Assembly (NCBI GenBank): GCA_963725665.1
Contig: CAVRZA010000003.1
Location: 1-64,000, forward strand
Reading direction: 5' to 3'
Length of the DNA stretch: 64,000 bases
Source: an uncultured Actinomycetes bacterium
GTDB lineage: Bacteria; Actinomycetota; Thermoleophilia; UBA2241
This document shows positions 1 through 64,000 of the stretch, piece by piece (position 1 is the first letter of the stretch; the number at the start of each line of letters is the position of its first letter). The position numbers and the translations under genes were made by a program. The notes below the pieces were generated by a model. That model was given only the letters and a program-made list of their open reading frames with translations, did no database searches and had not been told where the DNA came from.

Positions 1-505
1 ACCACGCCGCGTCGAGCTTGCGTCCGGCGATGGTCAGCGGTAACGCGATGTTCTCCGCCGCGCTGAGCGTCGGCAGCAGGTTGAAGGACTGGAAGATGAA
101 GCCGACCTTGTCGCGGCGCAGCTTCGTGAGGTCGCGGTCCTTGAGGCCGCCGACCTCGACACCGTCGATGACGACGCTGCCCGCCGTCGGGTCGTCCAGC
201 CCCGCGAGGATGTGCATCAGGGTCGACTTACCCGACCCGGACGGCCCCATGATCGCGGTGAACTCGCCGCGCCGCAGGTCGACGTCGGCGCCTTGCAGCG
301 CTTGGACGGCGGCATCTCCCTCGCCGTAGCGCTTGCTCACGCCGCGCGCGGCGACGACGGCGTTACGGCGCGCGGAGCGGGTCGGCCGGCCGTCGTCGCC
401 GATGTGCGGCGGGTGCATCGGCCAAGGAGCCTCTTCCGCCACCGGGGCGGCAAAGGCCGGGGCGCCTGGACTGCGCGGCTTCTCTTTCGTGATGACTGGA
501 TTCAT
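1..505 (-). CDS. ABC transporter ATP-binding protein (LolD/MacB-type), 3' end beyond window
   Basis: Minus-strand translation from ATG at 505 (GGAGG RBS upstream) gives GEFTAIMGPSGSGKSTLMHILAGLD...VGFIFQSFNLLP (Walker A, Q-loop). Absent from the ORF track because there is no stop in the window. Confidence 0.9.
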   Translation of the reverse strand, partial: MNPVITKEKPRSPGAPAFAAPVAEEAPWPMHPPHIGDDGRPTRSARRNAVVAARGVSKRYGEGDAAVQALQGADVDLRRGEFTAIMGPSGSGKSTLMHILAGLDDPTAGSVVIDGVEVGGLKDRDLTKLRRDKVGFIFQSFNLLPTLSAAENIALPLTIAGRKLDAAW

Positions 506-1075
506 GGTGTCCTCCCACTGGTCGCGTCGCGGGACGCAACGGCGCTCCGCAGGCATGGTCGTCGTCTTGGAAGGAGGCTACGCGGCTGTTCCGCTGCGGG
601 CGTCGCCCCAGCGGGGTCAATGAGGCGGTGCGACGGGGGCATCCTTCGCGGCCGCCGCACCCCGCAAGGGGCGGACGGCGTACCCCTGAAGTGGACGGTA
701 GTGTGCACGCCTTCAACGCAGCTGCCCCCTCCTTCCCGAGTACGGTCAAGTAGAAGGCTATGCACCCGTGCGCGGAGACGCGCCCGCCGAAAGGACGGGC
801 GTGAGACTCCCAGACTGGACAGTCTTTGACCTGGCTGGCCGGCCAGGTTGGGGCAGCAAGATGACACAGGCCGCGGCCAAGATCTCCGTGGAGTCCAGAA
901 AGACCCCGGGGACAGTCCGAAGTACGTGGTCGGCTCGAGGAGCCCGCTCGGCTCACCAAGGAGGCGAGGGAACAACCCTCGCGCAAGAACGAGCCTTCAC
1001 CGGTACAGGACCTCGGCCGTTCCTGTCCATCTGTTCTCCTAAGGGTGTAGAATACGTGAACGGAGGCGAACCCGT

Positions 1076-1313
1076 GGTTCGCGTCCCCGACGAGATGTCG
1101 GGATTCTGTCGGCGAGACGCCGGCGATCCCCCTGAGCAGGGGGTACCTGCTCCGCGACGAGAGGTCGCGCGTCAACCTTCAAGTAGCGGGTAGCTGCTTC
1201 CGGCGAGATGCCGGGATCGTGCCGGCGGGATGCCGGGCCTACCCCCGTGAGCACGGGCCACTTGCTCCCCGACGAGATGTCGGGCCTCGACCGCCGCAGT
1301 GCAGCGAGATGCT
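1076..1313 (+). ncRNA. Candidate structured RNA: two tandem ~100-nt multi-hairpin units with GAGAN loops
   Basis: Units 1076-1177 and 1186-1295 have the same hairpin order, compensatory stem changes and G-U pairs on the + strand. An extra short GAGAT hairpin lies at 1301-1313. Confidence 0.6.
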
Positions 1314-1488
1314 CTCTCTGGCGGTGTCCTTGCGAAGCCTCTGTTGGCGTCGCCGTGCCTTCTAGGCACGGTCGCCAAAGGCCTCGCGGTCACCGTACCA
1401 GCACGGAGTGTGAGGGCGATGAGCAGTCGGCGGATTACCCACAGACGTGAGCTCTCCCTTGTGCTGGTCAGTTTGAGGAGACAGCGTC

Positions 1489-2817
1489 ATGTCCGGGAAG
1501 CCCGACAATCCCAAGACCACGCGCCAGGCACCGGTCGCGCCGGCGCGCACAATAACTCCAAGTAAACCGTCCTCTCAAGCCGCCTCTCTTGCGGTGCAGT
1601 GGTGGCCCATCGAGCGACCCATTCCCTACGAGAGCAATCCGCGCATCGTCCCGCAGCGGGCGATTGAGAAGGTAGCCGCCTCGCTGGCAGAGTATGGCTG
1701 GCGGCAGCCCATCGTCGTCGACAAGCACGGCGTCATCATCGTCGGCCACACGCGCCTGCTGGCGGCCAAGAAGCTGGGCTTGACCCGTGTGCCGGTGCAC
1801 ATTGCCGGCGACCTCTCAGCCGAACAGGCGCGTGCCTATCGCCTGACCGACAACCGCAGCGGCGAGGAGACGCGCTGGGACCTCGAGCTGTTGCCGGCAG
1901 AGATCGCCGGCCTGGCCGAGAGCGGCTATGAGCTCGACGCCCTGGGCTTCGACTCAGGCGAGCTTGCCAAGCTGCAGCTGGCAGCGCTGCCGATCTCCGT
2001 CGACGCGGAGGTGGTGCCCGAGCCGCCGGCGGAGCCCGTCACTAGGCCCGGCGACCTCTGGCTCCTGGGCGAGCATCGCCTGCTCTGTGGTGATGCGACG
2101 AAGGTCGACGACGTCGATCGCTTGATGGGCGGCAAGAGGGCTGCCTTGATGGCCACCGACCCGCCCTACCTCGTTAACTACGACGGCGGTAACCACCCAC
2201 AGACCTGGGCCAACGGCGGCAAGGCGGGCAAGGATCCCACCCGCCACTGGGACGCCTACACCGACCACGAGCACTCGGTGGCCTTCTATGAGGGTTACCT
2301 TGCGGTCGCCCTCGAGCATGCTCTGGTCGAGCGTCCGGTGGTCTATCAATGGTTTGGCGCCATGCGGGCGCCGGTGGTGTTTGAAGCCTGGGAGCGGGTG
2401 GGTCTGCTGGCTCACCAGACCCTGATCTGGGTCAAGAGCCGCACCGTCCTTACCCACTCGCACTACATGTGGGACTACGAGCCCTGCCTCTACGGCTGGA
2501 TCTGCGGCCGGCAGCCCAAGAGAAAGCCACCCGCCGAGGCGCGCGCGGTGTGGGCCATTGACTCCGTCGTCGAGGACGGCGCTGGCGGTGTGCATCCGAC
2601 GATGAAGCCCCTGGAGTGCTTCCGGCGCCCGATCGCCTACCACACGGCTCCCGGTGAGCTCATCTATGAGCCCTTCGCCGGCTCGGGCACGGCGCTGATA
2701 GCCGCGCAGCAGCTGGGGCGCGTCTGCTACGCCCTCGAGCTCTCGCCGGCCTTCTGCGATGTCATCGTCACAAGGTGGGAGCGCTTAACGGGACGGAAGG
2801 CGGTGCGTCATGGCTAG
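1489..2817 (+). CDS. ParB-like N-terminal domain fused to an amino (N4/N6) DNA methyltransferase, phage type
   Basis: ParB-like GWRQPIVVD..IIVGHTRLLAA; methyltransferase motifs TDPPY, HPTMKP and EPFAGSGT. Confidence 0.92.
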   Translation: MSGKPDNPKTTRQAPVAPARTITPSKPSSQAASLAVQWWPIERPIPYESNPRIVPQRAIEKVAASLAEYGWRQPIVVDKHGVIIVGHTRLLAAKKLGLTRVPVHIAGDLSAEQARAYRLTDNRSGEETRWDLELLPAEIAGLAESGYELDALGFDSGELAKLQLAALPISVDAEVVPEPPAEPVTRPGDLWLLGEHRLLCGDATKVDDVDRLMGGKRAALMATDPPYLVNYDGGNHPQTWANGGKAGKDPTRHWDAYTDHEHSVAFYEGYLAVALEHALVERPVVYQWFGAMRAPVVFEAWERVGLLAHQTLIWVKSRTVLTHSHYMWDYEPCLYGWICGRQPKRKPPAEARAVWAIDSVVEDGAGGVHPTMKPLECFRRPIAYHTAPGELIYEPFAGSGTALIAAQQLGRVCYALELSPAFCDVIVTRWERLTGRKAVRHG

Positions 2818-3253
2818 GTCTTCTGCCGCCGAGGTGTCGCGCCGCGTCGATGCCGTCTATGACCTGCTTCTGCAGGGTGTCTCGCGGCGCGGCATTAAGC
2901 AGTACGCCGCCCAGCAGGGCTGGGCGGTCTCGCCGCGGCAGATCGCTACGTACCTCTCACGCGCGCGCGAAGAGCTCGCCGCCCAGGCGCAGCGCGAGCG
3001 CGCCGTGGAGTTGGGTAAGGCCCTCGAGCAGCTGGACCTGCTCTTCATGAAAGCTCTTGCGGCCGAGGATCGCGGCGGGGCGCTGACTGTCCTTCGCGAG
3101 CGCGTCTCCCTGCTCGGGCTCACACCCGCCGCGCGTCTGGAGCTGGCTGGGCCCGGCGGCGTCTCGGGGCCTAGCATGGCGGAGCGCTCGGAGCGTTTTC
3201 TGGCCGAGTTCGAGCGTCAGGCGCAGGAGACGAGTGGGGAGGAGGGGTCATGA
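2810..3253 (+). CDS. Putative terminase small subunit (N-terminal HTH)
   Basis: 147 aa HTH-like protein overlapping the methyltransferase upstream and TerL downstream; call rests on position and size. Confidence 0.65.
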   Translation: MARSSAAEVSRRVDAVYDLLLQGVSRRGIKQYAAQQGWAVSPRQIATYLSRAREELAAQAQRERAVELGKALEQLDLLFMKALAAEDRGGALTVLRERVSLLGLTPAARLELAGPGGVSGPSMAERSERFLAEFERQAQETSGEEGS

Positions 3254-4587
3254 ACTACTCTCCCTTCGCTTCGTGAGCGTCTCCTGGCTCTGCCGCAAGA
3301 GGTCAGGCAGGCCTTTCTGCTCAGTCTGCCGCCGGCGGTGCTTGCCGAGGCGCAGTACGACTGGCCCTTCTGGGCGCGACCCGATCAGCTGGAGCCGCCG
3401 GGGCCCTGGCGCACGTGGCTCATGCGCTCGCGGCCGCGGCGCCGGCAAGACCCGCGCCGGGGCGGAGTGGGTGCGCGCCAAGGCCGAGGGTGGCATCTAC
3501 AGCGTCTGCACCTGGTGGGGCGCACCGAGGCCGACGTGCGCGACACCATGGTCGAGGGTCCCTCGGGGCTCTTGACCATCAGCCCACCGCAGAGTCGGCC
3601 ACGCTACCGGCCGCGCCTGCGCCGCCTGGAGTGGCCCAACGGCGCTCTGGCCCTGCTCTACTCGGCCGAGGAACCGGACCGTCTGCGCGGCCCGCAGTGC
3701 GAGGCCGCCTGGCTCGATGAGCTGGCCTCCTGGACCTACCCGGAGGCCTACCACAACCTCATGTTCGGGCTGCGCCTGGGGGTCGATCCCCGCTGTGTGG
3801 TGACCTCCACGCCGCGGCCGACCAAGCTCATCCGCGAGCTGATCGCGCGCGCAACGACGGTGCAGACGCAGTCCTCGACCTACGCCAACCGCCACAACCT
3901 GGCGCCGGCCTTCCTAGAGCAGATCCTCTCCACCTACGACGGCACGCGCCTGGGACGGCAGGAGATCTACGGCGAGATCCTCGACGACGTGCCGGGGGCC
4001 CTCTGGAGCCACAGCGCATCGACGAGCTGCGCGTGGTGCGAGCCGCCCGAGCTTGCAGCGCCTGGTGGTGGCGGTCGATCCTGCCGTGACAAGCGGGCGA
4101 GGAGGCCGATGAGACGGGCATCATCGTCGTCGGGCGCAGTGAGGATAAGCAGGCCTACGTGCTGGCCGACCTCTCGGGACGCTACCCGCCGACGGTGTGG
4201 GCCAAGAAGGTCGCCGATGCCTTTCGCCGCCACAAGGCCGATGCCGTCATCGCCGAGGTCAACCAGGGCGGTGAGCTGGTCAAGGACATGCTGCGCCAGA
4301 CCGACGCAAGCCTGCGGGTCAAGACGGTGCACGCCACACGGGGCAAGTATCAGCGCGCCGAACCGGTGGCGGGCTTCTATGAGCAGGGGCGCGTGCACCA
4401 CGTGGGCACCCATCCCGCCCTCGAGGATCAGATGTGTGCCTTTACCACCGACATGGACCGCGCGCGCGACGGTTCGCCCGACCGCGTCGATGCCCTGGTC
4501 TGGGGGCTCACCGAGCTGCTGGTCACCTACCGCGGACCACAAAGGGCCCACGTGATCGACGGCTTCACCGGCAGGCGCATTACCTGA
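3250..4587 (+). pseudogene. Terminase large subunit (Terminase_6 type), broken by several frameshifts (possibly sequencing errors)
   Basis: WPFWARPDQ, RGRGAGKTRAGAEWV (Walker A), RLRGPQ..AWLDELA, nuclease EVNQGG and SPDRVDALVW, spread over three frames. Confidence 0.9.
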
Positions 4588-4621
4588 ACCGGGAACGCTG
4601 CGCTGGCGAAGAGCATGGGAC

Positions 4622-4664
4622 GAAGGGCCCCGGCTCGCGCAAGGCGAGCCGGGGCCCTTCTTGT
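4622..4664 (+). terminator. Strong hairpin after the terminase gene
   Basis: GAAGGGCCCCGGCTCGC-gcaag-GCGAGCCGGGGCCCTTC, perfect 17-bp stem, followed by TTGT. Confidence 0.75.
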
Positions 4665-5020
4665 CGCCCTGCACCATCGAGCGATCGGGCGCCAAGAGGT
4701 TGCTCAGCCCACCTCCGTCGAACGGCTCAGACGGGCGCCTTCGCCGCCGACATGTTGCCGACGGGCGACGTCGGCGAGCTGATTCAATGGACGTCATCGT
4801 GCTCGAGACAGCCCCCAATAGCGCGGCGTTTGGCACACAATGGGCCAGAAACCCCCCGATTTACTTCGCACTTTCGCCGCCAATCGGCCTCTCGGAGAGA
4901 AGAAAGACCTGCACAGGGCGATGTTGGCGGGGTGGCAAGGGGGCTGAAAACAGAAGTAGATTGAAGAATAATCTCTTCCTCAGCTTCTTCTGGCCCTGCC
5001 CATGACCACTGCAAAACCTC

Positions 5021-6290
5021 TCTATGAAAAGCTGTCCCCATGCAACTCCGCATCCCCGCTTCACGGAGCGCGGATCTGCCGGCGAGTGGTGCTCATCTCT
5101 CTATCGCCTCCTTGGGCGGGAGGATCAGGTCGGGTGGGAGCTTACCGCGGTGGCCCATCTCCAACAGGGGTCGTCTAGGCGACCAGAGGTTTTGCGGGGC
5201 CTGCCGGGGCAAACGGTTGGTTGCGGGTGAGCATGTACCAGATCGCCTCGGCCAGCTTGCGGGCGATCTCCACGTGGGCGACCTTGGCGCCGCGCTGGCG
5301 GCCGAGGCGCTGCTTGGTGTGCGTGTAGTGAGCGGCGTAGGCGGGGTGGCGACAGGCGTGCACGGAGGCCTCGATCAAGGCCCAGCGCAGGTAGGCGGGA
5401 CCGTTCTTAGCCAGCGAGCCGCGGTAGTCCTTGGCGCCCGACTGGTAGACGCGGGGGCAGAGGCCGCTGTAGCCGCAGAGCTTCTTGGGGGAAGCGAAGC
5501 GCTCGATCTCGCCGATCTCTGAGGCGATCGTGTAGCTCAAGACCCAGCCGATCCCGGGGGCCGTCATGAGCAAGGGCACGTAGGGATGGTCGGCGCCCAG
5601 GGTGCGCAGCTCGGCCTCGCAGTCAGAGATCTCCTCCTCGAGCTCCTCGATGAGCCGCAGGCTGGCCTGTGTGGTCGCAAGCCAGGACTCGGGCAGCTTA
5701 AGGCGCGCCAGCAAGCGGCGCCCCGACTCACCGAAGAGGTCGGCGACGGGACAGGGGCACCCAAAGGCAAACAGTGTGGCGTGGATGCGGTTCTTTAAGG
5801 CTCCGCGGTGATGCACGAGGTGCAGGCGAAAGCGCGCCCGCTCGCGCTCGGCGCGCACCCCCGGGGAGGGCAGCCAGATGGCCGGCACCAGATCGAGGCG
5901 GGCAAGCTCGGCGAGCACCCAGGCGTCGATGCGGTCGGTCTTGCAGGCCAGGGGCGCCATGCCCTTGACCCTTTGGGCGTCGGCGACTGCGACCTGCCAG
6001 CCGTAGAGTTCGAGGGTGTCGTGGATGAAGCGGGCGCCGTTCATCGACTCGATGGCCGCCCGCACGGGCTCGCCGTACACGGCGAGACGCGTCGCCAGGC
6101 CGCGCAGGCCGTCGCCGTCGGGCGGCGAGGCTGTGACCGCCACCCTCTGGCCGTGCTCATCGAGCAGGCAGACATCGAGACGCTTCCTTGACAGGTCCAA
6201 ACCGGCGTACAACATCTCTGGGGCCTCCTTGGTTGCTCCGTCGGTGACACGCGGAGCTTGCCACCCATGGGGGCCTTTTTCATGGCATTC
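5021..6290 (-). mobile_element. IS110-family (IS1111-type) insertion sequence
   Basis: TC dinucleotide at both junctions, subterminal inverted repeats ATGAAAA/TTTTCAT, ~150-nt non-coding end downstream of the transposase. Confidence 0.85.
5175..6215 (-). CDS. IS110 family transposase (DEDD plus Transposase_20)
   Basis: MLYAGLDLS, AIES, KTDRIDA, PGIG, YSGLCP..QSG, LRWAL; AAGGAGG RBS before ATG 6215. Confidence 0.95.
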   Translation of the reverse strand: MLYAGLDLSRKRLDVCLLDEHGQRVAVTASPPDGDGLRGLATRLAVYGEPVRAAIESMNGARFIHDTLELYGWQVAVADAQRVKGMAPLACKTDRIDAWVLAELARLDLVPAIWLPSPGVRAERERARFRLHLVHHRGALKNRIHATLFAFGCPCPVADLFGESGRRLLARLKLPESWLATTQASLRLIEELEEEISDCEAELRTLGADHPYVPLLMTAPGIGWVLSYTIASEIGEIERFASPKKLCGYSGLCPRVYQSGAKDYRGSLAKNGPAYLRWALIEASVHACRHPAYAAHYTHTKQRLGRQRGAKVAHVEIARKLAEAIWYMLTRNQPFAPAGPAKPLVA

Positions 6291-6490
6291 CATCACCGGT
6301 TCGACTCCGGTCGCCGCCTCCAAAGATCTCGCTGCACACCGCCAGTCCCGAGTCCCGGATTCTCTCTCCAGTTGGCGCGATTGCCGACGCATCGGCCGAC
6401 AACATCGTCGGCAAGTGGCTGGTATCTGGCCGCAAAGACCAGGTCTGTGAGGCTAACGGTCAAGCCCGCGCACCAAGGACTATGCTTCAG

Positions 6491-6580
6491 CGTAGCCGGG
6501 ATGGCGTGCGAGTAGGTGTCTAGGGTGATCGAGACGGTGGCGTGCCAGAGGCGCTCGGAGACCGGCTTGGGGTGGATGGC
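6491..6580 (-). pseudogene. Tyrosine integrase C-terminal remnant
   Basis: IHPKPVSERLWHATVSITLDTYSHAIP resembles the integrase box II motif (LGH...T.DTYSH) and points toward the tRNA-Cys att. Confidence 0.75.
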
Positions 6581-6756
6581 CGGGACGGGCTCCCCGCCCC
6601 GAGGCAACGGTTCTCCCCCGGCTCCTCATGAGCCCTTAACAATGAGGTTGCACAATGCCTTGGACTGCACGGCTGAAGGAGGGAAAAGATGGTGAGCGTA
6701 CCGTGTCTGCTGAGGCCTGTGCGGAGCCTACGGACTCAGACTCAGGGAGCTGCCTA

Positions 6757-8814
6757 GTGTCGACCAAGACGCGCACCATCGTCGTCACCGGCGACGTGTC
6801 CATCGACTGGCTGCTGCTGTCGTCGCCCAGTGGCGGCCGCGGCGCGGTCGACATCATCTGGATGTGGGGCGGCGCCTACCCCTGTCGCGCCCTTGTGAGC
6901 AGCGGCGGCGCGGCCGCACACGCGGACATCCTGCGCAGTGCGGTGGCAGCGGCGGGTCGAGAAGATGTGAAGATCGTCGGCCCTGAGGTGCCCGCCGAGG
7001 CCCTTTCCTCGCCCCTGCATGCGGCCTTTACGCATACCTTTGCTCGTCTCGAGCCGTTTCGCCGACAGGCGGGGGTCGCCGGCGCCGAGGTCTGGCGGAT
7101 CGCCGAGTTCATGGGCTCCGATCCCGCGCGCCAGGCGCCGGCTGCCATTGCCGAAGCGCCCCCTGGCATCGTCGACACCCTGATGATCGTCGATCACGCC
7201 ATGGGTTACCGCGACGGCGTCCCCGGGCTTGCCGAGTTGCTCGCCGCCGGCCCGCGCACCATAGTCTGGCAGACCGGCGCGCCGCTGGCCGGCTCACCAC
7301 TCGCCGACCTTTTGCTCGACGAGCACGCCGGCACGCTCACCGTCATCACCTCGTCCGACGAGCTGCGCAAGGCGGGCGCACAGGTCGGCTACGCGCTCTC
7401 CTGGGAACAGCTCACCGAGGAGATCCTGGCTGCCGTCAAGGCCCACCCGATGTCGCAAGCACGCCGCGTGATCGTCATCGTGGGGGCCGTCGGGGCGGTG
7501 ATCGTCGAGCGCGACGGGAAGGACATCCTCGTCTTTGATCCGCGCTCCCAGGAGAGCGACTGGAGCAAGCGCTACCCGGGCGTCGGCGCCGCCTACGGAC
7601 GCTGCATCGACGCGGCGGTGGTGCTCGATGTGGCGGGCGGCGGCGCGGCCGCGCCGGTCGAGTCGCTCAAGCGTGGCCTCGCCGCCGCTCGCGCCGCGCA
7701 CATCGCCGGCTTCCGCATCGAGCCTGACCGCGGCGTGGCTGCCAACCCCTTCCCGCTGCATGAGGTCGCCCAGGCGCTGCTGCGCGACAGCGGGGAGTTC
7801 GCGAGCGTCGTCTACCGGCCGGCCGCGGGAGCCTCGATCCTCGCTCAAACCTACGGCGAGGCGGTCCTGGCCGAGGTCGCGCTCACAACCGCGGTGAACG
7901 GCAGCGTCAGCCTGCCCCACGGCATCCCCGTGGAGAACGTCGGGGCCTGGTCCTCGGTGGACAGGACCGAGATCGAGAACCTGCGCAGCGTGCGCAACAT
8001 CATGGAGGAGTACGTTCGCCGGGGGCCAGGCGGAGGTCATGTGCGGCGACCCCTCGCGATCGCCGTCTTCGGTCCGCCGGGGGCCGGCAAGACCTTTGCC
8101 GTGAGACAGCTGGCGAGGGTCCTTCTGCCGGGCGGGCTAAGGACGCTCGAGTTCGACCTCTCGCAGCTGCACTCCGAGGCCGACCTCCGTTCTGCCCTGC
8201 ACGAAGTGCGCGACGTCGCCCTGGAGGGCGAGCTGCCGCTGGTCTTGTGGGACGAGTTCGACTCGCCGTTGAGCGGCGAACCGTTGGGCTGGCTGCGCCA
8301 CTTCCTTGCCCCCATGGAGGATGGGCGCTTCCGCGAAGGAACGAGCTTCCACCCCGTTGGGCCGGCCATCTTCGTCTTCGTGGGCGGCACCGCCGCGCGC
8401 TTCGACGAGTTCGTGGCCAGCGCCGACGAACGCGCCGCGAAGGTCGCCAAGAAGCCCGACTTCATGAGCCGTTTGCGTGGCTACGTGAACGTGATGGGCC
8501 CCAACCGACAGAACGCCGACGACGTCGCCTGGCCGCTGAGGCGGGCCCTGCTTCTGCGCTCGCTCGTCGCGCAGCGGGCGCCGCAGATGATGCGTGCCGA
8601 GAGGGACGCCGCGCGTCTGGACATCGACGAGGGTGTGTTGCGCGCCTTCCTGCTGATCGGAGAGTACATCCACGGAGCCCGCTCGCTGGAGGCCATCCTC
8701 GAGATGAGCTCGCTGAGCGGCAAGCCGCGCTTCGAGCGGTCGAGCTTGCCGGCGCACCAGCAGTTGGCCGTGCACGTGGACGCGAGCGCGTTCCTGAAGC
8801 TCGTGCGCGCCTGA
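6757..8814 (+). CDS. P-loop/AAA-type ATPase with a large uncharacterised N-terminal region
   Basis: GPPGAGKT Walker A, LVLWDEFD Walker B, FVFVGGT and PDFMSRLRG; start could be further upstream (6655). Confidence 0.75.
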   Translation: MSTKTRTIVVTGDVSIDWLLLSSPSGGRGAVDIIWMWGGAYPCRALVSSGGAAAHADILRSAVAAAGREDVKIVGPEVPAEALSSPLHAAFTHTFARLEPFRRQAGVAGAEVWRIAEFMGSDPARQAPAAIAEAPPGIVDTLMIVDHAMGYRDGVPGLAELLAAGPRTIVWQTGAPLAGSPLADLLLDEHAGTLTVITSSDELRKAGAQVGYALSWEQLTEEILAAVKAHPMSQARRVIVIVGAVGAVIVERDGKDILVFDPRSQESDWSKRYPGVGAAYGRCIDAAVVLDVAGGGAAAPVESLKRGLAAARAAHIAGFRIEPDRGVAANPFPLHEVAQALLRDSGEFASVVYRPAAGASILAQTYGEAVLAEVALTTAVNGSVSLPHGIPVENVGAWSSVDRTEIENLRSVRNIMEEYVRRGPGGGHVRRPLAIAVFGPPGAGKTFAVRQLARVLLPGGLRTLEFDLSQLHSEADLRSALHEVRDVALEGELPLVLWDEFDSPLSGEPLGWLRHFLAPMEDGRFREGTSFHPVGPAIFVFVGGTAARFDEFVASADERAAKVAKKPDFMSRLRGYVNVMGPNRQNADDVAWPLRRALLLRSLVAQRAPQMMRAERDAARLDIDEGVLRAFLLIGEYIHGARSLEAILEMSSLSGKPRFERSSLPAHQQLAVHVDASAFLKLVRA

Positions 8815-8943
8815 TTCTTGGAGAGAGAAAGTGGGTGATGACCTCGGGGTGCTAGGCGTTACCGTCTTCCTCGGTGAACACATAAACGGCGCCTCTCCCG
8901 ACTTCGGCTGAGCTGGTGGTAGAGTACGGGTGCCCGTCGCAGA

Positions 8944-9045
8944 TGCTTGGTATGGCGAGGCGTGGCACGGCAGGCAAGGTCAAGCGTGGTGTGACACGCC
9001 GAGGCGCGACAAGGTAGGCACGTCTTAGCACGGCTGGCTTGTCTG
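8944..9045 (+). repeat. Degenerate GGY-NN pentamer array punctuated by GGYW tetramers
   Basis: ggtat ggcga ggcgt ggcac ggca ggcaa ggtca agcgt ggtgt gacac gccga ggcgc gacaa ggta ggcac gtctt agcac ggct ggctt. Confidence 0.7.
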
Positions 9046-9196
9046 CAATCTCCCAAGCTGCGGCGGGCTTCTCCTTGCCCGGAACGCACAGCGGTCGGCC
9101 TGCACACCGCTTGCCCGGCGGGCTGCCTGCGGCAGATCGAGGGCGGCCCGGCGCATCGGCCCCGAGCCGGCCGGGCGACGGCGAGAAGGGACTAGC

Positions 9197-9499
9197 ATGC
9201 CGAGCCGCAAGGCAAAGCCGCGCGAGAAGAAGAGGGACCGTCCCTTGGACCCCTCACGCCGTCGCTACTGCCACTTCTGCAAGGAGAAGATCGACGAGGT
9301 CGACTACAAGGACTCCACCGTCCTGCGCCGCTTCATCAACGACAAGGGCAAGATCAAGCCGCCGCGCACTACTGGCTCCTGCCGGCGCCATCAGCGCCAG
9401 GTCGCCCTCGCCATCAAGCGCGCCCGCGAGATGGCGCTGCTGCCCTATGTCATGGCTGGCGGCGGGCTCGACAGAGGCGGCCGCCGACGTCGACGATGA
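9197..9499 (+). CDS. rpsR: 30S ribosomal protein S18 (zinc-binding C+ type), stand-alone copy 1
   Basis: [42 protein letters not shown]. Confidence 0.95.
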
Positions 9500-9746
9500 G
9501 GTCACGGAGATCGCAGAGTGCGTGCTCCCTCAGGGCCAACGACCCTCTCCCCCTACGGACTTCGCCCTCGCTTCCTCTGCCGGGCGGCCCCCTCTGCCGA
9601 CACCCGGTTTCCCTCGTAGGGAGAAGAGCATACAGTGAGGCAGCTGTTTGCGCTGTGACATCCGTCGTAAGCAGCGCATCGGAGAAGAGCGCGCATCGTT
9701 GCCTCGACAGTCGCCGCGGACACGCTCATGAGGCGAGGAGTTCAAG

Positions 9747-9944
9747 GTGGCGCAAGGCAAAGTGAAATGGTTCAGCACACAGAAGGGCTACGGCTTCATC
9801 GAGCAGGAAGAGGGCAAGGACGTGTTCGTGCACGCCAACGAGCTTGCCCCGGGAGTGGGGACGCTTGCTGAGGGCCAGGCCGTCGAGTTCGAGGTGACCG
9901 AGGGCCAGAAGGGCCCGCAGGCCGTCAACGTGAAGCCTGTCTGA
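9747..9944 (+). CDS. Cold-shock domain protein, copy 1
   Basis: GKVKWF, KGYGFI (RNP1), DVFVH (RNP2), KGPQAVNV. Confidence 0.97.
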
Positions 9945-10265
9945 CGCAAGCTCGTGCGCGCCCGCCGGGCCGGCCTTCGCCGATCCAGCGGGGCGCTTCT
10001 TGTTCTCTCCACCAGCCTCGTTGACTCCTTGTGCCCTGCCTGAAGGAGCGTTGACTGGATAGGCTTGACGAGGTGGCTGTCGGTCTACTTCCGGGACCGC
10101 CGCCATGAGCCTCGGTATGTCGACGTGGAGAGCGGCACCCTAGTCGAGAAGCCGTAGGCCATCGCCACGCATCGTGACCAATGAGAGTCGGCCGAAGTAG
10201 CAGAACTTCGCATGGCAGCGGACGAACGAGTACCATATCGGCTGCGTTCACTCAACTGGGGGAGC

Positions 10266-10595
10266 ATGATGGCGGACTGGACTGAGGACGAGAAGCGCGA
10301 GTTCGAGGAGTACCACCGTAAGGGCAGGGAGGACGCCGCACGAGAAGCTGCCAGGTCCGAGGAGTACCGCCGTAAGGGCAGGGAGGACGCCGCACGAGAA
10401 GCTGCCAGCATCAACGCGGGTGATCTCGTGGACAGCCCGGACGGCCCAGGTATCGCCATCGAGGAGCAGGAGGGCGGGTTCTTGGTCAAGCTGGAAGCCG
10501 ACCTGCCCTCAGAGAGGCTGGGCACATTCGTCAGTGGGATGTCCAGGCAGGGTGCCTTCTATGTCCCGCTGAACCTGCTGAGGAAGCGCAAGTAG
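10266..10595 (+). CDS. Small hypothetical protein with an internal 54-nt tandem duplication; paralog of 33339-33617
   Basis: DWTEDEKREFEEY.RKG...GDLVDSPDGPG...FYVPLNLLRK; GGGAG RBS; clear similarity to the second copy. Confidence 0.7.
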   Translation: MMADWTEDEKREFEEYHRKGREDAAREAARSEEYRRKGREDAAREAASINAGDLVDSPDGPGIAIEEQEGGFLVKLEADLPSERLGTFVSGMSRQGAFYVPLNLLRKRK

Positions 10596-10996
10596 GCATC
10601 AGCGCTCCGGTTCAGGACAACCCCTCGACGACCCTGCCAGCGCCGCAGTCGGCGTCATAACGAACGTGCCGACCCGGGAAGCTAGATCCTGCTCACCAGA
10701 CCGGTCCTGATCCATTCGACAAGCGGATATAGGAATCGCGGTTCGCCGCACATTTCTGACGCAGCCCCTGTTTCTGGGCATCGTGACAGCGGCGCGCTGA
10801 GTGATTCCGCATCCTTAGTGAGGTGAACGCAGCGCCTAGGTAGCCCGCTTTCGAAACGGCGCCGGGCTGCCGCTTGCCGCGCGTTCTATTGACTCAATCC
10901 CGCACCGTCAGCGCTCAGCACACCATTGACATGAGCTTCCAGTTTATCCCCGCCCTCGTTTTCCGTGGCGGCGGCCCGGCCGACGGGAAGCCGAGC

Positions 10997-11707
10997 TGGA
11001 CGAGTGGGTAACGACCTACAATCAGGAGCGCCCCCACCAGAGCCTGGGCATGAGCCCGCCGGCCAAGCGCTTCGCCCTGACGGCGCCTTCGTCCGCGCCG
11101 CCGCTCAGGCTGGCGCAGGAGCTGCAGGAGCCGCCTGCGCAGAGCGACCTGCAGAGGACGCCACAGGTCACGCGCCGCGTGAGCCGAGAGGGCAGGATCA
11201 GCCTGGCTGGCTTCGTCTACCACGTGGGCACCTGGCTTGGCGGTGAGACGGTCGCGGTGACGATGCGCGATGGACTGCTCGAGATCTGCCATCGCGGCGT
11301 GCTCATCGCCTGCCACGCTCGCCGCCATCCCCTAGAGGCAGAACCGAGGGTCTGGCAGCAGCGCCCTCGCGCCCAGCGACTACGGCCGCAGACCGCAGGC
11401 CGGCCGGTGACCCGCAAGGTGGGTTCGGGTGGGGAGTCTGCTTCGCCGGTGCCGGCTACCGTGTGGGCAACCGCTACCGCGGCGAGCAGGTCGAGGTGCG
11501 CGTGGTCGGAGACACGGTGCAGATCTCGCAGAAGGGAAAGCTCATCCGCACGCACGCCGCGCGCCACGACCGCGAGAAAGAGCACGGCGCCTTCGCCAAT
11601 CCCGCTGGCCGCCCCTCGAAAATCAACAGCTACGTCAGACAGAAGCCTGCGGGAGGTGTAACACAGCTACCGGAGCCACTCTGTAACGCGGGTGGTGGAA
11701 CTTGAGG
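10997..11707 (+). pseudogene. IS481-family transposase C-terminal remnant with right end
   Basis: WVTTYNQERPHQSLGM.PP..RF, two VTR(R/K)V..G.I Mu-like C-terminal repeats (frameshifted), and repeated TGTAAC end motifs after the stop. Confidence 0.75.
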
Positions 11708-11886
11708 ACCTGTGCTGCTAGGGCCAGCGCGTCGTCGCCGATCGTCTGGCCGGGCTTCGCGCTTGCAGACTTCGGCCCCCGTCGCTTACGCGGAAGGTGG
11801 CCCTGGGACTAACATGAGAAGTGGGCCAACGAATGGAGTCTGGTCAGTTATCAAGCCGCCGGCGGCTGAGGCGAGGTGTGGAGGCG

Positions 11887-12996
11887 ATGACGAGCGAAAG
11901 AGAGACCTTCGACCTACGCGCCGTGGCGCCCACGCACCACTGGCATACGCTCGATGACGGGCGCGTGCAGTGCGATGTCTGCCCCCGCTTCTGCAAACTG
12001 CGCGAGGGCCAGCGCGGCCTGTGCTTTGTGCGCGCCGATCACGGCGGCGCGATCGTGCTGACGACCTATGGACGCTCCAGCGGCTTCTGCGTCGACCCCA
12101 TCGAGAAGAAGCCGTTGAACCACTTTCTCCCCGGCACGCCGGTGCTGTCGTTCGGCACCGCCGGCTGCAACCTTGCCTGCAAGTTCTGCCAGAACTGGGA
12201 CATCTCGAAGTCGCGCGAGACGGACACCCTGATGGACCAGGCCAGTCCCGAGACCATCGCGCGCGCCGCACGTCGTCTCGGCTGCAAGAGCGTGGCGCAT
12301 ACCTACAACGATCCCGTGATCTTCATGGAGTACGCGATCGACGTGGCCAAGGCCTGCCGCGCAGACGGCATCAAGTCGGTGGCGGTGACGGCCGGCTACA
12401 TGAACGATGCGCCGCGGCGCGAGTTCTTCGAGCACATGGATGCCGCCAACGTCGACCTGAAGGGCTTCACCGAGGAGTTCTACCGGAAGCTCACCGGCGC
12501 CCATCTCGCGCCGGTGCTCGAGACGCTCGAATACCTGAAGCATGAAACTTGCGTGTGGTTCGAACTGACCACGCTGCTCATCCCCGGCCACAACGATTCG
12601 GACCAGAAGCTCACCGAGATGAGCAAGTGGATCGTCTCCCATCTCGGGCCCGATGTGCCACTGCACTTCAGCGCCTTTCATCCGGACTGGAAGATGCGCG
12701 ACGTGCCGTCCACCCCGCCTGCGACGCTGAAGCGTGCGCGCCGCATCGCCAAGGACAAGGGCGTGCGCTACGCCTATACGGGCAACGTTCGCGACGAGGC
12801 CGGTCAGAGCACCTACTGTCACCACTGCGGAACGAAGCTGATCGGGCGCGCCGGGTACACCATCACCGCCTGGCATCTCGACGCCGACGGCACGTGCGAG
12901 AAGTGCGGCACGGCTTGTGCAGGCGTGTTCGAGGCGCGGCCCGGTGACTGGGGGGCTCGTCGCCAGCCGGTTCGCCTGGCGAACTTCATTGCCTGA
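11887..12996 (+). CDS. amrS: AmmeMemoRadiSam system radical SAM enzyme
   Basis: CDVCPRFC, DPIEKKPLNHF, GCNLACKFCQNWDIS, C-terminal CHHC/CEKC. Confidence 0.93.
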   Translation: MTSERETFDLRAVAPTHHWHTLDDGRVQCDVCPRFCKLREGQRGLCFVRADHGGAIVLTTYGRSSGFCVDPIEKKPLNHFLPGTPVLSFGTAGCNLACKFCQNWDISKSRETDTLMDQASPETIARAARRLGCKSVAHTYNDPVIFMEYAIDVAKACRADGIKSVAVTAGYMNDAPRREFFEHMDAANVDLKGFTEEFYRKLTGAHLAPVLETLEYLKHETCVWFELTTLLIPGHNDSDQKLTEMSKWIVSHLGPDVPLHFSAFHPDWKMRDVPSTPPATLKRARRIAKDKGVRYAYTGNVRDEAGQSTYCHHCGTKLIGRAGYTITAWHLDADGTCEKCGTACAGVFEARPGDWGARRQPVRLANFIA

Positions 12997-13034
12997 GCGA
13001 GATGGAGGCCGGCACCTCGTAGTGGAGCGGATTC

Positions 13035-13745
13035 ATGTCCAACGGTAGCCACGAGATCATCAAGCGCGAGGACCTCCGGAGCCGCACGCACGTGTTCCGC
13101 GACCGCGCCCATGCCGGTGCGGTGCTTGCCGAGATGCTCGCCTCGCACTTCGAGAACCCCCCGCACGCGGTGGTGCTCGCGATCCCGGCCGGGGGCGTGC
13201 CGGTGGCCGCCCCGATCGCCGAGCGCCTCGCCCTGCCGCTCGACCTCGCCGTGGTCAGCAAGATCACGCTGCCCTGGAACACCGAGATCGGCTACGGCGC
13301 CGTCGCGTTCGACGGCAGCGTGCACCTGAACGACCGGCTCGTGTGCCAGTGCGATCTCAGTGAGGCGCAGGTAGAGGCTGGGGTCGCGCGCACGCGCGAG
13401 AAGGTCGCGCGACGCAGCGCCGACCTGCGCGAGGGCCGCAGCTACGCCGCCGTCAGCGGCGCGGACGTGGTGCTGGTCGACGACGGCCTCGCCTCGGGCT
13501 TTACCCTGCGCGCGGCGATCGCCGCCGTGCGCGCGGGCGGCGCGGCGACGATCACCATCGCGGTGCCGACCGCGCACGAGTCCGCCGCCCGGGCGATCGC
13601 CGACTCGGTCGAGGCGATCTACTGCCCCAACGTGTGCGCCGGCCACCGCTTCGCGGTGGCGGACGCCTACGAGGCGTGGTCGGACGTCGACGAGGAGACG
13701 GTGCGCGCCATCCTCGCGGACTTCCGTCTGCCGGCAGCGTCGTGA
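13035..13745 (+). CDS. Phosphoribosyltransferase family protein
   Basis: FRDRAHAG, LAIPAGGVPVA, VLVDDGLASG (PRPP loop). Confidence 0.92.
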   Translation: MSNGSHEIIKREDLRSRTHVFRDRAHAGAVLAEMLASHFENPPHAVVLAIPAGGVPVAAPIAERLALPLDLAVVSKITLPWNTEIGYGAVAFDGSVHLNDRLVCQCDLSEAQVEAGVARTREKVARRSADLREGRSYAAVSGADVVLVDDGLASGFTLRAAIAAVRAGGAATITIAVPTAHESAARAIADSVEAIYCPNVCAGHRFAVADAYEAWSDVDEETVRAILADFRLPAAS

Positions 13746-14886
13746 GCGCGCTGCGCTGGGGCGCTTTGTCGCTGGGATGGGCATTGGGTCGTCAGGCATG
13801 TTCGCCGGAAACCATCGGCTCCAGCGGGGCCTGAAGGGTGCACTTATTGGGCCGACCTGTGCACTATGTCGACCTGAGACCCGGCCTGATGGCTGACGGC
13901 TATGTCAGGGGCGGGTTGCCGGAGTGGCTGGCCTTCGACTTGGTCACGGCCGATGCCTACCGCGCGGCTGGCCATCTGTCGGAGGTGACCGACGTGGTGG
14001 AGAAGGTTGGGAGGAAGAAGCCGCCCATCGCTACCAGGTCGAACTGTGAGGCAGCTGAGACGTGGCTTCAGGGGTGTTGCGCACGGTACCCTACGGCGAC
14101 CTCCTCACGGCCTCGGCAGAGCGTTTGGGCCTTGCGCTCGCCCAGGGGGACCTTGCGGCTGCGCTTGCAGCCGAAGCCGACTGGATCAGTGAGGTCCTGC
14201 CGGTGAGCCGCGAGCAGTGGCTGGAGCGTGTCACGTCGCTCATGGAGATGCCCCTGGCCTTGCCGCGTACGCTGCCCCAAGTGCTGGGCCGCTACCAAGC
14301 GCGGGTGACGGAGCTCCTCCACACGGTGGAGACTGCCTCGGGCGTCCGGGAGCAGGGCGATATCCTCGAGCTCGCGGCAGGAGTACCGCGGGCCATTGCC
14401 CATGCCGACCACCCCGAGGAGTTGGAGACCTAGCACCTGCGGGCCAACAGCCTACGCGCCTCGTGACGCACACGGATGTCCTCTAGCTGCACCACGTCTC
14501 CGGACGGACCAAAGGCCGAGCACCGCTGAGTGCTTGTCGGCAGGTCATTGGTGGCGAGGCTGCTGAGCAGGAAGAAAGGCAGTCAGACATGCCTGGCGGT
14601 CATCTGCAGGCCTGCATCGCAATGCAAATCGAGGCATCTGCTGCCGCGATGCTGACCAATCTCGCCGCCGCGTCGTCAGGTGCTACGCGCCATCCCCCAG
14701 CAGACGCCGGATCGCCCGAGCAGTCGCCGTGCGTGCCGGAAGGGGGGGTGACGCAGCAGCGAAGGCCTGTTTCGCTTCGCCCACAGGTCTCGCAGCGGCT
14801 CGCTGGCTTGCTCGTTGCGGTGTCCCAGGGGCGGCGCCGCCCTTCCAAACGACCGTCGCCGTCCGGCCGGCATCTCGGCTGGCGCG

Positions 14887-16182
14887 CTACACGGCGGAAG
14901 ACGAGTCGCTGCCTCCCAGCGGCCTCACGCGCGAGAAGCGCTCGACGCGCAGCGGCCACAGATCGAGGGTCGGGCGTTGACCGGTGACGATCTGGGAGAC
15001 GAGCTTGCCGCTTATCGGGCCGAACTTCAGGCCGTTCGTGTTGTGGCCCGTGGCGAGGACCAGGTTCTCGTGCATCGGCGAGCGCCCCACGATGGGGATG
15101 CCGTCGGGCGTGAGCGGGCGAAGGCCACACCACATCGACAGCGGATCTGTGTGCATCTCTTCCAGGAAGTCCGCCGCCCCCCTGCGGATGCCCTCGAGGC
15201 GCTTGTCCAGCAGCCTGTGGTTGATGCCGGAGAGCTCGAGCGTACCTGCCAGGCGCAGCTCATCCCCGTAGGGGGTTGCGCAGACGCGTGCCTCGCTGAG
15301 ATACAGGGGCAGGTTCCCGGGGACTCCCTCCGGCCTTCTCACCGTGATGCTGTAGCCCTTGCCGGCCTGCAGTGGGATCCTCAGGCCCAGGCGGCCGGCC
15401 AGTTGCCGCGACCAGACGCCGGCCGCCAGCACGATCGTCTGGGCCTCGAACGTGCCGCGAGTGGTGTGCACGGCGCAGATCCGGCGGCCGAGGGTGGCGA
15501 AGTCGAGGACCTCGGTCGAGGTCATGAGGGCGCCGCCGCTCTCGCCAGCGAGGCGCACGAGCTCGCGCGTGAAAGCCGCCGGCTCCACCTTGGCGTCCTC
15601 GGCCACAAACGTGCCGCCCACGACGCCCGACGCCAGGGCGGGGACTCGCTCCCGCAGCTCAGCGACGTCGACGACCTCGGTCTCGATGCCGAAGGACCTT
15701 AGAGGCGCGATGTCGTCCACTGCCGCGCCGAAGGCCCCGTCCGTCCTATACAGGGTGAGGAGACCGCTAGGCTCCCAGCCGCCCTTCATGGTGCCGGCCT
15801 GGTCGAGCTCGATGAAGAGCCTTAGCCCTTCGCAGCCGAGGTTGCGCAACACGGGCATTCCCTTTCGCATGGGTCCTTGCCTCGAGGCGGCCACGAAGCG
15901 CAGCAGCCACAGAGCGAGGGCCGCGCTGAGGCGCGGCTTGACGTAGAAGGGGCTGGAGCTGTGGAGCAGCCACTTGAGGCCTTGGCCGACAACGCCGGGA
16001 GAAGGAAGCGGGTAGATGAGGCTCGGGGCGACCAGGCCGGCGTTCGCGTGCGTGCTCCCCGACACGGGGCAGACGACCTCCGCACGCTCGACGAGAACGA
16101 CCTCTCTGCCTGCTTGCGAGAGGTAGTAGGCGCAGAAGGCTCCGATGATGCCGCCACCGATGACAAGGACGTCGACCTTCAC
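14887..16182 (-). CDS. FAD-dependent D-amino acid dehydrogenase/oxidase (DadA-like)
   Basis: VLVIGGGIIG, ANAG, GKGYS, WCGLRPLTPDG, TGH. Confidence 0.9.
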   Translation of the reverse strand: MKVDVLVIGGGIIGAFCAYYLSQAGREVVLVERAEVVCPVSGSTHANAGLVAPSLIYPLPSPGVVGQGLKWLLHSSSPFYVKPRLSAALALWLLRFVAASRQGPMRKGMPVLRNLGCEGLRLFIELDQAGTMKGGWEPSGLLTLYRTDGAFGAAVDDIAPLRSFGIETEVVDVAELRERVPALASGVVGGTFVAEDAKVEPAAFTRELVRLAGESGGALMTSTEVLDFATLGRRICAVHTTRGTFEAQTIVLAAGVWSRQLAGRLGLRIPLQAGKGYSITVRRPEGVPGNLPLYLSEARVCATPYGDELRLAGTLELSGINHRLLDKRLEGIRRGAADFLEEMHTDPLSMWCGLRPLTPDGIPIVGRSPMHENLVLATGHNTNGLKFGPISGKLVSQIVTGQRPTLDLWPLRVERFSRVRPLGGSDSSSAV

Positions 16183-16275
16183 AGCTCACCCCGAGACGAT
16201 GGCCATGCCAAAGCCAGTCCGCCCACCACTCTGCCCCTCAGCGCTGAGTAAGAGTGGCAGCGTCCTTCTCACCTC

Positions 16276-16947
16276 TCAGTTCAGGCGCAGCGTGAGTGTG
16301 ATCGTCCCCAGTGTATGGCTCACCGGCAGGTAGCCGGGGAAGGCCAAGGTCAGCTGATGGACGAGCCAGTCGCTCATCGTCGCCCCGATGTTGGCGATCC
16401 GCACCCAGTGGCGGCCACGCGTGGTGAAGCGGCTGACGTGCTTCTGCGAAAGGTCGAGCACCGTAATCGTGTGGCGCCCCAGGGTGCTGTCAAAGACGGC
16501 GCTGACCGTCGCTTTCGTGTCCAGGGTGACGCGCAGCCCGGTGAACGACAGCACGGTCCAGGCGCTCATCGTCTGGCGGCCCCACATGACGAAGCCGCCA
16601 CGCAGCGACACCGAGGCCGCCAGGCTCACCGGATTCAGGCTGGCCACCCTGAGCGGGAAGGCGAAGCGGAAGGCGTCGTCGGTGAGCCGCAGACTGGCCG
16701 CAGCGAGGGCAAGCGGCACCGCACCGCCACTGAAGAGGTCCTTCGACTGGCCGGGGTCGCTCAGCAAGGTCATGCTGCCCCCCTTGACCAGCAGGCGAAG
16801 CGGCGGCGTGGCCGAGGGCGCAGGCGCCGGTGAGGAGGCTCGGCTCGCCGCCTGGGACGGCCCGGCCGTCGTGGCAATCACCACGCTCAGGGTCACCGCT
16901 ACGCAGATCAGCAGCAGGGCAAGCAAACGAGCGCTCGATCGAGACAT
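16276..16947 (-). CDS. Secreted hypothetical protein
   Basis: AAGGAGG RBS, signal peptide, Pro/Ser linker, beta-rich body. Confidence 0.65.
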   Translation of the reverse strand: MSRSSARLLALLLICVAVTLSVVIATTAGPSQAASRASSPAPAPSATPPLRLLVKGGSMTLLSDPGQSKDLFSGGAVPLALAAASLRLTDDAFRFAFPLRVASLNPVSLAASVSLRGGFVMWGRQTMSAWTVLSFTGLRVTLDTKATVSAVFDSTLGRHTITVLDLSQKHVSRFTTRGRHWVRIANIGATMSDWLVHQLTLAFPGYLPVSHTLGTITLTLRLN

Positions 16948-17266
16948 GAACCGCCTCCTTTGTCGAGGAGTGCGTGCCGTCCTTAGGTGACGTTGCGGCC
17001 AGAGCCATGGTTCACGGCTACGTTGAGCAAACCTACTCCTCCGCCGGCCGCTTCCCAAGGACTGACAGTCGTCGACGCCGGTCGGCACGCTGTCGGTGGC
17101 TTTGGCCGTGTGCAGCATGAAGCCGGGCCGGGCAGCACGTGGAGTGATGTATCGGCCTCGCTATTTCGGCGCGGATGTTTGGATCTGATCCACTCGACGC
17201 TCGGCCAGTTCCTGCCGAAGCGCGGCCGACTTCGTCTTGAGCAGGGCTTATGCGCCTGGGGATGAG

Positions 17267-17312
17267 AAGCTCTCTGTAGTGCAACGGTAAGCTCTCTGTA
17301 GTGCAACGGTAA
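17267..17312. repeat. 22-bp perfect tandem repeat, two copies
   Basis: AAGCTCTCTGTAGTGCAACGGT twice, in a divergent intergenic region. Confidence 0.9.
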
Positions 17313-17463
17313 CGGGCCGCCTCAGGGCGATAGACTCTTCGAGCTGACCGTTGACGACGGCCATGGCGGTCGACTGGCGGGCGTTCGTCGGATAAAGGCC
17401 GACGCCACTGCTGCGCCGAAGTACCGGCCGTGCAGCCAACGGCCAGCGGGGAGAGGGCAAGGG

Positions 17464-17814
17464 ATGAATGACGGGCCGCAGTTCCACGTCGAGCTTGTAA
17501 AGCTCACGGAGAGCGCCGTCGTCGTCGATCTCGAGGGCGAAGTCGACATCTACTCGGCCCGCCAGTTCAAGGACGTCCTCCTCCAAGGCATCGAAGAAGG
17601 CGCCCAGCGCATCATCGTCGACCTCGCCAAGGTGACCTTCATCGACTCCGGCGGGCTGGGCGTTCTCGTGAGCGGCGCCAAGCGAGTCCGGCGCAACAAC
17701 GGCACGCTGGACATCGTCTGCTGCGACGACAACATCAGGCGTATCCTCGAGATCACCGGCCTCGACCGCATCTTCGGCATCTATGCGACGCGGGAAGAGG
17801 CGCTGAACGTGTGA
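17464..17814 (+). CDS. STAS anti-sigma factor antagonist (RsbV-like)
   Basis: LEGEVDIYSA, VDLAKVTFIDSGGLGVL, ILEITGLD. Confidence 0.93.
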   Translation: MNDGPQFHVELVKLTESAVVVDLEGEVDIYSARQFKDVLLQGIEEGAQRIIVDLAKVTFIDSGGLGVLVSGAKRVRRNNGTLDIVCCDDNIRRILEITGLDRIFGIYATREEALNV

Positions 17815-17990
17815 GGGTAGGGCAACGCCGCTCGGGCGGCTCGTCGCTAAGGCGTCGGCAAGCCCGCAAGACGCAGCTGGAAAGGTCCCTCACACCTGAT
17901 CCGGGGCGTTGTGCGGGCTCGAGGTTCGCTACGGGACGGTTCGCCCCCGCGCGTTGAACCTCGCGGCACGACGGTCGGCAAGACCACGCG

Positions 17991-19128
17991 CTAGTCGAGG
18001 AAACCCCTCAACCGCTGCCGTGTCGCGGTAGCTCGTCAGCTTGGCCAGCGTCTTGACCTCGATCTGGCGGATGCGCTCGCGCGTCAGGCCGAACCTCTGG
18101 CCGACCTCCTCGAGGGTGCGCGCATGCTCGCCCTTGAGTCCGAAGCGCAGCTCAATGATCTTTCGCTCACGATGGGTAAGCATGGAGAGCACGCTGTCGA
18201 GCTCCTCCCTCTGCATGATCTCGCCGACGGCCTCCTCCGGCATGGTCGCGTCTTCGTCCTCGATGAAGTCGCCCAGTTGCGAGTCCTCTTCCTCGCCGAT
18301 CGGCGTCTCGAGCGATACCGGCTCCTGGCTGATCTTTAGGATCTCGCGCACCTTCGCCGCAGTCGTGTCCATCTCGGTGGCGATCTCCTCGCGGGTGGGC
18401 TCGCGGCCCATGTCCTGCAGGAGCTGGCGCTGCACACGGATGAGTCTGTTGATCATGTCCACCATATGGCCTGGGACGCGGATGGTGCGCGCCTGGTTGG
18501 CGAGGGCTCTCATGATGGCCTGCCTGATCCACCAGGTGGCGTAGGTGGAGAACTTGAAGCCGCGGCGGTAGTCGAACTTCTCGACGGCGCGCATGAGGCC
18601 GATGTTGCCTTCCTGAACCAGGTCAAGGAACGGCATGCTGGCCCCGGCATAGTGCTTGGCGATCGAGACCACGAGGCGCAGGTTGGCCTCAGTGAGCCTG
18701 CGCTTGGCCGCCATATCGCGGCGCTCGATGCGCTTGGCAAGGGAGACCTCCTGCTCGGCCGTGAGCAGCGGTACCTTGCCCATCTCCTTGAAGTACATGC
18801 GCACGGAGTCGTTGCTGGCGCTCTTCACCGAGAGGTCGAGCGCAGGAATGACCTCCGGCTGCGACGTCGCCTCCTCCGCCGCCTCGGGCTCCCGGCCGTC
18901 GGCGCCGAGCGACTGATCGCCGTCGATCACGTCGATGCCGAGGTCGCCCAGGAGGAGGAGGATGTCGTCGATCTGCTCGGCCGTTAGGTCGACGTCCTGC
19001 AGGGCGTCGTGTAAGCGGCCGGCGTTCAGGTAGCCCTGCTCGCGGCCCTCGGCAACCAGCTCGCGCACCTCCTCGATGTCGAGCTCGGCTGGTGCGCTCG
19101 CCTGGCGTTCTGCTAACAGATCGGTCAA
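17991..19128 (-). CDS. RpoD-like sigma-70 factor, paralog A (1-nt insertion near the stop)
   Basis: Regions 1.1-4: [41 protein letters not shown] start after AGGAGA. The end matches paralog C except for one extra base. Confidence 0.9.
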
Positions 19129-19447
19129 CGTCTCTCTCCTACTCCCTGCCTCGGCGACGCAGCCCAAGCCCATCCCCCGTCGCAGAAGATCACACGCCGG
19201 CGCTGCCTGGTTTCATGGGGGGAGTGTCCGTGGCGGTGGGAGAAACCCTCGTGAGGCCGCTGCCAGTCTACGCTCCCTGAGGCCGAGCACAAGGAGGGCA
19301 GTGAGACCGGCAGCGACACCGAGAAGCGCCGGCTCCGGCCGAGGACCCACGGCCGTGGCGGCGTCCCGTCGGCTCACGGCCAGAAGCCGCCGCTCATAGG
19401 CCTCTTCTGAGAAGAGCACGGGTCTGGGCGTGATGTGTCTGCGCCGG

Positions 19448-19612
19448 CTAGAGGCCTCTTGTGGTAAGCAGGGAAACGGCGACAACGACGATCGCGACAA
19501 GCACGACCGCGACGACCAGGAGGCGCACCAGGACGAGGGAGCGGCGAGGCCTGGGACGCAGACGCCGTCGTTGGCGTCGCGAGTGCGTCTCAAGCTGCGG
19601 ATAGAGCGGCAT
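19448..19612 (-). pseudogene. Short or truncated membrane-anchored protein
   Basis: Arg-rich stretch plus one TM helix, then a stop, directly after sigma fragment B. Confidence 0.4.
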
Positions 19613-19617
19613 GGGGC

Positions 19618-20197
19618 CTAGTCGAGGAAGTCCTGCAGCGGCAGCGAGTCGCGGTAGCTCCTCAGCTTGGCCAGCGTCTTGAACTCGATCTGCCGGATGC
19701 GCTCGTGTGTGACGGCGAACCGCTGACCGACCTCTTGTAGCGTCTGGGGGCAACCGTCCTTAAGACCGAAGCGCAGCTCCATGATCTTGCGCTCGCGATA
19801 GGTGAGCGCGGAGAGCACGCTGCCTAGCGCCTCTTTCTGCAGAACCTCGCCCACGGCCTCCAAGGGCGCGATGGCCGCCTCGTCCTCGATGAAGTCGCCC
19901 AGCTGGGAGTCGTGCTCCTCGCCGATGGGGGTCTCCAGCGAGACGGGGTCCTGGCTGATCTTCAAGATCTCGCGCACCTTCGCCGGCGTGGTGCCCATCT
20001 CGCCGGCGATCTCCTCCGGCGTCGGCTCGCGCCCGATCTCGGACAGGAGCTGGCGCTGCACGCGCAGCAGCCTGTTGATCTGATCCACCATGTGCACGGG
20101 GACGCGGATGGTGCGCGCCTGGTCGGCGAGGGCTCTGGTGATCGCCTGGCGGATCCACCAGGTCGCGTAGGTCGAGAACTTGAAGCCCCGGCGGTAG
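19618..20197 (-). pseudogene. RpoD-like sigma factor, paralog B, 5'-truncated (regions 2.3-4 only)
   Basis: Begins abruptly at [17 protein letters not shown] and ends [11 protein letters not shown]. Confidence 0.88.
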
Positions 20198-20199
20198 GG

Positions 20200-20791
20200 C
20201 CATCTTTGAGTGCCGTCCGCCGTGGAGGGCGGAGTTCGGACCTACCTGGAGCCGTCTTCCGGTGGCCCGGTTTCGCTACAGCGCCAAGACGCGGCGGCCG
20301 TTGTTGTGCAGGACGAGGCGTTTGGGCACAGAGGTGCTGCCGACATCCAGCCACCCTCGACGAGGGAGCTCGCAAGCGTGGATCTGGCGGCGGATGCCGT
20401 CAGTTGACAGGGCAGGCGACGACGCCGGCGTCGTGTCGGCGTCCGCTCAAGAATCGCCCCTCGGCGGGTGTCTCTCTTGGTCGCACACCACGTGGAGTCA
20501 TGTTGCAGCTACCGGCGCAGCGCTCGGAGACGTTAGAGTTGCCGGGTCAGGTACGCGTGAAGGAAGTCCCGGAGGAGTTGGCCCATAGCCATCCCTGAGA
20601 CTGAATTGGCCCGCGCGCGGCGCTGGTGCGAGGGGCGCATCCCGTCCCGGTTGCGCGACGAGGTGCGCATCGAGGTCGATATCAGCGGCCAGGCGCTGAC
20701 CATCTTTGAGTGCCGTCCGCCGTGGAGGGCGGAGTTCGGACCTACCTGGAGCCGTCTTCCGGTGGCCCGGTTTCGCTACAGCGCCAAGACG
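20200..20791 (+). repeat. 92-bp exact direct repeat (20200-20291 = 20700-20791)
   Basis: CCATCTTTGAGTGCC...GCGCCAAGACG occurs twice, 500 bp apart; it is an internal piece of the DUF3024 gene. Confidence 0.9.
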
Positions 20792-20923
20792 AACCTCTGG
20801 ACGCTTCTCTGGCGCGACCGCAACCTACGCTTTCACCGCTACGACCTCTGCCTTCCCTCGCCCCACCTCGCGGTGCTCCTCGCCGAGGTGGATCGCGACT
20901 CCACGGGCATCTTCTGGGGCTAG
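20585..20923 (+). CDS. DUF3024 domain protein
   Basis: [53 protein letters not shown]; the apparent start codon reads ATA. Confidence 0.8.
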   Translation: MAIPETELARARRWCEGRIPSRLRDEVRIEVDISGQALTIFECRPPWRAEFGPTWSRLPVARFRYSAKTNLWTLLWRDRNLRFHRYDLCLPSPHLAVLLAEVDRDSTGIFWG

Positions 20924-20963
20924 GAGGCCCTCGGGTCCCGCTCCTCGCTGGTGGGGACTGCCG

Positions 20964-21314
20964 TCAGCGAAGCCCGCGCCGCCGGTGGCCGCCTACGCGT
21001 GATGTCTCGTCGGTTATGGGTCGGCATTGACACACATGCGCTGCGAGCAGGCTCCTGTCCTTCGCAGACAGGGGGTGCTTGGCGTCGACCTTCGGAGCGT
21101 TGTCCAGGTATGACGAGGTGTGTGCTATCAGCAGTCGGTCACCTGAGCTTTCGATTGCCCCGACTGGCACAACGAGCGTGGACAGCAGCGATCGCCGAAC
21201 GACCACGTACTCCACGTACTCTCCCTCATAGACGAGCTCCTTGACCCTGCCAATCATGGTGTCATCGCGCGCGTAGACCGCTTGGCCGACAAGGTCCTGT
21301 GGACTCACTGCCAT
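20964..21314 (-). CDS. PRC-barrel domain protein (C-terminus possibly truncated)
   Basis: LVGQAVYARDDTMIGRVKEL..YVVV..LVVPV..NAP; AGGAGGTG RBS. Confidence 0.75.
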   Translation of the reverse strand: MAVSPQDLVGQAVYARDDTMIGRVKELVYEGEYVEYVVVRRSLLSTLVVPVGAIESSGDRLLIAHTSSYLDNAPKVDAKHPLSAKDRSLLAAHVCQCRPITDETSRVGGHRRRGLR

Positions 21315-21457
21315 CGTGACCTCACCTCCTTCGTCGGTGGCACTAAGGAGTGTTCCCGGATGAGCCACGTGCGCATCAGGGAGGAGGGAGAAGGGAGATC
21401 GATGCTGACGGCCAACGACGGGGACCGATGCTCTTGGCATGACCGCCGCCGGGAGCC

Positions 21458-21544
21458 CTAGGCCAGCTTCGTCAGGACCTGCAGAAGCTCAAGCGCACCG
21501 TGGCCGCACTGGCCGCAGACGTAGACCGTCTGGCGCCTGGGCAC
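21458..21544 (-). pseudogene. radA: radA/sms remnant (N-terminal zinc-finger half only)
   Basis: MPRRQTVYVCGQCGH directly after the clpC stop, matching the conserved clpC-radA order; only 28 codons. Confidence 0.6.
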
Positions 21545-21545
21545 C

Positions 21546-24104
<2,559 letters not shown>

Positions 24105-24188
24105 GATGATTCCTCTTCACGACACCGGTCGCGTCGCTCCGCCCCCGCGCGTTGAACCTCGCGGCACGACGGTCGGCAAGAGCACGCG

Positions 24189-25326
<1,138 letters not shown>

Positions 25327-25842
25327 CGTCTCTCTCCTACTCCCTGTCTCGGCGACGCAGCCCAACACCCCCCGTCGCAGAAGATCACATGCCGGCGCTG
25401 CCTGGTTTCATGGGGGGAGTGTCCGTGGCGGTGGGGGAAAACCCTCGTGAGGCCTCTCCCAGTCTACGCTCCCTGAGGCCGAGCACAAGGAGGGCAGTGA
25501 GACCGGCAGCGACAGCGAGAAGCGCCGGCTGCGGCCGAGGACCCACGGCCGTGGCGGCGTGCCGTCGGCTCACGGCCAGAAGCCGCCGCTCATAGGCCTC
25601 TTCTGAGAAGAGCACGGGTCTGGCGGACATGTGTGCGGGCGCGTCGAGCGCACAGTGACGAGACCGCGCCCCCTTCCTCCATGCGAAGCGGGAGGAGTGC
25701 GGCCCGAGTTCGCCCACGAGGAGAGACGCTGGTAACACCTCCGAGCGCCGCGTGCTACGCTGCAAAGCAGCTCGCTCACCGGCGCCCCGGCCGGAGCAGG
25801 CGCTGCTCTGCCCGGGGGACGTCTCGCTTCCAGGGAGGACGC

Positions 25843-26025
25843 GTGAGGCTCGAAGATCTGCTCGGCAAGCGAGTCCGCTACAAGGGCGAGGAGGGGTACG
25901 TCGTGGAGGGGCACTCCGGCGAGCGGGCATCGGTCGTGGTGAGCGTCCGCGCGGCGGACAACGTGGCGCGCCGGCACGTGACCGTGCCGGAGCACGAATG
26001 GGAGGAGCTCGAGCTCCTCGACTAG
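25843..26025 (+). CDS. Small hypothetical protein (possible SH3-like fold)
   Basis: GGGAGG RBS; LLGKRVRYKGEEGYVV...; 60 aa. Confidence 0.55.
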   Translation: MRLEDLLGKRVRYKGEEGYVVEGHSGERASVVVSVRAADNVARRHVTVPEHEWEELELLD

Positions 26026-26358
26026 GCTCCTAGGCGGGCTTGAGCTGCCCGGCCTCGATGCAGCCCGCTGGCAGATCTCGCGCAGTCGGACGTCTGGCGA
26101 ACCTCTGCGCACCGCTTTTCTGCTGCGCACGGTAGTGACGCCGACACGACGCCGACGTTCACGGGAGATGCTGCATCGCGACACCGCATCGGGGAGATGG
26201 GATAAACACTGCTGTGAGCGCCACGACGGTCCTTTCTCGAGAGCGCTGTCTTCACCGGCCCATAGGTCGGTACTGACCGCGGAGATGGGCGCATAGAGAG
26301 CCAGCACTTGACCCCCACGACATGTGACGCGCTGCGATCGCGCCGTAGGCCGCGCCGG

Positions 26359-27426
26359 TCAGGCCGGCGCGGCCCTCCGGGCCGGCTGCGCCCTGGCGGG
26401 ACCAGCGCCGCTGGTCACCGCGGCCTGGACCGGGGGCAGGCCGGCACGGTCGCGGACCTCGCTCTCGATGGCGTTTGCGATGTCCGTGTTCGCGGCCAGG
26501 AAGACCTTGGCGTTGGCCCTGCCCTGGCCGAGGCGGTCGTCCCGGTAGCCGTAGAAGGCGGCGCTCTTTTGCACCACGTCACAGGCCACGCCCAGGTCGA
26601 GCAGCGAGCCCTCGCGCGAGATGCCGGTGCCGTATATGATGTCGAACTCGGCCATTTTGAAGGGCGGCGCGACCTTGTTCTTGGCCACCTTGACGCGGAC
26701 CCGGTTGCCTACGGCGTCGGTACCGTCCTTGAGGGTCTCGATGCGCCGGATGTCGAGGCGGATCGTGGCGTAGAACTTGAGCGCCTTGCCGCCGGTGGTG
26801 GTCTCCGGGTTGCCGAACATGACGCCGATCTTCTCGCGCAGCTGGTTGGTGAAGCAGGCAATGGTGCCCGACTTGCTCAGAGTGCCGGCCAGCTTGCGCA
26901 GCGCCTGGCTCATGAGGCGGGCCTGGAGGCCGACGAAGCTGTCGCCCATCTCCCCCTCGATCTCGGCGCGCGGCGTCAGTGCCGCCACCGAGTCGATAGC
27001 GACGATGTCGAGGGCGCCGCTGCGTACGAGCATCTCGACGATCTGGAGGGCCTGCTCGCCGTGGTCCGGCTGCGAGACGAGCAGCTCGTCGACGTCCACG
27101 CCGATAGCCTTGGCGTACGTTGGGTCCATGGAATGCTCGGCGTCGATGAAGGCCGCCTTGCCGCCCATCTTCTGCGCCTCGGCGATGAGGTGGTACACGA
27201 GGGTGGTCTTGCCGGAGGCCTCGGGGCCGTAGATCTCGATGACGCGTCCCCGGGGGATCCCGCCCACTCCAAGGGCGATATCGAGCGCCAGGGAACCCGT
27301 GGGTACGACCCTCACGTCTGTCCCGGCTGAGTGGTCACCCATGCGCATGACGCTGCCTTTGCCGAAGCGGCGCTCGATCTGCGACAGTGCGGCCTCGAGC
27401 GCTCTCTGCTTGTTGTCCGATTCGAC
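26359..27426 (-). CDS. recA: Recombinase A
   Basis: [44 protein letters not shown]. The N-terminal helix lacks a canonical start (GTC at 27426). Confidence 0.95.
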
Positions 27427-27981
27427 GGTTCCTGGCTCCTCTCCTACCGTCCCGTGAACGATGCCAGGGGTGTGTGGCCGACGCCGCCCCTGTCGAGGAC
27501 ACTAGCATAGAGCAGCAGCCGAGACAGACAAAGCTGCGAAAAGTTGCCGCTGTGCAGGGGATAAGATTTACCTGGACGGCGGAATCGGGCGACGGTGACG
27601 TGCGTTAATCTGCAGTTGCCTGAAGGGGTCCCTGACGGGCACCGATGGTGACGCCGATGGGCGGCAGGACGCTGCACTGATGCCCACCCGGGCTGCGAAG
27701 TGCTGCGAGACGCATCCTGTGTGAGACGGCCTCTACGACGACTCATTCCCGCGCCGGGGAGCGCCCAATCGACGGCCCGCTGCTGGCTGCTCAAGCAAGG
27801 GCCGGCAAGGGCGGCCAAGCTCGTTGCCGCGGCTGGTGCGTGCGCCAGGCTGCGGGAGTTGGTTGGGGCAAAGCTTGCGGACCTGCAGTAAGGCAATCCA
27901 TCTCGCCCGTAAGTAGCGCCGACATAAGGAAGCGCCCGCCGGGCCGGCCATGCCGGCCCGGCGGGCGCGCACGAGCTTGCG

Positions 27982-28179
27982 TCAGACGGGCTTCACGTTG
28001 ACGGCCTGCGGGCCCTTCTGGCCCTCGGTCACGTCGAACTCGACGGCCTGGCCCTCAGCAAGCGTCCCGACTCCCGGGGCAAGCTCGTTGGCGTGCACGA
28101 ACACGTCCTTGCCCTCTTCCTGCTCGATGAAGCCGTAGCCCTTCTGTACGCTGAACCATTTCACTTTGCCTTGCGCCAC
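27982..28179 (-). CDS. Cold-shock domain protein, copy 2
   Basis: Differs from 9747-9944 at two residues; followed by a perfect GC hairpin at about 27933-27969. Confidence 0.97.
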
Positions 28180-28424
28180 CTTGAACTCCTCGTCTCATGA
28201 GCGTGTCCGCGGCGACTGTCGAGGCAACGATGCGCGCTCTTCTCCGATGCGCTGCTTACGACGGATGTCACAGCGCAACCAGCTGCCTCACTGTATGCTC
28301 TTCTCCCTACGAGGGAAACCGGGTGTCGGCAGAGGGGCCGCCGGCAGAGGAAGCGAGGGCGAAGTCCGTAGGGGGAGAGGGTCGTTGGCCCTGAGGGAGC
28401 ACGCACTCTGCGATCTCCGTGACC

Positions 28425-28731
28425 TCATCGTCGACGTCGGCGGCCGCCTCTGTCGAGCCCGCCGCCGGCCATGACATAGGGCAGCAGCGCCATCTCGCGG
28501 GCGCGCTTGATGGCGAGGGCGACCTGGCGCTGATGGCGCCGGCAGGAGCCAGTGGTGCGCGGCGGCTTGATCTTGCCCTTGTCGTTGATGAAGCGGCGCA
28601 GGACGGTGGAGTCCTTGTAGTCGACCTCGTCGATCTTCTCCTTGCAGAAGTGGCAGTAGCGACGGCGTGAGGGGTCCAAGGGACGGTCCCTCTTCTTCTC
28701 GGGCCGCGGCTTTGCCTTTGCGGCTCGGCAT
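28425..28731 (-). CDS. rpsR: 30S ribosomal protein S18, copy 2 (1-nt frameshift near the 5' end)
   Basis: Near-identical to 9197-9499; extra A in AAAGGCAAAG. Confidence 0.9.
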
Positions 28732-28910
28732 GCTGGTTCCTTTCTCGGCCGCCCGGGTGAGCGGGGCGTGCTGGTGGGAGGCTCAGCATGTCGCGGCGGG
28801 GGTCGCTGCACAAGACCCACAGGCTGGGACGGGCGTCGTTCGGCAGGCGTTGACAAGGGTGCCTCGCCGTTCGAGTGTCGGACCGTCTCGCTGCCCTGTG
28901 GAGTTGGAGT

Positions 28911-28936
28911 TGGAGTTGACCCGGTTTCGTGGACAG
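28911..28936 (+). mobile_element. Solo IS3-family-like terminal inverted repeat
   Basis: TGGAGTTGACCCGGTTTCGTGGACAG resembles IS3-family ends; no transposase follows. Confidence 0.4.
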
Positions 28937-29219
28937 ATTTGGGCTAGCAGTGCCAGCCCTCTATCTGGCCTCTGCCAAGGCGGCGCGCTCGTAGTCTAGC
29001 GGGCTTCTCTGAAGCTCGACGTGGTCGCCCTACACGACGTCAACCACGACGAGATGGTGCTCGTCGAGCCGGACGCCATGCTGCGGCTCAGCAACGCGTT
29101 CATCGCCTGGGCGAACGGGGTGAGCCCTGAACTGATCGGCGACGGGGCGAAGGGAAGCGCGGCCCAGGCGTGCCAGCAGAACAGGTAAGATCTCCTTTGT
29201 TTCGTCTACCTGTGAGGAC

Positions 29220-29672
29220 ATGGACGTGGGCAAGAAGGTTCTCTTCGTCTGCAGTCACAACAGCGCGCGTAGCCAAATCGCAGAGGCCTTCCTGCGCACC
29301 TTTGCGGGCGATGCCTATGAGGTATGCAGCGCCGGTCTTGAGCCCAAGGGCATTGACCCTCTGACGATCGCGGTGATGAGCGAACGCGGCATCGACATCG
29401 CCGGCCAGAGGTCGAAGGCAATGCAGGAGTTCATGGGCAAGGCGCGCTTCGACTATCTCATCACCGTCTGCGACCGCGCCGAGAAGGCGTGTCCCGTCTT
29501 TCCCGGCATGGGCGCGCGCGAGTACTGGCCCCTCGAAGATCCGGCCGGGGCCGAGGGGAGCCAGGAGGAACGCCTGGCCAAGTTCCGCGAGGTGCGCGAC
29601 CAGATCGAGGCGCGCATCCGCCAGTGGCTTGCTGAACGCCGCCCACGGGCTTCGAAAGCAGTGGTCTCTTGA
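29220..29672 (+). CDS. arsC: Arsenate reductase (thioredoxin-coupled, LMW-PTP fold)
   Basis: VLFVCSHNSARSQ, ITVCD..ACPVFPG, WPLEDP..VRDQI. Confidence 0.92.
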   Translation: MDVGKKVLFVCSHNSARSQIAEAFLRTFAGDAYEVCSAGLEPKGIDPLTIAVMSERGIDIAGQRSKAMQEFMGKARFDYLITVCDRAEKACPVFPGMGAREYWPLEDPAGAEGSQEERLAKFREVRDQIEARIRQWLAERRPRASKAVVS

Positions 29673-29766
29673 TTGCTCGCTGGAACAAGGTATCGCGGCC
29701 CGCGGGGACGTCCGGGCGAGAACTCCAGTCCTGCAGGCGCGTCCAATTGGGAAAGGTGGCTTGCCA

Positions 29767-30477
29767 ATGAGAGTACAAGGGGGAGCGCTGGAGCTTGCCT
29801 TCAGGATGTTACTGAGCTGCCCCTGCGACGTCACTCCAGAGCAAGAGCGAGCCGTCTTCGACTACCTGCTGAGCATCCCCCAGGGGCAGACGGCGGACTA
29901 CGCACCTGTGTTAGCCGCCTTCGGGCCGAACACCTCGACCCCCTTCCATCGGCTGGCCGCCTTCTCTTCTTGGCGCGCACCTGACCCGGCGGAGGTCACG
30001 ATCGAACGCCAGGACGTCCTCAGAGTGAACGCTTCGAGCTATCACTGGGATCTCGCCGCTTCTGGCTTGCCCAACGCCTACAAGAAGATTAGGTCGGTCC
30101 CCTCCTGGCAGCTGGCCCATACGCTGCTACCCGTGACCGTCCACAAGGCCGCTGAAGACGGCGGCATGGTAGCGAGGTACACGTTCGCCGATGGGGAGGT
30201 CTCGTTGGCGAACGTGTTCTTTCCGCCCGAGTTTGAGGCAGACGAATCGCTCCATTGGGCAATCCACTTCGCCGCGATTCTCGGTCCTTTGGACGAAGGG
30301 GAGACGCACCTCGTCAGCGCGCTCAACGAGGCGATCCCGATGCTGCCCCGAATGCGGCGTGAGGTCGGGTCGATCGACTACGGCTCCTTTGAACTGCAGG
30401 GTGACTATCGCGAGCTGTGCCAACGGCGCCATGCCCTCTTCTTGGGCGAGCGGACTTCTCGAAGCTCTCCAAGCTGA
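29767..30477 (+). CDS. Hypothetical protein
   Basis: Open frame with RBS and protein-like composition; no motif recognised. Confidence 0.6.
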   Translation: MRVQGGALELAFRMLLSCPCDVTPEQERAVFDYLLSIPQGQTADYAPVLAAFGPNTSTPFHRLAAFSSWRAPDPAEVTIERQDVLRVNASSYHWDLAASGLPNAYKKIRSVPSWQLAHTLLPVTVHKAAEDGGMVARYTFADGEVSLANVFFPPEFEADESLHWAIHFAAILGPLDEGETHLVSALNEAIPMLPRMRREVGSIDYGSFELQGDYRELCQRRHALFLGERTSRSSPS

Positions 30478-30564
30478 GAATGCGCTAGCCTCTGGAGTCG
30501 TCCAAAGTCGCGCGGATCGGCCGCGGGGCCGGTGGCGGACGTGATCCATCAGGCTGGAGGAGAG

Positions 30565-30738
30565 ATGGAACCTTTGATGCTGACCCTGCATCGGGCCAGG
30601 GAGACCAAGAACACGGTGCGCTACGAGGAGCCCGAGACGGGTGAGCCGATGGTGATCGGCACTCTCTACGTGTACAAATGGGCGCTGCATCGCATGGACG
30701 ACCCCGAGGCAATCACAGTCACCATCGCTCCATCGTGA
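30565..30738 (+). CDS. Small mobile-element-type hypothetical protein
   Basis: GGAGGAG RBS; ETKNTVRYEE..IGTLYV.KWAL. Confidence 0.6.
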   Translation: MEPLMLTLHRARETKNTVRYEEPETGEPMVIGTLYVYKWALHRMDDPEAITVTIAPS

Positions 30739-30985
30739 GCCCATCTCTGGCGAGCGGCTGCAGCCGCTGGGCCGCCAGCAGGCGCGTGTGGCCGACGATG
30801 ATGACGCCCTCGGCGTCGACCACGATCGGCTGGCGGAAGCCGTACTCCTTGATGGAGGCCGCCACCTTGTCGACGGCGCTCTGAGGACAGACGCGTGCGT
30901 TACGCGCGTAGGGGATGGGGCGGTCGGTCGGCCACCACTCGACCGTGAGCCTCTCACGGCCCTTGCCTGTTTGTGCCTTGATCAC
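30719..30985 (-). pseudogene. ParB-like N-terminus of a second ParB-methyltransferase, truncated
   Basis: WWPTDRPIPYARNAR..KVAASIKEYGFRQPIVVD..IIVGHTRLLAA aligns with the N-terminus of 1489-2817. Confidence 0.85.
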
Positions 30986-31078
30986 GGCTTGGTTCCTTCT
31001 CTCGCATGCCAGTTGTCATATACAGTATGTATTGCTAGGGTTGCACAGAGATATGAGCCATTATTGCGAGGAGGAGTG

Positions 31079-32197
31079 ATGGCCACGACGCCGTTCGCCG
31101 AAGTCCGTGAGTCGCTGAAGCGGGTCCTCGGCGTCAGGCGCCTGCGCGACGGCCTGTGGAAGGACCTTGTGCACTCACGCTACGTCGAGCTGGTCGCGAA
31201 CGGTCGCTGGTCCATCGAGGCCCTGGCGACCCAGTACCTGCGCAAGGAGGAGGACCTCTTCCCGCCCAAGCGTGCGCCGCGCGAGCCGCTGCGCGAGATC
31301 GACCCCGACGCGCGCGCGAGGGCGCTCGCCGAGATCGTCGCCTGCCGTCTGGCACGCTTCTTCTCGGTGCGCGCCTTTCGCCAGACCGTCCTGAACAGCG
31401 AGCTCCTGCCGCAGTCGGCGATCGCCGCCTGGGTCGAGGAGCGCGCGCGCGAGGAGGGTCCACCAGCCGATGGTTACTTCTCGATGCCCGTCGCCAGTTG
31501 GAAGGAGCCGCCGCCCTGGCTCTTTGGCGACGATGCCGTGGCCGGCTATGCGCGCTGGCTTGCCGACGAGGCGGCGCGCGTCGCGGCCAACCCCCAGGCC
31601 GAGATCCCGAGCGGCGACGAGTGGAGTCCGCGCCATCTCTACTACGGGGTGCCCGGCGAGCGCTGGCGCTCGATCGCGATCCGCGGCGACGGCGTACTCG
31701 CGCAGCTGCGAAGCGTCGCCTCGGGGATAGGCGGCGTCGCCCATCAAGCGGGCTGGTCGGAGGCCCAAGCGGTCGCCTTCATCTTAAGCGGCTGGGTGCC
31801 ACCGCTGCCCAGGGCGAGCGTCTCCCGCAGCGACGGCGTCTGTCGCGCGGCGACGAGCATTGGCCTGCGGGTGAACCCGCGCCTGGCGCCGCGCGAGCTG
31901 GCCTTGATCTACGGCGAGGCGCGCGAGGGGTACTTCGGCGGTACCGACCGTCCCATGGACGAGAAGCACCTGAGGCTGGCCGTGTTCACGGAGAGGAGTC
32001 GCGAGGTCGGCACGCCCTGGCTCGAGTTGCGCGAGCGCTGGAACGCTGCCAATCCGCAGTGGCGCTACGCAACGGAGGCAGATCCGCATGCGCGACGCTT
32101 CTCCCTGGAGGCGCGCACAGCGTGGATGCGCGTGACCGGTGAGAGGTGGCCCGGTCGGCACCGGAGGGAGGCACTCCAGGGTCCGCCCCGCAGGTGA
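31079..32197 (+). CDS. Hypothetical protein (mobile-element associated, Trp-rich C-terminus)
   Basis: GAGGAGG RBS, GC-biased codons, divergent from the ParB remnant across an AT-rich spacer. Confidence 0.7.
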   Translation: MATTPFAEVRESLKRVLGVRRLRDGLWKDLVHSRYVELVANGRWSIEALATQYLRKEEDLFPPKRAPREPLREIDPDARARALAEIVACRLARFFSVRAFRQTVLNSELLPQSAIAAWVEERAREEGPPADGYFSMPVASWKEPPPWLFGDDAVAGYARWLADEAARVAANPQAEIPSGDEWSPRHLYYGVPGERWRSIAIRGDGVLAQLRSVASGIGGVAHQAGWSEAQAVAFILSGWVPPLPRASVSRSDGVCRAATSIGLRVNPRLAPRELALIYGEAREGYFGGTDRPMDEKHLRLAVFTERSREVGTPWLELRERWNAANPQWRYATEADPHARRFSLEARTAWMRVTGERWPGRHRREALQGPPRR

Positions 32198-32309
32198 GGC
32201 AGCCGTCCGGATGGGCCAGGTTGAGGCTACGGTTCCTGCCGAGGAAGACGAGCAAGATCTCGGCCTTCCAGGGCATCTCCGCAGACGGGCTCCTGCTAGA
32301 CTGTGACTC

Positions 32310-32891
32310 GTGTTTACCGTCACCCGCCTCACCGTCTTTGACCTTCTCGTGCTGCTCTTTGTCGCCTTCTCCGCCTACCGCGGCTTTCGTCGCGGGCTGG
32401 TGGGTGAGCTGCTCTCCCTGGCCGCCTTTTTGGGCGCCCTCTTCTTGGCCTTTCGCTTCGACGCCCCTCTAGGGCGCTCGCTCAGGCACCTCTTCACCGG
32501 CCTTTCCGTGACCGAGGCGCGCATCATCGCCTTCCTTGTCATCCTCATCGCCGTGGAGGTCGCCGCCGGGGTGCTCATCGCCGTCGTTACGCGGCACGTC
32601 GGCCGCCTGCCCGTCGTGGGCAACCTTGACCGCGTCGGCGGCATCTTCATCGGTAGCGCGCTGGCGCTCATCGCCGTGTGGCTGCTGACGGCCGCCCTGC
32701 TCGTTCTGCCCGCCTCGGCTGTGCCCTGGGCGAGCGCCGTGCACCGCTCGGAGACGGCCCATCTCGTGCGCACGCTCACCCCGCACTACGGCGAGGCTCT
32801 GCGCGCCTACGTGGCGCACTTCACCTCGGGTCACCCGAGCACGACCCTCGAGCAGGAGCTGCGTCTCCTTGAGAGGCGGGCAAGCCAGTAG
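32310..32891 (+). CDS. CvpA family membrane protein
   Basis: D..VL..AYRGFRRGLVGE..LDRVGGIFIG; four TM segments. Confidence 0.85.
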   Translation: MFTVTRLTVFDLLVLLFVAFSAYRGFRRGLVGELLSLAAFLGALFLAFRFDAPLGRSLRHLFTGLSVTEARIIAFLVILIAVEVAAGVLIAVVTRHVGRLPVVGNLDRVGGIFIGSALALIAVWLLTAALLVLPASAVPWASAVHRSETAHLVRTLTPHYGEALRAYVAHFTSGHPSTTLEQELRLLERRASQ

Positions 32892-33338
32892 GTCGCCCCA
32901 TGCGGCGGTGAGGGGCGCTGGGTCCGCCGCCGACGTGCCGACGCGGCGCCGGCATTGTCGCGATGACTCAGGCATCCTTCTGCTAGGAACTACCTATGTG
33001 AGCTGATCGGTGGTCCGACGACGTCGCCGGCGCCAGCAAGAAACCATTTCGAAGACCAAGACGCGCGTCCTCAAGAAGGCGCGGCCGAGTCTTGGTTCCC
33101 CGAACACGGCCCATAGAAGCCGTCGACGTGCACGCTCGGATCGGCGGCTACGACGGCTGCCTGGCAGGGCCCGATCGACGTGTGCCTGGTGTCGGGTGAG
33201 GAAGGCGAGTACATTCGAGGTAGGAGGCCGGGCCAGTCGCACCAGAGTTACGTAGCGTCCAGTTCACGCCGGCGTGCGGATGGGCCGGTACAGTCGGCGA
33301 GTGGAGACTCTAGGCTCCCGGCGACGGAAAGGAGATCC

Positions 33339-33617
33339 GTGGACGATTGGACCGACGAGCAGCGGCGCGAGTTTGAGGAGTACCGGCGCAAGGGCGAAGA
33401 GGAGCGAGCCCAGAAAGAGACGAGCATCAGGGTCGGCGATCACGTCGAAACCCCAGAGGGAACCGGCTGGGCAGTAGAGCCGATGGTGGGCGGGTTCCGC
33501 ATCAACCTCGACAAGGATCTCCCGCAGGAGCGACCCGGGTTCGTCGTCAACCCGCTCTCGAATGAGAACTCCTTCTTCGTGCCCACCGAGCTACTCAGGA
33601 AGATACCGAAGAAGTGA
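33339..33617 (+). CDS. Small hypothetical protein, paralog of 10266-10595
   Basis: AAAGGAG RBS; DDWTDEQRREFEEYRRKG..GDHVETPEGTG..FFVPTELLRK. Confidence 0.7.
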   Translation: MDDWTDEQRREFEEYRRKGEEERAQKETSIRVGDHVETPEGTGWAVEPMVGGFRINLDKDLPQERPGFVVNPLSNENSFFVPTELLRKIPKK

Positions 33618-33817
33618 GACGAGAGCTCACGGGAACCGCTCGTCCGTATCGTCGCGACGGCCGCGAGATTCCGGGCGCCCGTGAGCTGACCGTAAACCTA
33701 CCGGCGGAGCCCTACACGGACGCCGGCGGCAAGGTTCGCCGGCGTTGTCCGAAAGCGCGGAAGACGATCGAGGCGAGCGGGATCCGCGCCGCGCTGAAGG
33801 CGCTCGCAGATCTCTGA
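33614..33817 (+). pseudogene. Possible integrase N-terminal (arm-binding) remnant
   Basis: ELTVNLP...GGKVRRR..KTIEASGIRAALKAL pattern, then a premature stop; GTGA overlap with the upstream gene. Confidence 0.35.
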
Positions 33818-33864
33818 GCCGCAGCACGGCGACGGTGGCGCGGAGCCAGATCGCCCGTTCCGAT

Positions 33865-34860
33865 CTAGCGATGCGTGACCCCCGCCTGGGCGCCGTAGGC
33901 GAGCTCGAAGTCTTGCACCACCGCATCGCCGAGCGCCTCGTCGATCGCTGCCAGCGTGTCGGGCGAGAGGTTGACCCCGGATGCCCTCGCGTTGTCGGAC
34001 ACCTGCTCGGGACGCGTGGCGCCCACGATCGCCGCAGCGACCTCCTCGCGGCGCAGCACCCAGGCAAGCGCGAGATGGGCCATCGAGAGGCCGGCCTGCT
34101 CGGCGACGGGACGCAGCCGCTGCACCGCCTCCAACACCGGCTCGCGCAATCTGTGCGCGACGAACTGGCCCATCTGCGAATGCGCGGCCCGCGAGTCGGG
34201 CGGCGGCGCCTGCCCCGCGAGGTACTTGCCCGTCAGCACCCCCTGTGCCAGGGGCGACCAGACGATCTGACCGATGCCGTTGTCGGCGCACAGCGCAAAG
34301 ACCTCGCGCTCGGGGCCACGCCACAGCAGGTTGTACTGCGGCTGGGAGGCGACGAGCTTCTCGGCGCCGGCTACCTGCAGCGCCGCGCGGATCTGTTCGG
34401 GGGTCCACTCGCTGAAGCCGACGTAGCGCGCCTTGCCGGCGCGCACCACCTCGCTGAGCGCCTCCATGGTCTCCTCGATGGGCGTGGTGACGTCGAAGCG
34501 ATGGCACTGGTAGAGATCGACGTAGTCGCTGCGCAGGCGCGCCAGCGAGGCGTCGATCTGCGTGCGCACCTCGGCTGCCGAGAGGCCGCCGGCGTGATTA
34601 TCGGCCATCGGCCAGTACAGCTTCGTGGCCAGGACGAACGAGCCGCGCGGATAGTCCGAGAGGATCTCGCCCCAGGCCTCCTCTGCGGCACCACGGCCGT
34701 AGGCGTTCGCGGTGTCGAAGAAGTTGATGCCGGCGTCGAACGCCGCCCGCGTGCAGGCCTTCGTGCGCTCTGGGCTCACTCCCCCGGAGTACGTCAACCA
34801 CGAGCCCAGCGAGATCTCCGACACCTGTAGGTCACTGTTGCCCAGCGGGCGGTAGTCCAT
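33865..34860 (-). CDS. Aldo/keto reductase (Tas/KCNAB-like)
   Basis: LGNSDLQVSEISLG, FDTANAY, LATK, DLYQCH, WSPLAQGVLTGKY. Confidence 0.95.
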   Translation of the reverse strand: MDYRPLGNSDLQVSEISLGSWLTYSGGVSPERTKACTRAAFDAGINFFDTANAYGRGAAEEAWGEILSDYPRGSFVLATKLYWPMADNHAGGLSAAEVRTQIDASLARLRSDYVDLYQCHRFDVTTPIEETMEALSEVVRAGKARYVGFSEWTPEQIRAALQVAGAEKLVASQPQYNLLWRGPEREVFALCADNGIGQIVWSPLAQGVLTGKYLAGQAPPPDSRAAHSQMGQFVAHRLREPVLEAVQRLRPVAEQAGLSMAHLALAWVLRREEVAAAIVGATRPEQVSDNARASGVNLSPDTLAAIDEALGDAVVQDFELAYGAQAGVTHR

Positions 34861-35107
34861 CTTCGGCCTCCGTGGGAGTGAGTGCCCAACGTCTCGTGCT
34901 TGGACGTCGACGACCCACTGCGTGAGACTCGCGCTTTCGGCGCGTGGCTAGTTCCCCAGACGATGTAGCCGCCGTGGTAGCCGCTGAAACACTCAGATCC
35001 ACGGGGGGCGACGCAAGCGGCGACTTGCGCCGACGTGATGCCGACGTAGGTGCCGATCACGGTGCACTTCGCAGGCGCTCAGGAACGGTCCATAAACGAT
35101 GAGCTCG

Positions 35108-35219
35108 TATGTGAGCCGAAATCGCCCTATGTGAGCCACTGAAGCCACATGAAGCACCTGCACAGTGGCACTTTCTGCTCTCGCGTGCAGAAGCCATTTC
35201 AGCTCACATAGGCTCACAT
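35108..35219. repeat. Putative integrase arm-binding sites
   Basis: TATGTGAGCC at 35108 and 35128; inverted GCTCACATA and GGCTCACAT at 35202-35219, next to the att core. Confidence 0.55.
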
Positions 35220-35243
35220 GACTGGCCGCGTCCTTGCGACACC

Positions 35244-35289
35244 ACTGAAAATCATGGTGTCGGCAGTTCAATTCTGCCCCTCGCCACCA
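35244..35289 (+). other. 3' half of tRNA-Phe(GAA) (att site)
   Basis: ACTGAAAATCATGGTGTCGGCAGTTCAATTCTGCCCCTCGCCACCA: anticodon loop, T-arm and CCA; no D-arm or 5' half. Confidence 0.85.
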
Positions 35290-35709
35290 AGATTCCCCAG
35301 CAAATAGCCAGGTTCTGCTGGCGCCATGTCTTGCACTCGCGTGCTCTCCCGCCAAAGTCTGCGAAGTCTAAGGTGGACAAGGCCTCCTTCTCCACCGCTG
35401 ACGCCAACGTGCCGATGGCGACTTGCTGGGCATCGGGCAAGCCGGGGGCGCAAGTCATCATCGACGCCGCTACCAACCGGCGTTGAGCACGGCAGAAGGC
35501 GGCCGGCCAGTTGTCACCTGGGGGTGCTTGAGGCCGGGAGGTTCCAACCGCCGCTGTCTGGCCTACTCCCAGTCAGGATTGCCTGCAGGACTGGAGGTCG
35601 ACATATGCGTAGGGAGGGTTTGCCAAAGTACTTCTGAGTGAAGACCTGGGGTGTATATTCGTAAGGCACAGCCTGGCCTGCATCGGCACCTGGGAGGAGG
35701 TGAGTCGAC

Positions 35710-35859
35710 ATGTTGCTCATCTGGATACTGCTTCTGATCCTCGCCATCGTCATCTTCGGAGTTGGCTTCTTCGTCAGAGTGTTCCTGTGGATCGGAATCG
35801 CGTTGCTGATCATCTGGGTCATCGCGATTCTGGTGAACATGTTTCGCGGTCGCCGCTGA
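35710..35859 (+). CDS. 49-aa hydrophobic small membrane protein
   Basis: GGAGGAGGTG RBS; MLLIWILLLILAIVIFGVGFFVRVFLWIGIALLIIWVIAILVNMFRGRR (below the ORF-track size cutoff). Confidence 0.8.
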   Translation: MLLIWILLLILAIVIFGVGFFVRVFLWIGIALLIIWVIAILVNMFRGRR

Positions 35860-36075
35860 GTGCTTAGACGTTTCGCAGCACTGACGGGAGAGAGCGGCCG
35901 GCGCTGGTTGTCACAAGAGTCATGAACTCCACAGTCAACCCGCCGGCCGCTCATTTTGCATCGACGTGGGCGAGGAGACGATGATCCGCCGTCCGCTCTG
36001 GTGGTCACCCAGGGGACGGTGGGGAGCCAGCGCGCGCCCGCGATCGGGGCGCTTTTCAAGGTAAGGTGGTAGTCG

Positions 36076-37107
36076 ATGGATGCGCTGGTGAAGACGGGAC
36101 CGGGAGTCGGGCTCAGCCTTGAGGACGTCGAGGTACCGGCGCCCGGCCCGAGCGAAGTCCTCATCCGCATCCTGAAGACGGCCATCTGCGGCACCGACGT
36201 CCACATCTTCGAGTGGGACGACTGGGCGCGCAGGACAGTGCCCCTACCGCTCGTGATCGGACACGAGTTCGTGGGCGTGATCGAGAGGCTGGGGCACGAC
36301 GTCTCGGGTCTTGCGCTAGGCGAGGTCGTCACCGGCGAGGGGCACATAGTCTGTGGCCATTGCCGCAATTGCCTGGCCGGGCGCAGACATCTGTGCATGA
36401 ACACGGTGAGCATAGGCGCGACGAGGCCGGGGGCGTTTGCCGAGTATCTCGTGCTTCCCGCGGTCAACGTGTGGCCGGCAGATCCGCGCATACCACTCGA
36501 GGTCGTGGCCGTGTTCGACCCCCTGGGCAACGCCGTGCACACCGCGCTCAGCTACGATCTCACGGGTGAGGACGTGCTTATCACCGGCGCCGGCCCTGTA
36601 GGCTGCATGGCGGCTGCCATCGCTCGTCACGTCGGCGCCCGCTACGTCGTCATCACCGACGTCAACCCGTGGCGGCTTAAGCTGGCGCGCAAGATGGGCG
36701 TGGACCTGGCAATCGCTGCGAGCCCTGAGAGCATCGGTGGTGCGATGCGGGAGCTGGGCATGAAGGAGGGCTTCGATGTCGGACTCGAGATGTCGGGCAA
36801 CCCGGATGCCCTGCGCGGCATGCTCGAGGTGATGTGCCACGGGGGCCGGATCGCTCTTCTCGGCTTCCTCGAGGGCGAGAGCGCCATCGACTGGGAGAAG
36901 GTGATCTTCGGCAGCTTGACGCTCAAGGGTATCTACGGCCGCGAGATGTTCGAGACCTGGTACAAGATGACCGCCTTCATCCAGAGCGGTTTGGACATCA
37001 CGCCCGTTATCACGCACCGCTTCCCCTACACCGAGTTCGAGACCGCCTTCGAGACCATGCGCTCCGGCAGCTCAGGCAAGGTGATCCTCGAATGGACGCA
37101 GGTCTGA
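36076..37107 (+). CDS. tdh: L-threonine 3-dehydrogenase
   Basis: [33 protein letters not shown]. Confidence 0.96.
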
Positions 37108-37128
37108 GGGCCAAATGGAAGGAGGATC

Positions 37129-38320
37129 GTGGTGCTGACGCCAGACCTGCAGGGGCGACTTGAGGGGCAGCTCGCGCAGATACGCCAAGAGGGTCTCTAC
37201 AAAGAGGAACGCCTCATCGACGGCCCGCAGGGTGCCTGGGTCGTCCTCGCCGACGGCCGGCGGGTGCTCAACATGTGCGCCAACAACTACCTCGGCCTCT
37301 CAGACCACCCCCAGCTCCTGGACGCGGCCAGGTCCTGCCTGGATAAGTGGGGCTTCGGCATGTCCTCGGTACGCTTCATCTGCGGCACGCAGACGCTGCA
37401 CCGCGAGCTCGAGAAGGCGCTGAGCGGCTTCCTGGGCACCGAGGACACCATCCTCTACTCGTCGTGCTTCGATGCCAACGGCGGTCTCTTCGAGACGCTG
37501 CTGACCGACGAGGACGCGATCATCAGCGACGAGCTCAACCACGCTAGCATCATCGACGGCGTGCGGCTCTGCAAGGCGCAGAGGTTCCGCTACAAGAACG
37601 CCGACATGGACGACCTGGAGGAGAAGCTGCGCGAGGCGGCCGGCGCGCGTGTGCGCCTGATCGCCACCGACGGCGTCTTCTCGATGGACGGCATCGTCGC
37701 GCCCTTGCCGGGGATCTGCGCACTGGCCGAGCGCTATCAGGCCCTGGTCATGGTGGACGACTCCCACGCCGTCGGGGTGCTCGGCGAACACGGCAAGCGG
37801 ATCGCTCGAGCACTGCGGCGTGATGGGCCGCATCGACATCTTGACCGGCACGCTGGGCAAGGCCTTGGGGGGCGCGAGCGGCGGCTACACATCGGGTCGC
37901 CGCGAGATCGTCGCGACCTTAAGGCAGCGCTCGCGGCCCTATCTCTTCTCGAACACGCTGGCGCCGGTGGTGGCCGCCGGCTCGCTACGGGCGCTCGAGC
38001 TTCTCACGGAGTCGCGCGAGCTCGTGACCAGGCTGCGCGACAACACGGCCTACTTCCGCGCCGGTGTGAAGGCGCTCGGCCTCACGATACGGGAGGGCGA
38101 GCACCCCATCGTGCCGATCATGGTGGGCGACGCCAAGCTCGCCCAGGAGGTCGCCGCGGCAATGCTGGAGAAGGGTGTGTACGTCATCGGCTTCTCGTAC
38201 CCGGTCGTGCCGCGTGAGCGGGCGCGGATCCGCGTGCAGGTCTCCGCCGCGCACTCGCGCGAGGACTTGGATCTCGCGCTCGAGGCGTTCGCAGGAGTCG
38301 CGCGCGAGCTTGGTCTCTGA
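37129..38320 (+). CDS. kbl: Glycine C-acetyltransferase (frameshift near 37795)
   Basis: [22 protein letters not shown], then [19 protein letters not shown] in a shifted frame. Confidence 0.93.
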
Positions 38321-38458
38321 GAGTGTGAAGTGGTTCGATGGCGCCCGTGAGCGGCTGACGATCATCTAGTTGACTCACGAGTCACGCTGCGACACGCAGC
38401 CGATTCGTTACCCCGCCCCAGGTTGGGCCGAGAGGAGCCTTCAGAGTAGGCTTCTGCC

Positions 38459-39322
38459 GTGAGCAAGGCAGGCGCAGAAGCCGGTGAGGACAGGCTCCCT
38501 CGGCCTCCCGTCCCAGTCTCCCTGACGCGCAGGATCGCGATTGCGATCGTCATCGGTGTCGTGGCGGGCTTCGTGGCTGGTTTGTTCGGCGTGGGCGGGG
38601 GCATCCTCATCGTTCCGGCTCTCTTGCTGGTGCTCGGGATGGAGCAGCGTCTGGCACACGGCACATCGCTGGCGGCGATCGTGCCCATCTCCGTCGGCGG
38701 CGTCGCGGGATACGTATGGTCGGGTTCCGTGGACTGGGTGGCGGTTGCGATCCTGGTGGGGGGAGCCGTGCTCGGGGCAGTGGCAGGGACTCATGCCCTT
38801 CATCGGCTTCCGCAGCGCGTTCTGCGCGTGGTCTTCGCGCTCTATCTCCTGGCCACCGCCGTTAGCCTCTTCCTCAACGTGGGATCGACGGCGGCTCAGG
38901 AACGATTGACCGTGCCCACGGTGGCCGGTCTGGTGCTCATCGGCCTGGCCGCCGGGACGACCGCCGGGCTGTTGGGTGTGGGGGGCGGTCTGGTGATGGT
39001 GCCCGCCATGATCCTTCTGCTGTCGATGCCCGTCGCCTTGGCGAAGGGTACATCGCTGGCGGTCACCGTCCCGACCGCCGTGGTGGGGACGATCCGCAAC
39101 CTCGGCGTCCGCAACGTGGACCTCGTGCTCGCGGGGGTCATCGGGTTGACGGGGATGGCATCTTCGTACGGCGGCGCTCGGGTCTCCGTGACGATGGACC
39201 CGCGGCTCTCGAAGATCCTCTTCGCTTGTCTGTTGGTCGCCGTCGCAGTGACGTTGCTGTTCATGAGGAACGGGCAACGAGCGCGAGTGCACGAGGGGTC
39301 TGGCCTGGTGGTTCAGCCTTGA
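38459..39322 (+). CDS. TauE/SafE family sulfite exporter
   Basis: Two GL.GVGGG repeats and A.GTSL motifs. Confidence 0.9.
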   Translation: MSKAGAEAGEDRLPRPPVPVSLTRRIAIAIVIGVVAGFVAGLFGVGGGILIVPALLLVLGMEQRLAHGTSLAAIVPISVGGVAGYVWSGSVDWVAVAILVGGAVLGAVAGTHALHRLPQRVLRVVFALYLLATAVSLFLNVGSTAAQERLTVPTVAGLVLIGLAAGTTAGLLGVGGGLVMVPAMILLLSMPVALAKGTSLAVTVPTAVVGTIRNLGVRNVDLVLAGVIGLTGMASSYGGARVSVTMDPRLSKILFACLLVAVAVTLLFMRNGQRARVHEGSGLVVQP

Positions 39323-39524
39323 GGCTGCTGTGCTTGATGTGACTGTGACAACAGCGGTAGTGTCGCGGTATCAGGCCCGACATCGCCACTCGTCGTGGGG
39401 AGGCGGGGCATCGGAGGCGGGCAAGGAGGTTTGAGACAGAGCAAGGCGCTTGGCAGGTTGTCGGCCTGCTAACGAATCAGCTCGATGTCGGGAGAGACTG
39501 AACTCAATCGAGAAGGGGGCAACG

Positions 39525-40997
39525 ATGCAGAACGAGGATCACGATTCCGCCGCCGGCCGTAGGGATAATGAAGGCCTTCTTGGCGGCAGGCCGGTGAGTC
39601 GTCGGGAGTTCCTCAAGATAGCGGGCGCGACTGGCGCGGTCATCGGTGTGGGTGCGGGACTGGGCGGATTCCTTGGCGCCTGCGGCGGCACGTCCTCATC
39701 CTCATCTACGTCCTCCGCTGCACCTATCAAATTCGGAATCATGGGGCCAATGGGAGATCCGACCGGCCTCAACGTGCTCAGGCCAGCCGAGATGATGTTC
39801 AAGACGATCAACGCTGCCGGTGGGATCCTGGGTCATCCCTGCGAGATCGTAGGACCTCTCGACGATCACAATGAGACAGCTCAGGCCATCACGGCCTACG
39901 AGTCCCTGATAAGCAAGAAATGTAATGTGATTCTTGGTGCCTCAATTGATGATGTCGAGTCGGCGCTTCTTGGTAGGATAGCGCAGCAGCCTGATGTTCT
40001 GTATTTGTCTCAGTTTGCTTCAACTCAGGCCTTCATGGTCAACGTTCATAAGGACTACGAGCGGTTCAAGACATATTTTATGTACACGCCAACTGATCAA
40101 GGGCTGTACTTCTGTGTCCAGAATCCTGCCGTGGAGTTGAAGGACAAGTTTGGCTGGAAGAGAGCCTTCATGCTGCGCGAGGATATGGTCTGGACTGAGG
40201 GTGTGGAGGGATTCTTCAAGGACGAGGCGCCAAAGGCAGGGTTCGAAATTGCTGGCATAGCTGTGGTGCCTGTGGACGTGGAAGACCTGACTCCGTATTT
40301 CAGGCAGGCACAGCAGGCAAATGCCCAAGTCATCATGACTTTCATATCGGTGTTCGGAGAGAAGCTTGCGAATCAGGCTTGGTCGCAGAAGTTCCCGATC
40401 GCGATGCTCGGGCACAACGGCATTCTGAACGACTACGGCTACTGGGAGAGAAGTAAGGGAGCCTGGGGCCCGATGGCCACCACGTCGACGTGGGGGAGTC
40501 TGGAGAAACAGACCGCGGTGTGGCGCGACTTCGTCACGGAGTGGTATACGACGTACACGGATGACCCAAGGACGCCGATGTGGCTCGGTGAATGCACGTG
40601 GCGGGCGATCAACTCGTACAAGGAGGCCTGCGAGAGGGCGAAGACCATAGAGACGCAGGCGGTCATCAAGGAGCTCGAGAAGACGTATTATCCCGACGCA
40701 CCGGTCGCCGGTGGGTTCTACGGACCTGAAGAGGGCGATTGGCCACACGCTTGGTGCTCGCCTATCGACAAGGCGCAGGTCTACACGGCGAATCCGCCAC
40801 GTGGAAAGGGGCTGTGGGAGAGTTCGCCTTGGAGTCCTATGACCCAGTGGGAGCCTCAGAACATTGCGCCGTCTGCGACCTTCGTGCTGCCTGGGGAGCC
40901 CGCAGACTACGGCCGGCTAGTCACCGTATATCCACAGAAGCTGGCTGGCGGTGAGTTCCAGCAGCCCCCGTTCTTCCCCGGTTCACCCAACGCGTGA
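39525..40997 (+). CDS. ABC transporter substrate-binding protein (Liv/HAAT type, Tat lipoprotein)
   Basis: SRREFLK Tat motif, LGAC lipobox, IKFG..GP..INAAGGILG. Confidence 0.88.
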   Translation: MQNEDHDSAAGRRDNEGLLGGRPVSRREFLKIAGATGAVIGVGAGLGGFLGACGGTSSSSSTSSAAPIKFGIMGPMGDPTGLNVLRPAEMMFKTINAAGGILGHPCEIVGPLDDHNETAQAITAYESLISKKCNVILGASIDDVESALLGRIAQQPDVLYLSQFASTQAFMVNVHKDYERFKTYFMYTPTDQGLYFCVQNPAVELKDKFGWKRAFMLREDMVWTEGVEGFFKDEAPKAGFEIAGIAVVPVDVEDLTPYFRQAQQANAQVIMTFISVFGEKLANQAWSQKFPIAMLGHNGILNDYGYWERSKGAWGPMATTSTWGSLEKQTAVWRDFVTEWYTTYTDDPRTPMWLGECTWRAINSYKEACERAKTIETQAVIKELEKTYYPDAPVAGGFYGPEEGDWPHAWCSPIDKAQVYTANPPRGKGLWESSPWSPMTQWEPQNIAPSATFVLPGEPADYGRLVTVYPQKLAGGEFQQPPFFPGSPNA

Positions 40998-41168
40998 CGC
41001 TGCGCGACGCGCAGGCAAGCAACAGACAGATCTTTCAGGACGAACGTGAGTGCACTGAGGGGCACGCCTCGAGCCTGCCCCTCAGTGCGCGAACGGTCGC
41101 GGGCTCCCGGGTTGCGAGCCTCTGAACGAGACCATATGGCTTGGGATTAGCCAGGGGAGGCTGGGTAC

Positions 41169-42023
41169 GTGGACAATCTGGTGTACGTTCTGGTGTACGG
41201 CGTCCTATTCGCGTCCCTCTACGGGATCATGACGGTCGGCTTTGCTCTGATCTGCGGTCTGGGGGGCTTCTACGACATCACTCTGCCAGCGTATTTCATG
41301 GTAGGCGGCTTTGCGATCGTGAAGCTCAGCCCCTATCTCTCACAGTGGTCGTTTCTTCCGGTGGCGCTCGGCCTGGGGGCGCTCTGCGTAGGCCACTACT
41401 ACGTGTTCATCAGGCCGCAGCGCGAGAACCCCTACAGGGTGTTCTTCGCAACCATTCTGTTGGCGCTCGGTGTCGAGAGCCTGATGGCCATGATCTTCAC
41501 ATATGGCTACACATTCAAGGTAACGCCGCTGATCGCTGGTGACGTGCACCTCCTGGGCGTTAGCGTGCAGCGCGAGCTCATTCTTGGCGGTGCCATTGGC
41601 TGGCTTACCCTGTTCGGGCTTCTCTACCTCACCAGGCACAGCAATATTGGCCGAGCCGTCATTGCGATTCCGCAGAGTGCGCGCGGTAGTCAGGTTATCG
41701 GTCTTGATGTGGTCCGCATCCAGATGCTCGTTTATTTCGTCGGAGGAGTTCTCCTAGGATTAGGGTCATACTTCTATGGCGGCTACATTGGTGTCAGTGT
41801 ACATATGTGGTCTTATCCTCTCGTGATTATGTTCACCATTGCTACTCTCGGAGGCCTCGGCAGTATTAGTGGCATGATGTACGCTACTCTTTTTATCGGA
41901 ATACTTGAGGTTGGCGTGGTCACATTTATCGACCCACGAATTCGTGCCTTTGTTCTGCTGGGAGTAGCCGTCGCTATTCTGATATACCGTCCACGAGGAA
42001 TATCGGGAACCCGCATTGGTTGA
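41169..42023 (+). CDS. Liv-type ABC permease (LivH-like)
   Basis: Multiple TM segments; LGGLGSISG; YRPRGI. Confidence 0.88.
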   Translation: MDNLVYVLVYGVLFASLYGIMTVGFALICGLGGFYDITLPAYFMVGGFAIVKLSPYLSQWSFLPVALGLGALCVGHYYVFIRPQRENPYRVFFATILLALGVESLMAMIFTYGYTFKVTPLIAGDVHLLGVSVQRELILGGAIGWLTLFGLLYLTRHSNIGRAVIAIPQSARGSQVIGLDVVRIQMLVYFVGGVLLGLGSYFYGGYIGVSVHMWSYPLVIMFTIATLGGLGSISGMMYATLFIGILEVGVVTFIDPRIRAFVLLGVAVAILIYRPRGISGTRIG

Positions 42024-42055
42024 ACCGCTGGTGCCGAGATTAGAGAGAGGATGCC

Positions 42056-43024
42056 GTGGCTAGAGATCTCTACAAGTGGGTAGCGACGCTTGCGGTTCTG
42101 ATTGCTGTGGCCCTGATGATGCAGGGGCAGCTCTCTTTTGTGATTACCGCCAGCCTGTTCGCCATGTTCGCGATGAGCTGGTGTTTCTTTACGAGTTTCA
42201 GCGGTTTCCTCAACCTTGGCCATGTGATCTTCATCGGCACGGCCGGGTATACGAGCGCGATTCTCAACTATCACCTTGGGTGGCCGATGTGGCTGAGCAT
42301 GGTGGTGGGGGTCGGCGTGGGAACCGGAGTAGGGTGGTTGTACCTGTACCCCATTCACCGGCGCATATTCGGTCTCAGTTTCGAGATGGTCAGTTTTCTT
42401 TCGATCATCGCCATTTCGAATCTGGTCGTGTCTGGTTACGCGAGGCCCCTGACGGGTGGCGATATTGGGCTTTCTCCGCTCGACGGTCTGTTCTCGACCG
42501 TCTGGTTGGCGGTTCTTCTGGCGGCGCTTCTGTGTGGTTTTGGCTTCTGGTATTCGCTGTATCTCCGCTCTGACTCGGGTAAGGTCGTCGACTTCGCACG
42601 GGAGAACCAAGGAATCGTGAAATCGGCCGGGGCGGACCCTCACCGCTACACCGGCAGACTGCTTCTGCTGAGTGGCCTGCTGGGAAGTGTCGGAGGAGTC
42701 CTGTACGTCCACTACTCCGGGGCGGCGGTAGTCTCAAACACGTTTGCCCTGGCCTTCATGATCCGCATCATCGTCATGGCCATCATCGGCGGCCGATTCA
42801 GCCTTCGCGGGGCGATCGTCGGTGCGTACGTAGTCGTGTTCTTGGGCATGGAACTCATGCCGTACGTCGATGCCTTCGTTCAGTTTCTTGTTATCTACGC
42901 GATCGGCTTCGTCATCTACTTTGCATGGCCGACGGGGTTGGTTGGGATGCTGAGTTGGGTCTGGAACAGGTTGCCGTGGGCGGCAGGTCAGCCTGGGGCA
43001 GAGAAGACCTCAGCGGCCGCTTAG
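42056..43024 (+). CDS. Liv-type ABC permease (LivM-like)
   Basis: SGFLNLGH..F.G, LTGGDIG, IIGG, PTGLVG. Confidence 0.88.
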   Translation: MARDLYKWVATLAVLIAVALMMQGQLSFVITASLFAMFAMSWCFFTSFSGFLNLGHVIFIGTAGYTSAILNYHLGWPMWLSMVVGVGVGTGVGWLYLYPIHRRIFGLSFEMVSFLSIIAISNLVVSGYARPLTGGDIGLSPLDGLFSTVWLAVLLAALLCGFGFWYSLYLRSDSGKVVDFARENQGIVKSAGADPHRYTGRLLLLSGLLGSVGGVLYVHYSGAAVVSNTFALAFMIRIIVMAIIGGRFSLRGAIVGAYVVVFLGMELMPYVDAFVQFLVIYAIGFVIYFAWPTGLVGMLSWVWNRLPWAAGQPGAEKTSAAA

Positions 43025-43044
43025 TGCGAGGCGAAGGACTGACT

Positions 43045-43743
43045 ATGCCTATCCTAGAGCTGGAGAATGTAGATAAGGTGTTCCCGGGAGTAAAGGCGCT
43101 CAATCGCGTGAACATGAGCGTCGAACAGGGCGAAATAAGGGGGCTCATCGGGCCCAACGGTTCTGGCAAATCGACGATGATTTCGACTGTGATGGGAGTG
43201 TACAGGCCCGATGGTGGCACGATCAGGTTCAAAGGCAGTGATCTTGGTAGTAAGCCTATTTGGGATCGTGTGAAGCTGGGCATAAGCGCGACAAATCAAA
43301 CGGCCCAGTACGTGGCAGATTTGTCAATTCGCCGACACGTTGAGTTGGGCGTGATGGTGAATGGCTTTCCTAAGCAGGACGTTGAACGGGTGGCAGAGCT
43401 CGTTGACCTGACGGACTGGGTCGACGAGCTGCCAAGTGCCCTGTCCGCCCTCGGTGCGAAGAAGCTTGAGATAGGAAAGGCTCTATCGACAAGGCCTTCG
43501 TTGCTGATGCTCGACGAGTGTTTCGCCGGCCTTTCCTTCGAGGAAGGCGAGGAGATGGTGAGCATCATTAGGCGGGTCGTTTCTGAGTACGATGTCACCG
43601 TCCTCGTGGTCGATCACAACCTCGGCTTGGTCGAAGAGATCGCTCATGAGACAACGGTGATCGACCGGGGCAACATCATCGCCGAGGGCACGTTTCAGGA
43701 AATCGTCGACAATCCCGTTGTCGTTGAAGCGTACATGGGGTGA
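43045..43743 (+). CDS. Liv-type ABC ATPase (LivG-like)
   Basis: GPNGSGKST, LLMLDE, V.EAYMG. Confidence 0.92.
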   Translation: MPILELENVDKVFPGVKALNRVNMSVEQGEIRGLIGPNGSGKSTMISTVMGVYRPDGGTIRFKGSDLGSKPIWDRVKLGISATNQTAQYVADLSIRRHVELGVMVNGFPKQDVERVAELVDLTDWVDELPSALSALGAKKLEIGKALSTRPSLLMLDECFAGLSFEEGEEMVSIIRRVVSEYDVTVLVVDHNLGLVEEIAHETTVIDRGNIIAEGTFQEIVDNPVVVEAYMG

Positions 43744-43749
43744 TTCTGG

Positions 43750-44454
43750 ATGAGCCTGCTGGAGGTTAGCGACCTCAGGGTGAAGTACGGCAACGTTGAG
43801 GCATTGAAGGGCATAAGCCTGACGATAGGTGATGATGAGAAGTGTGTCGCTCTTGTGGGCCCCAATGGAGCGGGCAAGAGCACTTTCGTCAATGCAGTGA
43901 CTGGTTTGATGAAATGGGAAGGCACAGTCTCATACAAAGGAAGCAGTATCGCCGGGTTATCTAACAGACAGCTTGTTCAGGCAGGAGTGGTCCAGTGCCC
44001 CGAGCGGCGGTATCTGTTCGACTTCATGACGGTCAAAGACAATCTCTTGCTGGGTACGTATAACGCCGGCAAGGACAGTGACGTATCGCTTGAAAGCGTG
44101 TTCGAGCTGTTTCCCGTGCTGAAGGAGAGAGTGAAGCAGCAGGCTGGGACGTTGAGTGGCGGAGAGGCGCAAATGCTGGCCATTGGGCGGTCGCTCTTGG
44201 CGAATCCGAGCCTCTTGCTCTTGGACGAGCCAACGCTGGGTTTGGCGCCGATCCTCAGAAAGAAGCTTTCGGAGGCGTTTCAGGAGATCTACAAGCGGGG
44301 CGTGGTCATTTGCCTGGTGGAGCAGAACGTGAAGCTGAGTTTCGACGTGGCGGAGCGGGTCTACGTGATACGCGAAGGGCACATCGTCATGGAGGGCTCT
44401 GCCGCCGAGCTTAGCCACGACAAGGAGATCCACCGGACGTTCCTCGGCGTGTGA
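43750..44454 (+). CDS. Liv-type ABC ATPase (LivF-like)
   Basis: GPNGAGKST, AGTLSGGE, LDEPTLGLAP, VEQN. Confidence 0.93.
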   Translation: MSLLEVSDLRVKYGNVEALKGISLTIGDDEKCVALVGPNGAGKSTFVNAVTGLMKWEGTVSYKGSSIAGLSNRQLVQAGVVQCPERRYLFDFMTVKDNLLLGTYNAGKDSDVSLESVFELFPVLKERVKQQAGTLSGGEAQMLAIGRSLLANPSLLLLDEPTLGLAPILRKKLSEAFQEIYKRGVVICLVEQNVKLSFDVAERVYVIREGHIVMEGSAAELSHDKEIHRTFLGV

Positions 44455-44511
44455 GGACGGCGCTGCGGTCGCGCGAGCGCTGCAAATGCGGAGAGCGAGG
44501 CGGGGGCAGAA

Positions 44512-45687
44512 GTGAAGGAGTTCACTGTACCGAGAAACACCTTCTACGGTTTTGGCGCGCTCGCGAACGTCACGGCGATACCGGCCAAACGTGCCATGGT
44601 CGTGAGCGATGCGGTGATGGCGAGCCTCGGCTGGGTGGAGAAGGTCAAGGCGATCCTGGAGGCCAACGGCACAGAGGTGACGGTCTTCACCGACGTTGAA
44701 CCGGATCCGTCGCGGGACACGGTGGCCTCAGGTGCCGCCATCATGCGGGAGTGCCGCCCGGAGGTCGTCGTCGGGCTGGGCGGGGGCTCCTCAATAGACG
44801 CCGGCAAAGCCATGTGGGTCTTCTACGAGTTACCTGAGATGACGTGGGAAATCGCCAGTGTGCCTTTCTCCCTGCCACCGTTGCGCAGCAAGGCACGATA
44901 CGTGGCGGTGCCCTCGACGAGTGGCACGGGAACCGAGGTGGGGATCGGCGCCGTCATCACCAACACGCACGCCGATCCTCCCGTCAAGAAATCCATAGAC
45001 TCCTACGAATTGACGCCCGATGTCGCTATCGTCGATCCGGAGCTCTGTCTCACCATGCCGCCCGAGGTCACCGCGAACACGGGCATGGACGTTATCTCGC
45101 ACGCGCTCGAGGCCTACGTGGCGGCCGGCGCGAACGACTTCTCCGACGGCTTGGCGATCAAGGCGCTCCAGCTTGCATTCGGGTGGCTGCCGTCGGCCGT
45201 GAAGGATGGCAGCGACAGAACCGCAAGAGAGAAGATGCACTATGCCTCGGCGGTGGCCGGCCTGGCGTTCAACAACGCTGGTCTTGGGATAACCCATTCG
45301 CTCGCTCATCAGCTTGGGTCCGTGTGGGGAGTTCCGCACGGCCGGGCCAACGCTGTGATCATGCCGTACGCCGTTGAGTACAACGCCGAGGTGTCAGCCT
45401 CCCGGTACGGCGATGTCGCTGCGGCGATCGGTGTCGGTGGGGCCGATGTCGAGCAGTCGGTGACACGGCTGATCGACAGGATCGTCGAACTGATGAAGCA
45501 GATAGGCATGCCTTCGTCGATCGAGGAGCTCGGGATACCTTCGGACCAGTTCGGAAGGGCAGTGGACCTCATTGCGCAGAACGCCCTGGACGACGCTTGC
45601 ACGGGCGACAACGATCGTCAGCCGACCGTGGAGGACTTGAAGGGGATCTACGCGCGCTCGTGGGAAGGAGCGCTGCACCGGGCATAG
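44512..45687 (+). CDS. Iron-containing alcohol dehydrogenase
   Basis: GLGGGSSIDAGK, PSTSGTGTE, D..SHALEAY, HSLAH, HG.AN. Confidence 0.94.
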   Translation: MKEFTVPRNTFYGFGALANVTAIPAKRAMVVSDAVMASLGWVEKVKAILEANGTEVTVFTDVEPDPSRDTVASGAAIMRECRPEVVVGLGGGSSIDAGKAMWVFYELPEMTWEIASVPFSLPPLRSKARYVAVPSTSGTGTEVGIGAVITNTHADPPVKKSIDSYELTPDVAIVDPELCLTMPPEVTANTGMDVISHALEAYVAAGANDFSDGLAIKALQLAFGWLPSAVKDGSDRTAREKMHYASAVAGLAFNNAGLGITHSLAHQLGSVWGVPHGRANAVIMPYAVEYNAEVSASRYGDVAAAIGVGGADVEQSVTRLIDRIVELMKQIGMPSSIEELGIPSDQFGRAVDLIAQNALDDACTGDNDRQPTVEDLKGIYARSWEGALHRA

Positions 45688-45718
45688 GTCCCCACGCGAA
45701 CTGGGGCCACTTGGCCGC

Positions 45719-47213
45719 TCAAGCGTCGCGTCGTGCTTGGACGTCGCTGAGAAGGTCCGACATGCGGCTCAGCTCGGTCAGCTCCTTGAGCCTTCCCAGC
45801 AGTAGGCGTGTCGTCTCCTCATCAAGAACGCGCCGAGAGAGCTCACGAAACTTGGCCTCAAGCTCCCTCGGCGTGAGGGGGTTGTCAGGATCACCCTTAG
45901 GTGAGTCGACTTCGGCTGTGACTGTCGTTCCGTTCACGGTGTCTACCTCGACCCATGCCGCCCAGCGGCGCGGGTAGTCGGAGTCGAGGGATCGGATCGA
46001 CGTCGAAGCTCACCTTGGCCATGAGGTCGACGAGGCGCGGTTCTGCGAGAGCGGCAACATTGAAGCTGTCGACCTGCAGTCGTCCGCTCAGCGCCGCCTG
46101 GGCCAGGCAGAACGGCAGGCTGAACTTGGCCGCCCACGGACTGGACGGCGTCACATCTCTCAGAAGATCGAAGGCGGCCGAATTGACATGCGCGTGGATC
46201 GCCTGAATGTCGCCCGCGAGAAGGGAGTGCTCCTTCATGGCGAGAAGGAGCGCGTCGACGGCGGGGTGGGTGTGGCGGCACGAGGCGTGGTATTTGACCG
46301 AGACTTCGGGCGTCTTGAAGGTCGCGAAGCGCCAGGCGGCCGAGTCCCCGGCAGACGACTCCTGGAGACCTTCCATCAGGTGGCTACGCTGCTCCCGGCG
46401 CAGCGTCTCCCCATCGGTGCCCGACTCGAGCTCGTCTCGAGCTGTGGCCGCTAAGAGCGCCTTCTCACCGAGAAGTACCTCGGTGGATCCGGTGAAGCCC
46501 TCAGCCGCAAGATAGGCAGAGAGTGTGCCGTTGAAGGCAGCTTTGGCGGGATGAAGCTGTTTCGACATCGCGCCGTCGGCAAGGAACTGCCACAGTCCCG
46601 CCGCCTGCGTCCCGGCGCTCCCGAGAGCAGACAGCATGTCCTCGCTGCCCAACCCGAGGATGTGGCCCGCGGCGACGGCGGCGCCGAACGTCCCTGCTGT
46701 GCCGGTGGTGTGGAAGTAGCGGTAGTGCTGTGGACCCAGGGCCTGGCCGATGCGAAGCGAGACCTCGTAGCCTGCCACCGAGGCAGTCAAGAACTCGCGT
46801 GGGCCGACCGCCTCTGCTTCTGCGACTGCCAGTGCCGCGGGGAAGACACAGGTGCCCGGGTGGTAGATGGATCGGTTGTGAAGGTCGTCCATCTCCTCGA
46901 CATGACTCGATGCACCGTTCAGCAGCGCCGCGACGAGCGGAGGTCCTTGGGCCAGCTGAGGCAGGACGGTGGCTGTCCGCCTGCCATGGCCGGGGCTCCC
47001 GGCCTCGGCCTTCTCCAGGCCTCCGTGTGCCAATGCGCGCAAGAGAAGTGCGGCTTGCGGCGACCTGCATCCGGCCAACGCGGAGCCGACCCAGTCTAGA
47101 AACAGCGCCTGGATGGCCGCGATCACATGGGGCGGGAGTTGCTCCCAGGTCAATCCGCTGGCGGCGCTGGCGAGAGCACGCTCGGGTGCGACGGGTCTGC
47201 TTCGTCGGTCCAT
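45719..47213 (-). CDS. MmgE/PrpD family protein (frameshift near 45990)
   Basis: NGASSHVEEMDDLH, HPG, FHTTGT, SKQLH, KYHASCRH, KFSLPF; KGDPDNPL in a shifted frame. Confidence 0.9.
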
Positions 47214-47265
47214 TTCTTCGCCTCCCGCTCGTTGGTCAGATGTTGGCTCGCTCACGGCCTGAGCC

Positions 47266-48969
47266 TCAGTACTTGCGATCTTGAGGAGGGAACCGTCCAA
47301 GCGTGACCGGGCGGTAGTCAAGGAGGGGCCCGCCATCAGTGTGATGGGCGAGGGTGTGCTTCAGCCAGTGCGTGTCATCTCTTGCGGGGTAGTCCGTGCG
47401 CGCGTGAGCTCCTCGCGACTCCTGTCGCGCAAGAGCACCCAACGTCCCTGCAAGCGCGACCTCGGCCATGGCGAGCAACTCGAGGGTGCGTACGAGATCC
47501 ACGTTGAAGAGCAAAGATGAGCACTGGAGGCGAACCCCTCCGCAGCGCTCTCGCAACTCGCGCAGCCTCGAGACTGCACCCACGAGCTCAGCTTCATTGC
47601 GAAAGACCTGTACGGACGCGTCCATGACCCCGGTGAGCTCGGCACGCAGGACGCCCACCGTCTCCGTCGCGGTACGGGAGAACAGCTCCGAGATTCGCTC
47701 TTCGCAGTCTCGCACAGCCTCCTCCACATGTTTGGACCCGGGCGCCGCGCCGGCCTGGCGGACGAAGTCCGCCGCCGCCAGGCCGGCGCGGCGGCCGAAG
47801 ACGAGTGTCTCGAGGAGCGAGTTGCCGCCCAGGCGGTTGGCCCCGTGAACCGAGACACACGCGCACTCGCCGGCTGCATAGAGGCCGCGCAGCTCCGTGG
47901 CGCCATCGGCATCCGTGTCGATACCGCCCATCGAATAGTGCTGTCCCGGCTGTACCGGGATGGGATCGTGAACTGGGTCGACGCCGGCGAAATGAAGGCA
48001 CAGATCCCGGATGCCCGGCAACCTCTCGGCGATCACCCGCGGTCCCAGATGGCGCAGGTCCAGATGGACGAACGCCTTGCCGTCGATGCCGCGACTGTGG
48101 TCGATCTCGGTCTGGATCGAGCGGGCCACGACGTCGCGGGGCGCCAGCTCCATCGAACTCGACGCGTAGCGTTCCATGAACCGTTCGCCGTCACGATTGA
48201 GCAGGTAGCCCCCCTCGCCGCGGCAACCCTCGGACATGAGGATGTTCGTGCCGATGAGGGTCGTCGGGTGGAACTGCACGAACTCCATGTCGCACAGCGG
48301 GATTCCGGCGCGGTAGGCGAGGACCATGCCGGCGCCGGTATTGATGAGGGCGCTGGTCGAACGCCCGTAGACACGCCCGGAACCACCCGTCGCCAAGAGC
48401 ACGGCGCCGGCCGAGAAGCCCTCGATGCCTCCGCCCCGCAGGCTGTAGGCGACCAAGCCGATACAGCCCTCATCGTCTGTCACGAGTCGCTCGACGAAGT
48501 ACTCTTCGTAGACCCGGAGTCCCGCGGCGAGCGCTTGCTCATAGAGCGTGTGCAGCAGGTAGTGACCGGTCTTGTCAGCCGCGTAGCAGGCACGGGGGTA
48601 CTGCGCTCCGCCCAGGTTGCGTTGGGCGATCGTGCCGTCCTCATTGCGGCTGAACGGCGTGCCCCAGTGTTCCATCTCGTAGATGCGCGCCGGCGCATCG
48701 CCGCACAGCACCTCGATGGCGTCTTGGTCGCCTAGGTAGTCGGAGCCTTTGACGGTGTCGAACACGTGTGCAGCGATGCTGTCGCTCTGCGCCTGCGGCT
48801 GATTGCGCAGGCAGGCGTTGATGCCGCCCTGCGCCGCCCCTGAGTGTGATCGGATTGGATGGACCATCGATATCAGGGCGCAGTCGACGCCCAACCGCGT
48901 AGCCTCGATCGCGGCGCGCAAGCCGGCGAGGCCGCCGCCCACGATCAGCAACCCGTGCCGATGATGCAT
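47266..48969 (-). CDS. Succinate dehydrogenase/fumarate reductase flavoprotein subunit-like
   Basis: GGGLAG, RSHSGAAQGG, QFHPT, EGCRGEGG, HYSMGG, HGANRLGGNSL. Confidence 0.92.
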   Translation of the reverse strand: MHHRHGLLIVGGGLAGLRAAIEATRLGVDCALISMVHPIRSHSGAAQGGINACLRNQPQAQSDSIAAHVFDTVKGSDYLGDQDAIEVLCGDAPARIYEMEHWGTPFSRNEDGTIAQRNLGGAQYPRACYAADKTGHYLLHTLYEQALAAGLRVYEEYFVERLVTDDEGCIGLVAYSLRGGGIEGFSAGAVLLATGGSGRVYGRSTSALINTGAGMVLAYRAGIPLCDMEFVQFHPTTLIGTNILMSEGCRGEGGYLLNRDGERFMERYASSSMELAPRDVVARSIQTEIDHSRGIDGKAFVHLDLRHLGPRVIAERLPGIRDLCLHFAGVDPVHDPIPVQPGQHYSMGGIDTDADGATELRGLYAAGECACVSVHGANRLGGNSLLETLVFGRRAGLAAADFVRQAGAAPGSKHVEEAVRDCEERISELFSRTATETVGVLRAELTGVMDASVQVFRNEAELVGAVSRLRELRERCGGVRLQCSSLLFNVDLVRTLELLAMAEVALAGTLGALARQESRGAHARTDYPARDDTHWLKHTLAHHTDGGPLLDYRPVTLGRFPPQDRKY

Positions 48970-49226
48970 GCCCTAGGTCTCCTCTTGCCCTTCATGACCG
49001 GGTAGTCCAGAGACAGTCCTGCCTCGGGGCGGCCAAGCAGTCGGCGACGAACGGCCGCTCGCTTGAGCCACTTGGTCCCCTCCGTCGGGTTGAATCCTTT
49101 CGAGCAGGCCTCGCCGTTCGCCCCTCAGCCGCAAGCTCCGGCTTGGCGGCAGTATACGATTTCCACGACCTCATGGTCCAGCTTGGCCGTAATCGTGCTC
49201 AGGACACAGGCCGAATCCTTGACGAG

Positions 49227-49247
49227 GTTGCACAATTGCATACAATC
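49227..49247. promoter_or_regulatory. Putative GntR/FadR operator
   Basis: GTTGCACAATTGCATACAAT, AT-rich near-palindrome between the divergent sdhA-like and gntR genes. Confidence 0.45.
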
Positions 49248-49294
49248 CAGCGTAGAACACCGTGAAACGACACTGCGGCAGAGATGGAGGAGTT

Positions 49295-50032
49295 GTGTCC
49301 ACCGGCGTGGCCGAAGTCGCCGTCCGCGAACGGATCGCCGCGGCGATCGCCGAGGGCGAATTTCCCCCTGGGACCCAACTCGTGGAGAGTATGCTGGCCG
49401 AACGATTCGGGGTCAGCAGGAGCCCGGTTCGCGGCGCTCTCCGGGCCCTCGAGGGTGACGGGCTCGTCGTCCACTATCCGCACAGAGGCGACTTCGTCGC
49501 GGCGCTCTCTCCCTCCGACATCGAGGAGATCTTCTATCTGCGCGAGGTGCTCGAGATCGCCGCCGTGCGACTCGCCTACCGGCGCATCCCCGCGAACGAG
49601 CTGCGCGATGTCGAGGAGGTGCTGGAGTCGCTATCGCCCGAGGACAGCCCGCGGGAGGACTTACTCGCCAGCGACGACGCTCTCCACGATCTGATCGCCC
49701 GCAACTCGGGCAACGGCCGACTGCGGTACGCGTTGAAGCAGCTGAGCGCCCAGATCCAGTTCACCCGGCGCACGTCTATGTCTCGAAAGAGCAGGCTGGC
49801 GGCGAACCTCGCGGAGCACAAGGAGCTCGTAGCGGCTCTCAAGCTGGGCGACCTGCCGCTCATCGAAGCGCGCCTGCGTGTGCACCTGAAGGCGGGCAAG
49901 GAGAGCACGCTCGAGGCGTGTCGCTCGCTGCCGTTCTCACGAGAGGATCGCCAGTGGGGCGCGAAGTCGGATCGCGGGCGCCGGCGACGTGCTCGCGGCA
50001 CTGGCGCAACGCCGCAGGGCAGGGAAGGCTAG
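49295..50032 (+). CDS. GntR family (FCD) transcriptional regulator
   Basis: GEFPPGTQLVE..LAERFGVSRSPVR; FCD His motifs. Confidence 0.92.
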   Translation: MSTGVAEVAVRERIAAAIAEGEFPPGTQLVESMLAERFGVSRSPVRGALRALEGDGLVVHYPHRGDFVAALSPSDIEEIFYLREVLEIAAVRLAYRRIPANELRDVEEVLESLSPEDSPREDLLASDDALHDLIARNSGNGRLRYALKQLSAQIQFTRRTSMSRKSRLAANLAEHKELVAALKLGDLPLIEARLRVHLKAGKESTLEACRSLPFSREDRQWGAKSDRGRRRRARGTGATPQGREG

Positions 50033-50044
50033 GAGGCGGTAGCT

Positions 50045-51400
50045 TTGAGTGTCACGAGAGTCCTCTCGCCGACGGCGATCCTCGGATACGGGTTCCCGGT
50101 CGAGTCGTTCCGCGAGGGCATGCGGCGCGCCCCGCACGTGATCGCCGTCGATGCAGGCTCGACCGATCCTGGGCCATACTACCTCGGAGCCGGCAAGCCC
50201 TTCACCGATCGGGACGCGGTGAAGCGCGACCTCCGGCTGCTCCTGGAGGCCTCTCGTTCGGCTGAGATACCGCTGCTTATCGGCACGGCTGGTGGCAGCG
50301 GCGGCGAACCGCACCTCGCGCGCGACCTCGACCTGCTGCTCGAGGTCGCGCGCGAGCTTGGCGTTCACTTCACGCTGGCCGTGATCCATGCGGAGGTTGA
50401 TAAAGACCGGGTCAAGCGGGCGCTGAGGTCTGGGCAGGTGAGCGGAATCGGGCCGACCCCCAAGCTGACCGAAGCCGCCGTTGAGGCTTCGGTGCGCACC
50501 GTGGGGCAGATGGGTGCCGAGCCGCTGATCGAGGCCCTCGAATCGGGTGCCGAAGTCGTGTTGGCCGGCCGTGCCTACGACCCGGCCGTCTTTGCTGCCG
50601 CCCCGCTCACACGAGGTTGTGCTCGAGGACCTGCCATCCACCTCGGGAAGATACTCGAGTGCGGCGCCATCGCCGCCACTCCCGGCAGTGGCAGCGACTG
50701 CCTGTTCGGCTATCTCGATGGTGATTCGTTCGAGGTCGAGCCGCTCAACCCGGAGCGTCGTTGCACTGTGACATCGGTGGCTGCGCATACGCTCTATGAG
50801 AAGTCGGATCCGCTGACGCTGCCGGGTCCGGGCGGCCGGCTGGATCTGCGCCAGACGAGCTTCGAGCAGGTGGAGCCGGGCCGGGTCCGCGTCAGCGGCA
50901 GTCGCTTCGTTCGCGGCGATGGCTACCAGGTAAAGCTCGAAGGTGTGGAGAAGGTCGGTTATCGAACCCTGTCGCTCGCCGGCTGCCGAGACCCTTTCAT
51001 GATCGCCGCGATCGACGACATCGTCGAGTCGGTCACTCAGCGCGCGCTCGACAACTTCGAGATGGATCGTGATGACTGCACGCTCAGCTTCAAGCTGTAC
51101 GGCAAGGACGGCGTCATGGGCCCCCTCGAACCATGCCGCGAGCATGTCCCTCTCGAGTTGGGCATCGTGATCGAAGCAGTCGCACCCACTCAGCAGATGG
51201 CAGACACGCTCTGTTCATTTGCACGCTCGACGATGTTGCATTGCAGCTATCAAGGGCGAGTCGCAACAGGCGGAAACCTCGCCTTTCCCTACTCGCCCTC
51301 CGACCTGCCGGCCGGCGAAGTCTACCGTTTCAGCATCTATCATCTGATGAGCGTGAACGACCCCTGTGAGTTGTTCCCGATCGAATACATGGCGGTGTGA
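50045..51400 (+). CDS. AtuA/DUF1446-like protein
   Basis: LGYGFP, DAGSTDPGPYYLG, GKILECG, AHTLYE. Confidence 0.8.
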   Translation: MSVTRVLSPTAILGYGFPVESFREGMRRAPHVIAVDAGSTDPGPYYLGAGKPFTDRDAVKRDLRLLLEASRSAEIPLLIGTAGGSGGEPHLARDLDLLLEVARELGVHFTLAVIHAEVDKDRVKRALRSGQVSGIGPTPKLTEAAVEASVRTVGQMGAEPLIEALESGAEVVLAGRAYDPAVFAAAPLTRGCARGPAIHLGKILECGAIAATPGSGSDCLFGYLDGDSFEVEPLNPERRCTVTSVAAHTLYEKSDPLTLPGPGGRLDLRQTSFEQVEPGRVRVSGSRFVRGDGYQVKLEGVEKVGYRTLSLAGCRDPFMIAAIDDIVESVTQRALDNFEMDRDDCTLSFKLYGKDGVMGPLEPCREHVPLELGIVIEAVAPTQQMADTLCSFARSTMLHCSYQGRVATGGNLAFPYSPSDLPAGEVYRFSIYHLMSVNDPCELFPIEYMAV

Positions 51401-51430
51401 GGTGGCTGTGCATCAGCCGGGGGCCCGGGC

Positions 51431-51784
51431 GTGAACGATGACAACAGTCAGCAGGAGGCGATACCCATTCTCGATCTCGCTCACGTCATCCGCAGCAAGA
51501 ACAGCGGACCTTATGAGCTCACCTTCGACATCGTGTTCAAAGACCCGACCCGCTACCAGCTCGCTGTCACGTCGGGCATCTTCACCCCGGAGCTCTTCGC
51601 CCGGATCTATGGCCTTTCCGTCGACCAGGTGCTCAACGTCGTCTTCTTCGCGCAAGCCTGTGCGATCAAGGCCACCATTGTGAGGCCGCTAGTCTCAGGC
51701 GACATCGGCGAGAGGGACGTCTACGGAGCCCAACAGCATGCGCCGCTCTTGAGCATCATGGTCCCCGTGAAGCCAACCTCGTGA
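51431..51784 (+). CDS. DUF4387 domain protein
   Basis: IRSKNSGPYELTFDI, DVYGAQQHAPL. Confidence 0.85.
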   Translation: MNDDNSQQEAIPILDLAHVIRSKNSGPYELTFDIVFKDPTRYQLAVTSGIFTPELFARIYGLSVDQVLNVVFFAQACAIKATIVRPLVSGDIGERDVYGAQQHAPLLSIMVPVKPTS

Positions 51785-51852
51785 GGCTCGTGCGAGAGGC
51801 CGGAGGCCGAACAGCCCTCCGGCCGGCAGCCCGCAAGCAATAGCCCCGTGGG

Positions 51853-53595
51853 CTAGCGGCCTCCGCCCCTATCTGATTGCTCGAAGGCAAGGAGCAATCC
51901 CAGGGCGACCCCGTACCGGGGTCCATGCGTCCCGTCGATGTTGGCCGTGCCGACGATGGTCTCCAGGTGCTGTACCGACTCACCCACGATGCGGACCGCC
52001 TCCGCATCCAGTGCGGCACCCCCGGATAGGAGGAGTGTGCTGGGTCTTCCCTTCAGCCACCTCAAGCACCTAACGACGTTGGCTCCGATCACTCGCTGCT
52101 TGATGGCGAGCCGCAACGGTCTCCATTCCTCGGGCGCCAGTCGATCGGAGAAGGGAGTGGGCGTCGCACCCCGCAGGAAGCACAAGCGACCGAGCGCGGC
52201 TGCGGGTAGCGGGGTCTCTACGAAGGACCTGCTTCCGTCCTCATAGTGCACCATGTGAGGCGCCTCGACGCGCAGGGAGACGAACTTCTTCACCGATTCG
52301 CCTACTCTCTTGCGCAGACCCAGCGCCTTCGCTACTGACACCGTCAGGAGCTCTCCGGCGCCCGCGGCCGTGATGCGCTGGTCTCCCCACACGAGATCGA
52401 TAGTGCCTCCGCCCATGTCGCACACGGCCGCGTCCTCCGGGGCGCCCGGCGTGGTCAGGGCTCCGAGGGCAGCAGCCTCTGCTTCAGACGCCATCACGTG
52501 GACCGGGCGTCCCGCCGCTTCCGCCAAGACCCGTTCCGGGCGCGATGACGAAGGGGGCGCTGACACAAGCGCGGCGATCGGCACCTCGGCGAGCTGGATC
52601 GATCCCTCTCTGGGGAGGAACTGCCCTCGTATCGACGGCAAATCGACAGCGAACACGTCGCGGATTCGTTCCTGGACACCCCCGAGCGCGTCGCAGAGAG
52701 GCAAGCCTTTGGGGACGTGGACCCTGCGCACAGAACCGGGCCGCAGAGAATCGACATGCTCCAGCAGGCGATGGGAGAGGGGGAGCCGGCTCACGACTCC
52801 GTCTCCCTCATACTCGAGCCATCCGGTCTCGCTGCTCTCGATGTGGTGCTCGACATCTCGGCACAGGGCGAGAGCAGCGCATCGCGCGTCGGCGAGACCC
52901 AGTGTCACATCGTTGAGCAAACGAGCCTGCGTCGGCGCGAGTCCGAAGGCGGCGACCAGGGCCACGGGATCACCCAGGACCTTCACGCGCGCGCCTGGGC
53001 CGGCCACCTCGACGGCGATCGGTTCGCCGGCCTGCAGGCCGACCACGTCAGCTTCGTCGACGATAGGGATCGTCCGCGGGATGCGATTCGCGATGAGAAC
53101 GGCATCGTCGCCCGCCACGACGGCTGCCACAACCGGCAGCTGCATGGCCAGAGCCTGGGAGATCGTGTCGGCGGCCTCCTCGAAATCGGTCCTGGAGGGC
53201 ACGGAGACGATGAGCGATCCACTCCGCCCAGCGTGGCTTCTGAGATCACGGAGAGGCACATGGAAGCCGGCCGCGAAGCCGATCCCCGCGGGCGTGCCGG
53301 CAGACGGATCATCCAGCCGCCGAAGCAGGGGCGAGCCGCCGGAATGAGAGGGCAGCGAGGCCGAGAGCGTGATGACGGGCTGGAGCGGAGGCAGGAGCAG
53401 AAGCTCGGACCTTCTTCCCATCGCCTGCTCGGCGCGTAGTACAAGGCGCGCGGCATTCCTCACTGAGTCGTCGCTGCCTTTCCCCCCGACGGTCCAGGCG
53501 CGCCGAGCGATCAAGGTCGTGACCGACCCGCGCTCCACTTCGGCGATGAGAACCTCGGTCGTCGTGTTGCCGATGTCAACGCCGGCGACGATCAT
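51853..53595 (-). CDS. Diol dehydratase reactivase alpha subunit-like
   Basis: IVAGVDIGNTTTE, GALTTPG, DMGGGTID, GPRYGVALG. Confidence 0.9.
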   Translation of the reverse strand: MIVAGVDIGNTTTEVLIAEVERGSVTTLIARRAWTVGGKGSDDSVRNAARLVLRAEQAMGRRSELLLLPPLQPVITLSASLPSHSGGSPLLRRLDDPSAGTPAGIGFAAGFHVPLRDLRSHAGRSGSLIVSVPSRTDFEEAADTISQALAMQLPVVAAVVAGDDAVLIANRIPRTIPIVDEADVVGLQAGEPIAVEVAGPGARVKVLGDPVALVAAFGLAPTQARLLNDVTLGLADARCAALALCRDVEHHIESSETGWLEYEGDGVVSRLPLSHRLLEHVDSLRPGSVRRVHVPKGLPLCDALGGVQERIRDVFAVDLPSIRGQFLPREGSIQLAEVPIAALVSAPPSSSRPERVLAEAAGRPVHVMASEAEAAALGALTTPGAPEDAAVCDMGGGTIDLVWGDQRITAAGAGELLTVSVAKALGLRKRVGESVKKFVSLRVEAPHMVHYEDGSRSFVETPLPAAALGRLCFLRGATPTPFSDRLAPEEWRPLRLAIKQRVIGANVVRCLRWLKGRPSTLLLSGGAALDAEAVRIVGESVQHLETIVGTANIDGTHGPRYGVALGLLLAFEQSDRGGGR

Positions 53596-53631
53596 CTCGG
53601 GCTCCCGGTGCGGATCCCAGCGCCCCGCGGC

Positions 53632-54000
53632 TCAGCTCAGCCGGTGCAGTCCACGTCGCCCGTAGACCGCCGAGGCTTCCCTCACGAGCGCCGCGCACAA
53701 CGGTGCGTTCGACGCCTCGAGACGGCGTGCGATGGCCTCTAGCTGCGCGAGCGACGCCCGGCCGGGTCGCAGCGCCTCGTAGATGGCGAGGACCTCTGCG
53801 TCATCGAGAGCCGTGAGCTCAGCGGCTCGTCGCAGGTTCTCGGCCAGCCGCGCGTTGCCGTGTTGTTCCGCGACGAGCGCCTGGTGGCGGAGCGTGTCGG
53901 GGTGGATCCTGAGGTCGTCCGGCGACAGGCTCCCGTGCGCTGCCGAGTCGATGGTGATCTCGGAGAGCGGGCGACCGGATAGAGCGTGAGCGTCAGTCAT
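53632..54000 (-). CDS. B12 diol/glycerol dehydratase small subunit
   Basis: DLRIHPDTL..LAENLRRAAEL..IYEALRP; ATGA overlap with the large subunit gene. Confidence 0.92.
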   Translation of the reverse strand: MTDAHALSGRPLSEITIDSAAHGSLSPDDLRIHPDTLRHQALVAEQHGNARLAENLRRAAELTALDDAEVLAIYEALRPGRASLAQLEAIARRLEASNAPLCAALVREASAVYGRRGLHRLS

Positions 54001-56276
54001 TTGACCACCCTCAGATTGACCGGCGCGGCGCCTGGTACGCATTCGTCGCGCTCGATCGCCATCATCGCGACGACTTCGGCGTGGTAGCGCGCCTCGATCG
54101 CTTGCTCCGTGTAGGGATTGCGTATGGGAACGGGCCGCAGGCCCTTCGCGTGCCGGCCGGCGTTGGTGCCCAGGGCTCGGTACATCTCCTTCGTGACGAG
54201 CGGGGCGATCGAGTAGAGCTCGAGGCAGGCGAGAGGAGGAAGGTCACGGCGATGGATGAGAGCCGTGCCTTTCGCCTGAAGGCCGACACCGATCCCCGAG
54301 CCGGCCAGGCGCGCCCCGGTCAAACCGACCATCCCCAGGTCGATCGTCGACCCCACGCGGACGAGGCGCGCGATACATCCCTCTTCTTCAAGGCCGGCCA
54401 GGATCTGCCGCAGGACCTCTCCCACGGGCAGCCCCGACATCGTGATCCACAGCTTCGTGGCCAGCGCCGGAGACACCCCAACGCAGACCTCACGGGGATC
54501 GACCCCCAGCTCCGCCTCGCCCTGTTCGATTAGGCGAACGTGGCCCGCCCAAGTCGCCTGTTTCCTCAGCAGTTCCTCCCTGGACCGTTGCTGACGGATG
54601 CCGGCCATCTCGGTCCGCCGCGCCGCCGTCACCTCGTAGCCCGTCCCAGGCCCCTGGTAGTCGTTGGGGTCCGTGATCTTCGAGAGGACGTTCATCTCTT
54701 CGTCGAAGATGGCCGCCGTCTGCAGGTAGTCGCCGGCGACGCGTGCTCGCCCCATGGCGAGCACGCGTCGCGCCTCCTCCCGGAATCCGGTGCGATCCAG
54801 GGCGCGAACCACGTCGAGGATGCCCAGCTCCTTCTCCCGGATGGCATCCGCGGCCTCCAGCACGATCCCGGGGTCCAGCGGTGGCAGATCTTTCGAGCCT
54901 TCCGCGGCCACGACGGCGGCGACGTGGTCGTCTGCGAAGTCGGCCAGGCCCAAGTCGCGGTAGACGGCCTGCACGGCTTCGGCAGCCCGTTGCCGCACCT
55001 CGCGAAGCCGCGCCTCATCCACCGGTCTTAGGCCGCCCTCGACGCCCCAATCCCTCTGCATGACGAGGTAGTCGTCCAGGTCCTCGCCGTTGAAGTTGGA
55101 CGGGCCGAACATGTTGTCGTAGCGCACGATCGAGCCGAAGCCCGAGAACAGGAAGTCGGATCCGGCTAGGACAAGGGGCACCGTATGGGCCGTTCGCCTC
55201 ACGTCTGATTCGGACACCTGACTGTCGTTCCCCGAACAGGATTCGAGGTCGTGAAGCATCACGAGCAGGTTCTCGGCCAAGAGCTCGCGCATGCCGTCGG
55301 GAACCGAGGCAACCACGCTGGCGCCGTCGATGCCGCCGTTTTGCACGCCCTGGGATCCCATCGCCCGAGCCAGCGCGACGCACCTTGACTCGAGGTAGCA
55401 CATCGACTTGCCTTCGGCGGCGCCCATGAGCACCTCCGCGCCGCCGCCGCTCGTGACCCTCATCTTGAGACCGCGAGAGGCGTACGCAGAGCAAAGGAAG
55501 GCCTTCGACCAGGGTGTGTCGTCACCGTCGACGAACACCTGCTCGGTTCCGTACAGGGAGACGGTCTCGGCATACATGGTGAGGCCGCGGAGGCCAAGTT
55601 CGAGCTCGAGGGCCTCCTCTATGGAGCACTGGGTGAGCGCGCCTGCGGCGCCGACCTGCGACCCGATGAGCACGGCGAGAGCGTTCGAGGGGGCGTCCGC
55701 CAGGACGGGCACCGTCGTCTCGAGCTCCCTGAACCCGAACGCGACCGCCGTTGCGGCGTCGGCTGCCAGAAGGAGAGGGTCATCGAGCCGGTTCGTGACG
55801 TGCGCTTGGATCGATGGTGTGCGTCTGACCCTCATCTTCGCGATCGCCATCTGCAGCTCGACTGGGCGGAGTCGCGCCACGACACGTGCCAGCTTGGCCG
55901 GCGTCGCTCCTCCGGCGAGCCGTGCAACCTCCTCGCGAGGCGTCGAGGGGTCGACGATCAGTCGCGCGAACGCGATGTCGGCAAGGCCGTTCGCCTCGAT
56001 GGCGACCGATGTGTCGATCCCGTGGTCGGCGATGTAGGCATCGACGATGTCGAATCGATCCCTGGGCACGCCGTCCAGGAGCACAACGTGGCCCTCGGCG
56101 TCGATCTCTATAGAAGGATCGGGGTCGTGCCTGCTTGCGAAAGCGACGAGGCCCACGTCGTCATCCTCTTGGGAGAACCCGTCGAGGTTGACCGGTCGCT
56201 TGTCGAGCCCAAGAAGCCGGCCGAGCCTGAAGGCGGTGTCTCCGTCTCCGCTGGCTGTCGCGTGTCCTTTTGCCAA
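53997..56276 (-). CDS. B12 diol/glycerol dehydratase, fused large and medium subunit
   Basis: RPVNLDGF, QAHVTN, YAETVS, DGDDTPWSK, then medium-subunit GLEEEG..GSGIGVGLQAKGT. Confidence 0.93.
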   Translation of the reverse strand: MAKGHATASGDGDTAFRLGRLLGLDKRPVNLDGFSQEDDDVGLVAFASRHDPDPSIEIDAEGHVVLLDGVPRDRFDIVDAYIADHGIDTSVAIEANGLADIAFARLIVDPSTPREEVARLAGGATPAKLARVVARLRPVELQMAIAKMRVRRTPSIQAHVTNRLDDPLLLAADAATAVAFGFRELETTVPVLADAPSNALAVLIGSQVGAAGALTQCSIEEALELELGLRGLTMYAETVSLYGTEQVFVDGDDTPWSKAFLCSAYASRGLKMRVTSGGGAEVLMGAAEGKSMCYLESRCVALARAMGSQGVQNGGIDGASVVASVPDGMRELLAENLLVMLHDLESCSGNDSQVSESDVRRTAHTVPLVLAGSDFLFSGFGSIVRYDNMFGPSNFNGEDLDDYLVMQRDWGVEGGLRPVDEARLREVRQRAAEAVQAVYRDLGLADFADDHVAAVVAAEGSKDLPPLDPGIVLEAADAIREKELGILDVVRALDRTGFREEARRVLAMGRARVAGDYLQTAAIFDEEMNVLSKITDPNDYQGPGTGYEVTAARRTEMAGIRQQRSREELLRKQATWAGHVRLIEQGEAELGVDPREVCVGVSPALATKLWITMSGLPVGEVLRQILAGLEEEGCIARLVRVGSTIDLGMVGLTGARLAGSGIGVGLQAKGTALIHRRDLPPLACLELYSIAPLVTKEMYRALGTNAGRHAKGLRPVPIRNPYTEQAIEARYHAEVVAMMAIERDECVPGAAPVNLRVVK

Positions 56277-56342
56277 CCGATTGCCCTCAGCGCTTCTGGC
56301 TATCGCCTTGCGACCTCGCCACGGTCACGGACGTGGGCAAGG

Positions 56343-57111
56343 TCACCGACAAGTGTTGCCGCCGTCTACCGTCACCACCGACCCTGTCATGAAGCTCGAG
56401 TCGTCGCCGGCGAGGAACAGCACGACGGCCGCTATCTCCTCTGGCTCCGCCATTCGGCCGAGAGGGACATCCGAGCCGACGGACTCTGCGAATGCGTCGG
56501 CAGAGGCGCCAATGAAACCGGCTCGGGCGTCCAGGACCATGGGTGTCAAGGTGTCTCCCGGGCAGACCGCGTTGCATCTGATGCCGTCGGCGGCGTGGTC
56601 GATGGCGATGGCCTTGGTCAGCATCACGACGGCTCCCTTGCTGCAGCAGTACGCGACTGAATCCCGGCCGGCCACAAGACCCCAGTCGGAAGCGTTGTTG
56701 ACGATGACTCCCCGCTTCTGGTCCCTCATGAACGGAACGACCGCTTGGGCGTAGAGGAACTGACCGAAGAGGTTGACCTCGATCACCCGGCGAAATCTCA
56801 AGAGTGGTCGTCAGGACGGTCCCGGCGTCGATCATGCCCGCGTTGTTGAACAGCACATCGATGCGGCCGTACCTGGCCACCGTCGCCGTCACGACCCGAC
56901 GGACATCATCAGGATCCGTCACGTCGCCGGGTGCGAAGAAGGCATCGGTGGCCCCCTCTGTGCTGCACGCGACGACGACCTGGCGTCCTCTATCCACGTC
57001 GCGTCCTGTCAGGGCCAGAGCGGCACCTTCGCAGGCGAACGCGTGAGCCGTCGCCGTGCCGATCCCCGAAGAGGCTCCAGTGATCAAGCAGACCCTGTCC
57101 TTCAGCCGCAA
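56343..57111 (-). CDS. Short-chain dehydrogenase/reductase (frameshift near 56800)
   Basis: TGASSGIG and NNAG, then NNAS, YCCSK and VDGG in a shifted frame; AGGAGG RBS before TTG. Confidence 0.9.
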
Positions 57112-57333
57112 GCGTCCCTCCTGCTGGATCGGCCCACTCTCGTCATTCTCTCCTATCAACCGCCCGGAGTCTCGTCGCAGAACGCACTGGCACCAGTGGC
57201 TCTTCTCAGGCAGGCGTGCTGAGTGCGGCGAATCCTACCCAGGGACAAGGTCTCCCATCCAGTGCGGCAGCGATCGCCAGCCCCGCCTGGTGCTCGTTGC
57301 ACACAGCGCCAGCGTCGCCGGCCGCCCGCTGCA

Positions 57334-57425
57334 GACGTCGTGAGCGCAGCAGACCGCTCCTACCGACGTCGTGAGCGCAGCAGACCGCTCCTACCGACGT
57401 TGCGAGCGCAGCAGACCGCTCCTAC
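57334..57425. repeat. 31-bp tandem repeat, about three copies (VNTR)
   Basis: GACGTCGTGAGCGCAGCAGACCGCTCCTACC; no spacers; internal GAGCG/CGCTC hairpin. Confidence 0.92.
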
Positions 57426-58252
57426 ACGCCCTCGAGGCGGCCGATACGCACACCGTCGCGCTCATCGACCGTGTCGTGCCAGGGCAAGGCCTCACCGAAG
57501 AGGCTGCGCACGCGCCAGCGCAGGCCTTTGGGGGCTATGCGAAGGGCCGCCTGCAGCTCTTCGAGAGCGCCCGACACCCGCCCGCGCGCGCCGGCGTCAG
57601 GCTCCAAGTGGGAGAGGTGCGCGCGGCAGCGCTCGAGGTTGCGCGTGACGTCGTGGTGCAGTCCCCAGTCGTGTGCGCACAGGCGCGCGATGTAGCGCAC
57701 GTTGACAGCACCGGGGGCATCGCGGTCGATCAGCGGCAGGTGTCTGAGGAGGGCGACGATGTCGCCCAAGTCATCCTCGTTCACGGCGGCGCGCTGCAAC
57801 TTCACCAGCAGCACGTCGCTCGCCGGCGCCGTGTAGTCCTCGAACCCCAGGCGCTCCTTCAGGGCGATCTGGTGATCTAGTCGGAACGTATCTACGAAGA
57901 CGTCGATGCGGTCATCGACGTGTTGCGACCTGCCGTCGTCGCGATGGACGCAAGGACGGAAGAACTGCGCCATCTGTCCGCTGCTCGCGAGGCGGTAGTG
58001 CCCGTTCTCGGCGAAGCCGCGATCGGTCAGCAGCGATACGACCTGCTTGAACTCCGCTCGTAGGCAGACAAGGTCGATGTCGCGGTACCGCCTTGCAGCG
58101 AGGTCGGCGCCGCGGCACTGCTCGCGCACGGCGAGCCCACCTATCAGACGCAGCGTTAGGTCACGGCGGCGCGCCGCATCGACGATGCGGCGCGCCTCCT
58201 CGAGCATCGCGTCGCGCCCGGACGACTCGACGTGTTCGAGGTCTGTCGGCAT
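57422..58252 (-). CDS. Nucleotidyltransferase-fold hypothetical protein
   Basis: LIGGLAV...YRDIDLV (hG[GS]...DhD motif), IDVF, LLVKLQ. Confidence 0.75.
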   Translation of the reverse strand: MPTDLEHVESSGRDAMLEEARRIVDAARRRDLTLRLIGGLAVREQCRGADLAARRYRDIDLVCLRAEFKQVVSLLTDRGFAENGHYRLASSGQMAQFFRPCVHRDDGRSQHVDDRIDVFVDTFRLDHQIALKERLGFEDYTAPASDVLLVKLQRAAVNEDDLGDIVALLRHLPLIDRDAPGAVNVRYIARLCAHDWGLHHDVTRNLERCRAHLSHLEPDAGARGRVSGALEELQAALRIAPKGLRWRVRSLFGEALPWHDTVDERDGVRIGRLEGV

Positions 58253-58334
58253 GTCGTGCCGTACGTACCCCGGATCCGGGGGGCGTATTCCGGGGTTCGG
58301 CCGGGTGTGCGGGACGCGAGGCGGGGGGACTGAC

Positions 58335-58380
58335 GGGGGGCGGGCGGCGGCTGCCTCGCGGCAGCCGCCGCCCGCCCCCG
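58335..58380 (-). terminator. Hairpin downstream of the SOD gene
   Basis: GGGGCGGGCGGCGGCTGCC-tcgc-GGCAGCCGCCGCCCGCCCC, perfect stem. Confidence 0.7.
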
Positions 58381-58392
58381 CGTGAGGCGACT

Positions 58393-58986
58393 CTAGCCCA
58401 GGTTCTGCGCCACGAAGTCCCAGTTGACGAGGTTGTCGAGGAAGGTCTGCAAGAAGTCGGGGCGCCGGTTCTGATAGTCGAGGTAGTAGGCGTGCTCCCA
58501 GACGTCGCACACGAGCAGCGGCTTCTGACCCGGCGGAACCGGCATCTCGGCGTTGGGGGTGCTGACGATCTTGAGCTGTCCGCCCTCGTCTACGAGCCAG
58601 ACCCAGCCGCTGCCGAAGCGGCCCACGCCGCCGGCCTTGAACTGCTCGGCGAAGGCCTCGTAGCTGCCGAAGGCTGCGGTCATCCTGTCGCCCAGCGCGC
58701 CGCCGGGGGCCCCGCCGCCACCCGGGGTCATCGAGTTCCAGAAGAAGGTGTGGTTCCAGACCTGGGCGGCGTTGTTGAAGATCGCCTGCTTGGCGGGATC
58801 GCCGGCCACGGCGCCGATGACGTCCTCTAGCGACTTGCTCTCGAGGTCACCTCCGGCGACGAGCTTGTTGAGGGTGTCGACGTAGGTGCGGTGGTGCTTG
58901 CCGTAGTGGAAGCTGATGGTCCGCGCCGAGGTGTACGGCTCCAGGGCGTCGTCGGCCCAGGGCAGGGACGGCAGTTCGAATGCCAC
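58393..58986 (-). CDS. sodB: Superoxide dismutase, Fe-type signature
   Basis: HYGKHH, NNAAQVWNH, FGSGW, DVWEHAYY; AAQ and TPNA indicate the Fe type. Confidence 0.93.
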   Translation of the reverse strand: MAFELPSLPWADDALEPYTSARTISFHYGKHHRTYVDTLNKLVAGGDLESKSLEDVIGAVAGDPAKQAIFNNAAQVWNHTFFWNSMTPGGGGAPGGALGDRMTAAFGSYEAFAEQFKAGGVGRFGSGWVWLVDEGGQLKIVSTPNAEMPVPPGQKPLLVCDVWEHAYYLDYQNRRPDFLQTFLDNLVNWDFVAQNLG

Positions 58987-59188
58987 GATGACCTCCTTCG
59001 GGGATCTGTTCCGCTGCGACCGAGGCTATGCAGGCCGGTCGCGTGGGCAACAGCATACGTCGTCTCGTACGCCGTCGTTAAGTGTTGGGCCGTCGATGAG
59101 GCGAGGCCGCAGCCCACGCGACGAGGCTCGGGCCGCGGGCTCGAGCCCGCCTGGCGGGCGATGGAGCCGGATGGGCCGGGGTGGCGAC

Positions 59189-59254
59189 AGGCGCGCGGGC
59201 GGGCGCGGCGGGCGTCTCCCTCAAGGCGCCCGCCGCGCCCGCCCGCGCGCCTGC
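59189..59254 (-). terminator. Long perfect inverted repeat closing the S8 operon
   Basis: CAGGCGCGCGGGCGGGCGCGGCGGGCG...CGCCCGCCGCGCCCGCCCGCGCGCCTG directly after the STAS stop. Confidence 0.7.
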
Positions 59255-59257
59255 GTT

Positions 59258-59587
59258 CTACCCCGCTTTGGCCTGCGGTGCGATGAAGGCTCCCTCGCCG
59301 ACGAGCTCGCGCACCTTCAGCATCGCGAACACGTCTTCGACGGCGGGGGAGAGGTGGCGCGCCCGGAGCTGGATGCCCTGGGCTCGCAGGTCGAGGCAAA
59401 GACGCACGAAGATGCCGGCACCCGAGGAGTCGATGAAGCGGACCCCTGCGAAGTCCAGCACGGCCTGGTCGCTGCCCCGCACGGCGTCGCTTACGACCCA
59501 GCGCAGGGTCTCCGTGCAGTCCAGGTCTACCTCGCCCTCGAGGTAGATGATGGGGGCCACACCTTTGTCAACTCGCGTGTGCAGCAT
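59258..59587 (-). CDS. STAS anti-sigma factor antagonist
   Basis: LEGEVDL..LDFAGVRFIDSSGAG. Confidence 0.9.
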   Translation of the reverse strand: MLHTRVDKGVAPIIYLEGEVDLDCTETLRWVVSDAVRGSDQAVLDFAGVRFIDSSGAGIFVRLCLDLRAQGIQLRARHLSPAVEDVFAMLKVRELVGEGAFIAPQAKAG

Positions 59588-60371
59588 AGTCAGCCCTCTC
59601 CTTGATCATACGGTCGAGCATGAGCGTCGTCCCGTCGTTCCCGGTATGCAGTGAGACCTCTTCGAGGCTCTCGAGGATGAGCTTGTAACCGTAGCCCATG
59701 GACACCTGGTCGCCGCTGCCTTGCGGAGCGGTCCAGTTCAGGAAGCTGAGCCCCCGGCCGCGGTCCGAGACGATGGCGCGCAGGCGGTCGTCGAGGATGC
59801 GCAGAGCCACCGTGCCGGTGCCGCCGCCGTGGAGGATCATGTTGGTCGTCGCCTCGGAGACGGCGAGGATGAAGCCTTTGCGCGCGGCTTCACTCAGAGA
59901 GACCTCGGCCAGCGCCAGGTCGGCGGCGTTGCGCGTCATGGCCAGTGACGTCGAGTCGGTGACCGCGTGCGCGATCAGCTCGGAGCCGCGACTCCGCTCC
60001 GTGCTGAGCTCTTGCTCGTCGAGGAAGTGCAGCCTGCCCCGCGCGACAGCGGACGCCAGGTCGTTGAGGATGTCCAGCAGGCTGCGGCGGTGGTCGCCGT
60101 GATGGCGCCGCCAGCCGTTGGTGTGGATGCCCATGATCTCGCAGCGGTCGCCGCGGGGGATGAAGCAGAACTCGTCGCCGACGGCGTCGTTGTAGTCGGT
60201 GATGGTGTGGCAGACGAAGCTGCGCAGGTTCATGGCCTCGCGGGCCCGCTCGATCAGGTCCGCCGGTGGCAGCGGCGAGAGGGCGCCGCCGACGACGATG
60301 CGCAGCGTGTCGCTGCCCGCGTCGTAGCGGAAGACTTGCAGCGTCACGGGTGTGCGCTTGGGTCCCATCAT
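59568..60371 (-). CDS. RsbW/RsbT-like anti-sigma Ser kinase (HATPase_c_2) with an extra N-terminal domain
   Basis: LAVSEATTNMILHG, VSDRGRG, MGYGY. Confidence 0.85.
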   Translation of the reverse strand: MMGPKRTPVTLQVFRYDAGSDTLRIVVGGALSPLPPADLIERAREAMNLRSFVCHTITDYNDAVGDEFCFIPRGDRCEIMGIHTNGWRRHHGDHRRSLLDILNDLASAVARGRLHFLDEQELSTERSRGSELIAHAVTDSTSLAMTRNAADLALAEVSLSEAARKGFILAVSEATTNMILHGGGTGTVALRILDDRLRAIVSDRGRGLSFLNWTAPQGSGDQVSMGYGYKLILESLEEVSLHTGNDGTTLMLDRMIKERADYAAHAS

Positions 60372-60482
60372 GGTCTCACTCTGTATCGGTCGCTCGTCGC
60401 CGCCGGTTGAGTGCGCGGCGGTGCGGTCGCGAGCGGTCTTCGTCCGGCGCCGCGCCGATCTTGCCTCGACCTCATTGCGGCC

Positions 60483-62042
60483 TCACGTCACCTTGATGAG
60501 CAGCAGGGTCAGGTCGTCCGCCGGGGGCATGCCGCCGCGAAAGTCGGCGACCTCGGTGAGGACAGTCTCGAGGATGGCCTCGGGCGCGTCGGCACGCACG
60601 CGGCGCAGGCACGCGCACAGGCGCTCGACGCCGAAAAGCTCACCGGCGGCGTCGCGCGCCTCCGTCACCCCGTCGGTGTAGAGCGCGACGAGGTCGCCGG
60701 GGCTCAGCCTGAGTGTGTCCTCGGGGAAGTCGAGCCCCGGCCGGACGCCCAGCAGGCTGCCGCGGGCCGCCACTCGGCGCTCACCTTCGTCCCCGAACAC
60801 CAGCAGAGGGTTGTGACCGCCGCCGGCCACCGTCAGGCGTCGCCGTGCGGGATCGTAGAGTGCGTACGTGAGCGTGAGGAACGAGGGCAGCGCCTGGCCC
60901 TCGAGGTCGCGCGCGAGGCCGTCGTTCACCTCTGCCAGCACGCGGCCCGGCGAGCGTCGCGCGCGAGCCGCCTGGTGCAGCAGTGAACGAGCCATGGCCA
61001 TGATGAGGGCCGCCGCGAGCCCCTTGCCCATCACGTCGCCGCAGGCGATCGCCAGGTGGCCGTCGTCGAAGTCGAGGAAGTCGTAGTAGTCGCCGCCCAT
61101 CTCCGTCATGAACTCGATCCGGGCGGCGAACTCGAGGCCCTCGACCACAGGGGACTCCTTGGGCAGCAGGTCGAGCTGGATCTGTCGGGCTCGCTCGATC
61201 TCGGCGGCCACTTTGCGCTGCGTCTCGGCGAGCCGCTCGTGGAGCCGCGCGGTGGCTACGAGCTCGTCCTTGAACGACGCCAACGCCGCGGTGTGGGACT
61301 CGCGATCGCGGGCGCGGCTGGCGTAGATCTCGTAGGAGTAGTAGATGAGGAACAGCGGTGGCAGGGCGAGCAGTAGACCGGGAAGGCCGAGCGCGAGGTA
61401 GAGGCCGGCCACGAGCAGGCTGAGCGACGCACCCGTGAGGTAGCTCGGCAGCCCCCATTGGTAGTTGCGCTGCCACACGCGCAGGGCGCTCTCGCCAGTC
61501 GCCAGCGCGATGACGCCGGCAAGCACGACCGTGTTGGCCAGGAAGTCGACGCCAGTCGCGGCGAACGCGGGTAGCACGCGGTCGGTGAAGGTGGCCGTCA
61601 GGGGCACGAGGGCGACGTACAGCGCACCGCCGAGGAACGTCGAGAGCACGTGGTTGGCCACGTTGAAGACGATCTTCTGGGGGTCGTGCGTGAGCCAGGC
61701 CGTGGCGAGCCCCGAGGCGATGGCCACAAGGAGGGCGGGGAAGAGACCGAAGACGATCAGGGCGGCGAGGATGAGGACGAACGACAGCGTCACCACGCCG
61801 ACGCCCGGCAGGCGGACCTCGCGCAGATCGGCGAAGGCGGCGAGGGCGATGAAGGCGATGAGGGCCGGCGTGACCTCTCCGCTGTGGCCGGCCAGGGCCA
61901 GGCCGACCACGGCCGCGGCGACAACGGCGGCTACGTACAGTGAGACGGCCGCGCGTTGCCGCGCGGCCGTCTCACTGCCGGGCTGCGCTGGGGCGCCGAC
62001 TACTGACCGTCGATCATCGTCGTCCAGGAGTACTTGGTCCAT
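60483..62042 (-). CDS. Multi-TM sensor with coiled coil and PP2C/SpoIIE phosphatase (start uncertain)
   Basis: About 8 hydrophobic segments; ARQIQ..LLP, GGDYYD, GDVMGKG, YTDGVTEA, ADDLT. Confidence 0.9.
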   Translation of the reverse strand: MDQVLLDDDDRRSVVGAPAQPGSETAARQRAAVSLYVAAVVAAAVVGLALAGHSGEVTPALIAFIALAAFADLREVRLPGVGVVTLSFVLILAALIVFGLFPALLVAIASGLATAWLTHDPQKIVFNVANHVLSTFLGGALYVALVPLTATFTDRVLPAFAATGVDFLANTVVLAGVIALATGESALRVWQRNYQWGLPSYLTGASLSLLVAGLYLALGLPGLLLALPPLFLIYYSYEIYASRARDRESHTAALASFKDELVATARLHERLAETQRKVAAEIERARQIQLDLLPKESPVVEGLEFAARIEFMTEMGGDYYDFLDFDDGHLAIACGDVMGKGLAAALIMAMARSLLHQAARARRSPGRVLAEVNDGLARDLEGQALPSFLTLTYALYDPARRRLTVAGGGHNPLLVFGDEGERRVAARGSLLGVRPGLDFPEDTLRLSPGDLVALYTDGVTEARDAAGELFGVERLCACLRRVRADAPEAILETVLTEVADFRGGMPPADDLTLLLIKVT

Positions 62043-63628
62043 GAGTACTTCGTCCACGAGTACTTGGTCCACGAATACTTCGTCCAGGAATACTTCGTCC
62101 ATGAGTACTTGGTCCATGAGTACTTGGTCCACGAATACTTCGTCCACGAGTACTTCGCCCAGTTCACCAGCACGTCGGGAGGCAGGATGGTCGAGCCATC
62201 GCCAAGGTCGGCCGAGAGCGCCGGCCCGTCAGCTCGCATGTGGTTGGCGAGCACCGACGGCGTGTCGACCGCGCCGGCCCCCTGCACCGCCGACGACACA
62301 CCGGCCAGCGGACGCGCGCTCGCCATCAGGCGCACCTTCACGTCGTCGGGCGTGAGTCTTGGGTCGCGCTCGAGCATGAGGGCGGCGACTCCGGCCACGA
62401 CCGGCGCGGCTGTGCTCGTCCCGGAGAGCTTGAAGTAGGCAGGCTTCTCCCAAGCGGGAGCGGTGGGAGCGTAGAGGGACACCGGGATGCGGTTGTCGGG
62501 CCAGGTGCGGTCGACGAAGCTGCCCTTCACACGCAGCGAGATCAGACGGTTGCCGGGTGCGACGATGTCGGGCTTCGCGAACTCGTCGAACAGCGTCGGT
62601 CCGATCGAGCTGTAGCCGCACACGGCGTCGTCGTCGAGCGTCGCCGTCTGCTTCGTATCGAGCGCGCCGACGGTGATCGCCAACGGGTCGTTGCCGGGAG
62701 AGAGGATGCCGCCGTTGCCGAACTCACCTTCGTTGCCGGCGGCGCAGATGACGACGATGCCCGCTCTCCACGCGGCCTCCACGGCCTTTGCCAGGGGATC
62801 GTCCGAGACCGGCCCGGGAATGTCCCCGCCGGCCGAGATGTTCAGCACCCTGATGTGGTACTCGTTCTTGTGGCGGATGGCCCAGAGGATGCCCCTGATC
62901 ACGTCGGAAGCTCTACCCTGCCCGTACCTGTCGAGGACCTTGATGGCGACGATGTTGGCGCCGGGAGCGACGCCGCGGAACTGCTGCGTCGCGTAGCCGC
63001 CCTGATCGACCGGCAGCGAGGCGGTGCCGTCGCCTGCGATCAAACCGGCGACGAACGTGCCGTGCCCGGCGTCGTCGTACGGATGTCTCTTGCCCTTGAC
63101 GAAGTCGACCCAGCCGACGAGGCGCGAGCCATGAAGGTCGGCGGTCTCGTCGATGCCGCTGTCGATCACGGCGACCGTGACCCCCCTGCCCGTGGGTCCG
63201 CCGTCCCAGGGGGCGGGCAGCCGACCCAGTCCTATCGTCAGATTGGTCACGTCCATGGTGCTCGCGTAGTCGGCGGCGAACACGGTGGGGTCGGACGTGA
63301 TCGCAGTGACGTAGGGAAGCTCCGCCAGGGAATCGACCTGCTCCGCCGTGAGGGGTGCAGCGGCGGCCTTCACCACGTCGAGGGGCTCGGCGTCCGGAGT
63401 GGACGAAAGCGCCCCCATCACGTCGTCGACGTGTCCCGGCGCGTAGACGATGACGGGGACGGCCTCGCCGGGCGAGGCGGCCAGCGCCGCCGTGACTGCG
63501 GGGTCGACCTTCGTCGCCGTGTCAGGCCTCGCCGTCGGCGAGCCCCACTTGGCCGCCCACGCCGGCGAGGCCAGCGCGAGCAGCAGAAGGAGTGTGACCG
63601 CGACCGCGGCCTGGTAGCGCCTTCTCAT
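62000..63628 (-). CDS. Secreted S8 (AprX-like) serine protease with a C-terminal pentapeptide repeat tail
   Basis: Signal peptide; VIDSG, GHGT, AAGN and SGTSTAAP motifs; tail W-AKYSW-(TKYSW)8. Confidence 0.95.
   Translation of the reverse strand: MRRRYQAAVAVTLLLLLALASPAWAAKWGSPTARPDTATKVDPAVTAALAASPGEAVPVIVYAPGHVDDVMGALSSTPDAEPLDVVKAAAAPLTAEQVDSLAELPYVTAITSDPTVFAADYASTMDVTNLTIGLGRLPAPWDGGPTGRGVTVAVIDSGIDETADLHGSRLVGWVDFVKGKRHPYDDAGHGTFVAGLIAGDGTASLPVDQGGYATQQFRGVAPGANIVAIKVLDRYGQGRASDVIRGILWAIRHKNEYHIRVLNISAGGDIPGPVSDDPLAKAVEAAWRAGIVVICAAGNEGEFGNGGILSPGNDPLAITVGALDTKQTATLDDDAVCGYSSIGPTLFDEFAKPDIVAPGNRLISLRVKGSFVDRTWPDNRIPVSLYAPTAPAWEKPAYFKLSGTSTAAPVVAGVAALMLERDPRLTPDDVKVRLMASARPLAGVSSAVQGAGAVDTPSVLANHMRADGPALSADLGDGSTILPPDVLVNWAKYSWTKYSWTKYSWTKYSWTKYSWTKYSWTKYSWTKYSWTKYSWTTMIDGQ
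62024..62161 (-). repeat. 15-bp coding repeat, nine copies, encoding (T/A)KYSW
   Basis: AC(G/C) AAG TA(C/T) TC(G/A/C) TGG; the eight TKYSW units differ only synonymously. Confidence 0.97.
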
Positions 63629-63741
63629 GGTCCGTCCCTCCACACCCTGCTCCGTTGGCTTCGCCGCTCTCGCCGAACGAGCGGGCTGGTCCTGTCGCGA
63701 AGGGGCGCCCGTGCCGGAAGGCCGTGAGGAGGGTCGGGTGG

Positions 63742-63820
63742 TTCGGCGGCCGAGCTATCTTGCCGTCGGGCAAGACCTCTAGCTTTGCGTCCCTGCCTCA
63801 CAGCAGGTTTGCCCTTTCGT
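63742..63820 (-). promoter_or_regulatory. Cyclic di-GMP-I (GEMM-I) riboswitch
   Basis: Minus strand reads GGGCAAA-CCTGCT-GTGA-GGCAGG-GACGCAAAGCTAGAGGTCT...GATAGCTCGGCCGCCG, with the hallmark GGCAAA, GNRA hairpin and GGACGCAAAG. Confidence 0.88.
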
Positions 63821-64000
63821 TGGGAGAAGTATCGACTGCGCGGCGCGACAAGATTAGACGAACGTTCTACATGTGTAGCCGGTGCGGCGACGTATCCAGC
63901 GCAAGAGGCGTCCGGAGGGCCGACGCCCTGTCAAGGGGCCAAGAACATGGGATTCAGCTACAGGAAACGTACTCTACGCAGGCTTTACACTGAATGGAGT

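Follow-up and report, generated by a model that had tools for sequence, protein, structure and literature searches.

What is the row of small hairpins that stands before a DNA methylase gene at the start of a contig from an uncultured Thermoleophilia bacterium, and does it have a function? The DNA analyzed here (the window, 64,000 nt) is the start of contig C3 of a genome of 12 contigs (3.73 Mb, 97.5% completeness). An earlier note, made from the letters alone, had described a tandem, covarying multi-hairpin motif upstream of a methylase-terminase operon and had proposed an unrecognized non-coding RNA or cis-element.

Layout of the hairpin array

The array consists of two head-to-tail modules of ~113-115 nt each at window positions 1086-1315. 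Each module carries three hairpins with a GRGAN loop, one with a GAGC loop and one further hairpin, and the array is flanked by a 5' hairpin and a strong hairpin on the other side. The elements are as follows.

1048-1053, + strand: -10-like hexamer TAGAAT in a locally AT-richer stretch, read from the sequence
1062-1086, + strand: hp0, the 5' hairpin, 10 pairs with one mismatch (-16.3 kcal/mol on the + strand, -13.7 on the - strand); also returned as an inverted repeat in the repeat search
1086-1199, + strand: module 1 (hp1a, hp2a, hp3a versus an alternative hairpin, hp4a, link hairpin)
1086-1102, + strand: hp1a, CCCGAC-GAGAT-GTCGGG
1107-1125, + strand: hp2a, GAGAC loop
1128-1143, + strand: hp3a, GAGC loop; competes with the alternative hairpin 1134-1152 (GGGUA loop)
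1153-1169, + strand: hp4a, GAGAG loop
1181-1199, + strand: link hairpin, the fifth of module 1, 7 pairs, GGGUA loop
1199-1315, + strand: module 2 (hp1b, hp2b, hp3b versus an alternative hairpin, hp4b, degenerate fifth hairpin)
1198-1216, + strand: hp1b, GAGAU loop
1222-1236, + strand: hp2b, GGGAU loop
1244-1257, + strand: hp3b, GAGC loop; competes with the alternative hairpin 1249-1267
1268-1284, + strand: hp4b, GAGAU loop
1303-1313, + strand: degenerate fifth hairpin of module 2, a 3-bp GAGAU core within a longer helix (1290-1325)
1337-1382, + strand: strong imperfect hairpin (-29.8 kcal/mol) with no U-tract after it

All hairpins listed in the earlier note are present in the sequence, and the TAGAAT hexamer was found where it had been placed, at 1048. 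The long hairpin put at about 1332-1387 was located at 1337-1382. The repeating unit had to be redrawn: four hairpins per unit had been claimed and the module has five, the fifth being the link hairpin and its degenerate copy with the core at 1303-1313. A repeat search returned two direct-repeat families with start-to-start spacings of 115 nt (80% identity) and 113 nt (76% identity), and the MAFFT alignment of module 1 with module 2 gave 87% mean column identity and one 2-nt indel. Tandem Repeats Finder reported 0 rows for the array, because the units are too diverged or too few.

The hairpin consensus was found 4 times in the window versus 0.10 expected, and 0 of 100 shuffles reached 4. Hairpins with a GAGAT loop are not enriched genome-wide (65 vs. 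a mean of 73 per pentaloop), and the array is the only spot in the 3.73-Mb genome where at least four GRGAN or GAGC hairpins fall within 120 nt. Four public DNA runs, all from a single study, yield short contigs that span 905-1055 and 1059-1456 and bridge both modules, so the duplication is not an assembly artefact; no RNA run is listed as containing the stretch. These contigs are identical to the window except for one letter in one contig (0-1 differences), and therefore offer no population variation to exploit. A coding repeat was ruled out: the GC3 coding signal is absent from about 560 to about 1600, and the 113/115-nt spacings together with the 2-nt indel break any reading frame.

Base pairing, loops and strand

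The aligned stem pairs are standard in both copies (22/22). Between the copies we found three double compensatory changes (A-U/G-C, C-G/G-C, and G-C/C-G) and two one-sided changes, both C-G/U-G, which bears out, for these two copies, the earlier claim that the stems change in compensatory pairs while the loops persist. When the 3' partners were slid by 1-3 columns as a control, only 24-50% of the cells could pair. In a shuffle control, a weak one with two sequences only, 56 of 500 shuffles reached the observed pairing values. By a hand count from the alignment, approximate in its nature, unpaired columns differ between the copies in ~17/55 cases and stem columns in 8/44. The covariation evidence comes from two paralogous copies only, and the paired changes are suggestive of selection on pairing, not proof of it. 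A GGGUA loop is common to the alternative hairpin (1134-1152) and the link hairpin (1181-1199), and what separates them is two double compensatory pairs plus a single C-G/U-G change.

In the seven GRGAN loops, G1, G3, and A4 are invariant, and positions 2 (A/G) and 5 (U/C/G) vary. This is the constraint pattern that a GNRA loop with one extra base would have. At the level of letters, the array loops fit either GNRA plus one base (GRGAN, 7 loops) or GNR-N-A (GGGUA, 2 loops). Solved structures include GNRA-like folds that carry an additional base ahead of the closing pair, or a looped-out base as in boxB, and the excluded or extra bases of such pentaloops contact proteins (PMC12550061).

The claim that U-G pairs favor the + strand was upheld by predicted stabilities: 9 of 14 elements are better on the + strand and 1 on the - strand, due to G-U pairs, and the link hairpin drops from -8.7 kcal/mol on + to -3.7 on -. 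The fold z-score of 1060-1326 was -2.47 on the + strand (1/200 shuffles) versus -2.11 on the - strand (7/200), whereas over 1050-1490 the - strand was better (-4.77 vs. -3.72). Judged on these predictions, the strand call leans toward + and is not settled. In the global minimum-energy fold, some of the local hairpins give way to long-range pairing between the modules; the modules are mutually complementary because each is rich in palindromes. The local hairpins would need co-transcriptional folding.

Complementarity of the GAGC loop and GCUC

The GAGC loop had been described as complementary to a downstream GCTC, forming a pseudoknot or a switch. The complementarity is real, and GAGCA and UGCUC are invariant in both copies; a competing hairpin is preferred to a pseudoknot. 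In module 1, the alternative hairpin 1134-1152 (7 bp, GGGUA loop) is more stable than the GAGC hairpin (-13.0 vs. -10.0 kcal/mol); the corresponding energies in module 2 are -6.6 and -6.3 kcal/mol. An H-type pseudoknot between the loop and GCUC would be sterically unlikely, with the 4-nt loop fully paired and no connecting bases. The GAGC/GCUC pair is better read as two competing hairpins, as far as the folding model goes. One compensatory change in hp3 supports hp3 itself and puts a bulge into the module 2 alternative, so there is some support for both forms.

Genomic setting

The array lies next to a remnant of phage genes, with the following features around it.

710-1047, no strand: lineage-specific non-coding DNA between the synteny break and the promoter-like site; no Pfam match for overlapping ORFs
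1475-1480, + strand: GAGGAG resembling a Shine-Dalgarno sequence, 8 nt upstream of the ATG at 1489
1489-2817, + strand: intact gene for a ParB-N-domain and N6/N4 DNA methyltransferase, 442 aa (Pfam PF01555, PF02195; PHROG 498, E 3e-114)
2810-3253, + strand: 147-aa ORF, small-terminase-like by position only, the position being conserved in relatives
3269-4563, + strand: large terminase in three frames, with shifts near 4030-4044 and 4100 (Terminase_6N in Pfam)
5175-6392, - strand: IS110 transposase (Pfam), following the terminase

The closest relatives, members of a different genus within the family, match window positions 2-710 only, and the DNA beyond matches contig C2 of the same genome as the window. 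Since the alignment stops at ~710 and the relatives continue into C2, ~710 marks a rearrangement or insertion boundary, and 710-1488 is thus lineage-specific. The array sits between divergently transcribed genes and is therefore not the terminator of an upstream gene.

The operon named in the earlier note is there in part. The + strand genes are present and the methylase is intact, while the terminase carries at least two frameshifts: in tblastn, a 483-aa relative from locus L024 matched it in pieces in frames 3, 1, and 2. The broken terminase may be either a pseudogene or an assembly error. Relatives of the methylase (54-67% identical) occur in Thermoleophilia MAGs and viral contigs. The 147-aa ORF has no Pfam or PHROG family, and tblastn found matches to it in 7 relative loci, directly after their methylase.

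Upstream regions of the methylase relatives look different. In these loci an HNH endonuclease (L014, L016), an integrase (L011) or small ORFs stand immediately before the gene, and among nine relatives examined several have a gene directly before the methylase, not a long leader. The window itself holds a second methylase fragment (30761-30958, - strand, 67% identical over residues 31-96), whose promoter region is short and AT-rich and which has no array.

A consensus scan called no sigma-70-type promoter on the + strand, and TAGAAT has no -35 match. A putative promoter at TAGAAT would place the 5' end of the transcript at ~1060, just before hp0, and the predicted untranslated leader is 430 nt long. 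The scan for terminator-like sites gave 0 in 500-1600. The strong hairpin 1337-1382, separated from the ribosome-binding site by ~100 nt, is a possible pause, terminator or processing site.

Search for related arrays

We searched Rfam 15 with the whole window at the gathering threshold and obtained only c-di-GMP-I at 63742-63823, with nothing in the array. A permissive scan of 850-1550 gave three matches with E values of at least 3.8, the best being Guanidine-III at 12.2 bits versus a cut-off of 36. The array is thus unrecognized, as had been supposed, at either threshold. It is not a REP-like repeat dispersed over the genome either: BLAST of 1050-1400 against its own genome returned the self-match, the other matches having E values of at least 0.175, and the array forms a single cluster. 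On the same grounds a MITE-like element was rejected.

A covariance model (R1) was built from the two units. In its own genome R1 found 2 matches, which are its two sources, and in 88 other genomes of the family it found 0. Among 150 other genomes of the class there was nothing credible and one marginal match of 33.8 bits; we dropped it, as it lies inside long ORFs, lacks the first loop and needs non-standard pairs. The best E value was 0.094 in 23 methylase-relative loci and 0.072 in 80 terminase-relative loci (634 kb).

Pattern scans, which left the stems free, turned up nothing beyond chance matches in viral and metagenome contigs. A three-loop pattern matched 67 loci in viral contigs (best R1 E value 0.043) with no arrays among them, and a strict four-element pattern matched 0 viral contigs and 6 loci in metagenome contigs, none of which scored at the matched site or looked hairpin-like by eye. 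The pattern of the second half gave 2 chance loci in viral contigs. With a loose pattern, 88 of 401 class genomes (the source genome included) matched, and the listed strings had no complementary arms by eye. BLAST against 60 relatives gave one 34-nt chance match inside a gene, blastn of phage and plasmid records gave no match to the array, and blastn and tblastx of 556-1489 against the relative loci gave nothing significant.

A search for clusters of same-loop hairpins, whatever the loop, recovered the array itself. The same search gave only trivial 3-hairpin clusters, none of them array-like, in the 23 methylase-relative loci and one low-complexity CGCG cluster in the 80 terminase-relative loci. 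A literature search, not exhaustive, found no description of such an array. A motif family is not supported, as no collection searched contained a second locus, and the linkage to ParB-methyltransferase/terminase genes that had been suggested as a check was not borne out at the 23 methylase-relative and 80 terminase-relative loci. With no match in any collection searched, the array is an orphan, a single locus in a single genome among these collections.

Comparison with known elements

The boxB hairpin of lambdoid nut sites, like the hairpins of the array, is short and G+C-rich with a 5-nt loop, and it lies in a phage-operon leader, as is proposed for the array. In boxB the loop can take a GNRA-like fold that excludes one base, and the looped-out base contacts protein (PMC12550061); the array loops may fold similarly, to judge by their letters. 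The extra base follows the GNRA in most array loops, whereas it lies inside the GNRA in P22 boxB. Nut sites have one boxB with a boxA in a leader upstream of terminators; the array has about ten hairpins in two modules, is unrelated to them in sequence and has no U-tract terminator downstream. There is no N-like gene in the three-gene remnant (methylase, 147-aa ORF, and broken terminase).

Leader RNAs of long mobile-element operons, such as HK022 put, B. subtilis EAR, Tn916 canT and pLS20 conAn2, make RNA polymerase resistant to terminators (PMC11658703). As is proposed for the array, they are structured RNAs in the 5' leader of a mobile-element operon, and they act in cis on the polymerase (same source). 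They are single defined folds conserved across relatives, whereas the array is a tandem of independent hairpins found once. The array belongs to neither boxB/N nor put, EAR, canT or conAn2, because it has no Rfam match, no N gene was identified, and there is no U-tract terminator and no conserved fold in relatives.

Sponge RNAs of the CsrB/RsmZ type share with the array a row of small hairpins with the same loop motif. Their defining loop motif, GGA, is found in 1 of 10 module loops of the array (GGGAU), and the array is in a predicted mRNA leader with no canonical terminator after it. Type III toxin-antitoxin loci (ToxI-like) have the same order of promoter (putative in the array), tandem direct repeats, strong hairpin and protein gene in a phage-related element. 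The ToxI repeat is ~36 nt, whereas the array units are 113-115 nt and number only two; we rejected this assignment, as the downstream gene encodes N6_N4_Mtase and ParB_N domains, not a ToxN/AbiQ endoribonuclease.

Several copies of a short site immediately upstream of packaging genes or beside a ParB-family gene are also known from the lambda cosB R sites, the SPP1 pacL/pacR boxes and the F sopC-type ParB centromeres. The position of the array fits pac/cosB; the 80 terminase-relative and 23 methylase-relative loci have no such array. In cosB, pac and sopC the sequence is conserved in duplex DNA whereas here pairing is conserved and arm sequence is not. A ParB centromere or operator array was rejected: the arms differ (CCGAC, CCGGC, GCGAC, CCCCU, and CCCGU), the central 5 nt are conserved, and the changes are complementary. 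A CRISPR array or repeat mimic was rejected as well, as a k-mer scan of the 12 contigs found no CRISPR-like array and only one 4-copy tandem repeat, on contig C6; with no CRISPR array in the genome there is no host repeat for comparison.

Possible roles of the array

Because of the complementary changes, the GNRA-type loops, the wobble pairs on the sense strand, the lack of coding and the position between a promoter-like site and an intact gene that has a good ribosome-binding site, the features combined point to a folded single strand under selection, in the simplest case a + strand RNA leader of the methylase operon. The element is structured, matches no recognized family and is probably RNA. 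The specific reading we prefer, tentatively and at somewhat less than an even chance, is that the + strand transcript of methylase, small ORF and terminase has the array as its structured 5' leader, or as a non-coding RNA embedded in that leader, and that the array acts as a multivalent hairpin platform; its transcription, strand, partner and effect on expression we infer. For this reading count the 22/22 pairs kept, the loop pattern, the + strand G-U bias, the non-coding region, and the location of the array, which lies on the sense side before an intact gene whose ribosome-binding site is good. Against it count the absence of a homolog and hence of independent covariation, the weak shuffle control (56/500), the better - strand z-score over 1050-1490, the lack of a -35 match and of a U-tract terminator, the long-range pairing of the modules in the global fold, and the relatives' loci, which have no array. 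The terminase being frameshifted, the operon may be dead.

Under this leader reading, transcription would start near 1060, downstream of TAGAAT, and the nascent RNA would fold co-transcriptionally into a 5' protective hairpin and then two modules of five local hairpins, whose loops would be GNRA-type (GRGA plus one variable base, or GGGUA). It would next reach the strong hairpin 1337-1382, ~100 nt before the ribosome-binding site. The repeated, like-shaped loops could offer a multivalent docking surface to a phage or host RNA-binding factor or to RNA polymerase itself, and how much transcription or mRNA survives the long untranslated stretch and reaches the genes would depend on this binding, through processive antitermination, protection against Rho or RNases, or a combination of the two. 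The isoenergetic pair of hp3 and its alternative in each module could be the switch. The functions listed in the earlier note (aptamers, boxB/put-like sites, a sponge, a packaging RNA) are conjectural, and tandem aptamers are the least likely of them: each unit strings together independent hairpins and has no closing helix or junction.

A neutral origin is unlikely but deserves serious weight. The array would be a palindrome-rich minisatellite with no present function, formed in non-coding DNA at the border of a decaying prophage remnant by local amplification of a short hairpin and then one tandem duplication of 113-115 nt, with paired changes arising through template switching at the DNA level. 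Template switching within quasi-palindromes perfects inverted repeats without selection. For such a relic speak the single locus in one genome, with no relatives in the collections searched, and its place at a rearrangement breakpoint beside an IS110 element and the frameshifted terminase. In addition, this GC-rich genome commonly forms stems of at least 5 pairs with 5-nt loops (~one per 100 nt on each strand), the z-scores of the fold are modest, and the pair statistics come from two sequences. What template switching leaves unexplained are the invariant positions 1, 3, and 4 in seven loops whose positions 2 and 5 vary, and the consistent wobble bias of one strand. It also counts against a relic that the copies differ more often in unpaired columns than in stem columns.

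Double-stranded DNA sites are also unlikely, slightly more so than a neutral origin. A protein would bind sites spaced by ~22 bp that share the asymmetric core CGRGAYG, for example in terminase small-subunit recognition (pac/cosB-like), as integrase arm-type sites at a prophage end, or as operators or centromere-like sites for the ParB-domain methylase. The core recurs 6-7 times in one orientation (at 1091, 1113, 1204, 1226, 1273, and 1305, with CGAGAGG as a variant at 1158), at the edge of the island and upstream of the genes for the methylase, small ORF and terminase, and the integrase directly upstream of the methylase in relative L011 indicates that this side can be a prophage end. A duplex-reading protein, however, constrains the arms and not base pairing; in the array it is the "spacer" that is conserved, and the changes in the arms are complementary. 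The hairpin centers are ~20-25 bp apart, but with a range of 17-32 bp they are unphased with the helix; the GAGC and GGGUA hairpins are like the others in shape only, and phages with a homologous methylase or terminase have no array.

We regard single-stranded DNA hairpins as improbable. They would have served replication, packaging or transfer of the former phage, as priming or initiation signals or as folded recombinase sites. Selection on pairing with conserved loops fits single-stranded DNA as well as RNA, and GNRA-like folds occur in DNA too, a DNA GTAA tetraloop being cited in PMC12550061. G-T wobble positions matter less in DNA, though, no replication initiator, relaxase or HUH/Rep-type gene was found nearby by Pfam, and related phages have no counterpart. 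We likewise give little credence to the idea that the ten GNRA-type hairpins, as RNA or folded single-stranded DNA, recruit the ParB-domain methyltransferase and/or the small terminase-like protein and so couple methylation or the initiation of packaging to one site of the phage genome. If true, this would make the array a structured RNA linked to packaging or methylation, of which no relative has been described.

The poorest candidate is an RNA or barrier on the minus strand (AUCUC loops), antisense to the methylase leader or an insulator before the divergent ABC transporter leader: the better - strand z-score over 1050-1490 and an ABC leader that starts at ~709 on that strand, its upstream operon partner lost at the breakpoint, speak for it, but 9/14 elements, the link hairpin among them, are weaker on that strand, its loops have no known stable-loop signature, and no - strand promoter was seen in 1326-1489, the only promoter-like match (1578-1549) lying inside the methylase gene.

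As it stands, the array is a curiosity of one genome, set in the remnant of a decaying prophage, and no wider question can be answered from it yet. If the leader reading is right and the array is RNA, it would be a compact natural platform of tandem GNRA-type hairpins controlling a phage packaging operon in Thermoleophilia, and a simple test bed, loop and stem mutants being easy to design. To our knowledge, this class of Actinomycetota has almost no experimental genetics.

A conserved leader, predicted to be structured, of the divergent ABC transporter gene

On the minus strand, window positions 473-709 comprise a ~200-nt leader and the start codon (ATG at 505-503, preceded by GGGAGG) of an ABC ATPase gene. 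Several genomes of the family contain copies that are 79-87% identical, some of them at a second locus of the same genome. No Rfam match was found for this leader. An alignment of 10 sequences gave 54 predicted pairs in RNAalifold, of which 10 show compensatory double changes, and one predicted helix pairs 5' CCGUCCAC with the ribosome-binding region, so the leader appears to sequester its ribosome-binding site. Because it is conserved across genera and at paralogous loci, carries compensatory changes and shows this apparent sequestration, it is, on the predicted fold, a better candidate than the array for a new riboswitch-like element, and it may matter more than the hairpin array.

Synteny Break and the ABC ATPase Leader

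Synteny with the closest genus (the nearest relatives, another genus of the same family) breaks at window position ~710. In the closest genus, a gene of 223-236 aa lies immediately upstream of the leader of an ABC ATPase gene. In the genome under study the phage remnant (methylase, 147-aa ORF and large terminase) adjoins this leader in place of that gene, a homolog of which is found on another of the genome's 12 contigs (C2, 160572-162185).

The leader is a conserved non-coding stretch of ~200 nt preceding the ABC ATPase gene (window 473-709, minus strand; the ATG start codon is at 505-503, minus strand). Copies with 79-87% identity are present in several genomes of the family, with multiple loci per genome. 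RNAalifold analysis of 10 sequences predicted 54 pairs, with compensatory double changes in 10 of them, and one of the predicted helices joins the 5′ CCGUCCAC to the Shine-Dalgarno region GUGGGAGG. A comparison of 473-709 with Rfam gave no match. The leader is a candidate riboswitch-like element.

Large Terminase and Second Methylase Fragment

Compared with a 483-aa relative, the large terminase (3269-4563, + strand) is spread over three reading frames, with frame shifts near 4030-4044 and near 4100. Either the gene is a pseudogene or the assembly carries an indel error.

A second ParB-domain methylase is represented by a truncated 5′ fragment (30761-30958, minus strand) with 67% identity to residues 31-96 of the first methylase. 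The divergent promoter region upstream of the fragment is short and AT-rich and includes a palindrome-like stretch; the fragment (30761-30958) lacks the hairpin array, the two tandem modules found upstream of the first methylase.

Other Mobile-Element and Foreign-DNA Signs

Domain matches identified two further ORFs:

5175-6392, minus strand: IS110-family transposase (DEDD_Tnp_IS110 and Transposase_20), with a non-coding flank at 6393-6654
11050-11661, + strand: ORF with a Mu-transposase C-terminal domain

The IS110-family transposase is immediately 3′ of the terminase remnant. An AAA ATPase is encoded at 6655-8814, and the Mu-transposase-domain ORF near it suggests an additional mobile-element remnant in the island. 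The segment 40001-44000 may be foreign DNA because of its low GC content (0.56-0.57 vs. ~0.67 elsewhere) and high GC skew.

Further RNA and Repeat Calls

One riboswitch aptamer was detected in the window:

c-di-GMP-I class (63742-63823, minus strand), with a score of 65.9 bits for a cut-off of 35

ARAGORN also called a 102-nt tRNA-Glu(CTC) at 15504-15605 (+ strand), which is probably false since it falls within a minus-strand ORF at 14887-16182 that matches FAD oxidoreductases strongly (227 bits). Three copies of an AGCGG-loop hairpin with near-identical arms lie close together at 57358-57420 (minus strand) and form a small tandem repeat.

Follow-up and report, generated by a model that had tools for sequence, protein, structure and literature searches.

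A secreted subtilase with a tryptophan-rich repeat at its C-terminus and the membrane sensor encoded after it make up a two-gene module found widely across Actinomycetota, and their sequences suggest that the protease tail and the adjoining sensor form a previously undescribed bacterial signaling pair. We analyzed this module as the core of a unit in the window (the whole stretch of 64,000 nucleotides of DNA that was examined), where all parts lie on the minus strand, with a riboswitch first and a terminal hairpin last. The original prediction, which read the protease as both precursor and maturase of short peptides sensed by its neighbor, is partly supported when taken as a whole; we found no description of this architecture as a signaling system in the literature.

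Parts of the unit

The unit begins, as predicted, with a c-di-GMP-I riboswitch aptamer at positions 63742–63823 (RF01051, clan CL00126), which scored 65.9 bits against a curated gathering score of 35 (E 2.5e-11) and which our own covariance model, R1, places at 63731–63832 with 94.9 bits. The R1 element lies upstream of the S8 gene in 66 of 73 related loci. The Rfam name is RF03167 (c-di-GMP-I-GGC) in six of eight relatives, the relatives scoring 63–73 bits; for the ligand of this GGC variant, we found no report in the literature available to us. The riboswitch is restricted to the window's clade and is not part of the core protease–sensor pair. Thus, the cyclic-dinucleotide gate first proposed for the signal stands with respect to the aptamer in the window, but as a clade-specific addition rather than a property of the core. 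The leader that follows (63629–63741) is a putative expression platform with a pyrimidine stretch, CCCTCCTC, at 63726–63733 and a Shine-Dalgarno sequence, GGAGGGA, at 63635–63641. These two segments pair in the minimum-free-energy fold of the leader, which is no better than the folds of shuffled sequences (z 0.15), and the GGAGG ahead of the S8 start codon is kept in relatives.

The S8 subtilase gene (62000–63628) encodes a signal peptide (MRRRYQAAVAVTLLLLLALASPAWA, read directly in the sequence), a propeptide, and a catalytic domain (~62276–63190), with a Peptidase_S8 match of 162.3 bits spanning residues 152–456. The longest open reading frame covers 62000–63643, and the start is probably ATG 63628, giving 542 amino acids as in the 98%-identical P0001. 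The secreted protease with an intact triad that had been described is borne out: D161, H194, and S410 are invariant among 81 homologues, the oxyanion residue N304 is conserved, and the AF2 model of the core is confident. Among NCBIfam families, the protein matches the T7SS mycosin (TIGR03921) best, an identity that we rejected because the score of 160.7 bits lies below the equivalog cut-off of 278.75; other tailed S8 proteins score 147–149 bits. The nine KYSW units at the end of the protein were likewise confirmed (AKYSW, then TKYSW eight times; residues 495–540, positions 62024–62161), and they are also visible as a 15-nucleotide DNA repeat of 9.5 copies at 62020–62161 with 87% matches. Comparison of the junction across loci delimits a C-terminal cap, TTMIDGQ, which ends with the TAG stop (62000–62023).

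The membrane sensor-phosphatase (60483–62042) consists of a membrane domain (~61323–61967, with an S-component-like part at ~61377–61886) and a SpoIIE/PP2C domain (60489–61067; PF07228, 179.2 bits, profile positions 1–191 of 192 covered). Its AF2 model (pLDDT 84.7) has about eight helices and very short outside loops, in agreement with the predicted polytopic sensor with a SpoIIE output. The sensor gene of most relatives begins with a GTG that overlaps the TGA stop of the S8 gene (GTGA), at a junction, ..IEGQ-TGA, that carries both a GAGG Shine-Dalgarno sequence and this overlapping start. The junction in the window reads GAC GGT CAG TAG, and the conserved start codon and Shine-Dalgarno sequence of the sensor are lost; because the TAG stop turns GTG into GTA, the sensor start in the window is uncertain (ATG 62042 or GTG 61910). 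Folding and covariation identified a conserved hairpin near the 5′ end of the sensor coding sequence (61938–61977; 18 bp in the window), between the S8 stop and the sensor membrane domain. Standard pairs occupy 96.3% of the cells of its 14-bp core (49 sequences), and 40 double-change cells were observed compared to 9.2 ± 3.2 in shuffles, a number reached by 0 of 500 shuffles. One pair appears as UA, CG, AU, and GC, changes that alter the encoded residues.

Pfam matches also confirmed the HATPase kinase and STAS protein expected downstream. The RsbW/SpoIIAB-type serine kinase (59568–60371) matches HATPase_c_2 with 34.5 bits compared to a cut-off of 27.4, contains N-box and G1-box motifs (read from the sequence), and has an N-terminal extension of ~130 amino acids; its RsbA_anti_sig match is confined to the C-terminal part and, at 50.9 bits, lies below the cut-off. 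At the equivalog level, it scores far below the cut-offs for RsbW (21.8 and 19.2 bits) and SpoIIAB (25.4 bits). The anti-sigma-antagonist-type protein (59258–59587) has a STAS domain (PF01740, 47 bits), a TIGR00377 score of 48.9 bits, just under the cut-off of 53.45, and an IDSSGAG motif whose conserved serine, in DSSG, we take to be the residue phosphorylated in relatives. No sigma factor gene was found within 59188–63823. The long terminal hairpin (~59188–59254), just outside the start at 59258 originally given for the unit, was verified by folding (−89.4 kcal/mol, z −9.0; none of 200 shuffles was as stable); it has no T-run, and a consensus terminator scan therefore finds nothing.

Conserved pairing of tailed protease and sensor

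Wherever related loci have DNA after the S8 gene, the same sensor comes next (66 of 66), and the complete four-gene order is present in 62 of the 66. Within the window's clade, however, synteny extends over the whole region, so adjacency there is weak evidence. We also fetched wider regions for 12 of 18 tailed S8 genes from other actinobacterial families. In 12 of 12 of these loci, an S8 gene with a Trp-period-5 tail is directly followed by a same-strand membrane signaling protein, with PAS/GAF-HisKA-HATPase outputs in eight and GAF-GGDEF-EAL outputs in four. The other-family proteases retain Asp, His, and Asn in 16 of 16 cases where these are covered and Ser in 18 of 18. A jackhmmer search from the window's membrane domain recruits all 12 other-family sensors, and hhalign gives probabilities of 93.0%, 88.6%, and 93.3% between the window-family profile and three other sensor groups and of 92–100% among the other groups, including the single sensor L114. 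The prediction that tailed S8 genes adjoin one homologous membrane domain with variable outputs thus held across the 66 family loci with DNA after the S8 gene and the 12 other-family loci. Because the outputs vary around a constant combination of input domain and tailed S8 protein, the protease appears to be tied to the sensor input and not to the output. The reverse association is weak: among the 27 best Pfam MASE9 loci for which 1.4 kb or more of upstream DNA was available, only one has a tailed S8 gene (three more loci had less than 500 nucleotides). The window's own genome contains another sensor of this kind that has no S8 gene beside it and one tail-less S8 gene with no such sensor beside it (n = 1).

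Sensor residues ~28–197 of the AF2 model match the S components of ECF transporters in the top 15 VIA-align matches (Z 13.2 to 8.9), which align 146–184 residues, nearly whole chains; the next, unrelated match has Z 7.6. The best match, 4hzu_S, aligns 159 of 164 residues at Z 13.2 and rmsd 3.4, to be read with the reservation that a Z near 13 for a helical bundle can reflect a common arrangement and that the sensor structure is a predicted model. Foldseek E-values for the fold matches are 0.015 or weaker, and a Pfam scan of the sensor (E up to 0.01) detected no S-component family. The sensor membrane domain models as a six-helix S-component fold. S components (RibU, ThiT, FolT, BioY, PanT, CbiM/NikM, BtuM) bind small ligands inside the membrane, in a buried pocket, and not polymers; the modeled fold would suit a small ligand held inside the membrane. 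The modeled window sensor shares this fold with them and differs in an extra N-terminal helix, a long output helix, and fusion to signaling domains, and neither EcfT nor EcfA is encoded among the neighboring genes scanned, which are signaling genes.

By sequence family, the sensor is a borderline member of MASE9 (PF20972), with 24.3 bits at a cut-off of 24.3. Among the PAS-kinase sensors, a group that hhalign connects to the window family at 93%, L117 and L124 pass with 29.9 and 31.8 bits, and L122 falls below the cut-off with 21.3 bits; the S8-linked sensors are a weakly scoring MASE9 subgroup. As far as the available part of its published account goes, MASE9 shares with S8-linked sensors the trait of promiscuous outputs, its ligand is not known, and the authors proposed binding inside the membrane (bioRxiv 10.1101/2021.11.05.467447); that part mentions neither a protease partner nor an S-component fold.

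The tail and its possible roles

Tails of the form W-T/S-K-Y/F-x end all homologues listed (at least 120), and the period-5 Trp never changes, however much the units otherwise differ. Codon differences among the 36 unit pairs of the window tail comprise 60 synonymous and 8 non-synonymous changes, indicating that the tail is more than a recent DNA duplication. Across loci, 69% of 731 unit pairs with identical amino acids differ in DNA, which argues for selection on the peptide sequence of the tail. Arrays contain up to 37 identical units (P0124). Repeat counts vary among loci, and MAG assemblies can distort repeats; the tail of L016, with only about two units, may be an assembly collapse. The AF2 model shows no strands and no beta-solenoid in the tail, at a pLDDT (26–37) low enough to leave a fold possible, and a scan of the S8 protein gave no Pfam repeat or wall-binding match there. 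In a search with the tail only, 15 of 20 scanned Trp-run proteins (picked among the 150 matches listed) were S8 proteins, as were 18 of 27 Trp-run open reading frames from a DNA pattern search, the remaining ones looking like alternative-frame artifacts. A few non-S8 surface proteins also carry Trp-period-5 repeats, for example P0129 with W-S-K-F-D units, P0185 with the repeat preceding an LPXTG-like anchor, and P0260 (Amidase_3), and a Listeria-Bacteroides-repeat protein is among the carriers; this argues that such a repeat can be structural.

Repeat type was expected to co-vary with receptor clade, and the nearest neighbor by membrane domain does share the tail type in 37 of 37 cases. For pairs matched at a PP2C distance of 0.05–0.10, the membrane-domain distance was 0.068 between same-tail pairs (n = 9) compared to 0.329 between different-tail pairs (n = 5), and the catalytic-domain distance of the same pairs was 0.148 compared to 0.175. 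In sliding windows, tail and membrane domain switch partner in L003, L061, L057, and L014. KFK (10 operons) and KFR (14 operons) are exact clades in the membrane-domain tree (support 0.98 and 0.99) and are not so in the PP2C or catalytic trees. By these comparisons, tail type and sensor membrane domain make up one mosaic block, with catalytic and PP2C flanks that follow other histories. A partial-correlation test was not specific (membrane domain, r = 0.36; PP2C, r = 0.27; catalytic domain, r = 0.25). Moreover, because tail and membrane domain are contiguous DNA, a single recombination tract between conserved flanks can carry both without selection for matching.

The reading that we prefer, with our confidence evenly divided for and against it, is that the tail provides the sensor's cognate extracellular input as short Trp peptides that the protease cuts from itself, with the following output module and clade-specific layers. 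Outside the cell, the protease would cut its own tail after aromatic residues, most probably yielding short Trp-containing peptides that would enter the S-component-like pocket of the sensor. In the window's clade, ligand binding would determine the state of the PP2C phosphatase, which would dephosphorylate the STAS protein against the RsbW-like kinase, a partner switch with a target encoded outside the unit; histidine kinases or GGDEF-EAL enzymes would be driven by this input domain in other families, whichever way each of these switches turns. The c-di-GMP riboswitch would gate the whole unit in the window's clade, and the conserved hairpin inside the sensor gene would probably keep the three regulators at a lower expression level than the protease. 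We put forward more tentatively, as possible but doubtful, that the subtilase is its own pheromone precursor, excising up to dozens of identical Trp pentapeptides for an S-component-like receptor in many Actinomycetota, and that joint diversification of tail and receptor produces specificity groups like those of agr or com. If so, evolution would have plugged the receptor domain into phosphatase, kinase, or c-di-GMP outputs and added a c-di-GMP gate in the window's clade; with the signal tied one-to-one to exported active protease, cells could measure whether secretion pays off, and its biological meaning might include a quorum role.

Alternatively, the tail may stay attached as a tether that docks the protease on the sensor membrane domain or the membrane interface, in which case the sensor would report docking, protease load, or substrate engagement instead of a released peptide. 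Tail/sensor co-variation fits any direct contact, the GTGA overlap would allow coupled translation and so suit a stoichiometric complex, and similar repeats occur in non-protease surface proteins. Lys/Arg, Trp, and Tyr/Phe residues are characteristic of membrane interfaces, and the tail would replace the membrane anchor of mycosin, the best NCBIfam relative. We nevertheless consider a tether rather unlikely, as it would not need to ride on active proteases only, the 37 identical units of P0124 exceed docking needs, and the buried pocket of S components takes small ligands and not polymers.

A structural or cell-wall-binding tail without a direct link to the sensor, which would then regulate or monitor secretion or envelope state, much as two-component systems can lie beside a protease gene under their control, seems distinctly improbable to us. 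Precedents exist in the repeats of the Amidase_3, LPXTG-type, and Listeria-Bacteroides-repeat proteins, within-clade synteny makes adjacency weak evidence, and contiguity can account for co-inheritance; yet input domain and tailed S8 protein stay together while outputs vary, the tail has neither a Pfam repeat or wall-binding match nor a confident fold, and the tail-less S8 gene of the window's own genome lacks a neighboring sensor of this type (n = 1). Very unlikely, in our estimate, is regulated proteolysis in which the protease acts on the sensor or a third protein and the tail only positions it: the modeled sensor offers very short outside loops for cutting, and multi-copy identical units under purifying selection would be left unexplained, despite the conserved catalytic triad, the tight gene pair, and precedents such as SpoIVB for signaling proteases that act across membranes. 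That the repeat is a drifting low-complexity end in a gene order inherited by chance is disfavored to the point of being scarcely credible, for although kin share gene order, the number of repeats differs between loci, and repeats may be distorted in MAG assemblies, pairing persists in 12 of 12 other-family loci despite output swaps, identical peptides show synonymous DNA divergence, and Trp is invariant at period 5.

Comparison with known systems

Read as a protease that would supply its neighbor with self-released peptides, the pair can be compared to the agr (AgrBDCA) and comQXPA systems of Firmicutes, in which genes for the signal source and a polytopic receptor adjoin and a variable block of signal and receptor membrane domain between conserved flanks gives rise to specificity groups. 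The signal/receptor block co-varies here too, with the caveat that it is contiguous DNA. In agr and comQXPA, however, a separate small precursor is matured by AgrB or ComQ and sensed by a dedicated histidine kinase, whereas here an S8 protease carries the candidate signal, the proposed receptor domain has a predicted S-component-like fold, and outputs vary; no separate precursor gene, AgrB/ComQ-type maturation enzyme, or HPK10-type kinase was found among the genes of the unit.

With the partner-switch modules RsbU/RsbV/RsbW, SpoIIE/SpoIIAA/SpoIIAB, and SiaABCD, the unit shares a PP2C phosphatase, an HATPase_c_2 kinase, and a STAS protein in one operon. The phosphatase comes closest to SiaA among NCBIfam models, yet at 59 bits compared to a cut-off of 700. 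Unlike those modules, the unit has no sigma factor or cyclase gene, and its kinase carries the extra N-terminal ~130 amino acids; the sensor input domain and the protease partner are new relative to known partner switches.

The tail resembles pentapeptide-repeat (Rfr) proteins in its period of five, and the T-K-F/Y-x-W unit can be laid out in the A(D/N)LXX register. No Pfam Pentapeptide match (PF00805/PF13599) was found in the window S8 protein at E up to 0.01, two other-family tails show sub-threshold matches, and the AF2 model contains no beta-helix in the tail, at the low confidence given above. Unlike in Rfr proteins, the residue at the position that would form the core differs from family to family (Y, F, I, V, M, N, G, A, R, H).

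S8-type proteases cut out multiple copies of one short core in cyanobactin biosynthesis (PatA/PatG with PatE) and from fungal Kex2-processed repeat proteins, and borosins carry the core peptide on the C-terminus of their own enzyme; here, repeated short units likewise sit on the C-terminus of an S8 protease. We rejected PatA/PatG identity for the protease (36 bits compared to a cut-off of 421), and the pair is not accompanied in other families by a conserved cassette of macrocyclase or modifying enzymes. Unlike the products of cyanobactin-type systems, the product proposed here would be a signal for the neighboring receptor.

The operon and its Thermoleophilia relatives

The original prediction described one co-oriented unit running from a riboswitch to a terminal hairpin, and we found every part of it on the minus strand. 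A c-di-GMP-I aptamer (63742-63823, minus strand; Rfam 65.9 bits, gathering score 35) is followed, after a leader of ~110 nt, by the S8 subtilase ORF (62000-63643, minus strand). Translation probably begins at ATG 63628, which is preceded by GGAGGGA and yields a protein of 542 aa, the same length as the homologue P0001 (98% identical). This protein has a plain signal peptide at its N-terminus, as read from its sequence, and a Peptidase_S8 match at residues 152-456; the catalytic triad, which had been called intact, is invariant across 81 homologues. The nine KYSW units claimed for its end are also present, in a C-terminus that reads NW-AKYSW-(TKYSW)x8-TTMIDGQ, although the other DNA contigs available to check this count are short and none runs across the repeat. 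The tail DNA is a 15-nt repeat of 9.5 copies with 87% matches, and 60 of the codon differences among units are synonymous and 8 are not. The gene 3' of S8 encodes a polytopic protein with a SpoIIE/PP2C match (179 bits) and a MASE9 match at cut-off level, and genes for an HATPase_c_2 kinase and a STAS protein lie downstream of this membrane-PP2C gene. The unit ends in the terminal hairpin (-89 kcal/mol), after which the next gene encodes an Fe/Mn superoxide dismutase. There is no sigma factor gene in the unit, and promoter and terminator consensus scans of 59000-64000 gave no match. A 31-nt tandem repeat (window 57334-57425; 3 copies, 96% matches) occurs past the superoxide dismutase gene, close to an ORF with a weak NTP_transf_5 match.

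All of the 120 best S8 homologues (53-98% identity) have terminal units of the form W-[TS]-K-[YF]-x, with A, S, R, K, T, or G as x; other units, GVSWT and EYQWA among them, are scattered through some tails. Six of these homologues carry an organism name, in every case from the Thermoleophilia. A genome scan returned 73 related loci, all from MAGs and nearly all labeled Thermoleophilia, Actinomycetes, or Actinomycetota. Seven of these loci stop at the S8 gene. In the 66 that extend beyond it, the membrane-PP2C gene directly follows S8 without exception, and all four genes occur in order in 62, with the other four running off their contigs. Gene order in this clade is conserved far outside the operon, so synteny within the clade proves little by itself. 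We built a covariance model on seven aptamers, and it detected the riboswitch 5' of the S8 gene at 66 of the 73 loci; two more loci are truncated 5', and five (L019, L023, L032, L036, and L064) gave no match despite enough upstream DNA. Rfam named six of eight tested relatives' aptamers c-di-GMP-I-GGC, a variant on which the available portion of Weinberg 2017 (PMC5737381) contains nothing. The riboswitch was rejected as part of the core module, with 0 matches in 10 loci from other families, which are unrelated actinobacterial loci with tailed S8 genes.

Individual loci in the family differ in several respects. At locus L016 (830-2342), the S8 tail has only about two units (..WDKYAWTILIDGQ), reflecting either real loss or assembly collapse of the repeat, and at locus L043 (11100-13470), ~2.3 kb is inserted between the PP2C and kinase genes. 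An opposite-strand tRNA gene lies ~100-800 nt past STAS in four of eight relatives scanned with Rfam (L001, L008, L019, and L064), a position held in the window by the superoxide dismutase gene rather than a tRNA gene. Located 5 kb upstream of the riboswitch is a gene for a protein of 1147 aa with a MerR-HTH, four GAF domains, and a GGDEF domain (contig C3 ~69030-72473, plus strand; L113:5030-8473), whose only matches in related loci are at L055 (36%) and L070 (53%); this protein could be a source of the riboswitch ligand.

At most loci, the S8 gene ends in GAG GGN CAG TGA and the GTG start of the sensor gene overlaps the stop codon, an arrangement that would allow translational coupling with GAGG as a putative Shine-Dalgarno sequence. 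The window junction reads GAC GGT CAG TAG, with both the overlapping GTG and GAGG lost, and its sensor thus starts either at ATG 62042, inside the repeat, or at GTG 61910. A conserved hairpin (61938-61977, minus strand) lies ~35-45 nt beyond the junction, in the sensor coding frame, and consists of 14 conserved bp, extended to 18 bp in the window. Across 49 aligned sequences, standard pairs account for 96.3% of cells, and we observed 40 double-change cells compared to 9.2 ± 3.2 in shuffled controls (0/500 shuffles as high). The double changes fall at three pairs, one of which displays all four Watson-Crick types, and the residues encoded at these positions change with the compensating substitutions (V..T, A..A, E..S, G..P), indicating selection for pairing in the nucleic acid itself. 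One subclade (L001, L002, L008, L047, and L070) lacks the hairpin. Its role may be that of an attenuator or 3'-end stabilizer setting the protease:regulator ratio. Strong predicted hairpins also occur at some S8-sensor junctions of other families (L115 [G040:C3], L114, and L119), including a 16-bp perfect stem then TTT at the L115 junction (-38 kcal/mol in a 50-nt window).

Tailed subtilases and their sensors in other families

A search with the tail only against 1.84 billion representatives gave 352 hits, among which many short matches look like translated eukaryotic simple repeats. We scanned 20 Trp-run proteins picked from 150 listed hits. Fifteen were S8 subtilases, whose units differ widely: GISWD (x37), SWTGN (x32), WTGVS, SWTGG, DVSWA, WTGVR, SWTSA, RSWVA, and AHRWA; the other five were one Amidase_3 protein and four with no family or a weak family match only. 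A DNA pattern of six Trp codons spaced 15 nt apart was present in 149 of 401 Actinomycetota genomes, which is an upper bound because a control pattern also matches some genomes; this tally takes in eight unpublished genomes, of which our locus-level claims are independent. The Trp run of the window is the sole one in its own genome. A Trp-run ORF was present in 27 of 30 returned loci; in 18 of the 27, it encoded an S8 protein that carries the run at its extreme C-terminus. Asp, His, and Asn were intact in 16/16 covered other-family S8 proteins, and Ser was intact in 18/18.

The neighboring sensor had been predicted to be constant in its membrane domain and variable in its outputs, and both expectations agree with the wider regions that we compared, which represent 12 of the 18 tailed S8 loci. 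A same-strand membrane signaling gene lies directly downstream of S8 in 12/12 regions, and in each product the N-terminal 240-350 aa form a membrane region; the outputs are PAS or GAF plus HisKA-HATPase_c in eight and GAF-GGDEF-EAL in four. These membrane regions are homologous to that of the window sensor, which recruited all 12 in a jackhmmer search of a small database of 62 sequences. Profile-profile probabilities between the window family and three groups were 93.0%, 88.6%, and 93.3%, and those among the other groups, with the single sensor L114 included, were 92-100%; L114 alone against the window family reached only 12.7%. A stand-alone receiver-domain gene lies directly upstream of the tailed S8 gene in two kinase-output families (L117:2619-3092 and L123:8473-9018), and in three families (L117, L122, and L124) a GMP synthase is encoded after the sensor.

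The association is a one-way rule, in which a tailed S8 gene goes with this sensor and the sensor does not call for a tailed S8 gene. The window's own genome encodes a second sensor of the same membrane-domain type with no S8 gene beside it (G000 C2:65779-67269, plus strand) and a second, tail-less S8 protein with no such sensor beside it (G000 C3:117136-119436, plus strand). MASE9 was rejected as a marker for an S8 partner: of the 30 top-scoring Pfam MASE9 loci from 151 genomes, 27 had 1.4 kb or more of DNA upstream, and a tailed S8 gene was present there in only one; the other three loci had under 500 nt.

The AF2 model of the sensor membrane domain (pLDDT 84.7) comprises one N-terminal helix, a bundle, and a long exit helix, and the bundle includes a beta-hairpin that is short and conserved (DLREVRLPxVGxVTLSF). 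The top matches in VIA-align against representatives were 15 different ECF S components (Z 13.2 to 8.9, 146-184 residues aligned, rmsd 3.3-4.3), and the next unrelated chains had Z ≤ 7.6. Foldseek against the PDB also placed ECF S components in all of its top 14 rows, with weak E-values and no match at E ≤ 0.001; the S-component fold match is based on VIA-align, not Foldseek. High-affinity binding of vitamins and metal ions by S components takes place in an intramembrane pocket. For MASE9, ligand binding inside the membrane was proposed by its authors, with no ligand named in the available part of their preprint (bioRxiv 10.1101/2021.11.05.467447). A co-fold of the sensor membrane domain and the tail (residues 488-547) scored 0.00, which weighs neither way. 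In an AF2 model of the whole S8 protein, the tail had a pLDDT of 26-37, too low to claim a solenoid or disorder, and a Protein Atlas search with the tail returned only unnamed clusters with scores ≤0.90.

Covariation of tail type and membrane domain

Repeat and receptor had been expected to covary, as we observed among 41 operons with at least five tail units. The nearest neighbor by membrane domain had the same tail type in 37/37 cases, as did the nearest neighbor by PP2C domain in 34/37 and by catalytic domain in 31/37. For operon pairs matched by PP2C-domain distance, membrane-domain distances for the same versus different tails were 0.068 (n=9) versus 0.329 (n=5) at PP2C distances of 0.05-0.10, 0.080 (n=20) versus 0.350 (n=6) at 0.10-0.15, and 0.117 (n=65) versus 0.389 (n=31) at 0.15-0.20. 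The catalytic-domain distances in these bins were 0.148 versus 0.175, 0.188 versus 0.190, and 0.209 versus 0.300, respectively. The 10 KFK and 14 KFR operons form exact clades in the membrane-domain tree, with support of 0.98 and 0.99, but not in the PP2C and catalytic trees. L061 (KFK) falls within the KFR clade, and L003 (KYR) falls among KFK operons. Sliding windows along L003, L061, L057, and L014 revealed a block of ~700-900 nt, corresponding to the tail plus the membrane domain, that switches closest relative when its flanks do not. A partial correlation of tail versus membrane domain did not single out the membrane domain, and this unspecific measure was replaced by the matched bins, nearest neighbors, sliding windows, and trees.

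The tail and membrane domain are contiguous DNA, and thus a single recombination tract between conserved flanks could carry both. The junction between them is well conserved over ~32-40 nt and could itself serve as a recombination breakpoint. No mismatched tail-sensor pairs were seen among the compared operons; the availability of this junction together with the lack of such pairs argues weakly for matching.

Readings of the tail and comparison with known systems

The best-supported reading is that the tail is the cognate outside input of the sensor, and we infer that putative processing releases it as short peptides. Consistent with release, the tail occurs almost exclusively on proteases with intact active-site residues, Trp is its sole invariant residue and recurs at a fixed spacing, and arrays contain as many as 37 units. 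Trp is a good P1 residue for subtilases. Units also stay identical despite synonymous drift (69% of 731 identical-unit pairs differ in DNA), and the modeled receptor fold appears to be of a small-ligand type. Alternatively, the tail may remain attached or the repeat may be purely structural, as would fit the overlap of the S8 and sensor genes and the presence of similar repeats in a few non-protease surface proteins. P0129 (749 aa, non-S8) has internal W-S-K-F/I/Y-D units plus Listeria-Bacteroides repeats, P0185 (908 aa, non-S8) has [YF]-x-W units before an LPXTG-like anchor, and P0260, of the Amidase_3 family, has SWTEE x10; such repeats with a Trp period of 5 suggest that the repeat is put to structural use too.

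A radical SAM/SPASM gene (470 aa; contig C3 64105-65517, plus strand; L113:105-1517) lies just outside the window, divergent from the riboswitch. It has matches in 63 of the 73 family loci at 57-71% identity (mostly 62-70%), and its neighbors are likewise matched, which makes the entire region syntenic. In NCBIfam, the protein has only weak, generic matches (NirJ2/AhbD, 87 bits), scores against the WgkB and KxxxW maturases, which form Lys-Trp links, are 42-57 bits and far under cut-offs, and no radical SAM gene occurs among 26 neighboring genes scanned in the 12 other-family regions. We considered the gene as a candidate Lys-Trp crosslinking maturase and set it aside; it may possibly have a role in modifying the K..W units.

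Judged from sequence, the system would be a new form of peptide-ligand/membrane-receptor signaling coupled to a partner switch, each part of which belongs to a known family. Searches of openly accessible literature gave no account of a pair formed by a Trp-repeat-tailed S8 protein and this sensor, of an S-component-like sensor fold, or of the intragenic hairpin. c-di-GMP appears twice, as the predicted riboswitch ligand here and as the product or substrate of GGDEF-EAL outputs in other families, which would connect the module with the choice between surface and free-living states. Should the self-processing and specific sensing prove true, the system would merit the status of a separate kind: it would provide the first candidate ligand for a MASE9-like sensor domain, reuse the ECF S-component fold as a receptor module, and employ an exo-enzyme that bears its own reporter, coupling signal output to enzyme export. 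It is also suited to testing, with five-residue units, natural variants (KFK, KFR, KYA, and KYS) that each have a matched sensor, and simple readouts in STAS phosphorylation, kinase autophosphorylation, and c-di-GMP turnover. If peptide release is false, the strict S8-sensor pairing, S-component-like fold, and covarying hairpin would still be new annotations, spanning at least 78 loci (66 from the window family and 12 from other families). Cell-to-cell signals in the Actinomycetota are known mostly as small lactones, and peptide signaling would, if the preferred reading is true, be added to this phylum. The specificity groups of agr and comQXP show a co-varying pattern of this kind, which the block of tail and membrane domain resembles.
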